DNA of 64,000 nt, from assembly GCA_946965045.2 (NCBI GenBank), contig OX337234.1:2232001-2296000 (forward strand), read 5' to 3'. How positions within the stretch are numbered: position 1 is the first letter of the stretch; the number at the start of each line of letters is the position of its first letter. The notes under the pieces are model-generated. The model had not been told where the DNA came from. It was given only the letters and a program-made list of their open reading frames with translations, and searched no databases. Positions 1-64,000 of the stretch are shown piece by piece. Source of the DNA: Epithemia pelagica. Taxonomy: Eukaryota > Protista > Bacillariophyta. The translations under genes were made by a program, and so were the position numbers.

Positions 1-714
1 ATTGTGGTATGCTTGATTCCACAGGAACACCAGTTATACAAGACTTTAAATGTGGCGTCTCGGTTATACACATCATCCAAAAGTTTCTCTAAAGGAGGAA
101 ATTGTCGACAAAAGACTGGTGACAATGGTGTTATGAGCGCTTATGGACAAATGTTACATCGTTTTAAGAGATGCATCAACAGCATTTCCTTCCATGACAG
201 CGATGGTCTTTTGATTGAGAGAGTTCGAGAAACGTGTCATTTGGCAGCGGAATTCATATCAAATAATTTTCCTGGAACACTTTCCTTGTTGAAAAGTTTA
301 CGGACCATTGGAGGGCTCCAAATCCCAGACGACTTGGGTGGTGACGCCAACGGTTGCAGCAGTAACATTGCCATCAGTGTCGATCTTATGAACTCTTCAC
401 ACATTGACATCAACGATGCTAGTGTTGGAGTTGTTCTATTTTCAGAGACAGAGCTTGGATCTGCACGCAATTGGTACTTTGTCATGCCCAATGTTTTGAT
501 AAAAATTGACTCGACAACTTACTCAGGTTTGGTAATTCGACTCTCCCACGGAGTTTCTATACTATTTGATGGACGTGTTATCCGTCATTGCACAAGTGTT
601 CATAAATGTGTCCGTTCCGCAGAGTCCCTTACGAGTGCCAAACGGGGACCCCACACTGTTGGCTGCTTTTTTGGGCTGTCCCTACCTGCCTTGACTCAAA
701 CCCCTGGAAGTTGA
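1..714 (+). CDS. TET/JBP-like Fe(II)-dependent dioxygenase (double-stranded beta-helix), 5' truncated
   Basis: Frame is open from the window start. Motifs: GVMSAYG (G-x-M-x3-G), N-S-S-H-I-D (HxD, 400-408), WYFVMPNV, LSHGVSILFDGRVIRHCTS (distal His at 586-588 followed by C-T-S). Spacing is typical of the TET/JBP clade. Confidence 0.72.
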   Translation: MVVCLIPQEHQLYKTLNVASRLYTSSKSFSKGGNCRQKTGDNGVMSAYGQMLHRFKRCINSISFHDSDGLLIERVRETCHLAAEFISNNFPGTLSLLKSLRTIGGLQIPDDLGGDANGCSSNIAISVDLMNSSHIDINDASVGVVLFSETELGSARNWYFVMPNVLIKIDSTTYSGLVIRLSHGVSILFDGRVIRHCTSVHKCVRSAESLTSAKRGPHTVGCFFGLSLPALTQTPGS

Positions 715-1341
715 TGGAAATTCCGATTCATACACCTGTTTTCACTACATTTGCAGCTTGCGTCACAAGCCTGATTTTTCTTCCTGCACCCACAGTTGTT
801 TGTCGTACATTGAGAACTGCTTGCTTTACAAGAACATCCAGTGCCATAACTCTTAGTAGTACGTAATTTCGTTTTCAACTGTCCTTCCTGACTATATGCG
901 ATTCGATGAGCGTCACGGATCGACAAAAAAGCCATTTTAGTGGGATCAAATGTTTTGTCAATAATCTGTTTCTGTAAATCTCGACGTGCTTTGCCCATTG
1001 GTGAAGAAGAATGAATAAGACTATACGTGTCCCGTGCGTACCATGTTGGTGTTCTTGTTCGTTTATCTCCTATAATCCCTTCAGGCAGTACCAATCTAAC
1101 AGATGGTTGCAAACTGTGAGAGACCGCAAAAACAAGGCAGTGTATTCCATGGCGGCTCTGGTTTGCACGATCTCGAGGGTCAGGAAACAGGGCTACAGCG
1201 TCTCCAACGGAAACTCGGAATCCAGCTTGCTGGTTCATCCTTATCATTTTGGTCGCTTGTCTTCGTTGTTCCGCCTGGCGAGTGGATATATTTTCATATC
1301 GAGTATATTGCCTTTCTGTCGTATCGTCTATCATAAGAAAA
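696..1341 (-). CDS. Transposase polyprotein C-terminal exon: KRBA2-like 'VGDxV' tail plus tesmin/TSO1-like CXC cysteine cluster
   Basis: QATKM...FRVSVGDAVALFPDPRDR resembles the post-integrase tail of KRBA2/Ginger2-type proteins. GCSCKASSSQCTTNNCGCRKKNQACDASCKCSENRCMN fits C-x-C-x5-C-x4-C-x-C-x6-C-x3-C-x-C-x4-C-x-N. Predicted intron 1342-1409 (GTAAGT...TTGTAG, 68 nt) joins it in frame to ORF 1406-1600. Confidence 0.7.
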
Positions 1342-1409
1342 CTACAATTACATCCACGTACATCTGAGTATTACTATAGAGCAAATGGAATGGAAGGAGA
1401 ACAACTTAC

Positions 1410-3378
1410 TTCTTGGATTGGTTTCTTTGCGAGCGACGTGTTGTTTCTTCAGTTTTTTCTGTGTCCATGAAACCAGATAGATAATTCAAATATTGCTCTT
1501 TCAACGACGTCTGACCGACCGATGTATATTCCTCATGGAACTTCTGCCGTAATGCAGAATTGAGATTTTCTTGAATATGTTTCCGACCGTGGATCGCCAA
1601 GTATCTTCGGAACGTGTTGATGGATGTAGATCTTTCCTTTTCGATGGATTTTTCAATACAGGCCTCATTAAATACATAATACTCAAAGAAGCAAGGACTC
1701 CACAGGAGTTCGAATCCTTTTGGATACCCATCATTCTTGTATCATATGCAATCGTCCAAAAGGCAGACGATGAGTGGCTGTCATCTGTCTGCAAGCAATG
1801 GACTGGACGCACATTACTGTCTGCTTGCTGTAGGAGTTCGTAATACCATAAAGTCGCCAGAGCACTCTTGTTCCACAGTGAATGATTGTTTCCCCCCGAC
1901 ATTCCATCATAGACATCAATTTTTTTCTTGTCGATATCGATGTGGATTACAACATAATGGCTTTTGCCGAAACCAAGAGAAATAACCTCTTTAACGTAGG
2001 GATCTTGATCTTTCAAATTATATGTCTTCATCTTCCATTTTCTCATTTCTGAAAGATCTGCTTTCGAATAGTTTGTTGTTGAATTATGGAACAGTATGGT
2101 CCTGTTGTGAAAGTAGTGCTCTACCAATGTGCCGAAGCTGTGTACCAACGAATGCGGTAGCCACTTTTGAGAACAATCTGAAAAGTAATGCTGGAGACAT
2201 TGACCCGATGGGACTTGAAGTACTTTGGTCGATTGACCACAAGAACAATCTTTGCAAGAAAGGTGACAAACAATGAATTTGTCTTTCCTATTTGCACCGA
2301 CGAAACTACCTGATGCAATAATTTGTTGGTACGCATTGGCCAGTGGAATTGTCTTCAGATGCCGTCGATCAGAAGGCTGTGGTGAAGGCATGATAACAAT
2401 CTCTTCTCCAGACACCACTTTGTTATGATCTTGAGACGACTTGCCCAACACTTCGGTCAATTTGTCCGACTTAGGAGGCGATGTGTTGGACTCACGAGGC
2501 AATTTGTCCGACTCTTGAGGCAATACGTTGGACACTTGGTGCAGTTTGTCCGACATCTGGGGCAATTTGTCGATCATTTTGGGTGTTTTGTCTGATTCTT
2601 GAAGCAATTTGTCAGAAACTTGGGGCGATTTGTCCGAACCAAGTGGTAACTTATCAGACATTCGGGCCGATTTGTCTGTTTCTTGAGGCCATTTGTCAGA
2701 CATTTGGGGCGATTTGTCTGTTTTTTGAGGCGATATGCCGGACACTTGGGGTGATATGTCGGACTTCTGAGGCAATACGTTGGACGCCTGGGTCGATTTG
2801 TCTGACGCTCTAGGCAATAAGTTGGACTCATGAGACAATCCGTGAGATTCTAAAGGCGATTCGTCGGACACTTGGGGCGATTTGTCTGTTTCTTGAGGCA
2901 ATATGTCGGACACTTGGGGCAATTTGTCTGTTTCTTGAGGCAATATGTCGGACACTTGGGACGATTTGTCTGTTTCTTGAGGCAATACGTCGGACACTTG
3001 GGGCGATATGTCAGACGCTTGTGGTAATTTGTCCAACACTTGAGACAAGACGTTGGATCCTTGGGGTGATTTGTGTGACCGTTGAGGTGATACATTGGAA
3101 TCGTGAGCCAATCGGTGAGACAAATGGGGCGATTTGTCAGACTTCTGAGGTAATATGTCGTGCTTATGAGGCAATTTGTCAGACAAATGGGGCAATTTGT
3201 CCGATTTCCGAGGGAATGCCTGCAACACTTGGGATGATTTGTCCGACTTGTAAAGTGGTTTGTCTTCATTGTCCTCATTATACGTGTCTTCATCATCACT
3301 ATCAGTTGATGAACTCATGACAGGCATGGAAGTGGCCACTTTTTGACGTGCCCTATCCCGGAGTTGGGAAATAAGCAA
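1410..3378 (-). CDS. Transposase polyprotein middle part: 7-aa repeat array plus Ulp1/C48 (SUMO-type) cysteine protease
   Basis: Catalytic motifs in order: GKSHYVVIHID (His, 1957-1959), IDVYDG (Asp), IQKDSNSCGVL (Gln/Cys, Cys at 1702-1704). A -1 frame switch between about 1670 and 1600 leads into INTFRRYLAIHGRK. Confidence 0.8.
2430..3255 (-). repeat. 21-bp (partly 42-bp dimeric) coding minisatellite encoding SDKLPQV/TDKSPQV/SDILPQE heptads
   Basis: Direct degenerate repeats, e.g. three consecutive 42-bp units gtcggacacttggggcgatttgtctgtttcttgaggcaatat at about 2863-2990. Confidence 0.95.
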
Positions 3379-5455
3379 TTTCCAAGTTTATGAGAGCTGG
3401 AGGCTCCAGAAGTGTCGGACTCAGCAGTATCTTCACCAGTCGATTCACATGGGAGACACGTTAGTTGGCCAGAAGACATGATATGTGGCCGAAATTTGTC
3501 TGGTATGTTGGACCAATCAGAATTTTGGAAGGTTTTGAAAACCTCATCTTCTGGTGTCATGTCGATATCAGTAGAGTTTTGTTGAATGAGGGAACGGACC
3601 CTTTCTGTTGCCAGGTCTCCCAGTTCCTCAATATCATTTACCGTTAATTCACCAACCTTGGCATAATGTTCCGCAATTTCAATCGAGCCAGTGTTGAGAC
3701 ACCGCTCAAGAGGTGTTTCCCAATCTCTTAATTCGGATGAAGAGTATCCTGTCGCTCCTTGAAAGTGATTGAAAAAGGGGACTCCAAATACAGTTTGATA
3801 AGCTGACATGGGCGTGGTACCAGTGCGACGAATTGACCCATTCAGAGCAGTCATTGCCCGTCCTAGTGCCATTGTCCAGTTGAAATTTCGGTTGCCCTTG
3901 GACCATTCCTCCGCAACATAAGACTGAACGATATTGCGGATGCTCTTGTTGGCGTTTTCGACAGAACCTTGATCCCGGGGCTTTCTCGGACGGCCTTGCA
4001 CGGTAGTAATATGCGGGTTATTGGCCATGAGCATTTTGATTATTTCTTTCCCACAAACTTCCATTCCATTATCTGTTTGGTAAATGGATGGAAAACCAAC
4101 GATGCCAAACATCAGAGATAAATGGTGAGAAATAATGGCTGTATGTTTCGAAGGGACCGCCGCCAACAATACAAATTGAGTGAAGTGATCTTTACAACTC
4201 AAGATGTATCTCATCTCTACTACATGGAGGTCCTTATCGCCTGCACCATTTGCATCGGACATTTTAACCAAGTCGACTTGATACCGATCTCTAAAAGCCA
4301 GAGAACGGATTGGTTTTATGGCACCTTTATGAGGAGCTGCCCGTTTTTTCCTCATGGAACAACGTGGACATCCCATGATGTACGCCTTCACCTGACGACT
4401 GGTGATGTTTGAATATGTTTCTTTCAAAGCATTATACGTTGTTTCCTCGCAAAGCCAATGTCCGACGCTGACATGGTGCTCGCGAATGACGTCGAAAATT
4501 TCATCCGCCGAAAGAATCCGTTGCCCATTGTCATCAAATAAAACATAGTGTGTCTGTCCATTACGACGTACTTTCCGAACTTGACGGTGACGAAATTTCT
4601 TGTTACGCCCATGGGGGTGGAGCAACCTAAAGCCGAGGCCAGTCTGTGGATCAGGTTGACCAGGTAGAGGTGCTTTTGCGTGAGAGTCCCCATCCTTCCA
4701 ATGCCGCAAGACATAGATTTCTTGTTCGAGTTGCTGGCGGGACAACACGCGCGAATTTTTTGCGAAATCACGGATAGGCTTGGTGTAATCTCCCGAAGAA
4801 GTGTCAATGGTAAAAGAAGTGCCAAAGACATGCTCATTGAACAGCATGCGATGTTCGTTCACAAGACTTGAGTCGTTGTCCTCAGGAAAATTAGATGGGA
4901 GAATCGTCACCGACTTTTGCATGGAGGAAGACGAATTTCCTTTCTTGTTGCATGAGGCCGTCGGTTTCTTGGTGGAAGATTTAGAACCAACGGACCTTTT
5001 AGCTTTCCGTGAGTCTTTTTTCTCCTTGTAGCCAACCTCCTCCGATGAGGAAGAAGAGTTATCGGCACTGTCGCTTGTAGAATCTTCCGATGACGACCCA
5101 GAATAAGTAATTCTGGAAGCGGATCGAGCGGTACGACGCCGGTCCTTTTTGGGTTCACGAACAGAAACATTTGAAACAGACGATGCCCGTCGTTTTGAAT
5201 TCGTCTTGTTTCTTTGTCTAGGGGCAGACGACAGAGAAGTGGAACTGGTACTATCGTCATCGTTGTCATGTCTTGCTTTCGACGTACGAGCTTTTTTGTT
5301 CGATTCGGACGGTGTTTTTTCCTCTTTTTCCCCCGCCCATAATCAACAGATTGCTCTTGTTGTTCTCGCAACTGTTTCAGAAACGGCTGCAACAGAGCAA
5401 GGTCTGTAGGGTCTATTTCAACCAGTTCCGTCTGTTTCCTTTTTTTCCTTGGCAT
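3315..5455 (-). CDS. Transposase polyprotein N-terminal part: basic/Ser-rich leader plus HHCC zinc finger and DDE integrase core (Ginger2/KRBA2/SCAND3-like)
   Basis: EHHVSVGH...GCPRC; RYQVDL (D at 4272-4274); IYQTDNG (D at 4071-4073); QGRPRKPRDQGSVENANK (E at 3957-3959). The integrase frame stays open upstream to about 5342. ATG 5455 (MPRKKRKQ, NLS-like) is in the adjacent frame, so a -1 switch near 5330 is needed. Confidence 0.88.
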
Positions 5456-5458
5456 GAG

Positions 5459-5668
5459 GAACGTAATTCTGCGGCAGAGCTACCACACTGTCGTCTCCCA
5501 CCAACAGAATTACGTATCAACTTGAAAGGAAACGAATTCCACCAACAGGAAAGTAGAAACAGAACGTAATTCAATGGCAGAGCTACCACACTGTCGTATC
5601 CTACCAAAAGAATGACGTGTCAACTTCTTGAAAGGAAAGGAATTCCAACAACAGGATAGTAGAAACAG
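5459..5668. repeat. Imperfect tandem duplication, period about 103 bp, immediately upstream of the transposase ATG
   Basis: gaacgtaatt...gcagagctaccacactgtcgt...gaattcca.caacagga.agtagaaacag starts at both 5459 and 5562. Confidence 0.9.
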
Positions 5669-6301
5669 ACAAAGTTGACAGATGCAAACGGCATGATAAA
5701 TGAGAAATAGGACAGAAAAGGAGAAAAGGGAAGGAATATACTCATACCTTAGCAATCTCAGAAGATAGAGCAAGAAGAATGGGAAGTATAGGTACGGAGT
5801 GCTTTCAGCAAGGAAAAGAGAGAGAGTGTTGTTTTGGTTGTAACAGTAATCAGGAGAGGTGTGTGTTGGGAAAAATGAAGCCTGCCATGGTGTGACGGTG
5901 TGACAGCGCTGTCAATCACGATATGTAAACATATTATCCTCATATATAGTGGATATTGAAAGGACTACACAAGAAATGAGAGTCGTTGGCCATATTTCAT
6001 TCATTCATAGATGGATATGGTTACGTAGAGAAGTATGGGCATTAATTTAGAAACTGTACAGATAATCACTGTTGTAATCTGGGACCAATAAATTCATATC
6101 GGGGTGAAATAAGGAAATCTTTATCGGAAGAATGAAGATTCGTACAATGAAGAATCGGTTTATATGAGAATTCCCAGCTTGGTTTTACGTTTGAAATAAG
6201 TATTAAATGAAAATATAGACAAAAATATGGTCTTAATGAAGGCATGTCGGGCTTACACGTGTAATAGTCAATTTGTAGTATGCATTTTGACTCATGAAAA
6301 C

Positions 6302-6808
6302 TCATTTGTAATTTGTAGAAGACAAATGGGGCGTAAAATGGCCAATTTTGACAAGATGTGCGATGTGTCTGACACAAATCCGACATATTGACCTACGCCA
6401 TTCGACAAATCGACTAATGGGACATAATCGCAGAAGGGTCGCAAATATGCCTTTGGGGGACAAAAATGAGAGACGGGGGACGATTTCTGAACGATGGTGT
6501 CAAATTTTGCATGGAGAGTTTTCAATGGAAAAGTCATGAATTGGTGCGGTCCTACCATTGCCATTGTCGATATGACTATTAGTACGATGTATCTGCAGAA
6601 GGCCGTCATCAACGGCATCATGAAGAGGCGTATGAGGACGATACCTGAGACGGACACATAAATTTTTTTTTCGAAAACAAAACGATAGGAAATGATAACT
6701 CGTTAGGAAGTTCAACGCTAGGAACGAACGATGGGGTGTGAAATCGGACAAATTACAAATGAAAATGCGACTCGTCCATTTGTGGAATGCGCAATTTGTT
6801 GGGTAACA
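6302..6808. repeat. Subterminal motif array (GACAAAT/GACATAT/ACAAAT) with a 15-bp inverted repeat
   Basis: tcatttgtaatttgt (6302-6316) is the reverse complement of acaaattacaaatga (6748-6762). GACAAAT occurs at 6321, 6404 and 6747, and GACATAT at 6382. Confidence 0.75.
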
Positions 6809-6918
6809 TCTCTAAAAGAGTAAGAGAGGTGGTGCTTTCACTGACCACAAAGATCGTTGGATCACGAACATGACGTCATAGACATCATTTCATCGAAACC
6901 TCACGTTTTTTCCAGACG

Positions 6919-8112
6919 ATGGACGACCACGACGACGATGATGATGCCAACGAACAAGAAGGACGTATCGCACGTCATTTGTTTCGAACTGACTCGGATA
7001 GTAGCATCAGCAGCAACCGGAGCACTGAGAGAGACCGAGACGACATCACTCTGCTAAATGGTCGCGAACGCAACAATACAGAGCCCACCAAAGAGAAAGG
7101 AGGAGGAGAAGAGGAAGAACGATCTCGGCGAACGATTCGTGGAATTGTACTCGAAGAAGCCTCTGTAGGTGGATCGATTGCGGAAAAGTTGTGGCCGGCG
7201 GCTGAACAATTGGCCGATTACCTCTTGCATCTTGCTGCTCTTCAGCCAGAGCAACTACGACTACAACAGGAGCATCATCAACAACAACAAGAGAATGCGC
7301 GAGGGAAAAGACCCTTCTCTCAAGAGTCATGGAATATAAAGTTCAAATTGAGGAATCAATTGACGCGACCATGTGCTTTTTTGGAATTGGGAGCAGGTGT
7401 GGGTTTGACGGGCTTGTTACTGGCGGCGAACTTATCGACTTGTCGACGAGCACTCTTGACCGATGTGGCACAAGGATTAGTTCTACTGGAACGGAACCGA
7501 CAAGCCAACTTTCCACCAGAAGCGTGTAATGACCAAAACAACAACAACAACAACAACACCAGAAGCACAGATAATTGTGATGTCAATGGGTTGGCCCCGA
7601 CTGTAACAAACTTTGAGGATGCTGTAGGTGCAGTCGGTCAAAGGCTCCCACCGACGGTACAGTTACAAGAACTGCGTTGGGGAAATGCGTCACATTATGC
7701 TCAAGCTCTAGACTGGTACTATCAGCAACATTGCAAACGAAGCAACCAAACAACAACACCCAACCACCACGGTGTTATAAATGAGAACAAACAAGAAGAA
7801 GAGCCTTTGATTTTGGTTGGAAGTGATGTGGTTTATTGGGAAGAACTGCATGAACCCTTGGAGCATTGCTTGTTTCATCTATTGAAGGGGACACCTGTAG
7901 GGACCTTTTGTATATTGGCTGGAATGCGACGATGGAAACGCGACTCCAAATTCTTTCAAACATTGGGCAAACGAACTCAAACCACCACACATGAATTGTC
8001 ATGTACATGCCTGGATGAATTTGTGGAGCGACGTGACGACGATAGGAACAATGACAGTGCACCCCGCCGAAACATTTGTCGCATTTACGCCATTTCCATG
8101 ATCCGCAAGTAA
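6919..8112 (+). CDS. Class I SAM-dependent methyltransferase, family 16 (METTL21/EEF1A-KMT-like protein lysine methyltransferase)
   Basis: KLWPAAEQLADYL, FLELGAGVGLTG (motif I), LTDV, LRWG, GSDVVYWEELHEPL; contains poly-Q and poly-N inserts. Confidence 0.85.
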   Translation: MDDHDDDDDANEQEGRIARHLFRTDSDSSISSNRSTERDRDDITLLNGRERNNTEPTKEKGGGEEEERSRRTIRGIVLEEASVGGSIAEKLWPAAEQLADYLLHLAALQPEQLRLQQEHHQQQQENARGKRPFSQESWNIKFKLRNQLTRPCAFLELGAGVGLTGLLLAANLSTCRRALLTDVAQGLVLLERNRQANFPPEACNDQNNNNNNNTRSTDNCDVNGLAPTVTNFEDAVGAVGQRLPPTVQLQELRWGNASHYAQALDWYYQQHCKRSNQTTTPNHHGVINENKQEEEPLILVGSDVVYWEELHEPLEHCLFHLLKGTPVGTFCILAGMRRWKRDSKFFQTLGKRTQTTTHELSCTCLDEFVERRDDDRNNDSAPRRNICRIYAISMIRK

Positions 8113-8710
8113 TCAAACGAAGGGATCGCTTTCCTGAAAGGACAAAAAGTCGGCGATGGCAGTACATCATATCAATGGCTATTGTTTGGCGCATACTTTG
8201 ATCCATGATCTTGATTTTGTGTGGATGGCCGAGTCTTCACCATGTGAACTGATTTTCTTGTTAACACAAGTGAAGAACTTCAAAAAAGCGCCTCGAGAGG
8301 GAGCGTTGTTGGAGAAGTTGATAGATTTCGATTCCACGAGAAAAAATGTCTCACCGATGGACTCTACATCCCCCCAACAAAACTTCGATAGAGCATATAG
8401 TCTCGACGAATTACAATGGGTTGTATGATTAAATAATGGTTCCTCACCTCACTGGTTCCGAGTTGCGATGGCATCAATGATTCCTTCTTATACAACCAGC
8501 CAAGAATTAGGTATTCACCAAAAAGTGGCGTCGCCGATTCTGACAGTGACTGGTAGACTGACTTTCTGGCATCAAGGAAAACGCGAGGAATTGTCCACTT
8601 TAGTTCTGCAAGCCACGAAGCTGTGTCTCTGTAAATACAAGACAATGATCTATTAAGTGAAAGGTTTTAGCGAATGCACTACGCAAAATTCGTAAGGTAT
8701 CATCGAACAA

Positions 8711-11299
8711 CTATGTTTCTTTGACGTCCTCAATGGCTTGAGCAATCACATCCATTTCTTGTTTCGACATTTCCGAAGGAGCTTGTTGAGTCTTTTTAGG
8801 TGTCCCTGTCTTTTTCTTTGAGGCTCCTCCGTGGATTTCCTCCAGCATAGCTTTCCGACTTAAACGAATCTTCCCGTTCTCTTTGCCAACATACTTCACC
8901 GTAAGTTCCTCTACACCCATACTTCGAACAAATGCTTCGCAATTTCGCACACGTTCCCGGGCCATCTCCGAAACATGACAGAGGCCTTCCAGGCCAGGTG
9001 AGGATCCGTCTTCGGGACCCGGAAGGATCTCCACAAAAACACCAAACGGATGTACACCTGTGATCTTTCCGGTGTAGTTTTCGCCCTCCACTGGGTCTGG
9101 TCCAACGTACTTTGGCTTGTCTTTCCTGTCTCCTTTACCACCGCCATTGCCTGAAATGAGGGCCATCACAAAATTCTTGGCCTCCTCAAGTTTCTCCTCT
9201 TTCATGGACGAAACCTGTATCTTCCCATCATCGCTTACGTCCATGTTCACCAGTTCATGATCCTCGATGATAGCGCGAATCTGCTTTCCACCAGGACCAA
9301 TGACCTTTCCAATTGACTCGAATGGGATTTCAAATACCGTTATTTTGGGCACTGTGGATGGCAAGCTTTCCCGAGGTTTCTCCAATACACTCTCCATCTC
9401 GTCCAAAATGTGCAAACGACCCTCTCGTGCCTGAGCTAATGCCCGTTCCATAGTTTCCAGGGTGAGACCTTCGCATTTAATATCCAATTGAAAGGTCGTG
9501 ATTCCCTCACGATCTCCTGCTACTTTGAAATCCATGGTGCCAAGAGCGTCTTCCGTTCCCGAAATGTCAGACAAAATGACAGCGCTTTCGTCTGATACGC
9601 CTTCTTTATCGTCAAGAAGCATGCCCATCGCAATACCTGCAACCGTCCTTTTCACCGGAACACCAGCATCCATCATCGCAAGGGCGCCGCCACAGACACT
9701 CGCCATCGAACTAGACCCATGGGACTCAGTAATCAGCGACTCGACGCGAATGGAGTATGGGAACTCATCCTCGCTAGGTATGACAGGAATCAGAGCTCTT
9801 TCTGCAAGATTTCCGTGCCCGACCTCACGTCGGCCTGGAGCACCGACTCTACCAGTCTCACCAACACTGCTGGGAGGGAATGTGTACTGCAAATAAAAGC
9901 GTTTCTCTTCAGTGCCATCAATTTTATCAATCTTCTGACGCATGCTGGAATCACCCAATGTTGCAGTTGCAACTGCTTGAGTCTCTCCTCTCGTAAAGAG
10001 TGCACTTCCATGCACACGAGGAAGGAAACCGGCCTCGATATCTATTCTTCGAATATCCTTCAATCCTCTACCATCACCGCGCAAACCAGAGTCCCGAGCT
10101 CTGGCATACAGTCTTTCACAAAGCAAATTCTTGAAGGCTCCCTTCACGGCAATTCCTTCATCAGGAAACTCTTCTTGAAAGGCCTCCGTAACCTCCTTTT
10201 TTAGTGCAGACATAATTTCTGACTGTTCTTTCTTTCTACCACCTGTTGCAAACATCTCGTCCACTTTCTGCCGGAAAGACTCGTTCACTTTATCTTGGAG
10301 CCCTTCAGGCATCATTTTAATGGTCGAATAATTCTTGACGACACCAACGGCCTCTCCGAGAGCCGAGATGCCTTTACAGAGACTTTGAATTGCTTCATGG
10401 CCAAATTTAACAGCTGCAATCATTTGAGCTTCTGGCAAAAAATCGGCGTAGCCTTCAATCATGAGCACAGCATCAGCAGTTCCGGCCACAGTAAGGTGAA
10501 GCTGTGATTCATCCATCTCAACGTGGGATGGATTCAAAATGAAATTCGATCCGTCCGAGCTTAATCCAACTTGGACGGCCGCTACTGGCTTATCGAGAGG
10601 AATATCAGAAAGATAGATAGCAGTTGCAGATGCCAGGATTGCCAACGGATCGCAGGATCGGACACCATCGTACGAAAGCACCCACGATAAAACTTGAGTT
10701 TCATGTCTCCATCCATCTGCAATCAATGGTCGGATGGGTCGGTCAATTAACCGGCAAACAAGAATTTCATGTTCGGCCGGGCGGCCATCTCTTCGTGTAT
10801 AACTGCCACTCGTTAATCCTGCACTGGAAAAACGTTCTTGATGTTCCACTGACAGGGGTAAAAAGTCAATTTCCTCCTTGGGTTTGGAATCTCTGGAGGC
10901 AGTGGCATAGAGGACGGATTCCCCTCTCGTCAATGTTACTGCACCCGCAGCTTGTCGCCCAATTTTGCCCGTTTCAATCACAATTTCTGGAACATCGTCC
11001 GCTTGCCCTGGAAGCGAAGGGAATTTCAATCTGTGTACCGTCGCTCCCGCTGGCCCTGTTTCCGACGATTCCAAGACAAATGGCGCAGATTGGTCCTTCT
11101 CCACAGCCTCCGTGACTCCATTAACGGCTTCCCAAACCTGACTGTTGATTGCTCGCCTTCGATAGACGGAGTTGAGAGGCAAGAAGGAACAGGATAGGTA
11201 CGCTGTTTGAAGCAGCAGGAGGATCGGAAGACTTCGACCACATGGTATTCTCATGGTGCCTTTTGTGTGGTGTGTTGATTGTGCGAGCGACTTTCCCAC
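8711..11299 (-). CDS. pnp: Polyribonucleotide nucleotidyltransferase (PNPase), probably plastid-targeted
   Basis: Two RNase PH domains (RLIDRPIRPL, RRE(V)GHGNLAERAL, SSSMASVCGG, DFKVAG), then KH (IGKVIGPGGKQIR) and S1 (FGVFVEI...GLCHVSE). The N-terminus has a hydrophobic signal followed by SCS|FLP. The true start may be the second Met. Confidence 0.96.
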   Translation of the reverse strand: MGKSLAQSTHHTKGTMRIPCGRSLPILLLLQTAYLSCSFLPLNSVYRRRAINSQVWEAVNGVTEAVEKDQSAPFVLESSETGPAGATVHRLKFPSLPGQADDVPEIVIETGKIGRQAAGAVTLTRGESVLYATASRDSKPKEEIDFLPLSVEHQERFSSAGLTSGSYTRRDGRPAEHEILVCRLIDRPIRPLIADGWRHETQVLSWVLSYDGVRSCDPLAILASATAIYLSDIPLDKPVAAVQVGLSSDGSNFILNPSHVEMDESQLHLTVAGTADAVLMIEGYADFLPEAQMIAAVKFGHEAIQSLCKGISALGEAVGVVKNYSTIKMMPEGLQDKVNESFRQKVDEMFATGGRKKEQSEIMSALKKEVTEAFQEEFPDEGIAVKGAFKNLLCERLYARARDSGLRGDGRGLKDIRRIDIEAGFLPRVHGSALFTRGETQAVATATLGDSSMRQKIDKIDGTEEKRFYLQYTFPPSSVGETGRVGAPGRREVGHGNLAERALIPVIPSEDEFPYSIRVESLITESHGSSSMASVCGGALAMMDAGVPVKRTVAGIAMGMLLDDKEGVSDESAVILSDISGTEDALGTMDFKVAGDREGITTFQLDIKCEGLTLETMERALAQAREGRLHILDEMESVLEKPRESLPSTVPKITVFEIPFESIGKVIGPGGKQIRAIIEDHELVNMDVSDDGKIQVSSMKEEKLEEAKNFVMALISGNGGGKGDRKDKPKYVGPDPVEGENYTGKITGVHPFGVFVEILPGPEDGSSPGLEGLCHVSEMARERVRNCEAFVRSMGVEELTVKYVGKENGKIRLSRKAMLEEIHGGASKKKTGTPKKTQQAPSEMSKQEMDVIAQAIEDVKET

Positions 11300-11776
11300 A
11301 ATGGACGTCGGGCAACAAAACTCCCTTAGCTGACCGACTCCCCAAACTGAAAGACAAGGCAGGGGTGGACAAGTTCGCTTGTATCGGCCGTCGCGACCCG
11401 AATGATGTGTTCAATGTCACAGATACAGTGGTGGTTGTGGAGCGAGAAGTGGAAGTGGTAGTCTCGGTGGCAGAAAATCTTGAGTACGTCATATGTTATT
11501 CACGAATAGTTTGTGAACGGAATATGAGGCCGCTAAAACCGCAAGATCATAGGAGTACTCCTAGAGGATAGAGGAGTAGAAAGAAACGAGCAAGGATATC
11601 TGCCATGGACGAATTTCATATCTAATATATAATCGATGTCTTACTAGAATTTGCAACGCATGCATTGGTGAAATCATAGAGGGAGTTTTTCACATGTACT
11701 TGGAGATGCGAAACATTCATCTTTCACTGCCCAATTGAGTGTAGACGCCAAAATGCACCAGGGAATCATGTACTCT

Positions 11777-12727
11777 TTACGAGGACGAAAAGATGGGGAA
11801 CTTGTCGAGGCTGGAGGGGTACCACGCATACTCTGAGAGATCAGTGGGCCACTTGACTTCCTTGGGAGAGGCGAGTTTCACCTTGCCTGAACTGAGCTTT
11901 TCCTTGAGCGGAGCCGTGGCGCCATTTTTCAGACCATTCTTCGCAAACGTTGTGCGCAGATATTCAACCGTAAACATCATGTTGTGGGCTTCGAAGTTGC
12001 CTCTGGCAAAGATAGGTTCGAAAACCAGAAACTTCATGTCCGCCCGCTTACTCTTCATGGCACGTTCGCGAGTGGTCCCGAAACGTTTCGGGAGGGCGTC
12101 GCCGTCGATGTACACCATGATGTAGTTGGGTCCCTTCGGCCAGTGTCGATGACCATTACCAAAAGTTACAATGTCAACGTATTCTTGAGCTCGTTCTTCC
12201 CAAAGCTTCTTGTTGAAACCATTCAACCTCAGAAACTTGTTTCGGGCCCGACGAATGGACCTGGACAGAAAAATGGTTCCGTGCGAGTCTCCAGCCAAGT
12301 TGAGCTTCCTCTGCTTTGTGACGGCCTCGTAAATGAGAATGGATGCGTGATCAATGACAGGACTTCCCGAAATACCCACACGGTCCAATGCAGCGTCGAT
12401 CCAATCAATACGGGTATTCAAACACTTGTACATGGGATTTTCCTTGAGAAAACTAGCATTGTTCAAGTTGACCACACCAACGTTCAATCTCTCTGCGTAA
12501 CGACGGCTTCTCTTGCTTTAAAGCTTGGCCACTTGTCCAAGTCCAGAAATGAAAATGAAAAAGTCGCTGTCTTCGGCCGTGACACCCGACGGATAATATG
12601 CAGCGTTCTCAGAAAGGAATTTCAGCGGCTCATCCTTGTTCATAACTTCATAAAAATCAAAAATCTTCTCACTCTTGGGATTCTGGAACTGGCCATCGTT
12701 CTCCAGGTCTGGGAAAATCCTCTCCAT
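11777..12727 (-). pseudogene. Intronless alpha/beta-hydrolase (lipase-like) with one in-frame TAA
   Basis: ORFs 12518-12727 and 11777-12487 are the same frame, joined as ...GQVAKL*SKRSRRYAERLNVG.... Motifs: FIFISGLG (oxyanion strand), LAGDSHG (GxSxG), VDIVTFG, GDALP (acid), EAHNM (His). Confidence 0.7.
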
Positions 12728-13875
12728 GATGTTGGTTGGTATGGGGTGTTGTTCTTTGATTGAGGGAAACTTTTCTGAGATCCAACAGAAGATGAACTCT
12801 AAAGCATACCTACAAACGGAAACGGAGCGGCTTCTGGTCGTTCATTCGGACCACGATTGTGTTGATGTCCAACGGTCACGAAAAAATTAATTGTGCACCG
12901 TTCCAAACCCACTAAAGTTACAGGTTCCGAGTCCGAGGAAGGCTTGAATAAAAATCATTCCCGAGCCGGCAAGGGCCAATGTAAGGATAGGAATCACATA
13001 CACGCCGGTCAGCCTTGATGCCAGTCGAGTGCCCTTGCTGGTTACTCCAACTTACCCTCATAAATTCGAAAAAAGCTACCGTTTATGGGTTTTGGTATCA
13101 CTATTGGGGGCAGAAAGACGACTCATTCACACACAACCACTGAAACGTCGATACCCGACTTTTGAACTCAATGATTCCACTTCCTGGCCGGCCAAACGAC
13201 GATGAGAACCTTACGTTTAAGTGGGATTCGATTCTCCACTTCCCAGCACCGAAGCTCGTCCACATGTGGTTACGCTACTTTGAAATACCGTATTCATGCT
13301 AAATGCTTATAGTTCTCCAAAGGTAATGAAATCTTCCAATACATGCTTAGACAAAGTCTCATCAACCTAGTTTCGGCTGTATTCTTTTAGAACTACCGAA
13401 ACAGAGTTGACATAGACTACTCCGAGGAAGCAAATTGGACAAAGAAAAACGCATCTACGAAACGATTGTCCTTGAACAAAACACGGACCCGTCAACATCA
13501 ATCAATAACTTAATCTATGCAATATCAGCGAGAATCGCAACGGTCCCTTTCGTGACGACGGCTCATTGGGTTCCTTTCGTGAGGCAGTAGGTATCATCGG
13601 AGGAAAGCAGCTTACGAACAACAACAGTTGCGCTAAATTTAAGAGAAAGTTTTTATCTGCCGAGGCTTTTCCAGGCCAGATCATGGAGAAAACTATTTGT
13701 TGAAGGACAAACTCTGCTGCATTCCACACACTAGTTGATGGAGGACAAACTCAGTTGCACATCGTTCGTCAAAGGATGAACTTGGATCTTACTCGAACAT
13801 AGAAACTTTTTAGAGACCGATCGCATGGCACCCAATCGTTTTCTTGGGGAATCAATGATTTTCATAATAATGATT

Positions 13876-15498
13876 TCACAAGGAGATCAGTTTCTGTGAA
13901 AGCAATATGCGAAAGGATCGCTCACAATTAATTCCTGCTTCGTCCAAAATCAAGTCTGCTTCCAACAGACACGATCGAGCTTCTTCAAGCATTCTCCGGT
14001 CCCTGAATAGATCAGCAAGAACGGCCAAAGTTTTAGCTGCCTCCCATGCAAAGGAATCAGACCCCGAATTGATCAGCTTCTTCTGGACTTCTAGCACAGA
14101 GACATAGGCGGACATAGCTGAATCCATATCCATGCTGGCTACGTGAACAACTGCAATGTTCTGCAAAGTTGTTAACATGGCTTGGTTCTTTGAAGTTTTA
14201 TCTGCCGAAGATTCTCTCTTGATTGCAAGCGCCTCTTCGTGACAAGCAAGAGCGGCTCTGTAGTTTTTGCGGAGAAGGTAAACCTTTCCGATGGCATCAA
14301 GAGTCTTTGCAATCTCTGCGTGCTTCTCTCCCAAAACCAAGGACTGGATCTCGCAGGCCCGCTTCAAAGCGACAAATGCTTCATCGTATTCCCTCCTTAG
14401 AGTCTGCGCAAGTCCAATTTGATACTGAACAGTAGCAATCTTCAGGCTCCGGCTGGGGTCACCTTCCTCCAAGATAACATTGTATTCATGGACACGAAGC
14501 GCGTTTTTGAAGAACACGATACATTCATCAACTTTGCCAATCTTAAAAAATACGGTCCCCATATTTCCGTAAGATTCTGCCAAATGATCTCCTGGATCAC
14601 ATTTGACGGCTTCCTTGTAAGCAGCGATGGCTGCATCGTCATTTCCATCTTTGACATGCGTATTTCCTATCAAGTTCCACACAGTCGCAACACGAGAGTC
14701 TTTCGTACCGTACCTCTTCTGGGAATCTTCAAGTTCATCTAAGAGAAGCCCGAGTGACGAGAACTCTTGAGACAAGTCTATGGCCAAAGGTGACGAGAGT
14801 GTTCTTCTATGAAGCGACTTAGAGGGCTTTTGTGGTACTGTTTTCTTCGAGGACGGTCGACATTGGGTTGCATCCCAAGAATTTGCATGCTTTCGGAGTG
14901 GAGCAGCTGCTTTGGGTGACGAAACAGAACTGATGCTGGAAGTAGAAGATCTCTTTGGTGGTAGAGGAGGTAGTTCTCCAGGTGAAGACTGAAGTCGTGG
15001 GACGGCGGATGAGATTCTTCTATGACGCCTAATCGGCCGAGGCAGAGCGATCGTTTTCCTCTGTGATTCAAGTGGCGATGAAGCAGGAGAATTGGACGCA
15101 TTTTGGATGAAATCTTCGCTCTCACAGTAATCTTCAAACCATGTCTCTTCTGCCGTTCGAAGAGTAGTCGCGGTGGAGATTGTCCCATCGTCCGAAGTGG
15201 GCCGGGGACGTTCACCGACTCCCACGACTTTTGCCAGATCATGCGGTGGTGAGTCCAACTTGGACTCTGTGTGGGAACGTTCATCGAACTGGACAACGTC
15301 GATAGGTGGCACAGGCATATCGTTGAGACTAGCTTCCGACATTGTGCTGAAGATCGAGCTCTGAATTACGTAAGAAGCCTCTTCCTCTAGAGGTTGTTTC
15401 GGCAAACAAGCAACCTTCAAAGTGGTTCGGATCGTCGACTCAACAGATTTGTGAGAACGCGCACAGCTAAATAATGAGGGAGTGTGGGCGAATCCCAT
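13876..15498 (-). CDS. TPR-repeat protein (kinesin-light-chain-like TPR block) with Ser/Pro-rich N-terminus
   Basis: Tandem TPR helices: VATVWNLIGNTHV, LAESYGNMGTVFF, IATVQYQIGLAQ, IAKTLDAIGKVY. Confidence 0.85.
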   Translation of the reverse strand: MGFAHTPSLFSCARSHKSVESTIRTTLKVACLPKQPLEEEASYVIQSSIFSTMSEASLNDMPVPPIDVVQFDERSHTESKLDSPPHDLAKVVGVGERPRPTSDDGTISTATTLRTAEETWFEDYCESEDFIQNASNSPASSPLESQRKTIALPRPIRRHRRISSAVPRLQSSPGELPPLPPKRSSTSSISSVSSPKAAAPLRKHANSWDATQCRPSSKKTVPQKPSKSLHRRTLSSPLAIDLSQEFSSLGLLLDELEDSQKRYGTKDSRVATVWNLIGNTHVKDGNDDAAIAAYKEAVKCDPGDHLAESYGNMGTVFFKIGKVDECIVFFKNALRVHEYNVILEEGDPSRSLKIATVQYQIGLAQTLRREYDEAFVALKRACEIQSLVLGEKHAEIAKTLDAIGKVYLLRKNYRAALACHEEALAIKRESSADKTSKNQAMLTTLQNIAVVHVASMDMDSAMSAYVSVLEVQKKLINSGSDSFAWEAAKTLAVLADLFRDRRMLEEARSCLLEADLILDEAGINCERSFRILLSQKLISL

Positions 15499-15969
15499 CC
15501 GCGAATTGGACTGGGTACACGATCGACACTCCGTACTGAATCTACGAAGATCCTACGTTGCTTGCTGTCACGCAGTCTTACCATATCCCGGATTTCACCT
15601 TTCCAAACATTTTCAACGGCGAAAACTTGGATATTTCGGGGGCTCCGTTGGCATGTTCTTGGCACTTGGCACACGCAACTATATGTAATGAATTTGATTC
15701 AAGAACTACTTAGGAAGACAGTAGAGATACATACACGTAAACGGACTGACTGAAGACAGTCTTGTGACGCTTCCACTATTGTATAACAAGACCAAAAGTC
15801 TGTTGCAAGATCTAATATATATAATAATATTATGTCTTCCAAGACTTCAAGTTTTGAGTGCTTCATAAGCGACCGATGTGTTGATCTGTGGTCGCGCAAA
15901 TCGGCCGAAGCCGCAGGCACAGCAACAAACGAAGAAGACCATACAAGTTCTCCTTGAATCGGCGCCACC

Positions 15970-16678
15970 ATGTCTCCAGCAACTACGGATCTAACGGGAG
16001 AGGCAATTTCCAACTCCGGAATTGCCGCTTGTGGATGGAACTTCATCGTCTTAATGAGCCGTCAGGGAAAGATTAGGTTGTCAGAGTTCTTTGCGTCCTA
16101 CTCAGAATCAGAGAAAAGACGGATTCTCCGTGACATTGCTGGAGATGTCATTCCGCGGGCCCCGAAGATGTGCAACATCATTGAAAAAGGAACGTACAAA
16201 TTCGTTTATCGTCGATATGCGTCTCTGTACTTTGTAGTCGGAGTTCCTCCTGGTATGAATGAATTAATTGTTTTGGAACAGATCCACCTCTTCGTGGAAG
16301 CCCTGGATGGATATTTTAATTCAGGTAAGTTTGAGAACTGGTGTTATCGGATTCTCCTATCTATGACCTTCTCTTACATGCACTGTTCTCTTTGTTTCCC
16401 TAGTTTGCGAACTGGACCTAGTCTTTTCTCTTCACAAATCACTTTTGATCTTGTTTGAAATGTTCATTGGTGGTATGCTTTGTGAATCAAATAAACGGGA
16501 GGTATTGAAAGCGATTGTTGAAGCAGAAGAACTTGTTGAGGAATTGACCAAGCCTGGAGAAGATACTGCCAGTCAACTTGACGATGGACTCAGCTTTCAG
16601 GAGCAATTTCAACTAGGTAGGACTCCCGGACGGCAGCGTACTGGTGGGCCTGCTCCGGGGAGAGGTGGTCGACGGTAA
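15970..16678 (+). CDS. Clathrin adaptor complex small (sigma) subunit, AP-1-like
   Basis: FIVLMSRQGKIRL, VYRRYASLYF, NELIVLEQIHLFVEALD.YF. Intron 16325-16403 (GTAAGT...CCTAG) restores VCELDLVF...ILFEMFIGG. Confidence 0.9.
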
Positions 16679-17272
16679 TGGTTTTGCTCTCAATTCCATG
16701 ATCATTGCAACATCATGTGCACCACAAGTTGGACAACAAAAAACTAAAGTTGCGGAAGGCAGAAAAGGAGGACCCATCAGGTTGTTGTAGTTTGACTGCC
16801 GTTAGTTCTTTAATGACCTTCCTTCATACTCTAGTGTTTTCTTGTTGATCAATAATGTGGGCATCGAGGTAGACTTCTCATTTGTCCTACGCGAATCATT
16901 TGATAACGGAGAATCACAAAGAACTTTGTTTCCTGGCTCCCTCTTCTAAATGACGCGCGTCTCTTAAACTGATTGAGAACTCTGAGGATGTGAACGAAAA
17001 AACAATCTAGTCTGTTTGTTGCAGCGATCACTGATCGACAAGCCGAATACGTTGACGTTGGTCGCTGGCTGAGCAAAGACTGACCAGCAGTCGATAGAAA
17101 GCATCATCTAGAATGGTTGACATCACGGACTGTCTACTTTACAATGTGGAGCGCTTGAAATTTGCCTGTGCCGTCAAAAAGGACCCAAAAATAGATGTGT
17201 CTATTGTCTACAGCAAGGACGAACCTTTCTTTACGCAAGGCTCCCACTAGGAGTAGCTGCAATATATTGCAC

Positions 17273-17955
17273 TCACATTTGAGCAAAGTTGTATTTGGAG
17301 GGGCTTGTCGGATTGGGAGGAAAGTAGTAACGTCCAAAGCCTTTCTTGATCGCTTTCCGCGACATTTCTGGTGTCAATTCACAACCAACGGCAGCAGTTG
17401 CATTGGTGAGCACGTTCAGTAGGAAAAACGCGAGAATGGGAGAAAAATCCAGTCCAAAGAGAGGCGGAATCACTCCTCGAAACAAATTGAGAAATGGATC
17501 CGTAATCGCAAAGATAGGCTGCAAGGCCGCGACTCCCTGCGCCTGAGGAAACCAACTCAACAAAATACGACCTGTAATAATCAAGTTATACTGTTGCAGT
17601 GCGTGAGCGAGAATGGGATAAATGAGACAAGTGGCAATGTTCACAGTCAAAGATGACACCAACGTACAATGCTTAGGAAATTGGCAAATCCACCGACAAA
17701 AACTTGTTCAGCAACACCATATCCCGGTATGGCCATTGCAGTCTTCCCTGAGGTGTGGCCCTGTTTTTGTCGAATGGCCCACCTAAGCTCGTGCCTTGCC
17801 ATCATCGATTGGTCTGGCGCTGATCTCGACAAAGCGGACGAACATACACGTCTTGCCGAGTCCAGAGACTGGGGAAGGAAGACGGAAGCGTGGACATTGG
17901 CCACGCAGAAAAACGCAATCACCAATGAATGAAAGAATGTTTTGACAGCCTTCAT
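17273..17955 (-). CDS. YGGT (YlmG/CCB3-family) plastid membrane protein
   Basis: Intron 17591-17667 (GTACGT...AACAG) gives FANFLSIYNLIITGRILLSWFP...ITDPFLNLFRGVIPPLFGLDFSPILA. N-terminal signal peptide MKAVKTFFHSLVIAFFCVANVHA. Confidence 0.9.
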
Positions 17956-18249
17956 AATGATCTCCTCTTTTCTCGGCGGTTCAAAAGATGACACTCTCGC
18001 TCTGCGATATGCGATAAACAAGATTGTGGGTGTGTTGTTGTGGTGTTGGCATTTGGCACAACGCTTTCGTCATGACGTCACTTCGGCGAATCAAATCAAG
18101 GTGACTGGTGGGGTTGGGATAGACACATGCCCCACAGTGTAACGGGCGCATTGCTCTCCCATTTTTTTGTGGATCATTTTTTTTTCTCGGAAGGATATCC
18201 TCGTCCGTTAAGAATCAATAGACACAAACAAAACTTCTAGGAAGGCAGA

Positions 18250-19242
18250 ATGAATCCTTTCCCTGCGAATTCGCTGGATGATACGGAGAATGAAAGACCC
18301 CATTCGGAATTCACCACAGCCACTGTTGGTGCCATGGGACAACCACCGAACAACAGTTACAACGCGAACGGCTCTGGCAATCCTTCGACGCGACAAAAAA
18401 TCTCATTTGCGGGGCAACGCATGACCGATTCGAGAAAACAAATCAAGTTTAGAGAGGGCGTCGATGTGTTTGTTTTTCGAGAGAGCTTTGCTGTTGCTCT
18501 TTGGGCCTTGACGGTGCCACTTCTATCCATGGGAATACGTCGCCTAATTGACGAAGCGAATCAACTTGAGTCCAGACAGCGTGAAGGTGATCTTCACGTC
18601 GTTACAGGACTCATCGCGTGGCTACTGCTTAGACTGCTGCCATCCAAACTTCTGACGACAGGGGCACCGGGTTTCCTATATTCACATTCATGGATCCTTC
18701 TCCGCATCTCAGAAACGTTCAACATGTATCCAAACCTCGGCTGCCGAATATGTGAATGGAGGTTAGGCCGCCTACCAAAGCGAGCCCTTATTCTTGCTGT
18801 GTTTGTTCACACGTTTGTTCCATGTATTGTGTGGGGATCCACTTCTCTTTTTCGACAAGAATGCTCATTGTCTAATGAGTACTCGCTGTATTCACTGCGT
18901 TACGAAGAGAATGACAATGAACAAGTTTTGTACCATTTCTTTCTTCAAGAAGTACTTTCGAACATGTTTTTTCCAGTGGCAATAATGGTTGTTCCATCCT
19001 TGCTCAAGCTAAACAATTATCCGGAATGGATGTCTTTCTTTGTACTATATCCCTTGTATTCCATGGGGGTTGACGGAGCTGGTCGAGGAAGTACGTTATC
19101 ACCTGCAGCCTTTATGGCACAATCGATCATGTTTCGTCAATTCCAGTTCAAGGACAACTGGAGGCTTATTGCACAACTTGTTGGAAATCTCCTCGGAGGA
19201 GCTGTGATGCAATTTGTGTTCCCAGATCAACCCCGTCAGTAA
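18250..19242 (+). CDS. Multi-pass membrane protein, divergent MIP/aquaporin-like
   Basis: Several hydrophobic helices. The C-terminal GSTLSPAA...AQLVGNLLGGAVM matches the second NPA box and last helix of MIPs; the first box is degenerate (NMYPN). Confidence 0.55.
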   Translation: MNPFPANSLDDTENERPHSEFTTATVGAMGQPPNNSYNANGSGNPSTRQKISFAGQRMTDSRKQIKFREGVDVFVFRESFAVALWALTVPLLSMGIRRLIDEANQLESRQREGDLHVVTGLIAWLLLRLLPSKLLTTGAPGFLYSHSWILLRISETFNMYPNLGCRICEWRLGRLPKRALILAVFVHTFVPCIVWGSTSLFRQECSLSNEYSLYSLRYEENDNEQVLYHFFLQEVLSNMFFPVAIMVVPSLLKLNNYPEWMSFFVLYPLYSMGVDGAGRGSTLSPAAFMAQSIMFRQFQFKDNWRLIAQLVGNLLGGAVMQFVFPDQPRQ

Positions 19243-19494
19243 AATAAGACAAAGTCATTCTAACGTGCACTCTATTTTTCTTTTCAATGCCGAGATCGGA
19301 ATCCGACTTTGACTTCTGCTGTCCTGCCCTTGAAGGCAAGAAAGCATATTCGGAGGATATCAATATCCACAATATCCACAATATCCAACTATACTCGAAA
19401 GAAGAGGGTAGCTCGAGCTAGCAATAGAAACTGCTCCTAAAGATATTTTACGTCATTCAAGAATCTTCAGTCAAGGTCAGAAGTCGTAAGGAAC

Positions 19495-21057
19495 ATGGAG
19501 GGATCGACGGTTGAGGTGGACATTGACTTTGAAGAGCGATTTGGCTGTGACCGTTGGCCACTTCATTATGCCTGCCGTGTGGGTAACTTGGATCACGTGC
19601 AATACCTGGTCGATAAGCTTCACTGTTCCATTGACGAAGCGGACGCACACGATTCCACTCCCCTTTATTTGGCGGCCTTGACTGGTCGGAATGAGATATG
19701 TCGCTTCTTATTGGAACGAGGAGCCAAGTGTGATGAGAACGATGGTGACGCTGCCCGAGTATTTTACGTCGCCTTGACTCCAGAATTGCGCCGTTTACTA
19801 AAAGAATGGAGTCTCTCAGCAGCGTCCAGGGATCCTTTCCTTGAGTGCTTGCGAAAAGCATTCAACGACCCAAGCCACGCCGACGTTTCTATCACCATCA
19901 ATTCCAACAACTCGTTCAAACGTCCGGTCTGTGTTCATCGAATAATGCTTCATTCAAGATGTCCACACTTGGCGAATATGTCAAGACCACCTCGTGGCGT
20001 TCAAGACTCTAGTGACGATGAAAGTGTAACACACCAAATTGACTTGGAGGACCGGTATGACAGGAACGTTGCAATTCTATTGCTCAACTACCTTTACACT
20101 GGAACCCTCGATCTTGGCGGGGGTCTTGATTTTGCCCTAGAATCGCGACAAATGGCATTGGACTGGGGTTTGACTCAATTGGCCGAAAGCATTGATGTGT
20201 CAATATCGAAAAGCAACGCTGAGAAAACAAAGTCTTCAACCTCTTTTGAAAGAAAAGAGGTTCGGCTGGAAAACATTGACAACTCGAAAGTTCTTCGAGA
20301 GGATATGAAGAAACTGGCTCACCTGGTTTCCACACCCTACTCAGAGTTTGAGTCACTGTCTGACTTAAATTTATTATTGGAACATACCGATATCACCATC
20401 CAGTGTTTGGAGTCAACTTGGTCAGTGAACCGATTTCGACTTTGTGAACAATCTGAGTACTTTCAAAGAGGCCTTTTGGGTGGTTTCCGGGAGGCACAAG
20501 AATCGGCTTTCGATGTTAGTCACTTGCTTCCATCTCCGGACGCTTGGAAACTTGTGATTCAGTGGATGTATTCGGATGAGTTTTTGCATGAGCCAGGTCA
20601 AGCTGTTGACGATTTGGCAACAATGCAAGATGAATTTGTTGTCTCTGTCGAAACCGCGGTTGAGATATTGGAATTAGGGTTTGCGATCCTGTGTCCACGA
20701 CTTTCGGCTTACGTTTCCAACGCAATTTTGATACCTTCTGTCGATACGCAAAATGTCTTCGGAATGCTTTCCCTTGCCAGAATGTACGATAAGTTGGATC
20801 GCTTGGAGGACAAATGCGTCGACGTTGTTGGCTTCAATTTTGAACATTTGAAACATGACCCTGCATTGAGATCTTTGTTGGCCGAAGAAGCGGCTGGAAT
20901 TGTACAGGGGGGAGATGTCCTTGTTACGGATGTCCCGATTTGTGCGGAAATTAGCCGAGCAATTGTGAAACACCACCATGACAGTGATGAAACGGACTCT
21001 TACATTGCGTTTCTGCAGAACCTTGTTCAGGAACTCGTGCATAATCCTGATGTATAA
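19495..21057 (+). CDS. Ankyrin-repeat and double BTB/POZ protein (ABTB1-like Cullin3 adaptor)
   Basis: PLHYACRVGNLDHVQYLV and TPLYLAALTGRNEICRFLLERGA; BTB1 ADVSIT...VHRIMLHSRCPHL; BTB2 TDITIQ...RLCEQSEYFQRGLLGGFRE. Confidence 0.92.
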   Translation: MEGSTVEVDIDFEERFGCDRWPLHYACRVGNLDHVQYLVDKLHCSIDEADAHDSTPLYLAALTGRNEICRFLLERGAKCDENDGDAARVFYVALTPELRRLLKEWSLSAASRDPFLECLRKAFNDPSHADVSITINSNNSFKRPVCVHRIMLHSRCPHLANMSRPPRGVQDSSDDESVTHQIDLEDRYDRNVAILLLNYLYTGTLDLGGGLDFALESRQMALDWGLTQLAESIDVSISKSNAEKTKSSTSFERKEVRLENIDNSKVLREDMKKLAHLVSTPYSEFESLSDLNLLLEHTDITIQCLESTWSVNRFRLCEQSEYFQRGLLGGFREAQESAFDVSHLLPSPDAWKLVIQWMYSDEFLHEPGQAVDDLATMQDEFVVSVETAVEILELGFAILCPRLSAYVSNAILIPSVDTQNVFGMLSLARMYDKLDRLEDKCVDVVGFNFEHLKHDPALRSLLAEEAAGIVQGGDVLVTDVPICAEISRAIVKHHHDSDETDSYIAFLQNLVQELVHNPDV

Positions 21058-21498
21058 TGGTTGGCGGGTGTGAACGTAGATTGCAGTTTTACAAACTCAT
21101 TTCGCTACATATCTGCATGGTCTATAGAACGCCAACACAATCTGTCATTTTCCTAGTAGTCCTGCATGTTTCTAATGCTTCATTGATGAAAGGAGCTGAT
21201 AATGGAGAGGACTCTTGCTTTCGCAATCCTTCTACATGAGCCATGTACAAGGTGAGCACCTCTACTAGCCCTAGCTAGGAGTAGGGGCTATGGGTGGTAG
21301 CGCGAACGCGGGGACGGCATAGCTAGAGAGTAGACACCAAAGATTCCTTCATGTCCGTTGAGATCATCAGCTGAAAACGACTGACAAGCCCATTCCCAGC
21401 GAAGACAACGGCATCTCTTCAATCGATGAGCTAGTTGGTGGGACCCAGTTCCTTCTCATTAGAAAGGTTTGGGAGAGACGTGGTATCAAGGATCGACG

Positions 21499-22656
21499 AT
21501 GTCTTCGAAGGAGGACGATGATCCGTTGCCGCCGGGATGGAAGCGAGAATATAGTAACAGTCAAAAACGTCACTACTATTTCCATACGGAGACCAAACAT
21601 ACGCAATGGCATTTTCCCACTTCCTCGGAAGCAAAGGATCCCTTGAAAGCTAAACGACGTGCCGAAATGAATAAAGAGCGCGAGAAAAAGCGATCGAGCA
21701 GCGACGACGGTGCAGCTGGAAGTGCGAAACGAGCTCGTTCACAAGGATCATCATCCAATTCATCCTCGGCTGCAGTTAAAAAGTCGACGGGAGGGAGCTC
21801 GGACAAAAATGATGACGATTTCCTTGAGCTGGCGGACCAGACATCGATTGCGATCATCGTCCCGTTCCGTGATATTCATACTGCGCAGAACAGGGCGGCC
21901 CACTTGGCGGAGTTTGTGCCCCACATGCATCGCCTTTTGGGGAAAATGAAAGAAAAAGGTTTGGTTTCAGATTATCATATCTATATCGTGGAGCAATCGG
22001 ATGATAACAGAAAATTCAATCGAGGCAAGCTGCTGAATATTGGTTTTGATGTTGCGTCGAAACGTCACTCCAAACCAGATGCTGAGGGACGGCGTCATCC
22101 ACCGCACGATGTTTTCATTTTTCATGACGTGGATCTGCTCCCTTCTGACGATTTAGGACCATGGTACGCCAAGTTTCCGACCAAGCCTCTTCATATTGCC
22201 CGAGTTTGGAACCGGTATTCGAACAATCCAAAATACTTTGGGGGGATAGTATCATTTTCCAAGTCAGATTACAAACGCATCAATGGATATCCCAACACGT
22301 TTTGGGGATGGGGAGGAGAGGACGATGAAATGCAAAAGCGCTTAGAACGGCTAGGCATCAAATTTGGATCTCCAACAGAAGGGTCCATTCGCGATCTTGA
22401 GAACATGACTATTGATGAAAAACTGGGTTTTTTGAGGAAAAATCGTGCATGGAAATGCATGGTGAAATGGGAAGCCTTGGAAGAACATGAAACCACTTGG
22501 AAAGTAAATGGAATGTCGAACTTGAATTACAAGGTATTGGCAACAAAACCGATTGATGGGTCTGACGGAAAGGCCAGCATCATCACCGTCGATGTCATGC
22601 TGAACCCAGATAATCATTGGGGGAATGCAAAGTCCGGTATGAACTACATGGGATAG
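21499..22656 (+). CDS. WW-domain plus GT7 (beta-1,4-galactosyltransferase 7-like) glycosyltransferase
   Basis: LPPGWKREYS...YYFHTETKHTQWHFP (WW); AIIVPFRD, FNRGKLLNIG, FHDVDLLP, NGYPNTFWGWGGEDDE (GT7). No transmembrane anchor is visible. First ATG is at 21499. Confidence 0.92.
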   Translation: MSSKEDDDPLPPGWKREYSNSQKRHYYFHTETKHTQWHFPTSSEAKDPLKAKRRAEMNKEREKKRSSSDDGAAGSAKRARSQGSSSNSSSAAVKKSTGGSSDKNDDDFLELADQTSIAIIVPFRDIHTAQNRAAHLAEFVPHMHRLLGKMKEKGLVSDYHIYIVEQSDDNRKFNRGKLLNIGFDVASKRHSKPDAEGRRHPPHDVFIFHDVDLLPSDDLGPWYAKFPTKPLHIARVWNRYSNNPKYFGGIVSFSKSDYKRINGYPNTFWGWGGEDDEMQKRLERLGIKFGSPTEGSIRDLENMTIDEKLGFLRKNRAWKCMVKWEALEEHETTWKVNGMSNLNYKVLATKPIDGSDGKASIITVDVMLNPDNHWGNAKSGMNYMG

Positions 22657-22824
22657 TTTTAACACCATCGCATCATTCAAAGATTAGGAGAAAGTAGACA
22701 GTTCATGTTTCAGATATAAAACAGTCCTTACTAACCAAGTATAGGCTACACGAATGATTGAACGAAGGAAACCACTCCAACCACTTGGCTCTTCATCAAA
22801 ACCCCATTGACATGGTCAAACAAC

Positions 22825-23184
22825 TTAAGAAGTAGTCGTGGAAAACTTAGTCACAGCCTTGGTTCCCTCTGAGACAGCATGTTTGGCGAGTTCACCAGGA
22901 AGCATCAGACGTACTGCGGTCTGAATTTCTCGGCTACTCAGCGTCGCCTTCTTATTGTACGTTGCTAACCGACCAGCTTCCGAGGCAATTCGTTCGAAGA
23001 TATCGTTGATAAAGGAGTTCATGATAGACATTCCTTTCTTGGAAATACCAGTGTCGGGATGGACTTGTTTCAGGACCTTGTAGATATAGGAGGAGTACGA
23101 TTCCGTGCGTTTCTTGCTCTTCTTGCTCGTTCCGGCGGCTTTCTTGGGGGCCTTGGCCGATTGCTTGGATGGTGTCTTCGCCAT
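22825..23184 (-). CDS. H2B: Histone H2B
   Basis: MAKTPSK...[40 protein letters not shown]...[30 protein letters not shown]. Confidence 0.99.
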
Positions 23185-23593
23185 GGTTAAATTGATGGAA
23201 AAAATAAGGTTGTCTCGCAAGGAAATGACGCTGTGTCAGCTTTGTTGGGATACTATCGAGTTGGGAATTGTGTCCGAAGTTCGAAGGTCGATTCTCGAGC
23301 GGAGAGACCGTGCAAATGCTGCGCCACTTTTGAAGCCAACCTGGATATTCACCGAAGTTCCGTCTGGTCGTCGCACGATCTGGTTCATCATGGCGCGATG
23401 GCATGCGCAAGCATCGCTTTTGTACGTGTGTCAGGCTGCGCCACTCCAAAGCGCGCCGGGCAGGCTTCCCAAATATGGCGCGGGTTTGGCTTGACCATTT
23501 CGATCGTTTGTGATGTGAATAAGGACACGATCTCATTTTCTTTCTCGTCCTATCGACAATACACGTTTATCCTTTCGTTCAAGAACATCGACC
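23185..23593. promoter_or_regulatory. Bidirectional H2B/H2A.X promoter with three GGCGCG cores
   Basis: Divergent ATGs at 23184 and 23594. TGGCGCG at 23391 and 23476; GCGCGCC at 23451. Confidence 0.55.
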
Positions 23594-24164
23594 ATGTCTG
23601 GAAAAGGTACGTTTCATAGCCACAAGACTTCTGGTTTCATCCCGTCGAACCTCTAACGACATCGGTTGTTGCAGGCTCATCGGGAAAAGGAAAAGGCAAG
23701 GGAGGCCGTGGTGAAAAGAAGGCGACAACCAGTAGCAGTGTGAAGGCTGGTCTTCAGTTTCCTGTCGGTCGTATTGGGCGTTACATTCGACAAGGAAAGT
23801 ATGCCACACGAATGGGAGCCGGCGCTCCAGTATATCTTGCCGCCGTGTTGGAATATCTCTGTGCAGAAATCTTGGAGTTGGCTGGAAATGCTGCTCGTGA
23901 CAACAAAAAGTCCCGTATTATTCCTCGTCACATCACTTTGGCTGTCAAGAACGATGAAGAATTGAACAAACTTCTTGGAAACGTTACTATTGCAAATGGT
24001 GGTGTTCTTCCAAACATTCATGCCGGTAAGAACCGAATTGTTTCTCATTCTTATCATACTTCACACGATAGATCCGACGGACTAACACCATATTCTCTCT
24101 ATATCCAGTGCTTATGCCCAAGAAGTCAACCAAGGGTGGCAAATCAGCAAGCCAAGACTATTAA
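23594..24164 (+). CDS. H2AX: Histone H2A.X (two introns, C-terminal SQDY)
   Basis: Exons 23594-23606, 23675-24025 and 24109-24164 (introns GTACGT..GCAG, and GTAAGA..CCAG with an ACTAAC branch site). Spliced product: [12 protein letters not shown]...AGLQFPVGR...[25 protein letters not shown]. Confidence 0.95.
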
Positions 24165-24444
24165 GGAAGTCATTTCGTGGGAATTTTGCGATGAGAAAGG
24201 CTTGGATTCTGTATCTTCGGCGTTTAGCCGGAATCCTAAATAGCTCTGAATAACACCTCTAACGTAAACTGTTGGCGTTCGTCATTTTACATGGTAAAAC
24301 GTAGTAGCTTTGATACATTTCTAATTCTACGTCACCAGTAGAAAAAGAAAACATATCCTCCATGTAAGGAAGATGGAGAGGTTGGAATTCGGATCATCAT
24401 GATTAGACTCTTTATGGAAGCTACCAAGTAAAATAGCGACAGCT

Positions 24445-26112
24445 CTAAGAATCTAAGATGCTTCCAATCATGCGACCTCCAAGCTCCTGGAGTTCAGCTT
24501 CAATCTGGGCTTCACTCTCTTCCTCTCGCTGAAACGGATTGTCAGGTACCACTGAACCAAGAGAGCCATGGAAACCAAGGGGACTACTGTTGCCAGACGG
24601 CAAAGTCGAACCAGCTGGAACCAACAATCCAGGGGGAGGTGCAGGGGCTGAAGGGAGAACTGGTACGTAAGGTCCGTAAGAAGGAGGAAGCAGGAATTCA
24701 CCAATGCGATGACTCGACGGTCCATTTTGACTCTGTTCAACCTGCTGAGGTGGCAAACACAATCCGGGAGGAGCACGAAGTAGTTTTGGCGGTGTTGAAG
24801 GAGCAAATGCAGGTGACTGCGGGTTCAAAGTGCTGGAGAAAAAACTATCACTGGGACTCTGCGGAGTAACCGACGGGGGAACAGGAGACTTTCGCAGCGG
24901 CTTTGAAACGTGCTTTTCAACATGTGCCAAGGGAGACTGCATTGAACGAGTGTCTGGGGATACACGGTTCTTGTCTACCGCACTCCGACGCACTATTTGA
25001 GGAACAACAGTCTCTTTCTGCAAAGGGACTTGGTTCCCAGTGTTCGAACGGTGGCCATGCAAAACAGAATGACCTCCACGTACATGTCCTCGATGCTGTT
25101 GTGCTGAGGTACCCGTGGTTCGATGATTCAATGTTGAGGGGCCTGTCGTGCTTCCAGCAACATTTTGCTTATGTTGGGAGTTGTTGTGGGGTAGTCGATT
25201 GGTGCGAGAAGTTACTGGCTGAGATTCTGGCTTCAACCCATCCCATCGACTGCTAACAACAAGATAATTGGAGTTTTGAGAGTTGGAACTACTCAATGAG
25301 GAGCTTTGGTTGTTGAACGTCGATCGACCTCCTCGAGTACTTGAGCTGTTCGGAGATCGTTTGGTGCGGTGATGTTGATGACTGTTTCGTTGCTTTGGCA
25401 AGGAATTTGAAGGCACCGGCAATAGTTGGGTGTCCTCATCCAAAACCGACGAAGCAGCGGTATCAACCGTTGACGCAGATAAGCCTCGCACTCGTGGTGG
25501 CTGTGGAGAACTGGGGAGGTGATGTTCGGTTTCTTTTGTCATATTTCGTGAAGTCCCCGAAGCTCCTGTTATCGCATTCGCTGACATAACTAGCAAAGTG
25601 GGCGAGTCACGCGGGGAAACTGTACGGGGCGATGATTCTCGCGAAACAGATTCAGACGATTCGGACGAAGCAACTTCAGGAATCCTTTGATCACTACATG
25701 TCGGAGGTTGTCGAGTTGGTTCTGATGAGTGATCTGTTCGCGAAGCAGTTTCTTGTGGCGATAATTCCACAGGTGGCGATTGTGGCACGTTTCGTTTTTT
25801 AGCAGCACTTTTCTTTTTCTTCTTCTTTTTTGATGTTGCACAGGGTGGAGAAGAAGGGTTTGCCGTTGTATTCGTTGTACATGACGATGAACTTGCAGAT
25901 GATTCTGTCTGTGACAGTCGTCGGGGTTGTTTCGGAGCCAAAGTTCGATGTAAAATGTAGCAGAAGAAAAAGAGGGCACAGAAAGTCGCCAGAGCAAAGA
26001 CTGTAGATATCACTCCAGTATCATCATTCAAAAGCCACGCCCAGCACGTTGAAGACGATCGTATGAATGAAATGAGAACCTCCCTGCGTGAAACATCGGA
26101 CAACAAAGACAT
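24445..26112 (-). CDS. Single-pass membrane protein with long Ser/Pro-rich cytosolic region and a PAM2-like motif
   Basis: N-terminal TM VISTVFALATFCALFFFCYIL, basic KKKKKKSAAKKR, STLNPQSPAFAP, and C-terminal helix QIEAELQELGGRMIGSILDS. Confidence 0.75.
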   Translation of the reverse strand: MSLLSDVSRREVLISFIRSSSTCWAWLLNDDTGVISTVFALATFCALFFFCYILHRTLAPKQPRRLSQTESSASSSSCTTNTTANPSSPPCATSKKKKKKKSAAKKRNVPQSPPVELSPQETASRTDHSSEPTRQPPTCSDQRIPEVASSESSESVSRESSPRTVSPRDSPTLLVMSANAITGASGTSRNMTKETEHHLPSSPQPPRVRGLSASTVDTAASSVLDEDTQLLPVPSNSLPKQRNSHQHHRTKRSPNSSSTRGGRSTFNNQSSSLSSSNSQNSNYLVVSSRWDGLKPESQPVTSRTNRLPHNNSQHKQNVAGSTTGPSTLNHRTTGTSAQQHRGHVRGGHSVLHGHRSNTGNQVPLQKETVVPQIVRRSAVDKNRVSPDTRSMQSPLAHVEKHVSKPLRKSPVPPSVTPQSPSDSFFSSTLNPQSPAFAPSTPPKLLRAPPGLCLPPQQVEQSQNGPSSHRIGEFLLPPSYGPYVPVLPSAPAPPPGLLVPAGSTLPSGNSSPLGFHGSLGSVVPDNPFQREEESEAQIEAELQELGGRMIGSILDS

Positions 26113-26280
26113 GATGAGTCAATTGGAAATGAGGAAGACACGAGTTTTGAAGAGAAAAAAACAGAGAAATGAAACAATGACGCGGGAAATTGGGTGGCCG
26201 TACAAGTGCGCTTTCGTGGGAAACGGTCGTGTCTCTTCTCTACATTGAATATTGACTCAAACCGCACCTCTGATACTGAA

Positions 26281-26880
26281 TCAACTGTAACGCTCAACCT
26301 TGAAACTGTATGTCTGATTCATCAAGCGCCCAAGCCGGGTCATCGTAACGCACCTCAATTTTCGAAGGGCTAACCAAGTTAGCCCATCCGGGTGAACAGC
26401 CATCGCAACGCAAGCCAAAAGGGCTAGACATGTGAAACATGAGAAGGCTGTATGTGACTCTATTTGCCATCCAACTTGTGATGAAATGTGAAGAGCTGTG
26501 GATTCCTGGTGGAAGTCTTTGAGTTGTCCTGTCAAAATATATCGTACAGCCTCGAAACCTCCAAAGAAAAATTGCAAAAGAAAAGGCAAAAAGATGGTAC
26601 GGACTGCCTCAAACAAAGAAAATGACACAGCGTCTCCATCCAATTCCGTAGAACATGTGCTCTCAACCAGTCTCTCTGGGGTTGAAGTCTCGTTGACTGA
26701 ATCAATCGGACGAGGTGAAAGTGCGAAATAATTAGACATCTGACAGGGTGATGAAGGAGTGGGAACTGATGATACCAGTAAATCCGCATTTGAATTGCGA
26801 CCGGGGATGAGACCTGGGGAAGCAATCACTCCGCCACTGCCTTGTCCTCGTGGAGGAGCAGACGCAGCGACGATAGTCAT
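26281..26880 (-). CDS. Hypothetical membrane protein (3' end probably spliced)
   Basis: 199-aa ORF with two hydrophobic segments (IFLPFLLQFFFGG; FTCLALLACVAMAVHPDG) and a possible GTGCGT donor after LRKLR. Confidence 0.55.
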   Translation of the reverse strand: MTIVAASAPPRGQGSGGVIASPGLIPGRNSNADLLVSSVPTPSSPCQMSNYFALSPRPIDSVNETSTPERLVESTCSTELDGDAVSFSLFEAVRTIFLPFLLQFFFGGFEAVRYILTGQLKDFHQESTALHISSQVGWQIESHTAFSCFTCLALLACVAMAVHPDGLTWLALRKLRCVTMTRLGRLMNQTYSFKVERYS

Positions 26881-27755
26881 TATTTAGCCAGCGAAAGTAA
26901 ATGAACAAACAACGATCACCAACGGAAGAATACAAAGTCCAAGCGGACCATAAAGAGCAACGGAAGGGTAGGTGTTATGGTGAAAGTGAAAATAGATGAT
27001 CACCGCACAGACAAAAAAAGGACCAAAAGACAACCTTGTTCTCAAACCTTCCCAATGTCTGACCGGGCTATGGGTGCTTCTTCTATAATTGCCCCCAATC
27101 AGGGGTTGCTAAGAATTTACACCTTGACGGTGAAGAGTGACACACCCTTTTTCTGACATCCCCTTTGACATTCTGTCCGTCGTCCCTACTTTCCGTTAAA
27201 TTCTTCTCTTTCGCCTTATTGTACAGTACAACTTACTCCTCTACCTACTCCAATTGGGGCTAGCCACCTGGAGAGGATTTGGTAGCAGTACGCAGTAGGA
27301 GTAATTGCTTTCTGAGAATGTTCGTCCCACTTTTTTCCTCATCATGGGTACCAGGTAAAGAGTCTCATTAAAGTGGAGCTTTACATGATTTTCTAGAACG
27401 TGCCCAGAATGTGCCCACAAACCACAAACCCTGCACACACCACAAGCTTCTAGTAGAGGCGTTCCTTCGACCATCATATGTCCTTTGTGGTCCAAAGAGT
27501 CAATATTGGTCGAGTTCTAGATCTGATTGAAATGTGACAAAAGTTGTCCTGAGTCTAGCTACCTCCTCCTAAGCGGAAGGGTGAGTGATTCATGGCGTGC
27601 ATTTGACGGAGTCCCGAGTCTCGAGTCCCAAAGGCAACAATAGACAAAATTTACGACACACATACGACAAAAAACACCGCTGAGGCGTAAACATCTCTAT
27701 TTTCATTATTTTTCGCATGTCTTTCCGGCAAAAAGAACTGTTTCCAACGACTACA

Positions 27756-28591
27756 ATGACAACCCTGACTGAATGGTTGGCAACGGATACCTTGTCTCCG
27801 TTTTGGAACAATCTTCTTGTCTCTCAGTTGATGGTCCTCTACTACAAAATCGGTTCCGAGTTGATTTTGAGGAATTGTAGCAGATGGAGAATTTCTTGTC
27901 GACAGGCGCTCCATATGCTTTTGTCGTCGTGTATTGTTTTCTGGCCACTTTTTGTAGTCGAGGAGAATGACTGGAGTTGGAGATTGAACGTCGTGGTCTC
28001 TGCGGCTATGATGGCTCGATTTGTGTACAAGGTGAGAGCCACAGGAGATACAAATAACTTTCGACCCCGTCATGTGTTCCTTCCTTGTGAAATCATCTGA
28101 TTTCCGTTCGTTTTTTGTAGGGCGCGATACTGAAAGATCCTGATGATATAGAAGTTCAGACGATGTCACGATCCTCTTCCCCGTCAGAATTGCTTTGGGG
28201 GCCACTTCAATGGGCGTCGGTTCTTACGTACTTGGGACTTTATCGATTTCGCACCACCGAGGCCGCGATACAGGTTGCAGCGATCGGTGTGGGTGATGCC
28301 TTGGCACCATGGTGGGGAAGTTGGTTTGGCCGACATGTTTACCAGATGCCTCTTGCTGGTCAGAAAACTATGGAAGGCAGCTTAGTTGGTGTGTTTCTTG
28401 GAACATCCTGTGGCATATATCTATGCTTGTTGGTATTGGGCTTGCCCCTGGTTCCTTTGAGAGAAGTGCTTGTGTATGGTGTTATTGCTGCCGTGGTGGA
28501 AGGAACGTCTCCGGGTCACTCGGACAATTTGACTGTAGCCGTTGCAATTCACTTCTCTATGGATCGCATCTCCCAATGGCTTCCCGCGTGA
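27756..28591 (+). CDS. Phytol/farnesol kinase-like CTP-dependent isoprenoid alcohol kinase
   Basis: Intron 28032-28120 (GTGAGA..TGTAG) joins the two ORFs. Motifs SRSSSPSELLWGPL, GVGDALAPWWG, KTMEGSL, DNLTV are typical of the phytol/dolichol kinase family. Confidence 0.85.
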
Positions 28592-28950
28592 GTACATCAA
28601 AAGATGGATGCAAACAGATAAGGAAGCACAACAGTGTCCACTGTATGGTTTCGCAAAAGCTATACTTCCGCTCCTCTTGTCGGTGACAAAAATCATATTA
28701 TGGCGTGAGATCTGAGAAAAATGGAGAAGGATCCCTGTTTCTGGGTCGATCTATCAGGCGATGCTACTGTGCAGAGCGCTTCTCCCGGTTTGGTTGTTCG
28801 ACAGAGCAGCATTGTGATTGGTCAACACTCACGACTCTGAAAGGTTTGTCTTGGTTCTTTTGAAAAGCTTACGAAGTGTCGATATCATTTTATGAGGACG
28901 ACTGGAGTCAAACTTATTGCAGAGATTGATACTTTCGAATATCAAGTTTA

Positions 28951-30311
28951 TTATCTATTTCCCAATGACATTACATGAGCATTGATCATGTGTGGAAAGT
29001 CAAAGGTGGTCCTTTCCCCTGCTTTCATGGAAACAAGGGGAAACACTCGGCAGGAGAGACTCTTGTCCCACCGATGGGCCAATCCCGCCACGTCGAGAAA
29101 GAGAGACATCAAGTCTTCGATGGTGCAATCCCCTGGAATGGGTACCGTATCAATTCCAACCCCACACACCGAACTAATGGAAAGGAGATTGGAAATAGCC
29201 AGGTTCTTGTCTGATAATTCTGCCAGTCTCGAGTCTTCACAGAGCGGGAGCATCAAACCACAATATCCGGTCCGCTTGATTCCGGGAAGGGACTGCAAAC
29301 ATGTGGTGATGGAAGCTGCTGCGGCCAGTGAACCGGGTCCACCAAACACCAGGACTTCGTCCAGCTTTTCCAACGCATGTGCAACTGATCCAGTCTTCTC
29401 CAACGAAGGGTTCAAACTGGTGTCAATGCCAAGATATTCGACGGTGACGTCGTTGCTGGCGGTGTTGGTGGTGGATGATGTTTCAAAGGCTTGGCACAAG
29501 GTCTGAAGTGGAAGCAGCGCTTGTTGCATTCCATTGCGAAAGGTGGAAGAAATATTGGCAATGGAACGACATTCAGATAGGAGACTTTGTGCCAGTGCTC
29601 CATTTTCGAGACCCAGTGCAAACGACAAGCCTTGTTGTGTAGAGGACGCCTTGGCGGCAGGAAAGAAGGGAATAAAGGGGGCACAACAGGCTGCCACGGC
29701 AAATCGAAAATTCCCCAATCCATTCTTCATAAAATCGGGTGTGTCTGTTTCGGCAATAGTTTTGACACAATCGGCACATGCTCGCGCCATGTCGACATTG
29801 GTGGCTCCGACCGATGCCGAACACGAAAAACGGGTAGATGATTGTATAATGAGGGGACATGTGTCCCGGACCTGTTGTGGTGTCGTCGCAGGACCTGTCG
29901 GAGTTATTTCAAAGTGCCATAATCCATGAGTCCACACTGTTCAGACTGAACGATAGACGCCCCGAGAAACCATTTGTGTTTGCACACAGCCTCGTTTTAC
30001 TCATCAAAAGTACATAATTCTATCTTACCTAATGAGCAAAAATGGATATGGTTGTGTTCCAGAATACGATCCAATTCCACGAGATGTTGTTTTGTCGTTG
30101 TCGCATCGTCGTTGATTGGAAGCCATTCCCCAAAGGGGTTGGTAGCGATCCGAATGGTTTGGACGACGTATCCATGACTGCTCAACGATGTTTCCACCTT
30201 GCTCAACAACTTTGCGGCAGCAGTTATGGTGCTTTCCCACTCTTCCTTCTCATCACGTTCCAGATTGACAAAGGCTGTTATCGTTCGGACACAAAATAAT
30301 GAATCTGGCAT
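28951..30311 (-). CDS. DUF711/UPF0210 family protein
   Basis: VRTITAF, GYVVQTIRIATNPF; intron 29895-30028 restores FCSLGPA; GNFRFAVAA, GYCGLMLPLCED, SSVCGVGIDTVPIPGD. Confidence 0.85.
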
Positions 30312-30525
30312 TCTTCAATAGAAACAGATCGGCACGGAGATGGATGGAATAAACTGTCGCAACGAATCGTACCGACATTTGATGCCAAAGAATAGAGATC
30401 CAAAATGCAGGTACTATAGATGAAATAGTACTCTTCCCAAAGATCCAAAATTCTCAAAAAATGAGCGTCAAACATCAAAGAATCAAATCAACCAGTCTTC
30501 ATCTATATCGATGGCGAACTGAACT

Positions 30526-31710
30526 ATGAAGATCCCTCGTCGAATCAAAGAGGCAGACAGCTGGTCAGGAGCGTGGTCCTGCGATGACATTACACCCAAT
30601 CTATGTTCTTCCCTATCTTCGACGGAGCACAGTGTCACCGTTCGTGGTATATCGGTCCACTATTGGATCTATGAGAATTCGTCACCAACCGACACATCTA
30701 CAACGAAACGACCAATCGTTGTCATTCACGGTGGTCCATCGTGGACCCACAACTACATGTTGCCCCTCAAACAACTGGCCTGTCGAGGACATTCAGTCAT
30801 CTTTTACGATCAAGCCGGTTGTGGAGCATCGGGCGCGAACGTGTCCGATGCACCGTGGCTGCTCGAGGCCAACTACTATGCTCTGGAAGAATTTCCGGCA
30901 CTGATTCAACACTTGGAGATGGATGGATCGTACCACGTGATTGGGAACTCGTTTGGAGCCGTCATTGCAATGATCTACGCAACTCATGTCCATGATCCGG
31001 CTCTTCAGTCTCTTGTATTGTCTGCTCCTGTTCCGGATGTACAATCTTATTTTGCGCTTTAATGGGATCCAAAGGTTGGTGTCTTTGGTTGTTATCCACC
31101 CTATGTACGAGAACGCATCCGTACGTTGATTCAAGAACAGGCCTTTGACTCGGCGGAATACCAGGCCTTGGCGAACGCATCGGCACAATTCGTGACCCGA
31201 ACCCTACCATTTCCAGACTGCCTTTTGAATTCTTTTCATGGGGCCAACGATGAGATTGAGCACGGTATGGTTGGCCCTGTTAGCGATTTTCTATCCGTTG
31301 GTGGAACCGTCCATGACTTGAACTTGACGGCACAGCTCAAGACCATCGATTTGCCCGTCTTGCTAGCGTATGGAAGATACGATACGGTTGTGACACCCAC
31401 GATTGACATGATGCTTCATGAGATACCTCACGCCACGGCTCTGTACTTGAACCAGTCGGCGCATTTCTCCATGTTAGACCAACCAGGTGACATGAATGAC
31501 GCCATTGCTGCATTTTTGCGTCAGGTTGAAGACAAGGACGATGCTGGTTCTTGGAACCACGTCCCCATCGCTTCCATGGTGCGACAAAGTGCTGTGGTTT
31601 CGGATGTTCTCCAACGATCCTCGATTGTTGCCATGGCGGTGTTTGCAGCAGCGCTCCTTGTGACCCTCACGCGAAGAATGCGCCAATCTTCCTACCGCTC
31701 ACTGGCGTAG
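30526..31710 (+). pseudogene. Proline iminopeptidase / proline-specific peptidase-like alpha/beta-hydrolase with one in-frame TAA
   Basis: VIHGGPS, FYDQAGCGAS, GNSFG (nucleophile), GRYD (acid), AHF (His), and a C-terminal TM. The two ORFs are one frame: SYFAL*WDPKVG, with the stop at 31060-31062. Confidence 0.8.
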
Positions 31711-32348
31711 ACAGAAAAATCAAGGAGAACCTATTGCACCCAACGAGATGGAAGTGAAGTTGTGCGGTTTGGTGGGGTTTGTAGACAGAACCCTGTAGAC
31801 TGGGCACAAAGACCGACTATCCTCACTCCTCGCAATCGAGAAAAAGACGAAGAACAATGTGCTGTGTCTTCTTGGGTAAACGCAAGCATCTCTCCCCAGA
31901 GATTGGGAACATGGACTATTTGCGTCTTCGATTATGAAGATCATAAACTACTTGTCATCGATACCATTTGCCGAAGCACAAAGAAGTGAACAAACACTCT
32001 AATAGAAGGACTCCTACCAAAATCGTGATGTAATCTTAGCGAAGGTGTAGCTTTCATAGCACTACTTTCAGCACATATACAAAGCTATAAACCCTAATCC
32101 ATGATGTAGCAGTGGTGTCTTCGATGTAGGCACAATCGGAAAGAGAGTACACTGACAGCCTGCCATCACACGTCACACAGTCGCTTCCACACGGACGAGG
32201 AGATGCCCTTCAAAGTCAAGAAGGGGGAGAACAACAACCAATACATCCTTCTCAAAAAGGAGCCGCTCTTCCAGCAAGAGTTTGGCGAAGCAAAACGGAA
32301 GTGGGTGAACGGGATTTCGACACTTGAGTTGTTTCATCGTACGCGGTT

Positions 32349-35300
32349 ATGAGCGCCACAGACAAGACAACGACCGATTTCGGCTTTGGAGCTGTGGCCT
32401 ATGTGAACTTCCGCGTTCGATGTGAAGGATTTGGATACGGAGAAGAGATTTTTCTGGTTGCAAAGGATGCAACATCAGGACACGAAAAGGTGCGTGACAT
32501 GCTGCTACGTCGTAAAAAGGAATCTCTGGTCCCATTAGAAATTATGTCAATGAATCGCGGGAAGAACTGGGTGCTACCATAGCTGGCTTTCTCTCTCAAT
32601 CGTATCTTTGACATCGTTCAAGCTTGATGAGAGTTGTCATCCCAAGAATACGTACTGTTTCATCTTTTGTGATGAACAAGTCGATTCAGCTTGGAAATGG
32701 AATCTCATGTAATTTTTCTGCAACGTCTTCAGAGGATCCCATTGTTCACAACGGCGTCACAGTATCCTTGGTATCACACTGCTTCACATTTGACCCTAGC
32801 TGTCCCTCCCGTTACCCCGGAAGGTCAGCAACGCCCAAGATCGACTTTTAGTTATAAATATGCCATTCATCGAGCCGGGGTGTTTTTCCGCTGGGAACAA
32901 CCGTCTGACGGACCGAAAGAGTTGTCAGAGCATGCAGCTGCTCAACACCACGAAGGGGCTGAAAAACTGCATTCGGACATGCATGAAGTCCCTTTGCATT
33001 TAATGACGAATGGAGAGACATACGCCGTAAATGATGTCCTCGGATATACAACAGGTCCTCCAGATATTGAGCACATTCGTCAGGAGCATACTCGTCCTGG
33101 ATACAACCGAACGGACACGTTGCACAAGTCGCCAGGATCTTCTCAACATATGAAGGTCACACTCAGTTCTTCACCAGTAGCTGGAAAACCCAGCACCAAG
33201 TCACCGACTGCAACTACTCCGCGAAGAAAAATGGTGGGATTCGCCCCTTCTCCTCCGAGAGATATGAGGACGACCGGCTCGCCGACACGGTCTCAGTCCA
33301 AGCAACAGGTTCATCTCAATTCCACTGACGGATTGGTGGTTGTTTCCGTTTTTCTTCCTGTCATCGTTCATCGCTCAGATGCAGGTCAGTGGACAGCTGA
33401 TTGGGATTATGAGATGTTGTTGTCAATGCAGACGCATCTCCGAGTAACTCGGGTAGGTGTTGTGAAATGGCGTGGATGGCATGGTAACACGGGAGGGGAT
33501 GGAAGCCCCGAAAACGGAGTTCCAAGAAACGAGCGACGATTAGTAGAAGAGTGCTTACGGCCGTTTAACTGTGTTCCTGTTTGGGTTGATCCGCAACTAT
33601 TTGGAGAAATGTACAATGGATTTTGTAAAGGAGTACTTTGGCCTGTTCTTCACAATGTGACTTCGGTTTATTCAAGTCGTCCCGATGATTACAAAATCTT
33701 CAACAGCTCAAGTTCAGGGCATAGTTCAAGTGATGACCCTGCTCAATTCACTGAGTATAGTATGGATGATGTTGAGCAAGGTCCTATTCACGGTGGCAAA
33801 GGTCGAGAAGCGGAGTTATGGTCCGCGTACAACAGTGTCAACCGACAGTTTTCGGACGTTGTTATCCAGTGCTTCAATGAGGGAGATTTAGTTTGGATCC
33901 ATGGATTTCATCTTCTGATTTTGCCGTCGTACCTTACCCGACGTGTTCCGATGGCCAAAGTTGGAATGTTCTTGCACACACCGTTTCCCAGCTCTGAAAT
34001 TTTCCGAACGTTGTGGTGTCGCGAAGATTTGTTGCGGGGAATGCTCAATGCGGACCAAGTCGGGTTTCACTTGTTCGAATATGCGCGCCACTTTCTGACG
34101 TGCTGTCGTCGTTTGCTTGGATTGACGTACGGGATGATTCCTGATCCGTCGGGAGGGCATACGCTCGCAATCGATACAAACGGACGCCACGTTGTTGTCA
34201 CAAGCATTCATGCAGGTATCGAGCCACCGGTTATCAACCAGATACTCACTCACGCAGGAACACTTGATAAGGCATCATCCATTCGCCATCGATTCGAAGG
34301 GAAGCATATATGGTGCGCCATTGATCGCCTGGAATCATTGAAGGGTATTCCTCTTAAGCTTCTCGCGCTGGAGCGGTTTCTGACGCGATGCAATGAATGG
34401 GTGGGAAAAATCGTTTTGATTCAAGTCGGAATCTTCGCATTTGAACGAGGTGATGATTATCGCCGCACTTATCATGAAGTTACGAAGTTGGTGGAAAGCA
34501 TCAACAAGAAATGGCCTGGAACCGTTCAGTTCCAAGCATGTCCCGAGTCTGAAATGCGGCTGCAACAACGCATGGCTATACTTCGGGCGGCAGATCTGGT
34601 TGTAGTGACCTCAATTCGCGATGGATTAAATTTGCTCCCACTAGAGTACACCATTGCACATCAAGATGCTCTGACTGAAATCGGTCGGAAAGATGGTCGT
34701 AAGAGAGGCTTGTGCATTCTTTCTGAGTTTGCCTCATGCACCCGCGTGATGAGAGGCGCTTTGCACGTGAACCCATGGAAAATATCAGAAATTGCAAATG
34801 CATTTCATCAAGCCCTGAATATGACGGAAGATGAACGCTTGAGACGCATCAGCATTGCTTCGGAGTTTGTAACTCGCGTGACCACCCAACGTTGGGCTCT
34901 TGCTGTTATGTTGGACCTGAAGGGTGTCCACAAGAACATTAATCCAGTGTCTGTCTCCGGAGCAGGTCTTGGTTTGGGTTACCGAATCCTTGGTATGGAT
35001 ACAGGATTTTCTTCCTTAGACATCAACGTTGTCGCGAAGGCCTACAGGATGGCAAAAAACCGGCTTATACTTCTTGACTATGGGGGTACAATTGTGAACA
35101 ATGACAACGTGAGTACCTTTCTGGTTCATTTATATTTGTTTCGCTGTGTCTCACCTAGATGATTTGTTGTTGTAGTTGGACAATTTGATTCGCTTCAAGA
35201 TGGTTAAAGAACGCAGTGCGCCCTCTGAACCAACAAATGACATGATAACCGCGATTAAGGGTCTTTGCGAAGATAAAAGAAACACTGTCTTCGTTGTAAG

Positions 35301-36288
35301 CGGTAAGGAACGTCATTCCTTGACACAAACATTGGGCAACATACCAGATCTTGGATTGGCTGCAGAACATGGAATGTTCATATCATGGCCCTCTTCGAAG
35401 GCCACTGCCAAGCACCGTTGGGAAACGCTTGTTTCGGAAACTGATCGAACATGGCGCTCGCTGGCCGTGACACTGATGGAAGTGTACACGTCGCGGACAC
35501 ATGGAAGTTATATCGAAGAAACAGAAATGAAAGTGCTTTGGCAATACCGAGATGCTGATACCGAATTTGGTTCTCGTCAGGCCAAGGAACTCGAAGACCA
35601 TCTGTCGAAGTACTTGCGCAGTTTCCCTGTTGACATTCTTCACGGTGGCATCAAGGAAGGCGGTTATGTGGAAGTGAGACCAAAAGGAGTAAACAAGGGA
35701 GTCTTTGCGATGCGGGTACTGAGACGAATGCAGGAGCGAGTGGACTTTTGCCTTGTCCTTGGTGATGACCATTGTGATGAACCAATGTTGTCTGTGATGC
35801 GGCAAGTCGGCCGACGAACCAAGGACACAGCACGAGCACAGCTTGGAGAAGATCCATTACCGGATATGCCGGCCACCATCCAACTTGTTGATGTGTCTTC
35901 TTGCGACAACTACGTATCGCCGGACTTGGAAGTCGTGACAGTCACTGTTGGCAAGAAGCCAAGTGCAGCGGCGAATTATCTACATGACGTTGACGAAGTT
36001 CAAGAACTCCTTGAGAGTTTGTCCAAAGTGTCAACTCGGGGTCAAAAGTACTATTCATCGATCGACTTGAGGTCCATGTCGGCAGAGCAGTTGAGTGCTG
36101 GTAGTTCTGCAAGCGATCACACCCCCGTCATTGATCCTCCCCCACTCCCTGAAGAGTCAGCGATGTCGAAGTCGGCAAGTCTTGATCAGCTCGAACATGC
36201 CAACGAGAGCAAAATTAGGTCGTTGAATGAGTATTTGGATCTCAATACGATCCAGGACGACGATGGCGAGGGAATGTTCTGGGATTAA
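32349..36288 (+). CDS. TPS: Bifunctional trehalose-6-phosphate synthase/phosphatase with N-terminal CBM20-like domain
   Basis: Predicted introns 32490-32732 and 35109-35175. CBM20-like VNFRVRCE...GEEIFLV...YPW...FSYKYAI. GT20 motifs GFCKGVLWP, FLHTPFPSSEIFR, DRLESLKGIP, RDGLNL, LSEF. HAD domain LDYGGT, SGKER, LAAEHG, EVRPKGVNKG, GDD. Confidence 0.96.
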
Positions 36289-36491
36289 ATGCTTGTCCTA
36301 ATATTATGTATACACACAATGAACGTCCTTTAGGCATTCAGCTTACATGTGTGACCTAGGTTGTAGAAATCAACGTGTTATGGTTAAATGCAGACAAGAA
36401 GAATCCGTGCATAAAAATGTATTTCATTGAGTTTATCATCGAAGTCGCCAGGTCGTGCATATTAGGGTAATATGAAGATAAAGGGGGGCGG

Positions 36492-38057
36492 TTAAACAAT
36501 GTTTTTCTCAGCGGCACTTCCCCTTGAAGCCGCTGAAAAAGAAGTGGCGCTACCAAGGCGCTGCTCCAATGCACCAACTCGAAGGTGCAGCGAAATCCCT
36601 GCTTGACCTCCGGAATCAGCGAGGAAGATACCCTCACCCATGCTACAAACCCCCGTCTTATCAGTCGTCGTACACATTGGTCTTCGAGGTGAGTTAGGGG
36701 TTACATGTGGAACAAACGGGGCATCAGTAGAAGGAGCAGGTGTGATTGGCCAGATGGCTTCATCTCCACCAGTGTATGGAGTGACAGGAATCTGACTCGC
36801 TGACTTCAAGTCCTGGATGATTGGCTTAACTGTTGACGGGGTCTCTGTCGTGATAGGAGACGGAGTGAGCCGAGAGATGTCCCCTAACACAGATGGTTTC
36901 GTCTCTTCTGGACCATCTTTCATATCTTCAAGCAGAAGAAGTTCGAATGACCGACGATTGTGAGTCCCTACCCCGTCAACGTGTACAGTAACCCACCCGT
37001 TAGACCATTTCTCAACAGTCCCCACTCTGTCGCTCAAAGGTCCCACGGATATTTTCACTCGTTTCTTGGCCCATTGGTCAGTCGAGATCATACTGAGAAG
37101 AGGAAAACGAGAGTCCATATGTTTTCGTGCTATTTTGGAAGTTGAGCCTCGGCGTTTGCTTCGTTCTGAAGACGTTTTTGGCTTCCCAGCGTCCTTCGAG
37201 GTAACAGCCTTGGAGGATTCAGAGGGAATGGGCACCTTATGCGGAAGTTCCACACCAGCTTTTGTACGACTGGACGAACTTTCCGTCACTCGCTTAGATG
37301 AAGATCCTCCTCCTCTTTTTGGAGGTGGGTTATTATCATAGTCAGCATGCAAATAACAGTACTTGCACCCACTGACAGCAATGTAAGCACATTCCCTGCC
37401 CCTAGTGGTTGTCGCTTTGCAGCGAATCTCACCAGCGCTACCAGTGAAGCGTTTGTCTTGAAAAGAGCCTTGTTTCTTCTCCCCTATAGAAGGCATGGGC
37501 ACAGGCGATGGTTGCTTCGTGGTCAATGAATCTTCGTCTCGAAGCTTCAGAGAAGTCTCCGAAAGCGCGTACTGCTGGTAATGTAGTTTGCAGAAACGAC
37601 TCCCCATATAGCATGGTTGTCGCTTACAATACGAGTTGTTTCTCGCCGTGCGCCCATGACAGCATCCATCGCGAGGAAGATCCAGTGCAGCGCCTTCAAA
37701 CGGTCTACTTGAGGCTGAAGATTCACTCTTCTCTTCAGGATCAGTGGAAAGATCCTCCGATGCATCGCCTACCGTGTCAACTTGTGCACGAGGGACTGAA
37801 GAGGCTATCAATGAGAGTGTAGCGAGCTTTCCTTCGCGAACGGAGCAGTTGTCTCCGGGAACAGACGCAATCGAGTGTGAGGAAGAATCGGTCTCACTGA
37901 TCACGCTGAATCGACGTTTCTTCAAGGGGAGTGACCCGCCTCTGCAACGAAATTGAAGAGAAAGATACTTGACATCGGCTTGAGTGGCAGAATGAATCAT
38001 CGCTATGGATGTTGCCTTGCGAGTTTCTTGATCGAGGTGTTCCTTCCAAGGTTCCAT
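36492..38057 (-). CDS. Putative nuclear protein with two C3H-type zinc-finger-like repeats and a KOW-like barrel
   Basis: CHGRTARNNSYC...FCKLH, CKATTTRGREC...YCYLH, RVKISVGPLSDRVGTVEKWSNGWVTV, and NLS-like LPLKKRR. Gene ends are uncertain. Confidence 0.65.
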   Translation of the reverse strand: MEPWKEHLDQETRKATSIAMIHSATQADVKYLSLQFRCRGGSLPLKKRRFSVISETDSSSHSIASVPGDNCSVREGKLATLSLIASSVPRAQVDTVGDASEDLSTDPEEKSESSASSRPFEGAALDLPRDGCCHGRTARNNSYCKRQPCYMGSRFCKLHYQQYALSETSLKLRDEDSLTTKQPSPVPMPSIGEKKQGSFQDKRFTGSAGEIRCKATTTRGRECAYIAVSGCKYCYLHADYDNNPPPKRGGGSSSKRVTESSSSRTKAGVELPHKVPIPSESSKAVTSKDAGKPKTSSERSKRRGSTSKIARKHMDSRFPLLSMISTDQWAKKRVKISVGPLSDRVGTVEKWSNGWVTVHVDGVGTHNRRSFELLLLEDMKDGPEETKPSVLGDISRLTPSPITTETPSTVKPIIQDLKSASQIPVTPYTGGDEAIWPITPAPSTDAPFVPHVTPNSPRRPMCTTTDKTGVCSMGEGIFLADSGGQAGISLHLRVGALEQRLGSATSFSAASRGSAAEKNIV

Positions 38058-39160
38058 GAGAAAAAAGAGAGAAGAGAGAGCTTGTCGAGCTAGAAGCAGA
38101 GTCTGAGAACGGACAGAAGAAGGACACTACAGGTGGATCCACTTCACTGAGGGTTATTTCGGATCCTTGGGAGAAGCGCAGGAGATGAGTTCGTGTTCAA
38201 CTCAAGATGTTGGTGTTCCCAAACCAGATGTGGCACAGGTTACTGGATTCGTCGTTATGTTGACTACGAAGTCCTTGGGCTCTTGGGGTGGCAACAAGGA
38301 ATGGATGTGAACTTTCAGCATAGACTGCGATGTAGAGCCGTCTTCACAGCTCCGCTCAACCTTTTCGTATCCTCAAGGAATGGTCTTTCTACACATACAC
38401 ACTGATCTGGCTGACAGGTTTGGAGCCTTGTTGGAGTAGAAAAGGAAACGAGTGAGAATGCGTAAACGAGTACAGCTCCCATCTTCGCCCACTTCGTCTC
38501 ATCCCACACCTCAGAGTATTACATAACGAGTCGAACAAAATATAACAATGAATCATATATGCATGGTCTTCTCCGTTCCTTCCGGAAGACTGGGTAGTAC
38601 AGACATTGCTGCCATCACCCCACAAACGATTGGATGAGTGTATGTAAATTTTAACGGATATGTACTAATGAATCCCGACAGCGCGGTAAGACTATACATC
38701 ATCATGCCATTGAATCTACAGTTTTCTCTATAGAAAAGACAGTGCGCTGCATCTTCCGCACTGCTGTTCCGCGCGCGGTTCGATTTCGATCGCTCTGGTT
38801 TCTGTTGCTGGGATACTGCACACTGTGCAGTGCGCAGTGTCACTCGTGTTCTCCCGTGCCATGATCGCGTTGGGTTTGTTGGGTTGCTTATTGTTCCTTT
38901 AGCTGGGCAATAGTCTCAAATGACACAAATACAAATGGCCTACAATATTGTTTCCGTCTTGTATTCTCGTTTTTCTGTGGTCACCCAATCAGACTCTCCA
39001 GCGGGGTAATTCTTGATTCAAAAGGTGATAATATGGGAAAAGGTATCAGTCTTCAGTCCTTTATCCCTCAAACTCGCTTGGGAATACAATACCCCTTCTC
39101 CTCTCAAATTAGGGTTAAGGTACTTCGGGGGACGCGGGACTGGAGACTGGAGCACACAAA

Positions 39161-39174
39161 CACACACACACACA
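39161..39174. repeat. (CA)n microsatellite
   Basis: cacacacacacaca. Confidence 0.8.
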
Positions 39175-39347
39175 AAATGTTGGAGGACAATGGACAAGAA
39201 CAATGCCTACTTCTTGCTCAGGGCTAAAAGGTTTGGAGCACCACTGCCACTTCAAAAGAGAAGGTCGTCGGGCAAACCAAGTAACGAAGGTCGAAAATCG
39301 AAATAGTGTTTCATTCGTAGAGTGTTGATTGTTTTGTTTGGCTTGCA

Positions 39348-40315
39348 TCATGACGATGTCTCTGTCAATGAAAGAACAAGCCCGGTTATGTGGGGTGGAT
39401 CTTGACGTTGAGTTGGAATTAGAGAGAAAGTGGGGCGCAGGCCTGGAAGAAACAAAAGAAGACTCCGAAGAGACGGCAATGACGACGGCGACGGCGAATA
39501 AAATTGCCTCAAGAATTCCAGCATCTGTGGTCGAGCCACGTCCTGCAGTCGTTCTCCAGGACGAATTTGAACTGGAGCAACGCTACGGGAAGGAAATTGT
39601 CAACGGATATGGTTACTTGTTACCCCACGGCTGGTTGTTCGAACAGTCGAATGAGATTCTTTTCGCTGCACCCCAACAGGATGCGGTCAAGGAATCATCA
39701 TCGTCGTCTACTACCATTGTTCACGCGTTTGTAAGAAATCAGGATGGTGAATCCATTTGTCATGACAAGCACCCGTTTGTCGCATGTGTGCACCTTCTTC
39801 GAGCCGCATGTAACAGCTCGACCGTCCATATCTCCGTCCCTTACCTGAGCGATCTACATTTCATTGACGAGCTGTGTCACTATGCAAAACCCATCGAACA
39901 TGGGGGCAAGAATTTAAAGATACGCATAGTGCTGGGACCCGAACAATGGGTAAAGGATCGACTACACAACTACGTCAACAATCGAATGTAGGAAGCTGGA
40001 CGACAAGAAAGAGAGAGTGCACTGCGTAGACTGGCCATTAGAGAATGGGGGACCAGTAGACTCTTCTCTCACTCAAACGCGATGGTATCTACGGCGGGCG
40101 GCATGATTGGTTCTTATGACTACACATACGCTGCTCGATACTACCACTACGAGGAGGGAATGTTTCTTTCATCCAACCATGCCGAGTTGGAGGCATTGAG
40201 AAACCGCATAGAAGAACTCTGGAGCGTTGGCCGTCCCGTTGTCACCCTCGCACGACGTCCGCCGCCGGGATATGTTGCACCGGGGGGAGATACCAAGCTG
40301 ACAAAGAAAGGGTAG
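39348..40315 (+). pseudogene. PLD-superfamily (HKD-type) single-domain gene with in-frame TAG and eroded catalytic motif
   Basis: ORFs 39329-39991 and 40082-40315 are one frame (NNRM*EAGRQ...). HISVPYLSD and IRIVLG precede HSNAMVSTAGGMIGSYDYT...EEG, versus the canonical HxK...GSxN...E. Confidence 0.6.
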
Positions 40316-41175
40316 CTCTTTCATCATGGTTTGCATTTTGCATTGGGTGCATGTATGTCACAAAATACTATTTTGACTCATTACAGAGTAGTAGTATGTG
40401 CGTCGCTATCTCCATGACGCCCTCACATATGCGACATTGTGTTGCACAACTTAGCCTTGTGGATTCGGAAAGGGGTCGATGCATGCCATAAACATCATGT
40501 CGAAAGAAAGAAAAAATCCAAACGCATCACAAACGAGAAACGACAAACAGCACATTGGTATTGGTGGTACCTCTACTGTAGGCTTTTGATGATGACAACG
40601 AGATGAGACTGGCTCACTGAAGAGTGATGAGGATCTGTGGTTTGATCCCTTCGGATGAAAAATATATATCTTTAATATGTTGATTTTATTTCAATGATGA
40701 TTTTGGCAACGACGAGAGACACTTCGACTCTCTCTTTCCCGACAAAGCTAGAGGAAGAGAGTTTGCACAAGACTTTGAGGGAGAGTTGAGAGCTCGTTCC
40801 TTGAACAAATAATAGTCCTTTGTGATGGTTTTCTTGTTTCGAAAGACGATTGAAAAACGAGATCTTGGCCAGCCATACATTAAATTAAAACGGAATATGT
40901 CTCTTTCCGTACCTAGGTAAAATTGTGTCAGGTAGAATACGATGTTCATAAATGTTGCTAACTAAGCAATCACTTTGATTCCTCCATGCACCATGAAAGA
41001 GGCAACGAGAACGACATCATCTATGAGTGCAAGCTGCAAACTCATCTCGAATCCATCTGGTTCCCTACTCGCGATTGATCAGGAAGAAGTCGAGCTTTTC
41101 CCCGTCTTGCTTTACCTGATTGTTTTGTCCTTCCAGGACAAGCAAACCACCCGAACTTGACGCCTAACCTTACAT

Positions 41176-43071
41176 CTATTCCAGATGGGCCGTCGGTTGC
41201 CCTGTGAAATCGGTTACACGTTCGATTTCTTTCATGACACGAAGGCATTGCTCATCCCGATACATTGGAGTCATTACACTCACAGACATTGGCATTCCCG
41301 CGCAGCCCTCCATATTTTCTGAAACCATCTTCGCGATTACATCGCGTTGATCAACTGGAAGTTCTTCTGGTTTATAATACTTGGCCTCCACGTTCGAGAC
41401 CTTGGTCACGGGTACAACCCCGCTGGGCCACATGAGCAGATTAGCCAAAAACATGTAAGAGCATGTTGAGGTGAGCTTGCCGACCGTCGAATGCTTAAAA
41501 GCTGGAACTGGCATGCCAGGGAAAATCACTGCATCAATCCCAGACTTTTCGAACGCCATTTCCCACTCCCGTCGGAGGAGGAAGAGATCTGCCAACAATT
41601 CCCCAAACTCTCGAGCGGACAATCCCTGGCGACGAGTCTGTTTCACCAAATGACCACGCCGCTTATCCAACAAGAAGTGCACAAGAATGAACCGTACAAT
41701 ATCTGGTAACTTGGTCGCCATAATAAGTGTATTGTACTCATCCCAAGCCTCTTCACCTTCAAGAGCATCCATAAAAGACTTGAAACTCCCTTCGGCTCCG
41801 TTGATAGCAACAAGTAATCCGTATGTGTACCATCCATCTCGTGGTGGTGTGAAAGGAACACATTTATGTCCAGCTTTTTTCAAACCGTTTATAGTGTCGT
41901 GAACCGCTCGCTTGGATGTTCTGCAAGGTTCAAACCAACCGTCGGTATCGAAATATCCAACCGTGAGGCTTCCCTCTGCTGTGTAAGCACGTTCATCGAA
42001 TGGAAGAGGGGCCATATTCTTATCGCCATGAAACAACTGTGGAACCCAGTATCCTTTCAGAAAAAGAGCGATGTCATCTACACATCGAGCCATGGGCGCA
42101 TTGACGGCAGGAATGAGCACTGCTGTATTAACTCGATCATTCTTTCTTGGCTTCATAGAGCCCTTCATCGATGACCGGCTGGATGTTGGTTTGAAACCAA
42201 CAATTCCCGTGAAGCAGGCTGGAATACGAATACTCCCTGCAACGTCGCTACCCACGGCCATGTGCACACATCGTGCAGCCACCAAGGCCGCATCTCCACC
42301 GGAGGATCCTCCTACACCTCGACTCAAATCCCATGGATTTCGAGATCGTCCCCAAATACGATTGTACGTCTCATGCAACATCATTACCTGGGGAACATTG
42401 CCTGTGCACATGGGAATTGCTCCAGCTTTTCGTACCACCTGAACAGTCAATGAATCTTCCATTGCTCTTTTGGACAAACGGCATGCCAAGCCCCCAGTGG
42501 AGTAAGTTCCCTTGACAGTGACACACTCTTTGATAGAGATAGGAATTCCGTAGAGAGGCGGAGCATTTCTTTCAGTCACCATATTTGAACCAATCTTTGC
42601 CTGACAATCTTGAGCTGTCCAATAGGCTTCGTCATACAGTTCTTCGGCAATTGCATTCATGCCCTCTTCCATGTTGAGATTGAATTTGCGACAGGTTGCC
42701 GCAAGCATTGACACGTGATCTGGCAAACTCAACTGCTTCTTCAAAATGGCTCTTCGCACTTGCCAACCAGTCAATTCCATGGCATCTTGGTCACCGACTT
42801 GCTGCGAGGATGATGCTTGACTCAAGACCGAATGCTTTTTCTTGGCACGTTCCTCTCGAGCTCGAGCAATCCATTTGTCGTACTCGCGTCGAATCGAACT
42901 CGTTCGCACTCGGTCCGCAAGCAAGTAACCTCCCAAGAGGACTGCAATCGCGGTCGTCACCGACGGCGCAAACACTGTGATGGAGGTCAAAAGACCTTGC
43001 GCGTCGTTTTCCATGGTTCTGTCGTCGTCCTCGTCGTTGTCGACTCTCGACTCTCGACACGAAAGATTCAT
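41176..43071 (-). CDS. Amidase-signature enzyme, fatty acid amide hydrolase-like
   Basis: PLYGIPISIKE (Lys), GGSSGGDAAL (cis-Ser), GSDVAGSIRIPA (Ser nucleophile), and an N-terminal TM. Confidence 0.93.
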   Translation of the reverse strand: MNLSCRESRVDNDEDDDRTMENDAQGLLTSITVFAPSVTTAIAVLLGGYLLADRVRTSSIRREYDKWIARAREERAKKKHSVLSQASSSQQVGDQDAMELTGWQVRRAILKKQLSLPDHVSMLAATCRKFNLNMEEGMNAIAEELYDEAYWTAQDCQAKIGSNMVTERNAPPLYGIPISIKECVTVKGTYSTGGLACRLSKRAMEDSLTVQVVRKAGAIPMCTGNVPQVMMLHETYNRIWGRSRNPWDLSRGVGGSSGGDAALVAARCVHMAVGSDVAGSIRIPACFTGIVGFKPTSSRSSMKGSMKPRKNDRVNTAVLIPAVNAPMARCVDDIALFLKGYWVPQLFHGDKNMAPLPFDERAYTAEGSLTVGYFDTDGWFEPCRTSKRAVHDTINGLKKAGHKCVPFTPPRDGWYTYGLLVAINGAEGSFKSFMDALEGEEAWDEYNTLIMATKLPDIVRFILVHFLLDKRRGHLVKQTRRQGLSAREFGELLADLFLLRREWEMAFEKSGIDAVIFPGMPVPAFKHSTVGKLTSTCSYMFLANLLMWPSGVVPVTKVSNVEAKYYKPEELPVDQRDVIAKMVSENMEGCAGMPMSVSVMTPMYRDEQCLRVMKEIERVTDFTGQPTAHLE

Positions 43072-44478
43072 TTTGAGTCTTGCGATTGAGATCTAATCTC
43101 AGTCACGCCACAATGAAAGAAAGTTCAAGATACGGCGAAGAAAGTTAAGTCACGCGCCATTTTCTGGGGGACGCGCGAGCCGTGACACATACTCGCGGAG
43201 GAGCTTTTGCACTTTGCACCTCGACTTCTACAATCCACCATGTCAATAACAATAATAACTCATGGATTCGTCAACAGTCAACAGTCAACACACCGATCGT
43301 GATCGTCGCTACAGCTACAGTGGGAAATGTAATGAACGCATCTCAAATCGCAATCGCATGCCGTGTCTGTGTCTACAAACCAAGCAATCTTATTTCGGTA
43401 GTGTTTCTAAGAGGCGTTTTTCGACCTCTTCCTCTTTCGATAGTGCAAATTGCAAATACGGCATGAAGAGAACACGTTAAATCGTGGAGACGAGATCGAA
43501 ACTAATCTTCTTTGGCAACACTTCCACCACAGGGAACAACCATGGTGGTTGAAGAATATGCTACAATCGTGATTTTCATCGCATTTTCATACCGCTGTGT
43601 TTGTTCTCTAGCAATCTGCCACTACGCATTCAATAAAGTAGTGCCAAAGAGTTTGAAACAGACCATATTGAGTTTTTCCTGAAGTCTAAGACCTTATGTC
43701 ACCATCATTCTCGCTGTTTTCGCTCCATACTCCATATGTTCGTAGCCACAGGCATCCAGAGGGACTTTGATCGCTGGTTCGTCCTTGACACTTATACCCA
43801 TCATTTCGTTTTCAAAAGCATCCACGAGGATACAACATTTCTTCATGGTCAGAGTATAAAGGAACAATCATGTCCTTTTTGTTGTTCTTCCGAAAGATCC
43901 AACTCTTGACGAGACATTCTCTTGTTGCGCTGGTTGAGATTTTTAGGCAACATGTCAATCTCGTCAGTTACGTCGACCCAGCTATGCTGGCGCGCGCGGG
44001 ATGCGCTACAACCGAGATGGACGCACAGTGTCAAGTCGTGTAGAACATGGTACATCCTCACGGTGGTAATTTTGAGTTTTGTCAGAGCGAGGAATGGAGC
44101 GCCGGCACCAACTCATTGGATGGAAGGAGCGCATCGCGATCCACCTCTCCTCGTGCAATCTCGGGTTGTGTTGTCTTTTTTCGATTGACTACACAAGACA
44201 CACACGACGGCACAAAGAATTCAAACAAGGCGGAAAAACCGTGAAAAAGGACAGTTCAATTCCTCACAGGACATTATAGCGTCTTAGCATAACGAATCAC
44301 GACAGAGGTGTGTTGCACCAGCGGTGCGGAAGGACCACTTGAAGAGACTGCATCAAAGGCTAGCGGGTATCTTTGGATTGGACCATTGATATCCTTGTTT
44401 TAGAGCTCGAAGCACCACGTGCTGGAAGGCGTCTTTGTTCCTTTTGTTCGTCGTTGTGCGGTTGTTGACGTTGAAGAC

Positions 44479-47400
44479 ATGGTGCGGAGAAAGAAGCAAC
44501 GTGAGCGGGAACCCGTCCCGTTCGATTCGATTGATGTTCCTGCGCTTCCAGCATCGACATCGGTTCTTCCACCACCGGAACGCGTCAGCTATCGATCTCA
44601 ACAAGCACATTCTTCTTCTTCAACTCGTGCCAATTCCACCAGTCCGTTGAAACAACGCATGGGTCGACGAGGACGATCCCCCTTGCGATTTCTGCGCCGG
44701 AAATTCACCCGGTCCAGTTCTCCCGTGGATCAACGAGGACCCCATCGGTTCGAAGGTGCGGTAAACAATCCCAATCTTGTGGACGCCAATGGGAACCCAA
44801 TTCTCTTGTTGAAAGCGCCTCCACCAAGCAACAACAATGGTCGAAGAAATAGCAACGATCGACAGCTTGTTTCCTATACAGGAGGAGGCCATCGTAGTTC
44901 ACGAGATGGCCAATTGGGACTGAGCGTTGTGTCGCCCTTGACACAACCCTCCTTTTATTCCCACGGAGAAAGTTCCGAAGGTGGCATTGTTACCAATCAA
45001 GCCGTGGTCTGGGATGGAAGCAGTCATCGCATCTACTCCTCAGCAGAATCGGAGGACCAAGCCAAAATTGTCATTTATAGTAGACCTTCTCATTCGTCAC
45101 AGCGGGGCGGAAATGCGTCGTCCGATCAAAAGTCACCCGTGGTCACAGTATCCTTTCCTTGCGATGAAAAGAAGGAAGATGATGATGAGAGTAGCGGTGG
45201 TCGACCGAAACGGACCACCTTGACGATTGTTCCTAATCAAGATGAAACGGAAATCATTTTTGAACACCACCGGAATCGCAAAGGGCATCCGTCCAAACCA
45301 AAATATACCATTCACCAAGTGGAATCGCGCGAATCCGAGGAGGGCTATGGCGTGAGTGTCTTTGAAAGTGCTTGGCAGCAGTCGACGGGTGCCTTACCCG
45401 AGTCTGCAACGGCTGCCACTTCTCCCACCACCAAATCACACAATCTCTCCTCATCGTCCTCCTCCATGGGCCATTTTCATGGAACCACACGATCGCATGC
45501 GGGAGGTGGCAACAACAACAAGTCCTTGCAGCACTCGTATGTATCACATGGTTTTGACGTTTCAACCACATGCTCGGCTGCCTCGACTTCCATTGCACTC
45601 CTCGAGGTGGACGAACAATCGCGTCAAAAAGAAAAAGGAGACGATAGTCTCGCCATTCTTCACAGTAATGTGGAAGAAGAGGAGGAGGAGGAGGAGGAGG
45701 AAGAAGATGAACACAAGGAGGAAATTTCGGAAGTCAACATTGATTCCCTGTTTTTGGATGATCCTTCCGCAATTACGGAGAACCTGCTTCATCCCGACCA
45801 GTCCGTAGACCAACCAGAAGCCTCCTCACGAAGTTTCCTTCCCAGGCTAGACGACGAAGAAGACGAGGCCGATAAAGTGGACGGGTTGCCAGGTACTACG
45901 GATCCATTGTCGCTGTCCTCGAAGGGCAAGAATGACGGAATACCCCAAACATTAGAAGTGGATGTTTCACGTAAACGGCTTCGAAGAGGAAGCAATTTCA
46001 GTCTATACGTTAAGGAGTCATCAAATTCGCTCTCCATGGCTAAACCTGACAACGGCAACGTCACAAGAAGAGATTCTTCCGCTGCATCCAACCAGCCACT
46101 CGGCGATATCCCGAAAGCTATACCACCACAGAAACAACCCGATTCCACCGCCGAGCCCGATGACAAAGCTTCCCTAATGAGCCATGTTGTGTTTATTCTT
46201 CTGCTCGACCCCAAGTCCAAGTTTTTCGAGTTGATTCGAGTAACCTTCCCTCCAGCTTCCACAACGATTGGGGACATTCTTGCCATGATTCCTCGCAATG
46301 CCACTGAACAAGTCTTGGTCAACCAACGATACAGTGGTCTCGTCCGACCTCGACCGGGAGCCAAGCCGTGGACAGACAAGACGCAACTGGCAAGTGTCAT
46401 GACGAGCACGAACAGCAACCAACATCCCTCTGCACTGATTGTCTCGGGGGAAATTTTGATTGCCATTCCCTACGAATATGCCACCAAGTATGTCTGTCGT
46501 TTGGGACGGCAAATCCTGGCTAATGAGCGAATTCAGTCTCTACTGGATAATATTGATACTTCTCAGCCGTCAAGTGAGTCGAATGAGAACAGTAAGAAGA
46601 GACGTCTTAGCCCCGGCCGATCCGGCTCTTCCACAACTAGCCGTGATAGACCACAAGGGCTGAATGGAGATGACTTTATTGCCGAAGGTGTGTCTGAGTC
46701 GTTTGCAGATAATATCGCCCCGTTTCCTCCCACAACCACAAGAATGAACAGCCGCAACGCCGACCTGAACCAGACACCTCCAGCTGCCAAAAACCAAGAA
46801 ACTGCGGCCCAGATCGAGACGCTCGCTTCCATTGCGCAACTGGCAGCCTCAGTTCGTACGTCGTCGTCCACCGGAGCGTATGCAATGCCGAATACACTCC
46901 AAACCAGCTTTAGCAAGGACCCCCCAAATGTGGTCTCACCCTCTGATGAATCTGCATGGACAATGCCTCACGGAGCATCATCGTCCTCTTCGGTAGCCTC
47001 CTCAAGGGCTGGCAGCAAAATGTCGCGGCAGCAAAGATCACCAGTGGATGGGGATGACGCCGATAGCTCGTCACAAGGGCGGCCTCATTCTCCTCTTGGT
47101 CCTATGGTCCAACGAAAGATTTTGGAGCTCGAAGAACGTTTCCACTCATCAAATTCCTCACACGCAGATGGAGATGACGACGACGAGGGTTCCTACCCCA
47201 GCTTGGAAACTTTCCAAACGACTACAGAGAATTCCAAGAACAGTGACTCTGAATGGCAGAGACGAGAGGCCCAGAATGGGCTTGACACCAGTATGGAACC
47301 CAAGACTATTAAGAGGGAGAATAGGTCCCATGGGCTCAACAGGGATTCCAATTCATCTGGTTCTTCTTCGTTGCCCCAGAGACGCTTCCTGGATTTTGAA

Positions 47401-48111
47401 AACTGCCATAACGGTAGCAATGATGTTACTTCTGCTGGAAACGGGTCGAACAATCCTTTTAACCGTTCCTCTGCAAACGGCTGTCGATTTTATCATGATG
47501 ACAACTCTTCTCGTTACAGCAAGGGTCAGTCATCTGAGCACACGCCTATCTTTCATCAACATGATCATGAGCAGCCTCATCATGTCTTCGGTGGACCAGG
47601 CAGGTTCGATGACAACGACTCTCAGTGGAGTGTTGACATGAGCTACTCTTCATGGTCTCGATCTGTGGACTCTTCACTAACCCATCGTCGTCTTGTTGAC
47701 GCTCGGGCTGGTTCCAGAACGACGTCGCTCTTGCACGAACCACAATCATCGTCCTACAGCACAGGTCGCCGTATGAAGCAACGCAGAATTATTCGGAAAA
47801 TGCGCCGCTACTTGGCGGCTGGTCTCATTCTGGTGATTTTCTTGTACACGTTCGACTCATCGGGTCCTGTTCTCCCGCATAGCCACAGCCGATTTGCCTG
47901 GGCCTCGTGGCATTCTCAGGACAAGATACAGGGTCCCTTGGGTTTCTTTGGTTTGCTACAGTTTTCCGTTGCGTTGGTGGCTCTTATCAAGTTTCAATTG
48001 TTTCTACAGCAATCGCCGGATGCCGAATGCAAGTGCCCATTTATTCATGGATGTGCGGTGTACTTTGATAACTTACGGAGACGGAAACGCAATCGCCACG
48101 ATCCATCGTAG
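44479..48111 (+). CDS. Large low-complexity membrane protein with a central ubiquitin-like/RA-type segment
   Basis: Uninterrupted ORF of about 1200 codons. Globular segment VVFILLLDPKSKFFELIRVTFP...TTIGDILAMIP...YSGL; poly-E tract at 45673-45705; two C-terminal hydrophobic helices. The fold call is an inference. Confidence 0.75.
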   Translation: MVRRKKQREREPVPFDSIDVPALPASTSVLPPPERVSYRSQQAHSSSSTRANSTSPLKQRMGRRGRSPLRFLRRKFTRSSSPVDQRGPHRFEGAVNNPNLVDANGNPILLLKAPPPSNNNGRRNSNDRQLVSYTGGGHRSSRDGQLGLSVVSPLTQPSFYSHGESSEGGIVTNQAVVWDGSSHRIYSSAESEDQAKIVIYSRPSHSSQRGGNASSDQKSPVVTVSFPCDEKKEDDDESSGGRPKRTTLTIVPNQDETEIIFEHHRNRKGHPSKPKYTIHQVESRESEEGYGVSVFESAWQQSTGALPESATAATSPTTKSHNLSSSSSSMGHFHGTTRSHAGGGNNNKSLQHSYVSHGFDVSTTCSAASTSIALLEVDEQSRQKEKGDDSLAILHSNVEEEEEEEEEEEDEHKEEISEVNIDSLFLDDPSAITENLLHPDQSVDQPEASSRSFLPRLDDEEDEADKVDGLPGTTDPLSLSSKGKNDGIPQTLEVDVSRKRLRRGSNFSLYVKESSNSLSMAKPDNGNVTRRDSSAASNQPLGDIPKAIPPQKQPDSTAEPDDKASLMSHVVFILLLDPKSKFFELIRVTFPPASTTIGDILAMIPRNATEQVLVNQRYSGLVRPRPGAKPWTDKTQLASVMTSTNSNQHPSALIVSGEILIAIPYEYATKYVCRLGRQILANERIQSLLDNIDTSQPSSESNENSKKRRLSPGRSGSSTTSRDRPQGLNGDDFIAEGVSESFADNIAPFPPTTTRMNSRNADLNQTPPAAKNQETAAQIETLASIAQLAASVRTSSSTGAYAMPNTLQTSFSKDPPNVVSPSDESAWTMPHGASSSSSVASSRAGSKMSRQQRSPVDGDDADSSSQGRPHSPLGPMVQRKILELEERFHSSNSSHADGDDDDEGSYPSLETFQTTTENSKNSDSEWQRREAQNGLDTSMEPKTIKRENRSHGLNRDSNSSGSSSLPQRRFLDFENCHNGSNDVTSAGNGSNNPFNRSSANGCRFYHDDNSSRYSKGQSSEHTPIFHQHDHEQPHHVFGGPGRFDDNDSQWSVDMSYSSWSRSVDSSLTHRRLVDARAGSRTTSLLHEPQSSSYSTGRRMKQRRIIRKMRRYLAAGLILVIFLYTFDSSGPVLPHSHSRFAWASWHSQDKIQGPLGFFGLLQFSVALVALIKFQLFLQQSPDAECKCPFIHGCAVYFDNLRRRKRNRHDPS

Positions 48112-48588
48112 TCAATGTGGAGTACATGCACCGGTTTCATGACGATCTGGTTTAATAGGAGTAACAAAGTAAACTGCTGTGAATGGATTGAAAGGCACTT
48201 TTCGTAATGGATCGATAGTGGACTGCACAGAAAATAGGATTAGGAGTTGACTTTGTGTCTCATGTCTCATCTATCACGATCACAGGATTAGCTATCGAAG
48301 AAATGAAGATAGGAGTACGATGCGATTTCATCAACTATTGCGGTAGGTAGATTCTCCTTATTGTGAGGTCATAGATAGGTAATGTAGGTGCGCACACACT
48401 ACCTGGTGACAACCGTTGATTCTGACAGATAATTCGACGCTTTTCAGAAGGTGTGCGAAGCGCCCGGTTGTTGGATGCGCCGAGGTGGTCTTTTTTGGAA
48501 GCTTGGAATGTCTCCATGATCGAAAGTTCAGTCATTAGCTTTGCTGTGTTGCCGAGATCTGATCAAGACGCCGCAATCGACTACGACA

Positions 48589-51500
48589 ATGGTACGTTCA
48601 ACTGTGGTTCAAAGGTCCGGCAGCATAATCGTTGAACGGAAGAGATGAAATGGTTGAATGGTTTGACTGGGTGCGATAAACAGGAACAATGATCGGAATG
48701 AGATTGCTGGTGGGCATTGGAAATCCATGTGTGTACTTACTTCCATGTCTTCTTTTTACCTGTAAATTTAATTGTGGGCGCTACGAATTGTTTGCTGCAC
48801 CTTTGTTTTCTCTTTCCTTGGTTGGGTTGGTGTCCTCCCTGTTATGTGAACTTTCCTGAATTATGAACAAATCAGCCACTGCGATTAGATATCAAAAAGA
48901 AACTCAGCGCTAGCTCTGAGCGTGTGAAATCTGTTGATTTGCATCAATCAGAGCCATGGGTTCTTGCCGCTCTCTACAGCGGAAATGTCATGATTTGGGA
49001 CTACGACTCAGGATCATTGGCCAAATCGTTTGAGGTATCGGAGCTTCCTGTTCGCTGTGCCAAGTTTGTGTGCCGGAAACAATGGTTTCTCGCCGCTTCC
49101 GACGACATGCGATTGCGTGTATTCAACTACAATACAATGGAGAAAGTTAAGGAATTCGAAGCTCACGCTGATTACATTCGGTGCTTGGAAGTCCATCCCT
49201 CTCTCCCGTATGTTTTGAGTAGTTCGGATGATATGACGATCAAACTGTGGGACTGGGATCGTGGGTTTGAATGCACTCAAATGTTCGAAGGCCACAATCA
49301 TTATGTGATGCAAGTCAAAATTAACCCCAAAGATACAAACACCTTTGCATCTGCTAGTTTGGATCGCTCGATCAAGGTTTGGGGGTTGGGATCACACGTT
49401 CCCCATTATACTCTTGATGGTCACGAAAGAGGAGTCAATTGCGTTGATTACTACCCTTCTGGCGACAAGCCGTATATCTTGTCCGGAGCCGATGATCGAA
49501 CTGTCAAAGTTTGGGACTACCAAGTATGTCTGCTATCTGTGTATCGGAGTTCATGGATCACATCTGGTATCTCACCTGTTGGTGGTCTTTATGTTTAGAC
49601 AAAATCAATTGTTCACACGCTGGAGGGACATACTCACAATGTTTGCAGCGTTATGTTCCATCCAAAGCTTCCAATCATTGCATCCGCGTCTGAAGATGGT
49701 ACGGTCCGAATTTGGCAGTCGACTACGTACCGTGCCGAAACCACTTTGAACTATGGCATGGAGCGTGCATGGGCTTTGGCTGCATCACCTGAATCCAACA
49801 AACTTGCAATTGGATTTGATGAAGGGTGTGTCTGTATCGAGCTTGGTTCCGATGATCCCGTTGCTTCGATGGATACAACAGGAAAGGTCGTATGGGCGAC
49901 GAACAATGAGATAAAGACTGCATCGGTGCGCGGTGTTGTAGGAACTGGGGAGGACACCTTACCCGATGGAGAACGTTTGCCAATTATCCCTCGTGATTTG
50001 GGTTCTTGTGAGCTGTTCCCCCAGATGCTTAAACACAACTGCAATGGTCGTTTTGTGGCTGTATGTGGCGACGGAGAATTCATCATCTACACCGCCCAGG
50101 CTTTGCGTAACAAGGCGTTTGGTCAAGCTCTCGATTTTGTCTGGTCAGGTGTCGGTACAGGGGATTACGCCATTCGCGAGACAATTAATCGCGTCAAAAT
50201 CTTCAAGAATTTCAAAGAGGCCCAAACGGTTGTCCCTGCGACAGCTGCAGCGGAGGGTTTGTTTGGAGGCCACATGATTGGGGTCAAAGCAGGCGATGGA
50301 GCTGTTCTATTTTATGATTGGGACAGTGGAACATTTGTCCAGAAGATTGATTGCGTGCCTAAAGAAGTGTACTGGTCTGACAGTGGTAACATGGTTCTCA
50401 TTGCATGCGAAGGGTCGTCTTACGTTCTTTCGTTCAACGCGGAAGTCACCTCGCATGCTATTGCCACCGGACAAGTCTCTGCCGAGAATGGAATTGACGG
50501 GAGTTTTGAACTTTTGTATGAGGTAGGCGACACCATTACCTCCGGGAAATGGGTAGGTGATTGTTTCATCTACGTGAATAATGTTGGTCGATTGAACTAC
50601 AGCGTTGGAGGTCAGATCGAAACGTTGGTCCACTTGGATACATCTTCTGGTGGATCGACCCAACACAGTATCCTCGGTTACCTTGCAAAAGAAGATCGCG
50701 TCTATTTGATCGACAAGACTCTCAATGTTGTGTCGTACAAAGTCATGCTTGCTGTCCTCCAGTATCAAACTGCTGTCATGCGAGGTGACTTTGACTCTGC
50801 GAACGAGCTGCTCCCCTCTATTCCCATCGAAGAGTATACCAAGGTGGCTCGATTTTTGGAATCCCAAGGGTTCAAGGAAGAAGCGCTTGCTGTTACACAA
50901 GATCCCGATCACAAGTTTGATCTTTCCCTTGAGTTGGGTCATGTGGATACTGCTCATCAGATTCTCCTCGAAACACCGGAAGAAGATAAGGAATCTACGG
51001 ATACGCATGCCAAATGGAAGCGCTTGAGTGATGCCGCTTTGAAAGACACCAATCTTGAGTTGTGTGAATCTGCCAGTATTTCAAGCCATGATTTTTCTGG
51101 TTTGTTGTTGCTCTACAGTGCTACGGGCAATCTCGCAGGAATGGAACGTTTGGCCGGTCTCGCAAGTGAGAGTGGAAAGACCAATGTCGCATTTGTGGCT
51201 CACTTTCTGACAGGAAATGTGGAAGCATGTGCTGACTTACTGATCTCCACCAAGCGTTTGCCCGAGGCCGCGTTCTTCGTGCGCACTTATCTGCCCTCGA
51301 AAATTGACGAAGTCGTCTCACTGTGGAAAGAGGATTTGGCACATATCAGCGAAACTGCAGCCAAGGCCTTGGCTATACCAAAAGAAAACGCAGAGCTCTT
51401 CCCGGATATGGACATTGCTTTGCAGGTTGAGCAAATGTTTTTGGCACAGCGTGAGAAAACCAAGACCACCGGTATACCCGCGAAGGACTACTTGACGGCA

Positions 51501-51773
51501 AAAGACGACCTTGACTTGAACCTTATCCAACTCATCAAAGCTCGATCTCAACCTCCTCCCCCGGAACCATCTGAAGAGAAAACGGATGATGCGGCTGTTG
51601 CAGCTGAAGCAGCTGCTGCAGCGGCAGCGGCGGCTGCACAAAAGGAAGTCGAAGAGGCAGCAGCAGCTGCTGCCGCTGCTGAGGCAGCCACAGAAGCGGA
51701 ACCGGCTCTCGTGGATGCACCGGTAGAAACTGAAGCAAAAGATGATAATGACTTCGGGGATGACTGGGAGTGA
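48589..51773 (+). CDS. COPB2: Coatomer subunit beta' (WD40)
   Basis: ATG micro-exon 48589-48591 plus intron 48592-48875 restores [11 protein letters not shown]. Intron 49524-49598. Motifs [56 protein letters not shown]. Confidence 0.97.
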
Positions 51774-52229
51774 TGTCCGTATAATTGACTGACAATAAAA
51801 AGCAAACCTGTCTTAGACATAGTGTTGTCTCAGTTTCAAGCGAAATCAAGCCTAGAATGTTTACTCCTACGATATTTTTCGTTTGAACCAGCTTTGTTGA
51901 CCGATAAGGAAAAAGGTGCAAACAAAGCCCATCTGCGACGAAAAGATCCACATAGTTCAGTCATGCGGGTCTGAATACTCATCTCAAAATAAGACGTCGT
52001 CGTCCATCACAGATATAAAAAGCCTGTGACTGCATCTTTCTTACTAGAGACGTCGCTGCTGGATGTTTATTGGTTAACCTGACCAGTTCTCGTCATATTT
52101 CTTACTTTGACTACGAACGAAACAAGTAGACATCAATTCCGACAGGACAGCTCAGGATCAGGACCCCAACAGCCAACACACCCCGTTGTCACTCTAAGAG
52201 TCTAATAGCAGACTGTCCCTGACCACAGG

Positions 52230-53105
52230 ATGCCGAAATTGAAGAGCGAACTTTCGGTTGTGCCGTTTCCTGTCAATTATGTTTTGATACTTTTCCTGGT
52301 GCTATCATTGTTAACTTATCGAGAAGACACACTACTGGCCACAGTCTCAGCATTTTCATTTGCTTTGATATCGAACCAGAAAGCTAAAATGAGAACAAGG
52401 TTTCTTGAACTGACAACAGGGCCGGGTCCATCCAGGGCTTGTCTTGTGTTACCACCTCAATTTGTCGTTAAAGAGAATACCGAAGTCCCTCTAGACTCCG
52501 ACGACGATGCAAACGAACAGGTGACATCTGTGGGCATGGAATCGGAATCGACTGTGTCCGAGGAAGTTGAGTTTATGGCCACCTTCGTTGCCAACCGATT
52601 AGGCCGTATATTACTGAACAAGATGAAGATGAAGGAAAAGCATTCGGTATCGGCCACCGACGAAACACAATTGTCCGAGGAGGTTCCTCCGTCACCACCT
52701 GTTTTGTCGGATAGTCAAACGCCAGTGACCGACATTGAACCTTCCATAGAGACGGTTGCCAAAGATCCACTTCCTGACGAATCTGTCCCAGACTCTGTTG
52801 AAGCAGATCCACTTCCTGACGAATCTGTACCAGACTCTATTGAAGCAGATCCGCTTCCTGCAGAATTGTCAACTGTTGATTCATTGAGTCTCCCCGACGA
52901 ACTGGACATGACCGGGTCGGCAGAGTCCGACGTCGAAGAGAGTTCGGAGATTCTTCAAAGCAATAGTACAGTTTTGGGGAAGTGTGTAACTCTGGTTCCA
53001 TCATTGCCACCAGAGATTTCATTGTCGTTTGGTCGAGCGCTCGAGGTGCTTCAAGAGAGAATACCACCGTTGCAAATACCAGTACTTGCCTCCAAGGCTG
53101 CGTAA
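52230..53105 (+). CDS. Hypothetical acidic low-complexity protein
   Basis: 291-aa ORF with no recognisable family. The start may be the downstream Met (MRTRFLEL). Confidence 0.5.
   Translation: MPKLKSELSVVPFPVNYVLILFLVLSLLTYREDTLLATVSAFSFALISNQKAKMRTRFLELTTGPGPSRACLVLPPQFVVKENTEVPLDSDDDANEQVTSVGMESESTVSEEVEFMATFVANRLGRILLNKMKMKEKHSVSATDETQLSEEVPPSPPVLSDSQTPVTDIEPSIETVAKDPLPDESVPDSVEADPLPDESVPDSIEADPLPAELSTVDSLSLPDELDMTGSAESDVEESSEILQSNSTVLGKCVTLVPSLPPEISLSFGRALEVLQERIPPLQIPVLASKAA
52764..52866 (+). repeat. 42-bp coding tandem repeat (DPLPDESVPDS[VI]EA, about 2.5 copies)
   Basis: gatcc.cttcctg starts at 52764, 52806 and 52848. Confidence 0.9.
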
Positions 53106-53366
53106 TAAAATCTTGTGGTATAAAAGCTCCTCCCTACTGGTAGGATACTATATACTGAGACATCGCGGCACGTTCGCAGAGTGCGATAATTGCTTCCAGT
53201 ACCATACGACTAGAGATTAGAGCAGAAGAGAGGTTGATCTGGAATACAGATCGCCGGCTGCGTTCAATGAATGCATCTGGTACAGATCCTTCTCTATTCT
53301 GCAAATCTATGGATAAAGACGAGCTCTACGAAGTTTGACGTTCTATGACATCCTTCAAATCTTACG

Positions 53367-54269
53367 TTAGCAGAATGCTAGCTTGATGTCTTTGCGTTTC
53401 CGTAGTTCTGGAAGAACGATAGTTTGAACAAATTTCATGCACCATTGTGCTGTATCAGGAAGCGTACAAACGGTGTATTTCTTGTTCGACGGCTCCGCAT
53501 CCAGAATGACAAGTTGTGTGGCATCGAGCCTAAGAGGAGCAAGATTGTCTCCGTCATCGCCATGCTTCGTGTCAGTTTCACTCATTCCAAAAAGTGCAGC
53601 CAATCGTTGAGGAGTACCCACAGCCAATCCAAAAGGCGACTGTGAACATTCCTTAAGTTGATGAGTCACCGTTCCTTGCTTTGGAAAAAGTTTGGCGGCC
53701 TTGGTATGCAACGGCACACATTCCTTGAGTATTGCGACTGCACGTCGAGCGGATTGACAAACAATCAATATGGACGGACTGCCCTTTGCCGAATGGCGTT
53801 TGAGTCGCTTCTTACTTGACACAGATAAAAGTCGATTTAAAAACGAGTCTTGTTGGTTCTCTGAACAATTGGATTTTGCATGTGATAACTGTCGAGACAA
53901 GCGCTTGACGGATGGCAACGGGGGGAGATTAGAGCTGCTTCCAATAACTTGGCTATCATCGACCGACATCTTGGTATAGTGAGATAGGGCCTCCAGCAGA
54001 AACTTTGCTTGCTGATCCAACGATAATTCGAGAATGTTTCTGCTTGATTCCAAAAGAAGTTGCTGCTTCTTTTGTGGACGTTCCGCATCATGATCGTTCT
54101 GATCCTCGCCATCGTCACTGACGGTTCGTTTTCGTTTCTTCTTCTCCGCACTGGCGGAATCGTCGTCAATCACCAAGGACGATGATCCATCTATCTCATC
54201 GTCTTTGATGCGAATGTTCCCCGTAAGAAATTCTTCATCACTTCCCAAGTCATCACCTCCCATTGTCAT
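53367..54269 (-). CDS. CMS1: CMS1/CMSS1-like 90S pre-ribosome factor (degenerate DEAD-box-like fold)
   Basis: N-terminal GGDDLGSDEEF; SPSILIVCQSARRAV, AKLFPK, LAVGTPQRL. Confidence 0.8.
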   Translation of the reverse strand: MTMGGDDLGSDEEFLTGNIRIKDDEIDGSSSLVIDDDSASAEKKKRKRTVSDDGEDQNDHDAERPQKKQQLLLESSRNILELSLDQQAKFLLEALSHYTKMSVDDSQVIGSSSNLPPLPSVKRLSRQLSHAKSNCSENQQDSFLNRLLSVSSKKRLKRHSAKGSPSILIVCQSARRAVAILKECVPLHTKAAKLFPKQGTVTHQLKECSQSPFGLAVGTPQRLAALFGMSETDTKHGDDGDNLAPLRLDATQLVILDAEPSNKKYTVCTLPDTAQWCMKFVQTIVLPELRKRKDIKLAFC

Positions 54270-54353
54270 CGAAGTCAATTTTTGGTTGGCAATCGCTATG
54301 CCCTGCTTGGTCGCGCAAAAGGAACGGTCCAACGACGCACAGACACAAGAAAA

Positions 54354-55166
54354 ATGATGCGACGTCATCTTTGCATCTCAAATTTAGGTGCGACGAGAGG
54401 AGCGACCATGGCGCCACCAGGAGTAGTCGCCACAGACGAAGAACCAGATTGGCTGAGGGTACAAAGAGAAAACAGCCAAGAGTTATGGGGCGAAAGATTA
54501 CTTGTACCTGAGTGGGAGGATGAGGACAACTACCGTGCAAACAATGGATGGAAAGGCCGAGATCTCATTCATGATGCCAATTCTCCGGTGCGCATCACGG
54601 AATACTACGTGCGCTACGGCAATGGCGAAGGTTTGCCACATTTGGGCACTCAAACGACAGAAAACGGAGAAGGAAATGACTCTACGAAACCTCGAGGAGG
54701 CGTGGGAACACAATTGACAGGGATTGTGTTGTTTACTCAACTCGCCGAATCTCACAAAGGGTTTTGCCATGGAGGGAGCATGTGTAGTGTATTAGACGAT
54801 GTGATCGGTTGGTGTGGCTTTGTCGCTACTGGAAAATGTCTCCCGTGGAGTGGCTTTACGGTTCAAATCAATACAAAACTTCAGAAGCCCATTGCGGTAG
54901 GATCAACCTTACTGGTGCGCGCACACGTCACGCGCATTGAACGACGAAAGGTGTCGATTGAGGCCGAATTAGTCAGTTCTACAATCAAAGTACCGTCTCT
55001 GAATGAGGCAATGGAAGGAGAAGAAGATTCCCAGCCACAGCTAGAAGAAGGAGAAATTGTCCATGCTTCAGGGGAGGGCTTAGTTGTTCTCAACAAAGGG
55101 GTTCTGCCGCCTTTGGCCACAATGGGATCATTCCACAAATGGCCCAGCAGCGTAGAGTTGACATAA
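54354..55166 (+). CDS. Hotdog-fold acyl-CoA thioesterase (PaaI/THEM4-like)
   Basis: SHKGFCHGGSMCSVLDDVIG, GFTVQINTKLQKPI, RKVSIEAEL. Confidence 0.85.
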   Translation: MMRRHLCISNLGATRGATMAPPGVVATDEEPDWLRVQRENSQELWGERLLVPEWEDEDNYRANNGWKGRDLIHDANSPVRITEYYVRYGNGEGLPHLGTQTTENGEGNDSTKPRGGVGTQLTGIVLFTQLAESHKGFCHGGSMCSVLDDVIGWCGFVATGKCLPWSGFTVQINTKLQKPIAVGSTLLVRAHVTRIERRKVSIEAELVSSTIKVPSLNEAMEGEEDSQPQLEEGEIVHASGEGLVVLNKGVLPPLATMGSFHKWPSSVELT

Positions 55167-55373
55167 CTCTCCATGTGTAAAGCTGCGTTGGTCGATATCA
55201 GAGTTTGGAGTCAGAGGTACAAAATATTCTTGCTGGAACGAGTCCTCTCGTGGATAAAACTTTGATTGTTCAATTCTTCAACAAGAACACCTGATGTACA
55301 TAAAATGCTTTCGGCAAATCATATGGTGACAATAACACAAATTGTTCATCGCTGTAGATCTGTCATGTTCCAT

Positions 55374-57632
55374 CTAGTCTTTTACGGGAGAAAATGCAAT
55401 CGTTGGCACTGGAAAATTGTCAGACGGGAAGTCTTGTGATTCCTCAATGTGGACAACCTTCAAGCCAGCAACTTTCGCAAGATGGACCAAGTAACGAACT
55501 GATCGAGTCACGGAAGCATCCTCCAAATCCAGCACAAAATCGTCAGCTTTATCGCCTGATACTGTCATTACCCCGTCAGGTTCTACCTCGTCGTTCCGTC
55601 CAACTGTGTTCTCCTTAAGAACGATCAGGCCACCAGATTGAACAAGACCACTACGACACTGTTTCAAAAATCGAATGGCATCTTCATCGTGAAGATAACA
55701 AAACACCCATTGAACCCAAATTAAAGTGTACTTCTCCGGCTGAGAAGGAGCCCAATCTTGCAACGCGGTGCAATAGTAGCGACACTTGTTGGCACCTCCC
55801 TCGTCTCCAATAAAATCGGGAGCGGCAGCTAGCAAGTGCGAAGCGGATTCCACCAAATCAACGTGTCCAAACCCCAAGGGCAGCAACAAGCCCTTACTAA
55901 CTCTTCCAATTCCCGCGCCACATTCACAAGCCACTGCCTGTGCCAGATCTCGTCCAGAAAGTAGTCCCAGCTGTTGCAGATTCTGAACAAATTTCATCGA
56001 ACCAGCCAAATCGACTTTTGACAAAGGCGCAAAGCCTCCCAGAACACCGTCGACGGTGGGAGCACAATTTTCGAGATAATGCTCGTGTGCTTTATGGTAC
56101 CACAAAGATGAAGAAGACCCTGTGACGCCTTGCGATTCCCACATGGCTTGAATTGACTCGTATCGGTTGTTCTCTGTGTCTCTACCTCCCCACGAGGAAA
56201 AGTCGTCATCGTTCGCGTCAAATGTGCTTGGTAATACAGGTGTCAAGGATTTTGATGTTGATGATCTTTTAGGAGAGCAAGGGAAATCAAAATCGTATAA
56301 AACTTTGTGTGTGTACGTAGCTCTAGCGGGTGAAAGACTCACACATTGTCCCCGTGCAAACTCAGGATGCTTCTCGGCATCAACGCCGATGGAATCCGGA
56401 TAATGTTGGGTTTCCAAACAAAACCCCTGCCACGGCTGGTACTGGGCGGCATCCTTGTAACCATCTGTTGGCGACGTCGATAAGTAGTTGGCCGTATAAA
56501 CCTGCACACCTGGTGCTGTCGTCGATACTACCAATCGTCGCTGAGAGTGGGCATGCGTCACAGTGGCAATCCGCACCATCTCCTCTCCTATCGACGCACT
56601 AAGGCTTTTCTCATCCTTGGCCTTTACCACAAAGTTGTGATCCACACCAAATGGTGGCAATGCCTCATCATGAACGTTGCCAACGTCTATGGCTAGGTTT
56701 CGGTGATTGACCGCTGCAAGGACTCGATCACGGGGCAACGTGGCAATGTCGACACCGACGTTGACCAGAGAATGCGAAAACAATACGGGCTCAGACTGGA
56801 AATCCATCGACTTTTCGTTCGTCAGTGGAACAACTTGTCTTGTTGGAATGCTATGCTCATCCACGGGGGTGTATGCGACACAGCCATCGAGGTGCAACTT
56901 GTGGTCCAATATGCCCCGTGGATCGTTGTGGCCATTTAGATTGAAGTAGGAATGTTGCGCCAAGTTGACCGGTGTACAGGGGACCGCGTCACCAAGTAGC
57001 TTTGCTTCCATCGTCAAGGAGAGTTGGACATGATTCATGGCGGAGAAGGAATCCGATTGTTCTTGTTCATTCATTGATTCCGGACCTTCGAGTAATTTGT
57101 AGGTGGCCGTCACTTGGATTGTCCCTGGATAACCACCGTCACCATCCGGCGACAGTAGAATGAATTGGACACCTTCATTGTTTGGAAGAATTTGAGCATC
57201 CCAAACTTTATGTGAGAACCCCTGTGATCCCCCGTGTAAATGATTTGGTTCATTGTTGATGTCAAGTTGAATGGACTCAACGTCGACGCGAGGAAGTTGG
57301 AGTTTCCCCCTGGCAATCCGATTTGCCACCCGCCCGACGATAACACCAAAATAAACAGGGTTTCGACTAAGGTACATTTCGCGAACAGAGGGATACCCCA
57401 GAACTATGTCATCCATGCCGTCGGCGGTGCCATTGTCACTTGTCGGATCGGAGATAGAAGACTTTGACGATGGAACAAGGAACTTCGTAATGGAGGCACC
57501 CAGCGAGGAAAGATGGACCTCTACATCATTGCATAAAAGACGAAAATTCCGGATGCGAACTGGATCCTTTTCGTGTTGCTCGACCTCAACATGATCTAAC
57601 TCTACGACGTGATTATCGCCATGGTTCGTCAT
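55374..57632 (-). CDS. Fusion: aldose 1-epimerase (GalM) plus alpha-N-terminal protein methyltransferase (NTMT1/Tae1-like)
   Basis: One open frame. GalM motifs VGRVANRIARG, NHLHGG, NLAQHSYFNL, DHNF, GVQVYTAN, GFCLETQHYPD. NTMT motifs VDGVLGGF, ECGAGIGRVSKGLL, IWVQWVFCYLHD, LKEN, DASVTRS. Confidence 0.92.
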   Translation of the reverse strand: MTNHGDNHVVELDHVEVEQHEKDPVRIRNFRLLCNDVEVHLSSLGASITKFLVPSSKSSISDPTSDNGTADGMDDIVLGYPSVREMYLSRNPVYFGVIVGRVANRIARGKLQLPRVDVESIQLDINNEPNHLHGGSQGFSHKVWDAQILPNNEGVQFILLSPDGDGGYPGTIQVTATYKLLEGPESMNEQEQSDSFSAMNHVQLSLTMEAKLLGDAVPCTPVNLAQHSYFNLNGHNDPRGILDHKLHLDGCVAYTPVDEHSIPTRQVVPLTNEKSMDFQSEPVLFSHSLVNVGVDIATLPRDRVLAAVNHRNLAIDVGNVHDEALPPFGVDHNFVVKAKDEKSLSASIGEEMVRIATVTHAHSQRRLVVSTTAPGVQVYTANYLSTSPTDGYKDAAQYQPWQGFCLETQHYPDSIGVDAEKHPEFARGQCVSLSPARATYTHKVLYDFDFPCSPKRSSTSKSLTPVLPSTFDANDDDFSSWGGRDTENNRYESIQAMWESQGVTGSSSSLWYHKAHEHYLENCAPTVDGVLGGFAPLSKVDLAGSMKFVQNLQQLGLLSGRDLAQAVACECGAGIGRVSKGLLLPLGFGHVDLVESASHLLAAAPDFIGDEGGANKCRYYCTALQDWAPSQPEKYTLIWVQWVFCYLHDEDAIRFLKQCRSGLVQSGGLIVLKENTVGRNDEVEPDGVMTVSGDKADDFVLDLEDASVTRSVRYLVHLAKVAGLKVVHIEESQDFPSDNFPVPTIAFSPVKD

Positions 57633-57925
57633 GCTGAGAAACACGGATCTTTGAAGGAGGAGAAACTGACCCCCCGACAACCGACAGGCGACGCGTCACA
57701 TTCACATATGCCCGATCCCCTACCACATTTCTTACGCGAGCCGTGGCAAACGTTGAATAACGTCCAACGCATGGCTCAGCAGACCGGCCTGCGTTTCCAG
57801 CTCGGTCGCTCGTAGCGTACTTGCAGTTGCAGGTTGCAGAGCCGATCCTGCATCCGTTTTTGTTTCAAAATCTCCAGATGCTGTTGTCTTCTCGATCACA
57901 ACAATATACAATATACAAAACAACA

Positions 57926-58780
57926 ATGAACGTTCCATCATTGCTGCTCACCCTGAGCCTCGCTCTTGGTCATACAAATGCCTTTCTCTTCACGGGACCA
58001 TTGGGTACCTCCAAGCAAAGACAGTCCGTAGACATGCAGGAACCGCATGGCTTTCAAGATGGTGTCATGTCACGTCGAACCCTCGTCCTATCGGCGACAC
58101 CTCCTTTGGAAACAGCATCGAATTCCGATCAAGCTGGATTATTCGTCCTGATTGTGATTGCTGGTGCTGCGCTAGCGGCTTTTCAGGAATACAGAATCGA
58201 TCAATTTGCCACTGTCAAAGATACCGTTGCGGACTTGAGGAAAAAGAAATTGTCAGACGACGACTCCGCGGAAACAAAAGTGGATAGTTCGGCGACAGTG
58301 ACACAGGACGTAGATGAAGAGACGACGGAGCAGGAATCTGAGGTCGAAACAACATCAGCCGTGGAGTCTGAATCCGAGCCTGAACCAGAGAAACCTACGA
58401 AAGAGGACGTTGCGCCAGCCGTAACGAAAAGAGATGAGAAGATGGACTCGACGAAAGATGACACTCCATTTGTGTCGCAGAGATTGAACAGTTTGGTCCA
58501 AGAGGTAGGTTCCACCATTGAACAGCGTCGTGCGATGGAAGAGCTTGGAAAGCAGCGTCGTCGAATTGAAGCCGGTGCAAAGGATACAGTTAAAGAAAAG
58601 TCTCGTCCGCCAAGCGAAACCAAGGAGGATGTGACTGATGCAAGTCCTCCGTCGGAAGAGGTTGAAGAACCATCCATTGTCTCAACTGAGACGCCGAAGA
58701 AAAGGGGGTTGCTTCGAAAGGTGTGGCGCGTGACAAAAAAGGTCGTAGCTCCGTGGAGAAAGTGGGAAAATATCAGTTAG
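57926..58780 (+). CDS. Hypothetical plastid-targeted single-pass membrane protein with acidic stalk
   Basis: MNVPSLLLTLSLALGHTNA|FLF (signal peptide then Phe); TM LFVLIVIAGAALAAF; C-terminal amphipathic WRVTKKVVAPWRKW. Confidence 0.7.
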   Translation: MNVPSLLLTLSLALGHTNAFLFTGPLGTSKQRQSVDMQEPHGFQDGVMSRRTLVLSATPPLETASNSDQAGLFVLIVIAGAALAAFQEYRIDQFATVKDTVADLRKKKLSDDDSAETKVDSSATVTQDVDEETTEQESEVETTSAVESESEPEPEKPTKEDVAPAVTKRDEKMDSTKDDTPFVSQRLNSLVQEVGSTIEQRRAMEELGKQRRRIEAGAKDTVKEKSRPPSETKEDVTDASPPSEEVEEPSIVSTETPKKRGLLRKVWRVTKKVVAPWRKWENIS

Positions 58781-59393
58781 GGTTGATTTCTTGCTTCGTC
58801 TACGGGATGCAGAACAAGTGAGTCCACGACTTCCTCCTGGTGCTGAATCACCTATCACTCCAAAGTGCATGTATATTTTTACCATTGGTGTGACATCATC
58901 TGTCACCTGTCACTAAGAACTTCTATAAATTGCATATTGACATAGACTCAAGAAAAGCCAACTAGACTCAATAATGGGGCGAACAGATACTACTGTCTAG
59001 AGAGAGAGAGAGTATTCTTGTAAACGCGACATTCGTTATTCGTTGAGATATTACTCTACTCCTAGCACTAACTGACCGAGGGCTCCTCCCATTGTCACTG
59101 TGGTACCTACTCCTAGCTAGACCTCTTGAATAGGACCCCCACGGGTCAAAGCGTGAAAATCAAGTTTTTTTTCGCAAAAACTTACTCCTCTACGAAAAAA
59201 AGTTTAAAATGCCTCTTTTTCACCATGTCAAGATTTTTCCCGGATGGATCGATTCCATCAAAAGAAAAACAAAAAAGAAAAAAAAAAAAACGATCAACAT
59301 CACGAAACAACGACGTGAACTACAATCCGGACGACCCAAACACCATCCAAGCCAACGGAGGGAGTCCACTACGTACCTGAGAGCCCGCGTCCG

Positions 59394-62300
59394 ATGGTCA
59401 CGCCTAGGGGGCGAAACGCGGACCCGCCATGGGTTTTTTTGGCTGCAAACCGAACTCCCATGGTCCACCCACGACCGAAATGCCGATCCGGCGCAACCGC
59501 ACCCCCGCCAATCGGGACAAAACACATGAATCGCATGGCGAACCAACCTATGACCATGCAAACGCTCCATGGTCTGAGGAAATCCAAACCAAACGACCAC
59601 GACGGCATACAGGCCCACCATGGTGCCCAAAAGGCCCAAAAGGCCCAAAGAAAAACCCCGGAGTCCAACACCAACGGTCATCCGCTCCCCACTCCAGCGA
59701 CACGCCACAGCCAAACCGACACCCACACGAGGCAGGAGGAAAACAACCAACCAGGACCCGCCTCCAGGCCAGCCCACCAACCAACAAACCGTCCTCAACC
59801 ACCAACCAATCAAACCGGCACCAAACAATCGATGAACAGGAAAAGACACGACGCTACAGCCGTCCACCCACTCCCCGGCCAACTTCAACACCCAGACAAC
59901 ACCACGGCACCAAGAGCCGCAACAAGAACCACCGCCACCCAGACCGACCCACCGACACTTGTCGGCATCCAAGGACACATCCCAGATGGACCGAACCGAG
60001 CACCCAACAAGGGAAGACAACCGGCCAGTCATTTGCGAGCAATGAATGGTCATAGTCATAAAGCCAACTCATCGCAAGAAACGAACAACGAAACCATCCT
60101 CACAAAAAATACGAAAACCAAGAGTTTTCCCCAGATTCGAACACCACCAGCACCCAGCAGCAACAACGCCGACAACAACCCACCAGCATCAACCATGCAA
60201 GTCCACTCCAAGCCCTCCTCCGGCCGCCGTCAGTCACGTGCCAAATCGCAAGGCCCAGCCAAACCCTTCTCGTACAACGACTCCACCACCATTACCGCCA
60301 TCACCCCTGAACGCCGCTCCCTCATCAACAAAACCAAAACCATCGCCCAAGAAAACAACAAACAAAAAGAAACAATGATTCCGACCGAAAACCATAAAAA
60401 CAAAACCCAGAAAAATGCAGCCCTCACCATGAACATTGATCCAAACCACCAACAACACGAAGAAGTCGAAAACCACGACGACACCGAAGCCAACCCAGAC
60501 ACCGGCATGCAGCAGGACAACGACAACAACCACGCCCAGGAGCACAACGGCGCCAGCCACGAAAACAAAAACGGAAGCGAACCAGGCCTTCACGACAACC
60601 AAGGAGACCCGAACGGCCAAGCCCACAACGATGACCCCAACGACGCCGACCCGGCAAACAATGAGACGGAGGAAGAAGAAATGAACGACGACGCCCAAAC
60701 CAACACGGCAGCCAGCCCCTCCAACCCTTACCGCACCCTCAGGCAACCCCAAAAGCGCGCCCCTTCCCCAGAACCGGCGATGCTTATCCACCTACACGTC
60801 ATGGTCAACCACAATCCGAACCCGCAAGCGGAATCGGCTCTGCCCCGTCTTACCGAACAAGCGGTCAAAGACCACTTGAACCAGGTATTTTTCCACCACA
60901 GCAAGCGCGAAGAGCCCATGTGGCTTCAAGTGCACAAAGTTGAATTCATTGAAACCAAACAAGCTGGACGCCCGAGCTTCCGCCAAAACGACCAACAGCG
61001 TCAACGCAACAACAACGGACATGTATCATCCTTCCATGTCACCTTGTCCCCCGCCCCCGCCAACGACGCCTTCGACACAGAAGTTTTCCGCGAACAAGGC
61101 CTTCGGTGTGTGCTACAGATGTGGCACCGTCACAAGAATGACGACTTCTCCCACGACGATTTCGGCGACCCAAGCATCCTGCGGAACGGAACGCCACAAT
61201 CCAACCCAACCACCAACCCGCGCTGGGACCAATACAACGTGTACCTCCCAGCAAACAACAACAGGACCAGCGACACCTTCGGGATGGTTGTTGGGATTCC
61301 AGCACAAGCCATTAAACACCGTCGGGCGGCACAGGACTTGACGGCAGCAATTCAGCACTCCCTCCGAGCCCATCTTCCACGCAAGCTGGACTGGACGGCC
61401 TTCTTCGACCACATCGGGTGCCGATCCGGAACCTTTAGTGGAGAACTCAAAAGCAAACAAAGAGGACAGGTCCCCGTCGTCTACATCACGGCCTCGTCTC
61501 GGGCCAACTTCGAACTGCTATTGCGCAGTTACAATGCATTCACAGCAGCCAACAGGGACACCGACATCATGTGGCAAGACAACAAGATCCAACTCATTCC
61601 GATGCCCAAAACCCAAACGAATCGAACAACGACGTTGGAAACAATTAAAGACATTGACCAATTCTTTGGTTCAAGCGTCAAGATCCGCCTCCGTCCGATC
61701 AACACAGAAGCAACGGACGGCGATTGGAAACAACTCAAAACAATGGACGAGTACATCGCCGTATTCCCCGAATACGACAATGAAGATCCGGACCCCATCT
61801 ACTACACATTGATCATGCGAAAGACACCGGACACACACCACTTGACCACCAATACAATCCGCACGCATCCAGGATTCCCGACTAATATCCTGCTGCCTAC
61901 TCTGGCCGCCGTGGCGGCAACCCCTCCGCGGCAACCAAGCACCAACCAGGACACACCGACATCCTCCACTCACACCAACAGGCTCATCGCCTTCGCAGAC
62001 CGACTACTACGACGAAAGACCAACTCGGCAGAGGACCACAACCACCAACCAACAACATCAACCAGAGCTCGCAACACTCCACCAGGCACACCGCCTCCGA
62101 CAAAAAGAACCGCCACCCACTTTTCAGACGACGGCAATGACGACGACGAAGATCCTTACAACGACGGCACAGACTGGACACAGGTCGCGACAAACATGGA
62201 CCACAGCCACCAATACAATCGGCTCGCACACAAACCTGCGCAAAACGACGACCGCAAACCACCGGCACAACAAAACAGCTTTTCCGCCCTCGCAGAAGAT

Positions 62301-62684
62301 GAACACTCCCACAACAACAAACGCCACCACGACGAGGACGACGTGGACAGAATGGAGACGGAAGAAGACAACGACGACGCACACTCCCAGTCTCTCATCC
62401 CCCCGGACGATCTCGACGACAACGAGGCCCATCCGCAATACTCCGCACCAACAGGACACGAAATAGCACTGATCATGCAGTACGTCCGAAACAACAAACC
62501 GTCCCGCACCGCAGAGATGCGAAAATACCTGCAACAAACAAAATCATTCGCGAATGATACCGACGCGGAAGACGCCTGGCGCTATGCTCAGTCTCTGGTT
62601 CAGACTAGCAGCTCCAGCGTCGCCGGCTCCCGCACCGGCCATGTGGTCCCGCATGCAACATGGGCCAAAGAGCAAAATGAGTAA
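59394..62684 (+). CDS. Retrotransposon ORF1 (1096 aa, disordered ends, central globular region, no recognisable gag knuckle)
   Basis: Uninterrupted ORF directly upstream of, and overlapping, the RT ORF. Confidence 0.75.
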   Translation: MVTPRGRNADPPWVFLAANRTPMVHPRPKCRSGATAPPPIGTKHMNRMANQPMTMQTLHGLRKSKPNDHDGIQAHHGAQKAQKAQRKTPESNTNGHPLPTPATRHSQTDTHTRQEENNQPGPASRPAHQPTNRPQPPTNQTGTKQSMNRKRHDATAVHPLPGQLQHPDNTTAPRAATRTTATQTDPPTLVGIQGHIPDGPNRAPNKGRQPASHLRAMNGHSHKANSSQETNNETILTKNTKTKSFPQIRTPPAPSSNNADNNPPASTMQVHSKPSSGRRQSRAKSQGPAKPFSYNDSTTITAITPERRSLINKTKTIAQENNKQKETMIPTENHKNKTQKNAALTMNIDPNHQQHEEVENHDDTEANPDTGMQQDNDNNHAQEHNGASHENKNGSEPGLHDNQGDPNGQAHNDDPNDADPANNETEEEEMNDDAQTNTAASPSNPYRTLRQPQKRAPSPEPAMLIHLHVMVNHNPNPQAESALPRLTEQAVKDHLNQVFFHHSKREEPMWLQVHKVEFIETKQAGRPSFRQNDQQRQRNNNGHVSSFHVTLSPAPANDAFDTEVFREQGLRCVLQMWHRHKNDDFSHDDFGDPSILRNGTPQSNPTTNPRWDQYNVYLPANNNRTSDTFGMVVGIPAQAIKHRRAAQDLTAAIQHSLRAHLPRKLDWTAFFDHIGCRSGTFSGELKSKQRGQVPVVYITASSRANFELLLRSYNAFTAANRDTDIMWQDNKIQLIPMPKTQTNRTTTLETIKDIDQFFGSSVKIRLRPINTEATDGDWKQLKTMDEYIAVFPEYDNEDPDPIYYTLIMRKTPDTHHLTTNTIRTHPGFPTNILLPTLAAVAATPPRQPSTNQDTPTSSTHTNRLIAFADRLLRRKTNSAEDHNHQPTTSTRARNTPPGTPPPTKRTATHFSDDGNDDDEDPYNDGTDWTQVATNMDHSHQYNRLAHKPAQNDDRKPPAQQNSFSALAEDEHSHNNKRHHDEDDVDRMETEEDNDDAHSQSLIPPDDLDDNEAHPQYSAPTGHEIALIMQYVRNNKPSRTAEMRKYLQQTKSFANDTDAEDAWRYAQSLVQTSSSSVAGSRTGHVVPHATWAKEQNE

Positions 62685-64000
62685 CCAAGAAATCCTTCCT
62701 CCGAGACACTGCCCGGTGCCCGACTGCCCATGGCAAGTGCCTCCACAATCCAACAAACCACATGCGTCCCTCAAGGAGCATCTCATCACCACCCACGGGG
62801 AAACAAACCCCTCCGACTACATGACCACCAAATACTGCAGCCAACATGGGTTCCACTTGTGTCAAGAATGCGACACACCGACGACAATATTCACAACACA
62901 AGGACACCTAAGAACACACATAACAAAAAAACATACTAGAAGTAAAACAAACATGCAACTAGTCCTTACAACCTACCGGAATACAACGCCAGAGATCGAA
63001 AACAACTGGAAGCAAAGCCTTGCCTTCCTGAACCAACTTCGCCCAAGCCCGCCCCCGTTCAGACGGTCCATATGGCACAAGACCAAACCCCCACTCAGGT
63101 CAGAATTTTATGTCACGTATAACAACGTGATAAAATGGGTCCTCGAATCAACGCCGACGTTGGCCCCAGCAATCCTCCGTGATCACACACTACCCAAACA
63201 CGACACCGACTCCAGCCCCCTCTGGAAGCTATTGCTCCTCCTGGAACCATTACTGTTGGCCCCCATCCAAAACACCGTCCACTTGACATACTCCAACGCT
63301 TTCCGTGCCAGACTTTCCCTGCTCAAAACAGGAAGAATCGAGGAACTCTACAACACAATTTGGCACCCAACACCACTGCCGCTCCAACCACAAAACAGAC
63401 AGCACAAGAAAAAACGACAACAGAAACAACGACTGAACACCCACAGCGACGGTCCAAACCTTCCACAGTGGAGACTCACCGCGGCCCAACACACCGCCGA
63501 CCTGGGAAACTACCGAGCAGCACTCAAAAGGCTGACGACGAATACTCCAACAGCAACCTTAACCCCACCAAGAATTGCAAGATGTCAGACAGAACTTTTC
63601 CCAAAACGACGACAACCACCACCTGGTACACGAGCACAAGGCCACACCAACTTACCGCCACCAACAAACCAATACCTGAAGCTAGAAGACAACATGACCG
63701 AACTAGCACTCCGACAAATGAAACCCGGAACGGCATCGGGACCGTTCGCCACATGCACCGACATACTAGCCGCAATGGCATTACATCGAACAACACGAGC
63801 GAAAGACGCCACCAAGCCATACTTCGGAAACATAAAAGCTCTCCTCCAACTGGTGGTGACCGCTCAGGTACCTCCACCGATACAAACATTGCTTGCCAGC
63901 AATTATTTCTTGGCGCTGCACAAAGACATCACCAACCCAGAAAAATTACGACCGATCGGAATTGGAACGGCGATTCGAAGAGTTGCCGCCAAAACAGCTC
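62677..64000 (+). CDS. Retrotransposon ORF2 (two C2H2 fingers plus N-terminal part of reverse transcriptase), open to window end
   Basis: Manual translation from ATG 62677 has no stop to 64000 (the ORF track omits it). CPVPDC...HLITTH, CQEC...HITKKH, MKPGTASGP, and ALHKDITNPEKLRPIGIGTAIRRVAAK (RPI motif typical of CRE/R2-type RTs). Confidence 0.88.
   Translation, partial: MSNQEILPPRHCPVPDCPWQVPPQSNKPHASLKEHLITTHGETNPSDYMTTKYCSQHGFHLCQECDTPTTIFTTQGHLRTHITKKHTRSKTNMQLVLTTYRNTTPEIENNWKQSLAFLNQLRPSPPPFRRSIWHKTKPPLRSEFYVTYNNVIKWVLESTPTLAPAILRDHTLPKHDTDSSPLWKLLLLLEPLLLAPIQNTVHLTYSNAFRARLSLLKTGRIEELYNTIWHPTPLPLQPQNRQHKKKRQQKQRLNTHSDGPNLPQWRLTAAQHTADLGNYRAALKRLTTNTPTATLTPPRIARCQTELFPKRRQPPPGTRAQGHTNLPPPTNQYLKLEDNMTELALRQMKPGTASGPFATCTDILAAMALHRTTRAKDATKPYFGNIKALLQLVVTAQVPPPIQTLLASNYFLALHKDITNPEKLRPIGIGTAIRRVAAKTA

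Follow-up and report, generated by a model that had tools for sequence, protein, structure and literature searches.

The left end of the analysed DNA raises the question of whether an integrase-type transposon carries a dioxygenase gene of the TET/JBP kind as its own cargo, and what such an enzyme would do for the element. TET/JBP dioxygenases oxidize 5mC or thymine in DNA. The window, i.e., the whole analysed stretch of 64,000 nucleotides from a host that appears to be a diatom, opens within an oxygenase ORF on the plus strand, which converges with a transposase gene on the minus strand. The features of this locus are collected in Table 1.

Table 1. Coordinates of the transposon copy and its parts within the window.
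Feature	Position	Strand	Basis or remark
Transposon copy, transposase-side 6.8 kb	1–6808	-	98% identity to L001 at aligned positions
C-terminal 237 aa of TET/JBP-like dioxygenase, convergent with transposase gene	1–714	+	full ORF in other copies
Upstream Arg of the oxygenase	106–108	+
HxD motif of the oxygenase	400–408	+
Distal His of the oxygenase	586–588	+
Tail ORF, 212 aa, integrase C-terminal (KRBA2/SCAND3-like) region with CXC cysteine cluster	696–1334	-	Atlas neighbours
CXC cysteine cluster	732–836	-	Pfam TCR, sub-threshold
Putative 68-nt GT-AG intron (GTAAGT...TTGTAG)	1342–1409	-	in-frame join of protease and tail ORFs
Private 22-nt deletion, truncates protease ORF in window copy	1564–1569	-	comparison with other copies
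Ulp1/C48-like protease domain	1645–2064	-	Pfam Peptidase_C48, catalytic residues
Protease Gln and Cys	within 1699–1725	-
Protease Asp	within 1897–1914	-
Protease His	within 1948–1965	-
Coding array of 21/42-nt repeats (heptad SDKxPQx-type linker)	2426–3250	-	repeat analysis
Integrase ORF	3315–4922	-	Pfam Integrase_H2C2, rve
Private 1-nt deletion, splits integrase from protease ORF in window copy	3381–3385	-	L001, L009, X1–X3
DDE residues	within 4263–4283, 4059–4079, 3948–3968	-
H2C2 zinc finger	4359–4478	-
ORF, 182 aa, basic K/R-rich N-terminal region of transposase gene	4907–5455	-	frame differs from integrase ORF
5' non-coding region with 103–106-bp tandem duplication at 5459–5669	5456–6793	-
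TIR TGTTACCCAACAAAT (minus-strand reading, TGTNR-type terminus)	6794–6808	-	window sequence checked
TCTC flank, presumed one TSD copy	6809–6812		other copies have 4-bp TSDs

Element boundaries and copies

The window copy was compared with two full copies of its family, L001 (7303–15525, 8223 bp) and L009 (6752–15099, 8348 bp), and with L002, a member of the sister family B, which is ~50% diverged. The preliminary description had proposed a TGTTA-bounded element. Indeed, the minus strand opens with TGTTA at 6808, and the alignment to L001 ends exactly there. L001 and L009 also have TGTTA at either end, and L002 has it at the 5' end, where the family B terminus reads TGTTAC. In both full copies, TGTTACCCAACAAAT formed a perfect 15-nt inverted repeat at the two ends. 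Target site duplications (TSDs) of 4 bp were present on both sides of L001 (GCAC), L009 (GGTC) and the family B copy in L002 (GATC). The left part of the window copy (~1306 nt) lies beyond the window start; it was recovered from the other copies, according to which both the second terminal inverted repeat (TIR) and the beginning of the oxygenase gene are located ~1.3 kb beyond the window.

A Pfam domain search revealed no reverse transcriptase domain in any of the element ORFs. The element is a cut-and-paste DNA transposon of 8.2–8.3 kb that was recently active; the substitutions between its copies were too few for selection to be measured. Each element contains two convergent genes; these stayed linked as they diverged, both to about 50% identity.

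The transposase gene

The transposase gene encodes a basic N-terminus, an integrase, a heptad-repeat linker, a Ulp1-like cysteine protease and a KRBA2/SCAND3-like tail with a CXC cluster, in this order. No single convincing intron was found at the junction of the basic N-terminal ORF and the integrase ORF; in the relative P0006, the segment homologous to the basic ORF was fused in frame to the integrase. The HHCC/DDE integrase described earlier on this strand was confirmed by Pfam matches to Integrase_H2C2 (E 6e-6, above the curated cut-off) and rve (E 6e-4), and the H-x5-H...C-x2-C and D/D/E motifs were readable in the sequence. L009 yielded the same two matches. The PDB sequence matches of the integrase were retroviral integrases (E 1.5e-4). 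Integrase identity between the families was 49–56%.

The heptad linker differed in copy number among the copies, with 42-nt indels relative to L001. The Peptidase_C48 scores of the protease were at the threshold: 21.0 bits for the window ORF 1501–3378 (minus strand; cut-off 20.7), 20.2 for L009 and 19.0 for family C. The catalytic His, Asp, Gln and Cys were invariant across families A, B and C at ~30% identity, which supports the Ulp1-type protease of the preliminary description. This domain may act during transposition to deconjugate SUMO or a related modifier. The tail ORF is probably joined to the protease ORF by the 68-nt intron, as judged from the sequence; both L009 and the diverged L002 have a consensus donor for this putative intron that overlaps the stop codon. 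The Atlas neighbours of the tail ORF were the tails of KRBA2/SCAND3-like integrases. A CXC domain had also been claimed for this region. The cysteine cluster is present, and its spacing reads as CXC-like; as a domain, it is a weak match, since the TCR scores of the window copy (E 0.12) and of family B (E 0.0075) both fell below the 23.5-bit cut-off.

The two private deletions of the window copy shift the frame of its transposase gene, and this copy would therefore need transposase in trans. At the site of the 1-nt deletion, L001 and L009 have a single continuous ORF, and the extra base is present in contigs of the runs X1–X3, which were DNA-like in appearance.

The convergent oxygenase gene

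The full oxygenase protein has 599–636 residues (636 in L001 and L009). AF2 models were obtained with pLDDT values of 87 and 82. In the VIA structure comparison, TET2 gave Z values of 17.2–19.7, followed by CMD1, CcTet and NgTet1 (14.6–16), and the first 16 entries in both lists were TET/JBP enzymes. The top Foldseek match was TET2 (E 4e-10), the AFDB matches were JBP1/2 and Tet-like clusters, and the language-model neighbours carry Tet_JBP. The best structural matches are nucleic-acid-modifying enzymes of the TET/JBP kind, not members of another 2OG family. Sequence identity to characterized TET/JBP enzymes was 7–13%. No match to Pfam Tet_JBP (PF12851) or 2OG-FeII_Oxy_6 was obtained with the ORF of the window, with the protein at full length or with 53 relatives (best E 0.83, for one member), and a PDB sequence search found no match even with the 53-sequence profile. 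The family assignment therefore rests on predicted structure: the TET/JBP-like oxygenase of the preliminary description is borne out by its fold and not by any sequence model. The clade comprises about 570 representatives at 50% clustering, missed by current domain models.

The HxD...H triad (H197, D199 and H259) was invariant in the 53 relatives and in the 33 full-length relatives. R99, upstream of the triad at the position of TET2 R1261, was near-invariant, and the same holds for R255 and R258, which neighbour the distal His. No conserved basic residue was found in the last strand of the 53-relative alignment, where TET2 R1896 and NgTet1 R289 sit. R1261 and R1896 of TET2 bind 2-oxoglutarate, and so does R289 of NgTet1 (PMC7854593). 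Since the terminal-strand basic residue is not conserved, the co-substrate or the chemistry may differ.

The dioxygenase would oxidize a methylpyrimidine in DNA, most likely 5mC. CMD1 and JBP are makers of different, possibly hypermodified DNA bases. By analogy with the proposal for fungal TET-bearing transposons, 5mC oxidation may weaken the methylation-based silencing of the element. We infer a counter-silencing function for the dioxygenase and de-SUMOylation for the protease. It is unlikely that the dioxygenase is real cargo and yet no methylation eraser, making another, possibly hypermodified base or serving transposition itself. Such a role would fit the missing 2-oxoglutarate-binding Arg of the terminal strand, in place of which the family has the near-invariant R255 and R258, and the presence of CMD1, a vitamin C user (PMC7854593), among the best structural matches; Kojima leaves this option open for the fungal cargo too (PMC12730594). 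However, the element ORFs contained no glycosyltransferase or other partner gene, and the loss of one Arg alone shows no co-substrate change, while R99 is conserved. Quite unlikely is a broader scenario, in which a stramenopile lineage of Ginger-type elements has long carried its own TET-like clade with the canonical 2-oxoglutarate-binding Arg replaced, and in which, as in CMD1, another co-substrate may be used or an undescribed base may be made on the element's own or the host's DNA.

We consider it very unlikely that the cargo is an AlkB/FTO-type or other non-TET 2OG/Fe(II) oxygenase, acting in alkylation repair or RNA demethylation with no oxidation of 5mC or thymine. AlkBH3 and FTO also matched the models (Z 11–13, at most 13.2; Foldseek E 1e-6 to 1e-5), and the lack of a Tet_JBP HMM match and of the canonical C-terminal Arg would suit an enzyme of this type. 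Nevertheless, TET/JBP enzymes head both VIA lists and the AFDB matches, and the Z gap widened with the full-length model (19.7 vs. 12.3), because TET2, CcTet and CMD1 can be aligned with its N-terminal elements as well.

The TET/JBP-like gene lies inside the element, as had been claimed. In L001 (13506–15416) and L009 (13080–14990), its ORF is enclosed by the TIRs and TSDs and starts ~110 bp inside the TIR opposite the transposase end; in the window, it shares 19 nt with the tail ORF. The ~50%-diverged sister family B and family C showed the same gene order, with an oxygenase identity of 47–49% between families. In families A, B and C, the oxygenase co-occurred with the integrase. Three environmental contigs (L004, L010 and L011), with an oxygenase at 35% identity, each retained the convergent tail ORF at 26–34% identity. 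That the oxygenase belongs to the host or to another element and merely adjoins the integrase element is scarcely tenable: the window shows just its C-terminal 237 residues without the left TIR, and relatives in L005 (same assembly) and L006 (metagenome) have no integrase nearby, but three insertions with different flanks enclose or adjoin it, of which two are complete and have 4-bp TSDs of their own, and its position and orientation are the same in the diverged families B and C. This reading is contradicted by the TIR/TSD pairs of L001 and L009 around the oxygenase.

With good confidence, we read positions 1–6808 as most of one copy of a transposon of the Ginger kind, with 15-bp TIRs, an H2C2/DDE integrase, and a transposase gene convergent with a TET/JBP-family dioxygenase gene.

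Comparison with Ginger elements, TET/JBP enzymes and fungal transposons

Ginger elements have TIRs of 40–270 bp with TGTNR termini and TSDs of 4 bp (Ginger1) or 4–5 bp (Ginger2); Ginger1 targets CCGG/CCGT, and Ginger2/Tdd targets the AT-rich RTATAY (Bao, Kapitonov and Jurka 2010, PMC2836005). The element resembles Ginger1 and Ginger2/Tdd in its H2C2 and DDE integrase, TIRs, TGTNR termini and 4-bp TSDs. As many Ginger1 elements do, it has a Ulp1 protease fused C-terminal to its integrase (PMC2836005). The nearest Atlas clusters were KRBA2-like for the integrase core and KRBA2/SCAND3-like for the tail, and KRBA2 is a gene derived from Ginger2 (PMC3575427). Judging by its protein neighbours, the integrase appears nearer to the Ginger2/KRBA2 clade, whereas it is for Ginger1 that Ulp1 fusions have been described. 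Neither the GPY/F nor the YPYY motif of Ginger1 was seen in the small sample of ORFs that was read by eye. Unlike known Ginger elements, the transposon has TIRs of merely 15 bp, targets (GCAC, GGTC and GATC) that are neither CCGG nor the AT-rich RTATAY, a protease and a repeat array that separate the integrase core from the tail, and a second, convergent cargo gene.

The oxygenase shares with human TET2, Naegleria NgTet1, Coprinopsis CcTet, Chlamydomonas CMD1 and kinetoplastid JBP1/2 the double-stranded beta-helix fold, the HxD...H iron triad and the upstream conserved Arg (Z 15–20). It differs from them in the unconserved last-strand Arg and in an N-terminal extension of ~330 residues. Its clade forms a compact, apparently active group of enzymes.

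The preliminary description had treated TET cargo as mainly a trait of KDZ elements. This view is outdated, as 11 fungal lineages of DNA transposons are known to bear TET genes, none of them Ginger and none in diatoms, with the proposed role of countering methylation-based silencing (Kojima 2025, PMC12730594). TET cargo is documented until now just in fungi and in other transposase classes. Transposons that carry a methylation eraser provide direct evidence for an arms race at the epigenetic level, and the occurrence of this strategy in a diatom-like alga, on an integrase-type element, suggests that eukaryotes have captured TET/JBP genes repeatedly and independently. It also makes a link between TE methylation and oxidized bases testable in a group of algae that is ecologically important. 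Like the fungal transposons, the element has TIRs and TSDs at its boundaries and an intact dioxygenase of the TET/JBP type as its second gene, and occurs in multiple copies and in several families per genome. In contrast to them, its oxygenase falls in a divergent clade of its own with neither a Pfam match nor the conserved terminal-strand Arg, its host is apparently a diatom, and it moves with a retroviral-type integrase of the Ginger kind, which is absent from the fungal set.

Boundaries, copies and flanks of the element

The element has a defined structure with sharp boundaries, occurs in several copies, and its genes are found in a conserved association. Protein searches with the integrase returned nine relatives, all from ENA assemblies, and a homologue search with the integrase alignment added nothing to these nine proteins. 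The contig of the closest relative (L001) was aligned to window 1-6808 with 98% identity at aligned positions, and the alignment ended exactly at 6808, at the terminus proposed in the preliminary description. In L001, the first 15 nt of the element are TGTTACCCAACAAAT, repeated as a perfect inverted repeat at the opposite end, with the target-site duplication (TSD) GCAC at both ends. A third copy, on contig L009, has terminal inverted repeats (TIRs) identical to those of L001 and GGTC on both sides. The second TIR, sought beyond the left edge of the window, was thus located in these other copies. A contig of sequencing run X1 reproduced window 1-546 without a difference and continued 1307 nt further left, in agreement with the 1306 nt predicted from L001. 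The flanks of the three insertions are unrelated.

The window copy is flanked by TCTC, and a host gene resembling lysine methyltransferases starts 111 bp further on. Since the transposon ends 111 bp upstream of the ATG of this gene, the insertion falls in its likely promoter region. The polynucleotide-phosphorylase-like gene is an ordinary host gene.

Features of the element, its relatives and the flanking host DNA
Feature	Position	Strand	Size	Evidence or remark
Oxygenase ORF	window edge to 714	plus	237 aa	without Pfam match
Tail ORF	window 696-1334	minus	212 aa	cysteine cluster; TCR/CXC model E 0.12 at best
Protease ORF	window 1501-3378	minus	625 aa	Peptidase_C48 21.0 bits, cut-off 20.7
21/42-nt coding repeat	window 2426-3250	minus		within ORF 1501-3378
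Integrase ORF	window 3315-4922	minus	535 aa	Pfam Integrase_H2C2 E 6e-6, rve E 6e-4
Basic ORF	window 4907-5455	minus	182 aa	ORF listing
Tandem duplication	window 5459-5669		~103-106 bp	87-93% identity; just upstream of first transposase ORF
Lysine-methyltransferase-like host gene	window 6919-8112	plus		Methyltransf_16 E 5e-17
Polynucleotide-phosphorylase-like host gene	window 8711-11299	minus	862 aa	two RNase_PH, RNase_PH_C, KH; N-terminal extension
Element copy, family A	L001 7303-15525		8223 bp	TIR, TSD
Element copy, family A	L009 6752-15099			TIR, GGTC on both sides
Element, family B	L002 8930-16849			TGTTAC terminus, TSD GATC
Nested insertion	L002 6269-17650			family B element inside older inverted copy
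Distant oxygenase relative	L005 10001-12862		953 aa	31-36% identity
Distant oxygenase relative	L006 4535-6805		756 aa	31-36% identity

The transposase gene and its convergent oxygenase

ORF listing and Pfam scans showed that the minus strand carries four ORFs in succession. The integrase motifs (H-x5-H with C-x2-C, and the three DDE residues), the protease residues (His/Asp/Gln/Cys) and the HxD and distal His of the oxygenase were all placed on the window, and the catalytic residues of the three enzymes are conserved. Those of the protease are invariant in three families at about 30% identity; a PDB sequence profile search with the Ulp1 alignment gave chance matches only. The H2C2/DDE integrase and the Ulp1 protease of the preliminary description were confirmed. 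Its CXC domain stood as a cysteine cluster in the tail ORF, without a convincing match to the TCR/CXC model.

In L001 and L009, a single ORF (937 and 795 aa, respectively) spans the C-terminal half of the integrase, the repeat linker and the protease. One base near 3381-3385 and 22 bases near 1564-1569 are missing from the window copy. Both deletions are private to it: at each site, the contigs of three sequencing runs have the longer form. The L001 integrase has a separate 1-nt deletion of its own. In both L009 (GAA/GTAAGT) and the diverged L002 (AAG/GTGAGT), a consensus 5' splice site spans the stop codon of the protease ORF, and a predicted 68-nt GT-AG intron at window 1342-1409 would join this ORF in frame to the tail ORF. 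A search for RNA data yielded just the three sequencing runs, which behave like genomic DNA, with contigs up to 509 kb and zero splice joints. Between the 182-aa ORF and the integrase ORF, an intron search yielded many candidates, none of them convincing. The repeat codes for heptads between integrase and protease and differs between copies by two 42-nt indels. The GACAAAT core of the repeat is also found in the 5' non-coding region, at 6321 and 6404; the enrichment of this motif is due solely to the repeat itself.

The plus-strand oxygenase ORF overlaps the tail ORF by 19 nt; the preliminary description had already noted an overlap with the minus-strand coding region. The full ORF in L001 and L009 encodes 636 aa and runs counter to the transposase gene, from ~110 nt within the TIR into the tail ORF. 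The family B element on contig L002 has the same gene order: integrase, protease and tail share a strand and face a convergent oxygenase (52, 30, 48 and 47.5% identity, respectively). Family C (L007) also has an integrase, a protease and a convergent oxygenase (49% identity). We therefore rejected the possibility that the oxygenase is a mere neighbour: the full ORF lies inside the TIRs in L001 and L009, and the order is kept in L002 and L007. Three environmental contigs (L004, L010 and L011) encode oxygenases about 35% identical over nearly the full length, with a convergent tail ORF directly downstream (E 1e-16 to 1e-22); these contigs end short of the integrase core. The layout kept in families B and C and on the environmental contigs indicates that the association of oxygenase and transposase is old within one clade; both partners are similarly diverged. 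The 8 differences in 1911 nt of oxygenase between family A copies are too few for dN/dS.

On L002, the older inverted copy retains an open oxygenase ORF of 598 aa (P0010), and a second TGTTACTCAAC terminus occurs at 17647, preceded by the same 8 nt. No integrase was found on the available DNA around oxygenase relatives below ~32% identity, nor within 10 kb of the distant relatives on L005 (same assembly) and L006 (a metagenome). The L005 relative adjoins a Copia-type RT; a Pfam scan of the neighbours of both gave zero matches. These two oxygenases could be carried by other elements or belong to the host.

Fold, active site and proposed function of the oxygenase

An exhaustive HMMER search gave 572 oxygenase representatives at E ≤ 1e-3, from which a 53-member alignment was drawn. 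H197, D199 and H259 are invariant in it, and R99, R255 and R258 near-invariant. Pfam scans gave no match at all for the window ORF, the complete protein and the 53 members, and no Tet_JBP match for nine relatives, and a PDB sequence profile search with the alignment returned chance matches only. AlphaFold2 gave confident models for the C-terminal 300 aa (pLDDT 87, pTM 0.86) and for 599 aa (pLDDT 82, pTM 0.86). Foldseek against the PDB placed TET2 on top (E 4e-10), followed by CMD1, NgTet1 and CcTet, with AlkBH3 behind. VIA-align Z values for the domain model were 17.2 for TET2, 15.8 for NgTet1, 15.2 for CcTet, 15.0 for CMD1 and about 13 for AlkBH3/FTO; the full-length model reached 19.7 for TET2 and at most 12.3 for AlkBH3/FTO. 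Parts of the N-terminal extension in the full-length model also align to TET2, CcTet and CMD1. AlphaFold DB matches comprised JBP2, JBP1, NgTet1 and TETs, as well as clusters named Tet-like or JBP1/TET oxygenase, and the language-model neighbours carry Tet_JBP. In these comparisons, nucleic-acid-modifying TET/JBP enzymes match the oxygenase best, rather than a 2OG oxygenase family acting on other substrates. The TET/JBP-like assignment was thus borne out by the predicted fold and not by the Tet_JBP profile.

TET2 and NgTet1 bind the C5 carboxylate of 2-oxoglutarate through a last-strand Arg (R1896 and R289, respectively; PMC7854593). In contrast, the last DSBH strand of the oxygenase clade (window 586-714) shows no conserved Arg or Lys in the 53-member alignment. 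The WDGRxIRH motif, with two near-invariant Arg, precedes the distal His. R255 or R258 may substitute for the last-strand Arg, or the co-substrate may differ. At a mostly aromatic position, the window copy has Cys where L001 has Trp (TVGCFF vs TVGWFF).

By analogy, the oxygenase would act on 5mC (or thymine) in DNA, relieving the methylation silencing of the element. For fungal TET-bearing transposons, this role is likewise a proposal made on non-experimental grounds (PMC12730594). During transposition, the Ulp1 domain might act on SUMO-like conjugates, as has been considered for Ginger1 and Mutator elements (PMC2836005).

Classification and comparison with known transposons

H2C2 with DDE, TIRs, a TGTNR terminus and 4-bp TSDs are defining Ginger features (PMC2836005). 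The element has all of these, so we class it as Ginger on the published definition, with a seemingly mixed position within the group. TSDs are 4 bp in Ginger1 and 4-5 bp in Ginger2 (PMC10045372). Ulp1 fused at the C-terminus is characteristic of Ginger1, whereas the nearest proteins point to Ginger2: the Atlas clusters nearest the integrase core are KRBA2-like, those nearest the tail ORF are tails of KRBA2/SCAND3-like integrases, and KRBA2 and SCAND3 are Ginger2 derivatives (PMC3575427). The targets GCAC, GGTC and GATC conform to neither the Ginger1 nor the Ginger2 preference, the TIR is short for a Ginger element, and its ORFs, on reading, showed no GPY/F or YPYY motif. Polinton and IS3EU/GingerRoot were rejected, as they have 6-bp TSDs and no H2C2, and IS3EU/GingerRoot also TA..TA termini (PMC10045372). 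An LTR retroelement was dismissed for want of both LTRs and RT.

A full-text literature search for TET/JBP dioxygenases on diatom, stramenopile or Ginger2 transposons found nothing relevant. Judged by the taxa of the Atlas clusters, the host is probably a diatom. Complete TET-bearing DNA transposons were described by Kojima in 2025, in a study that mentions neither integrases nor diatoms (PMC12730594). Those carriers comprise 11 lineages, all fungal and none Ginger, whereas the present element is Ginger-type.
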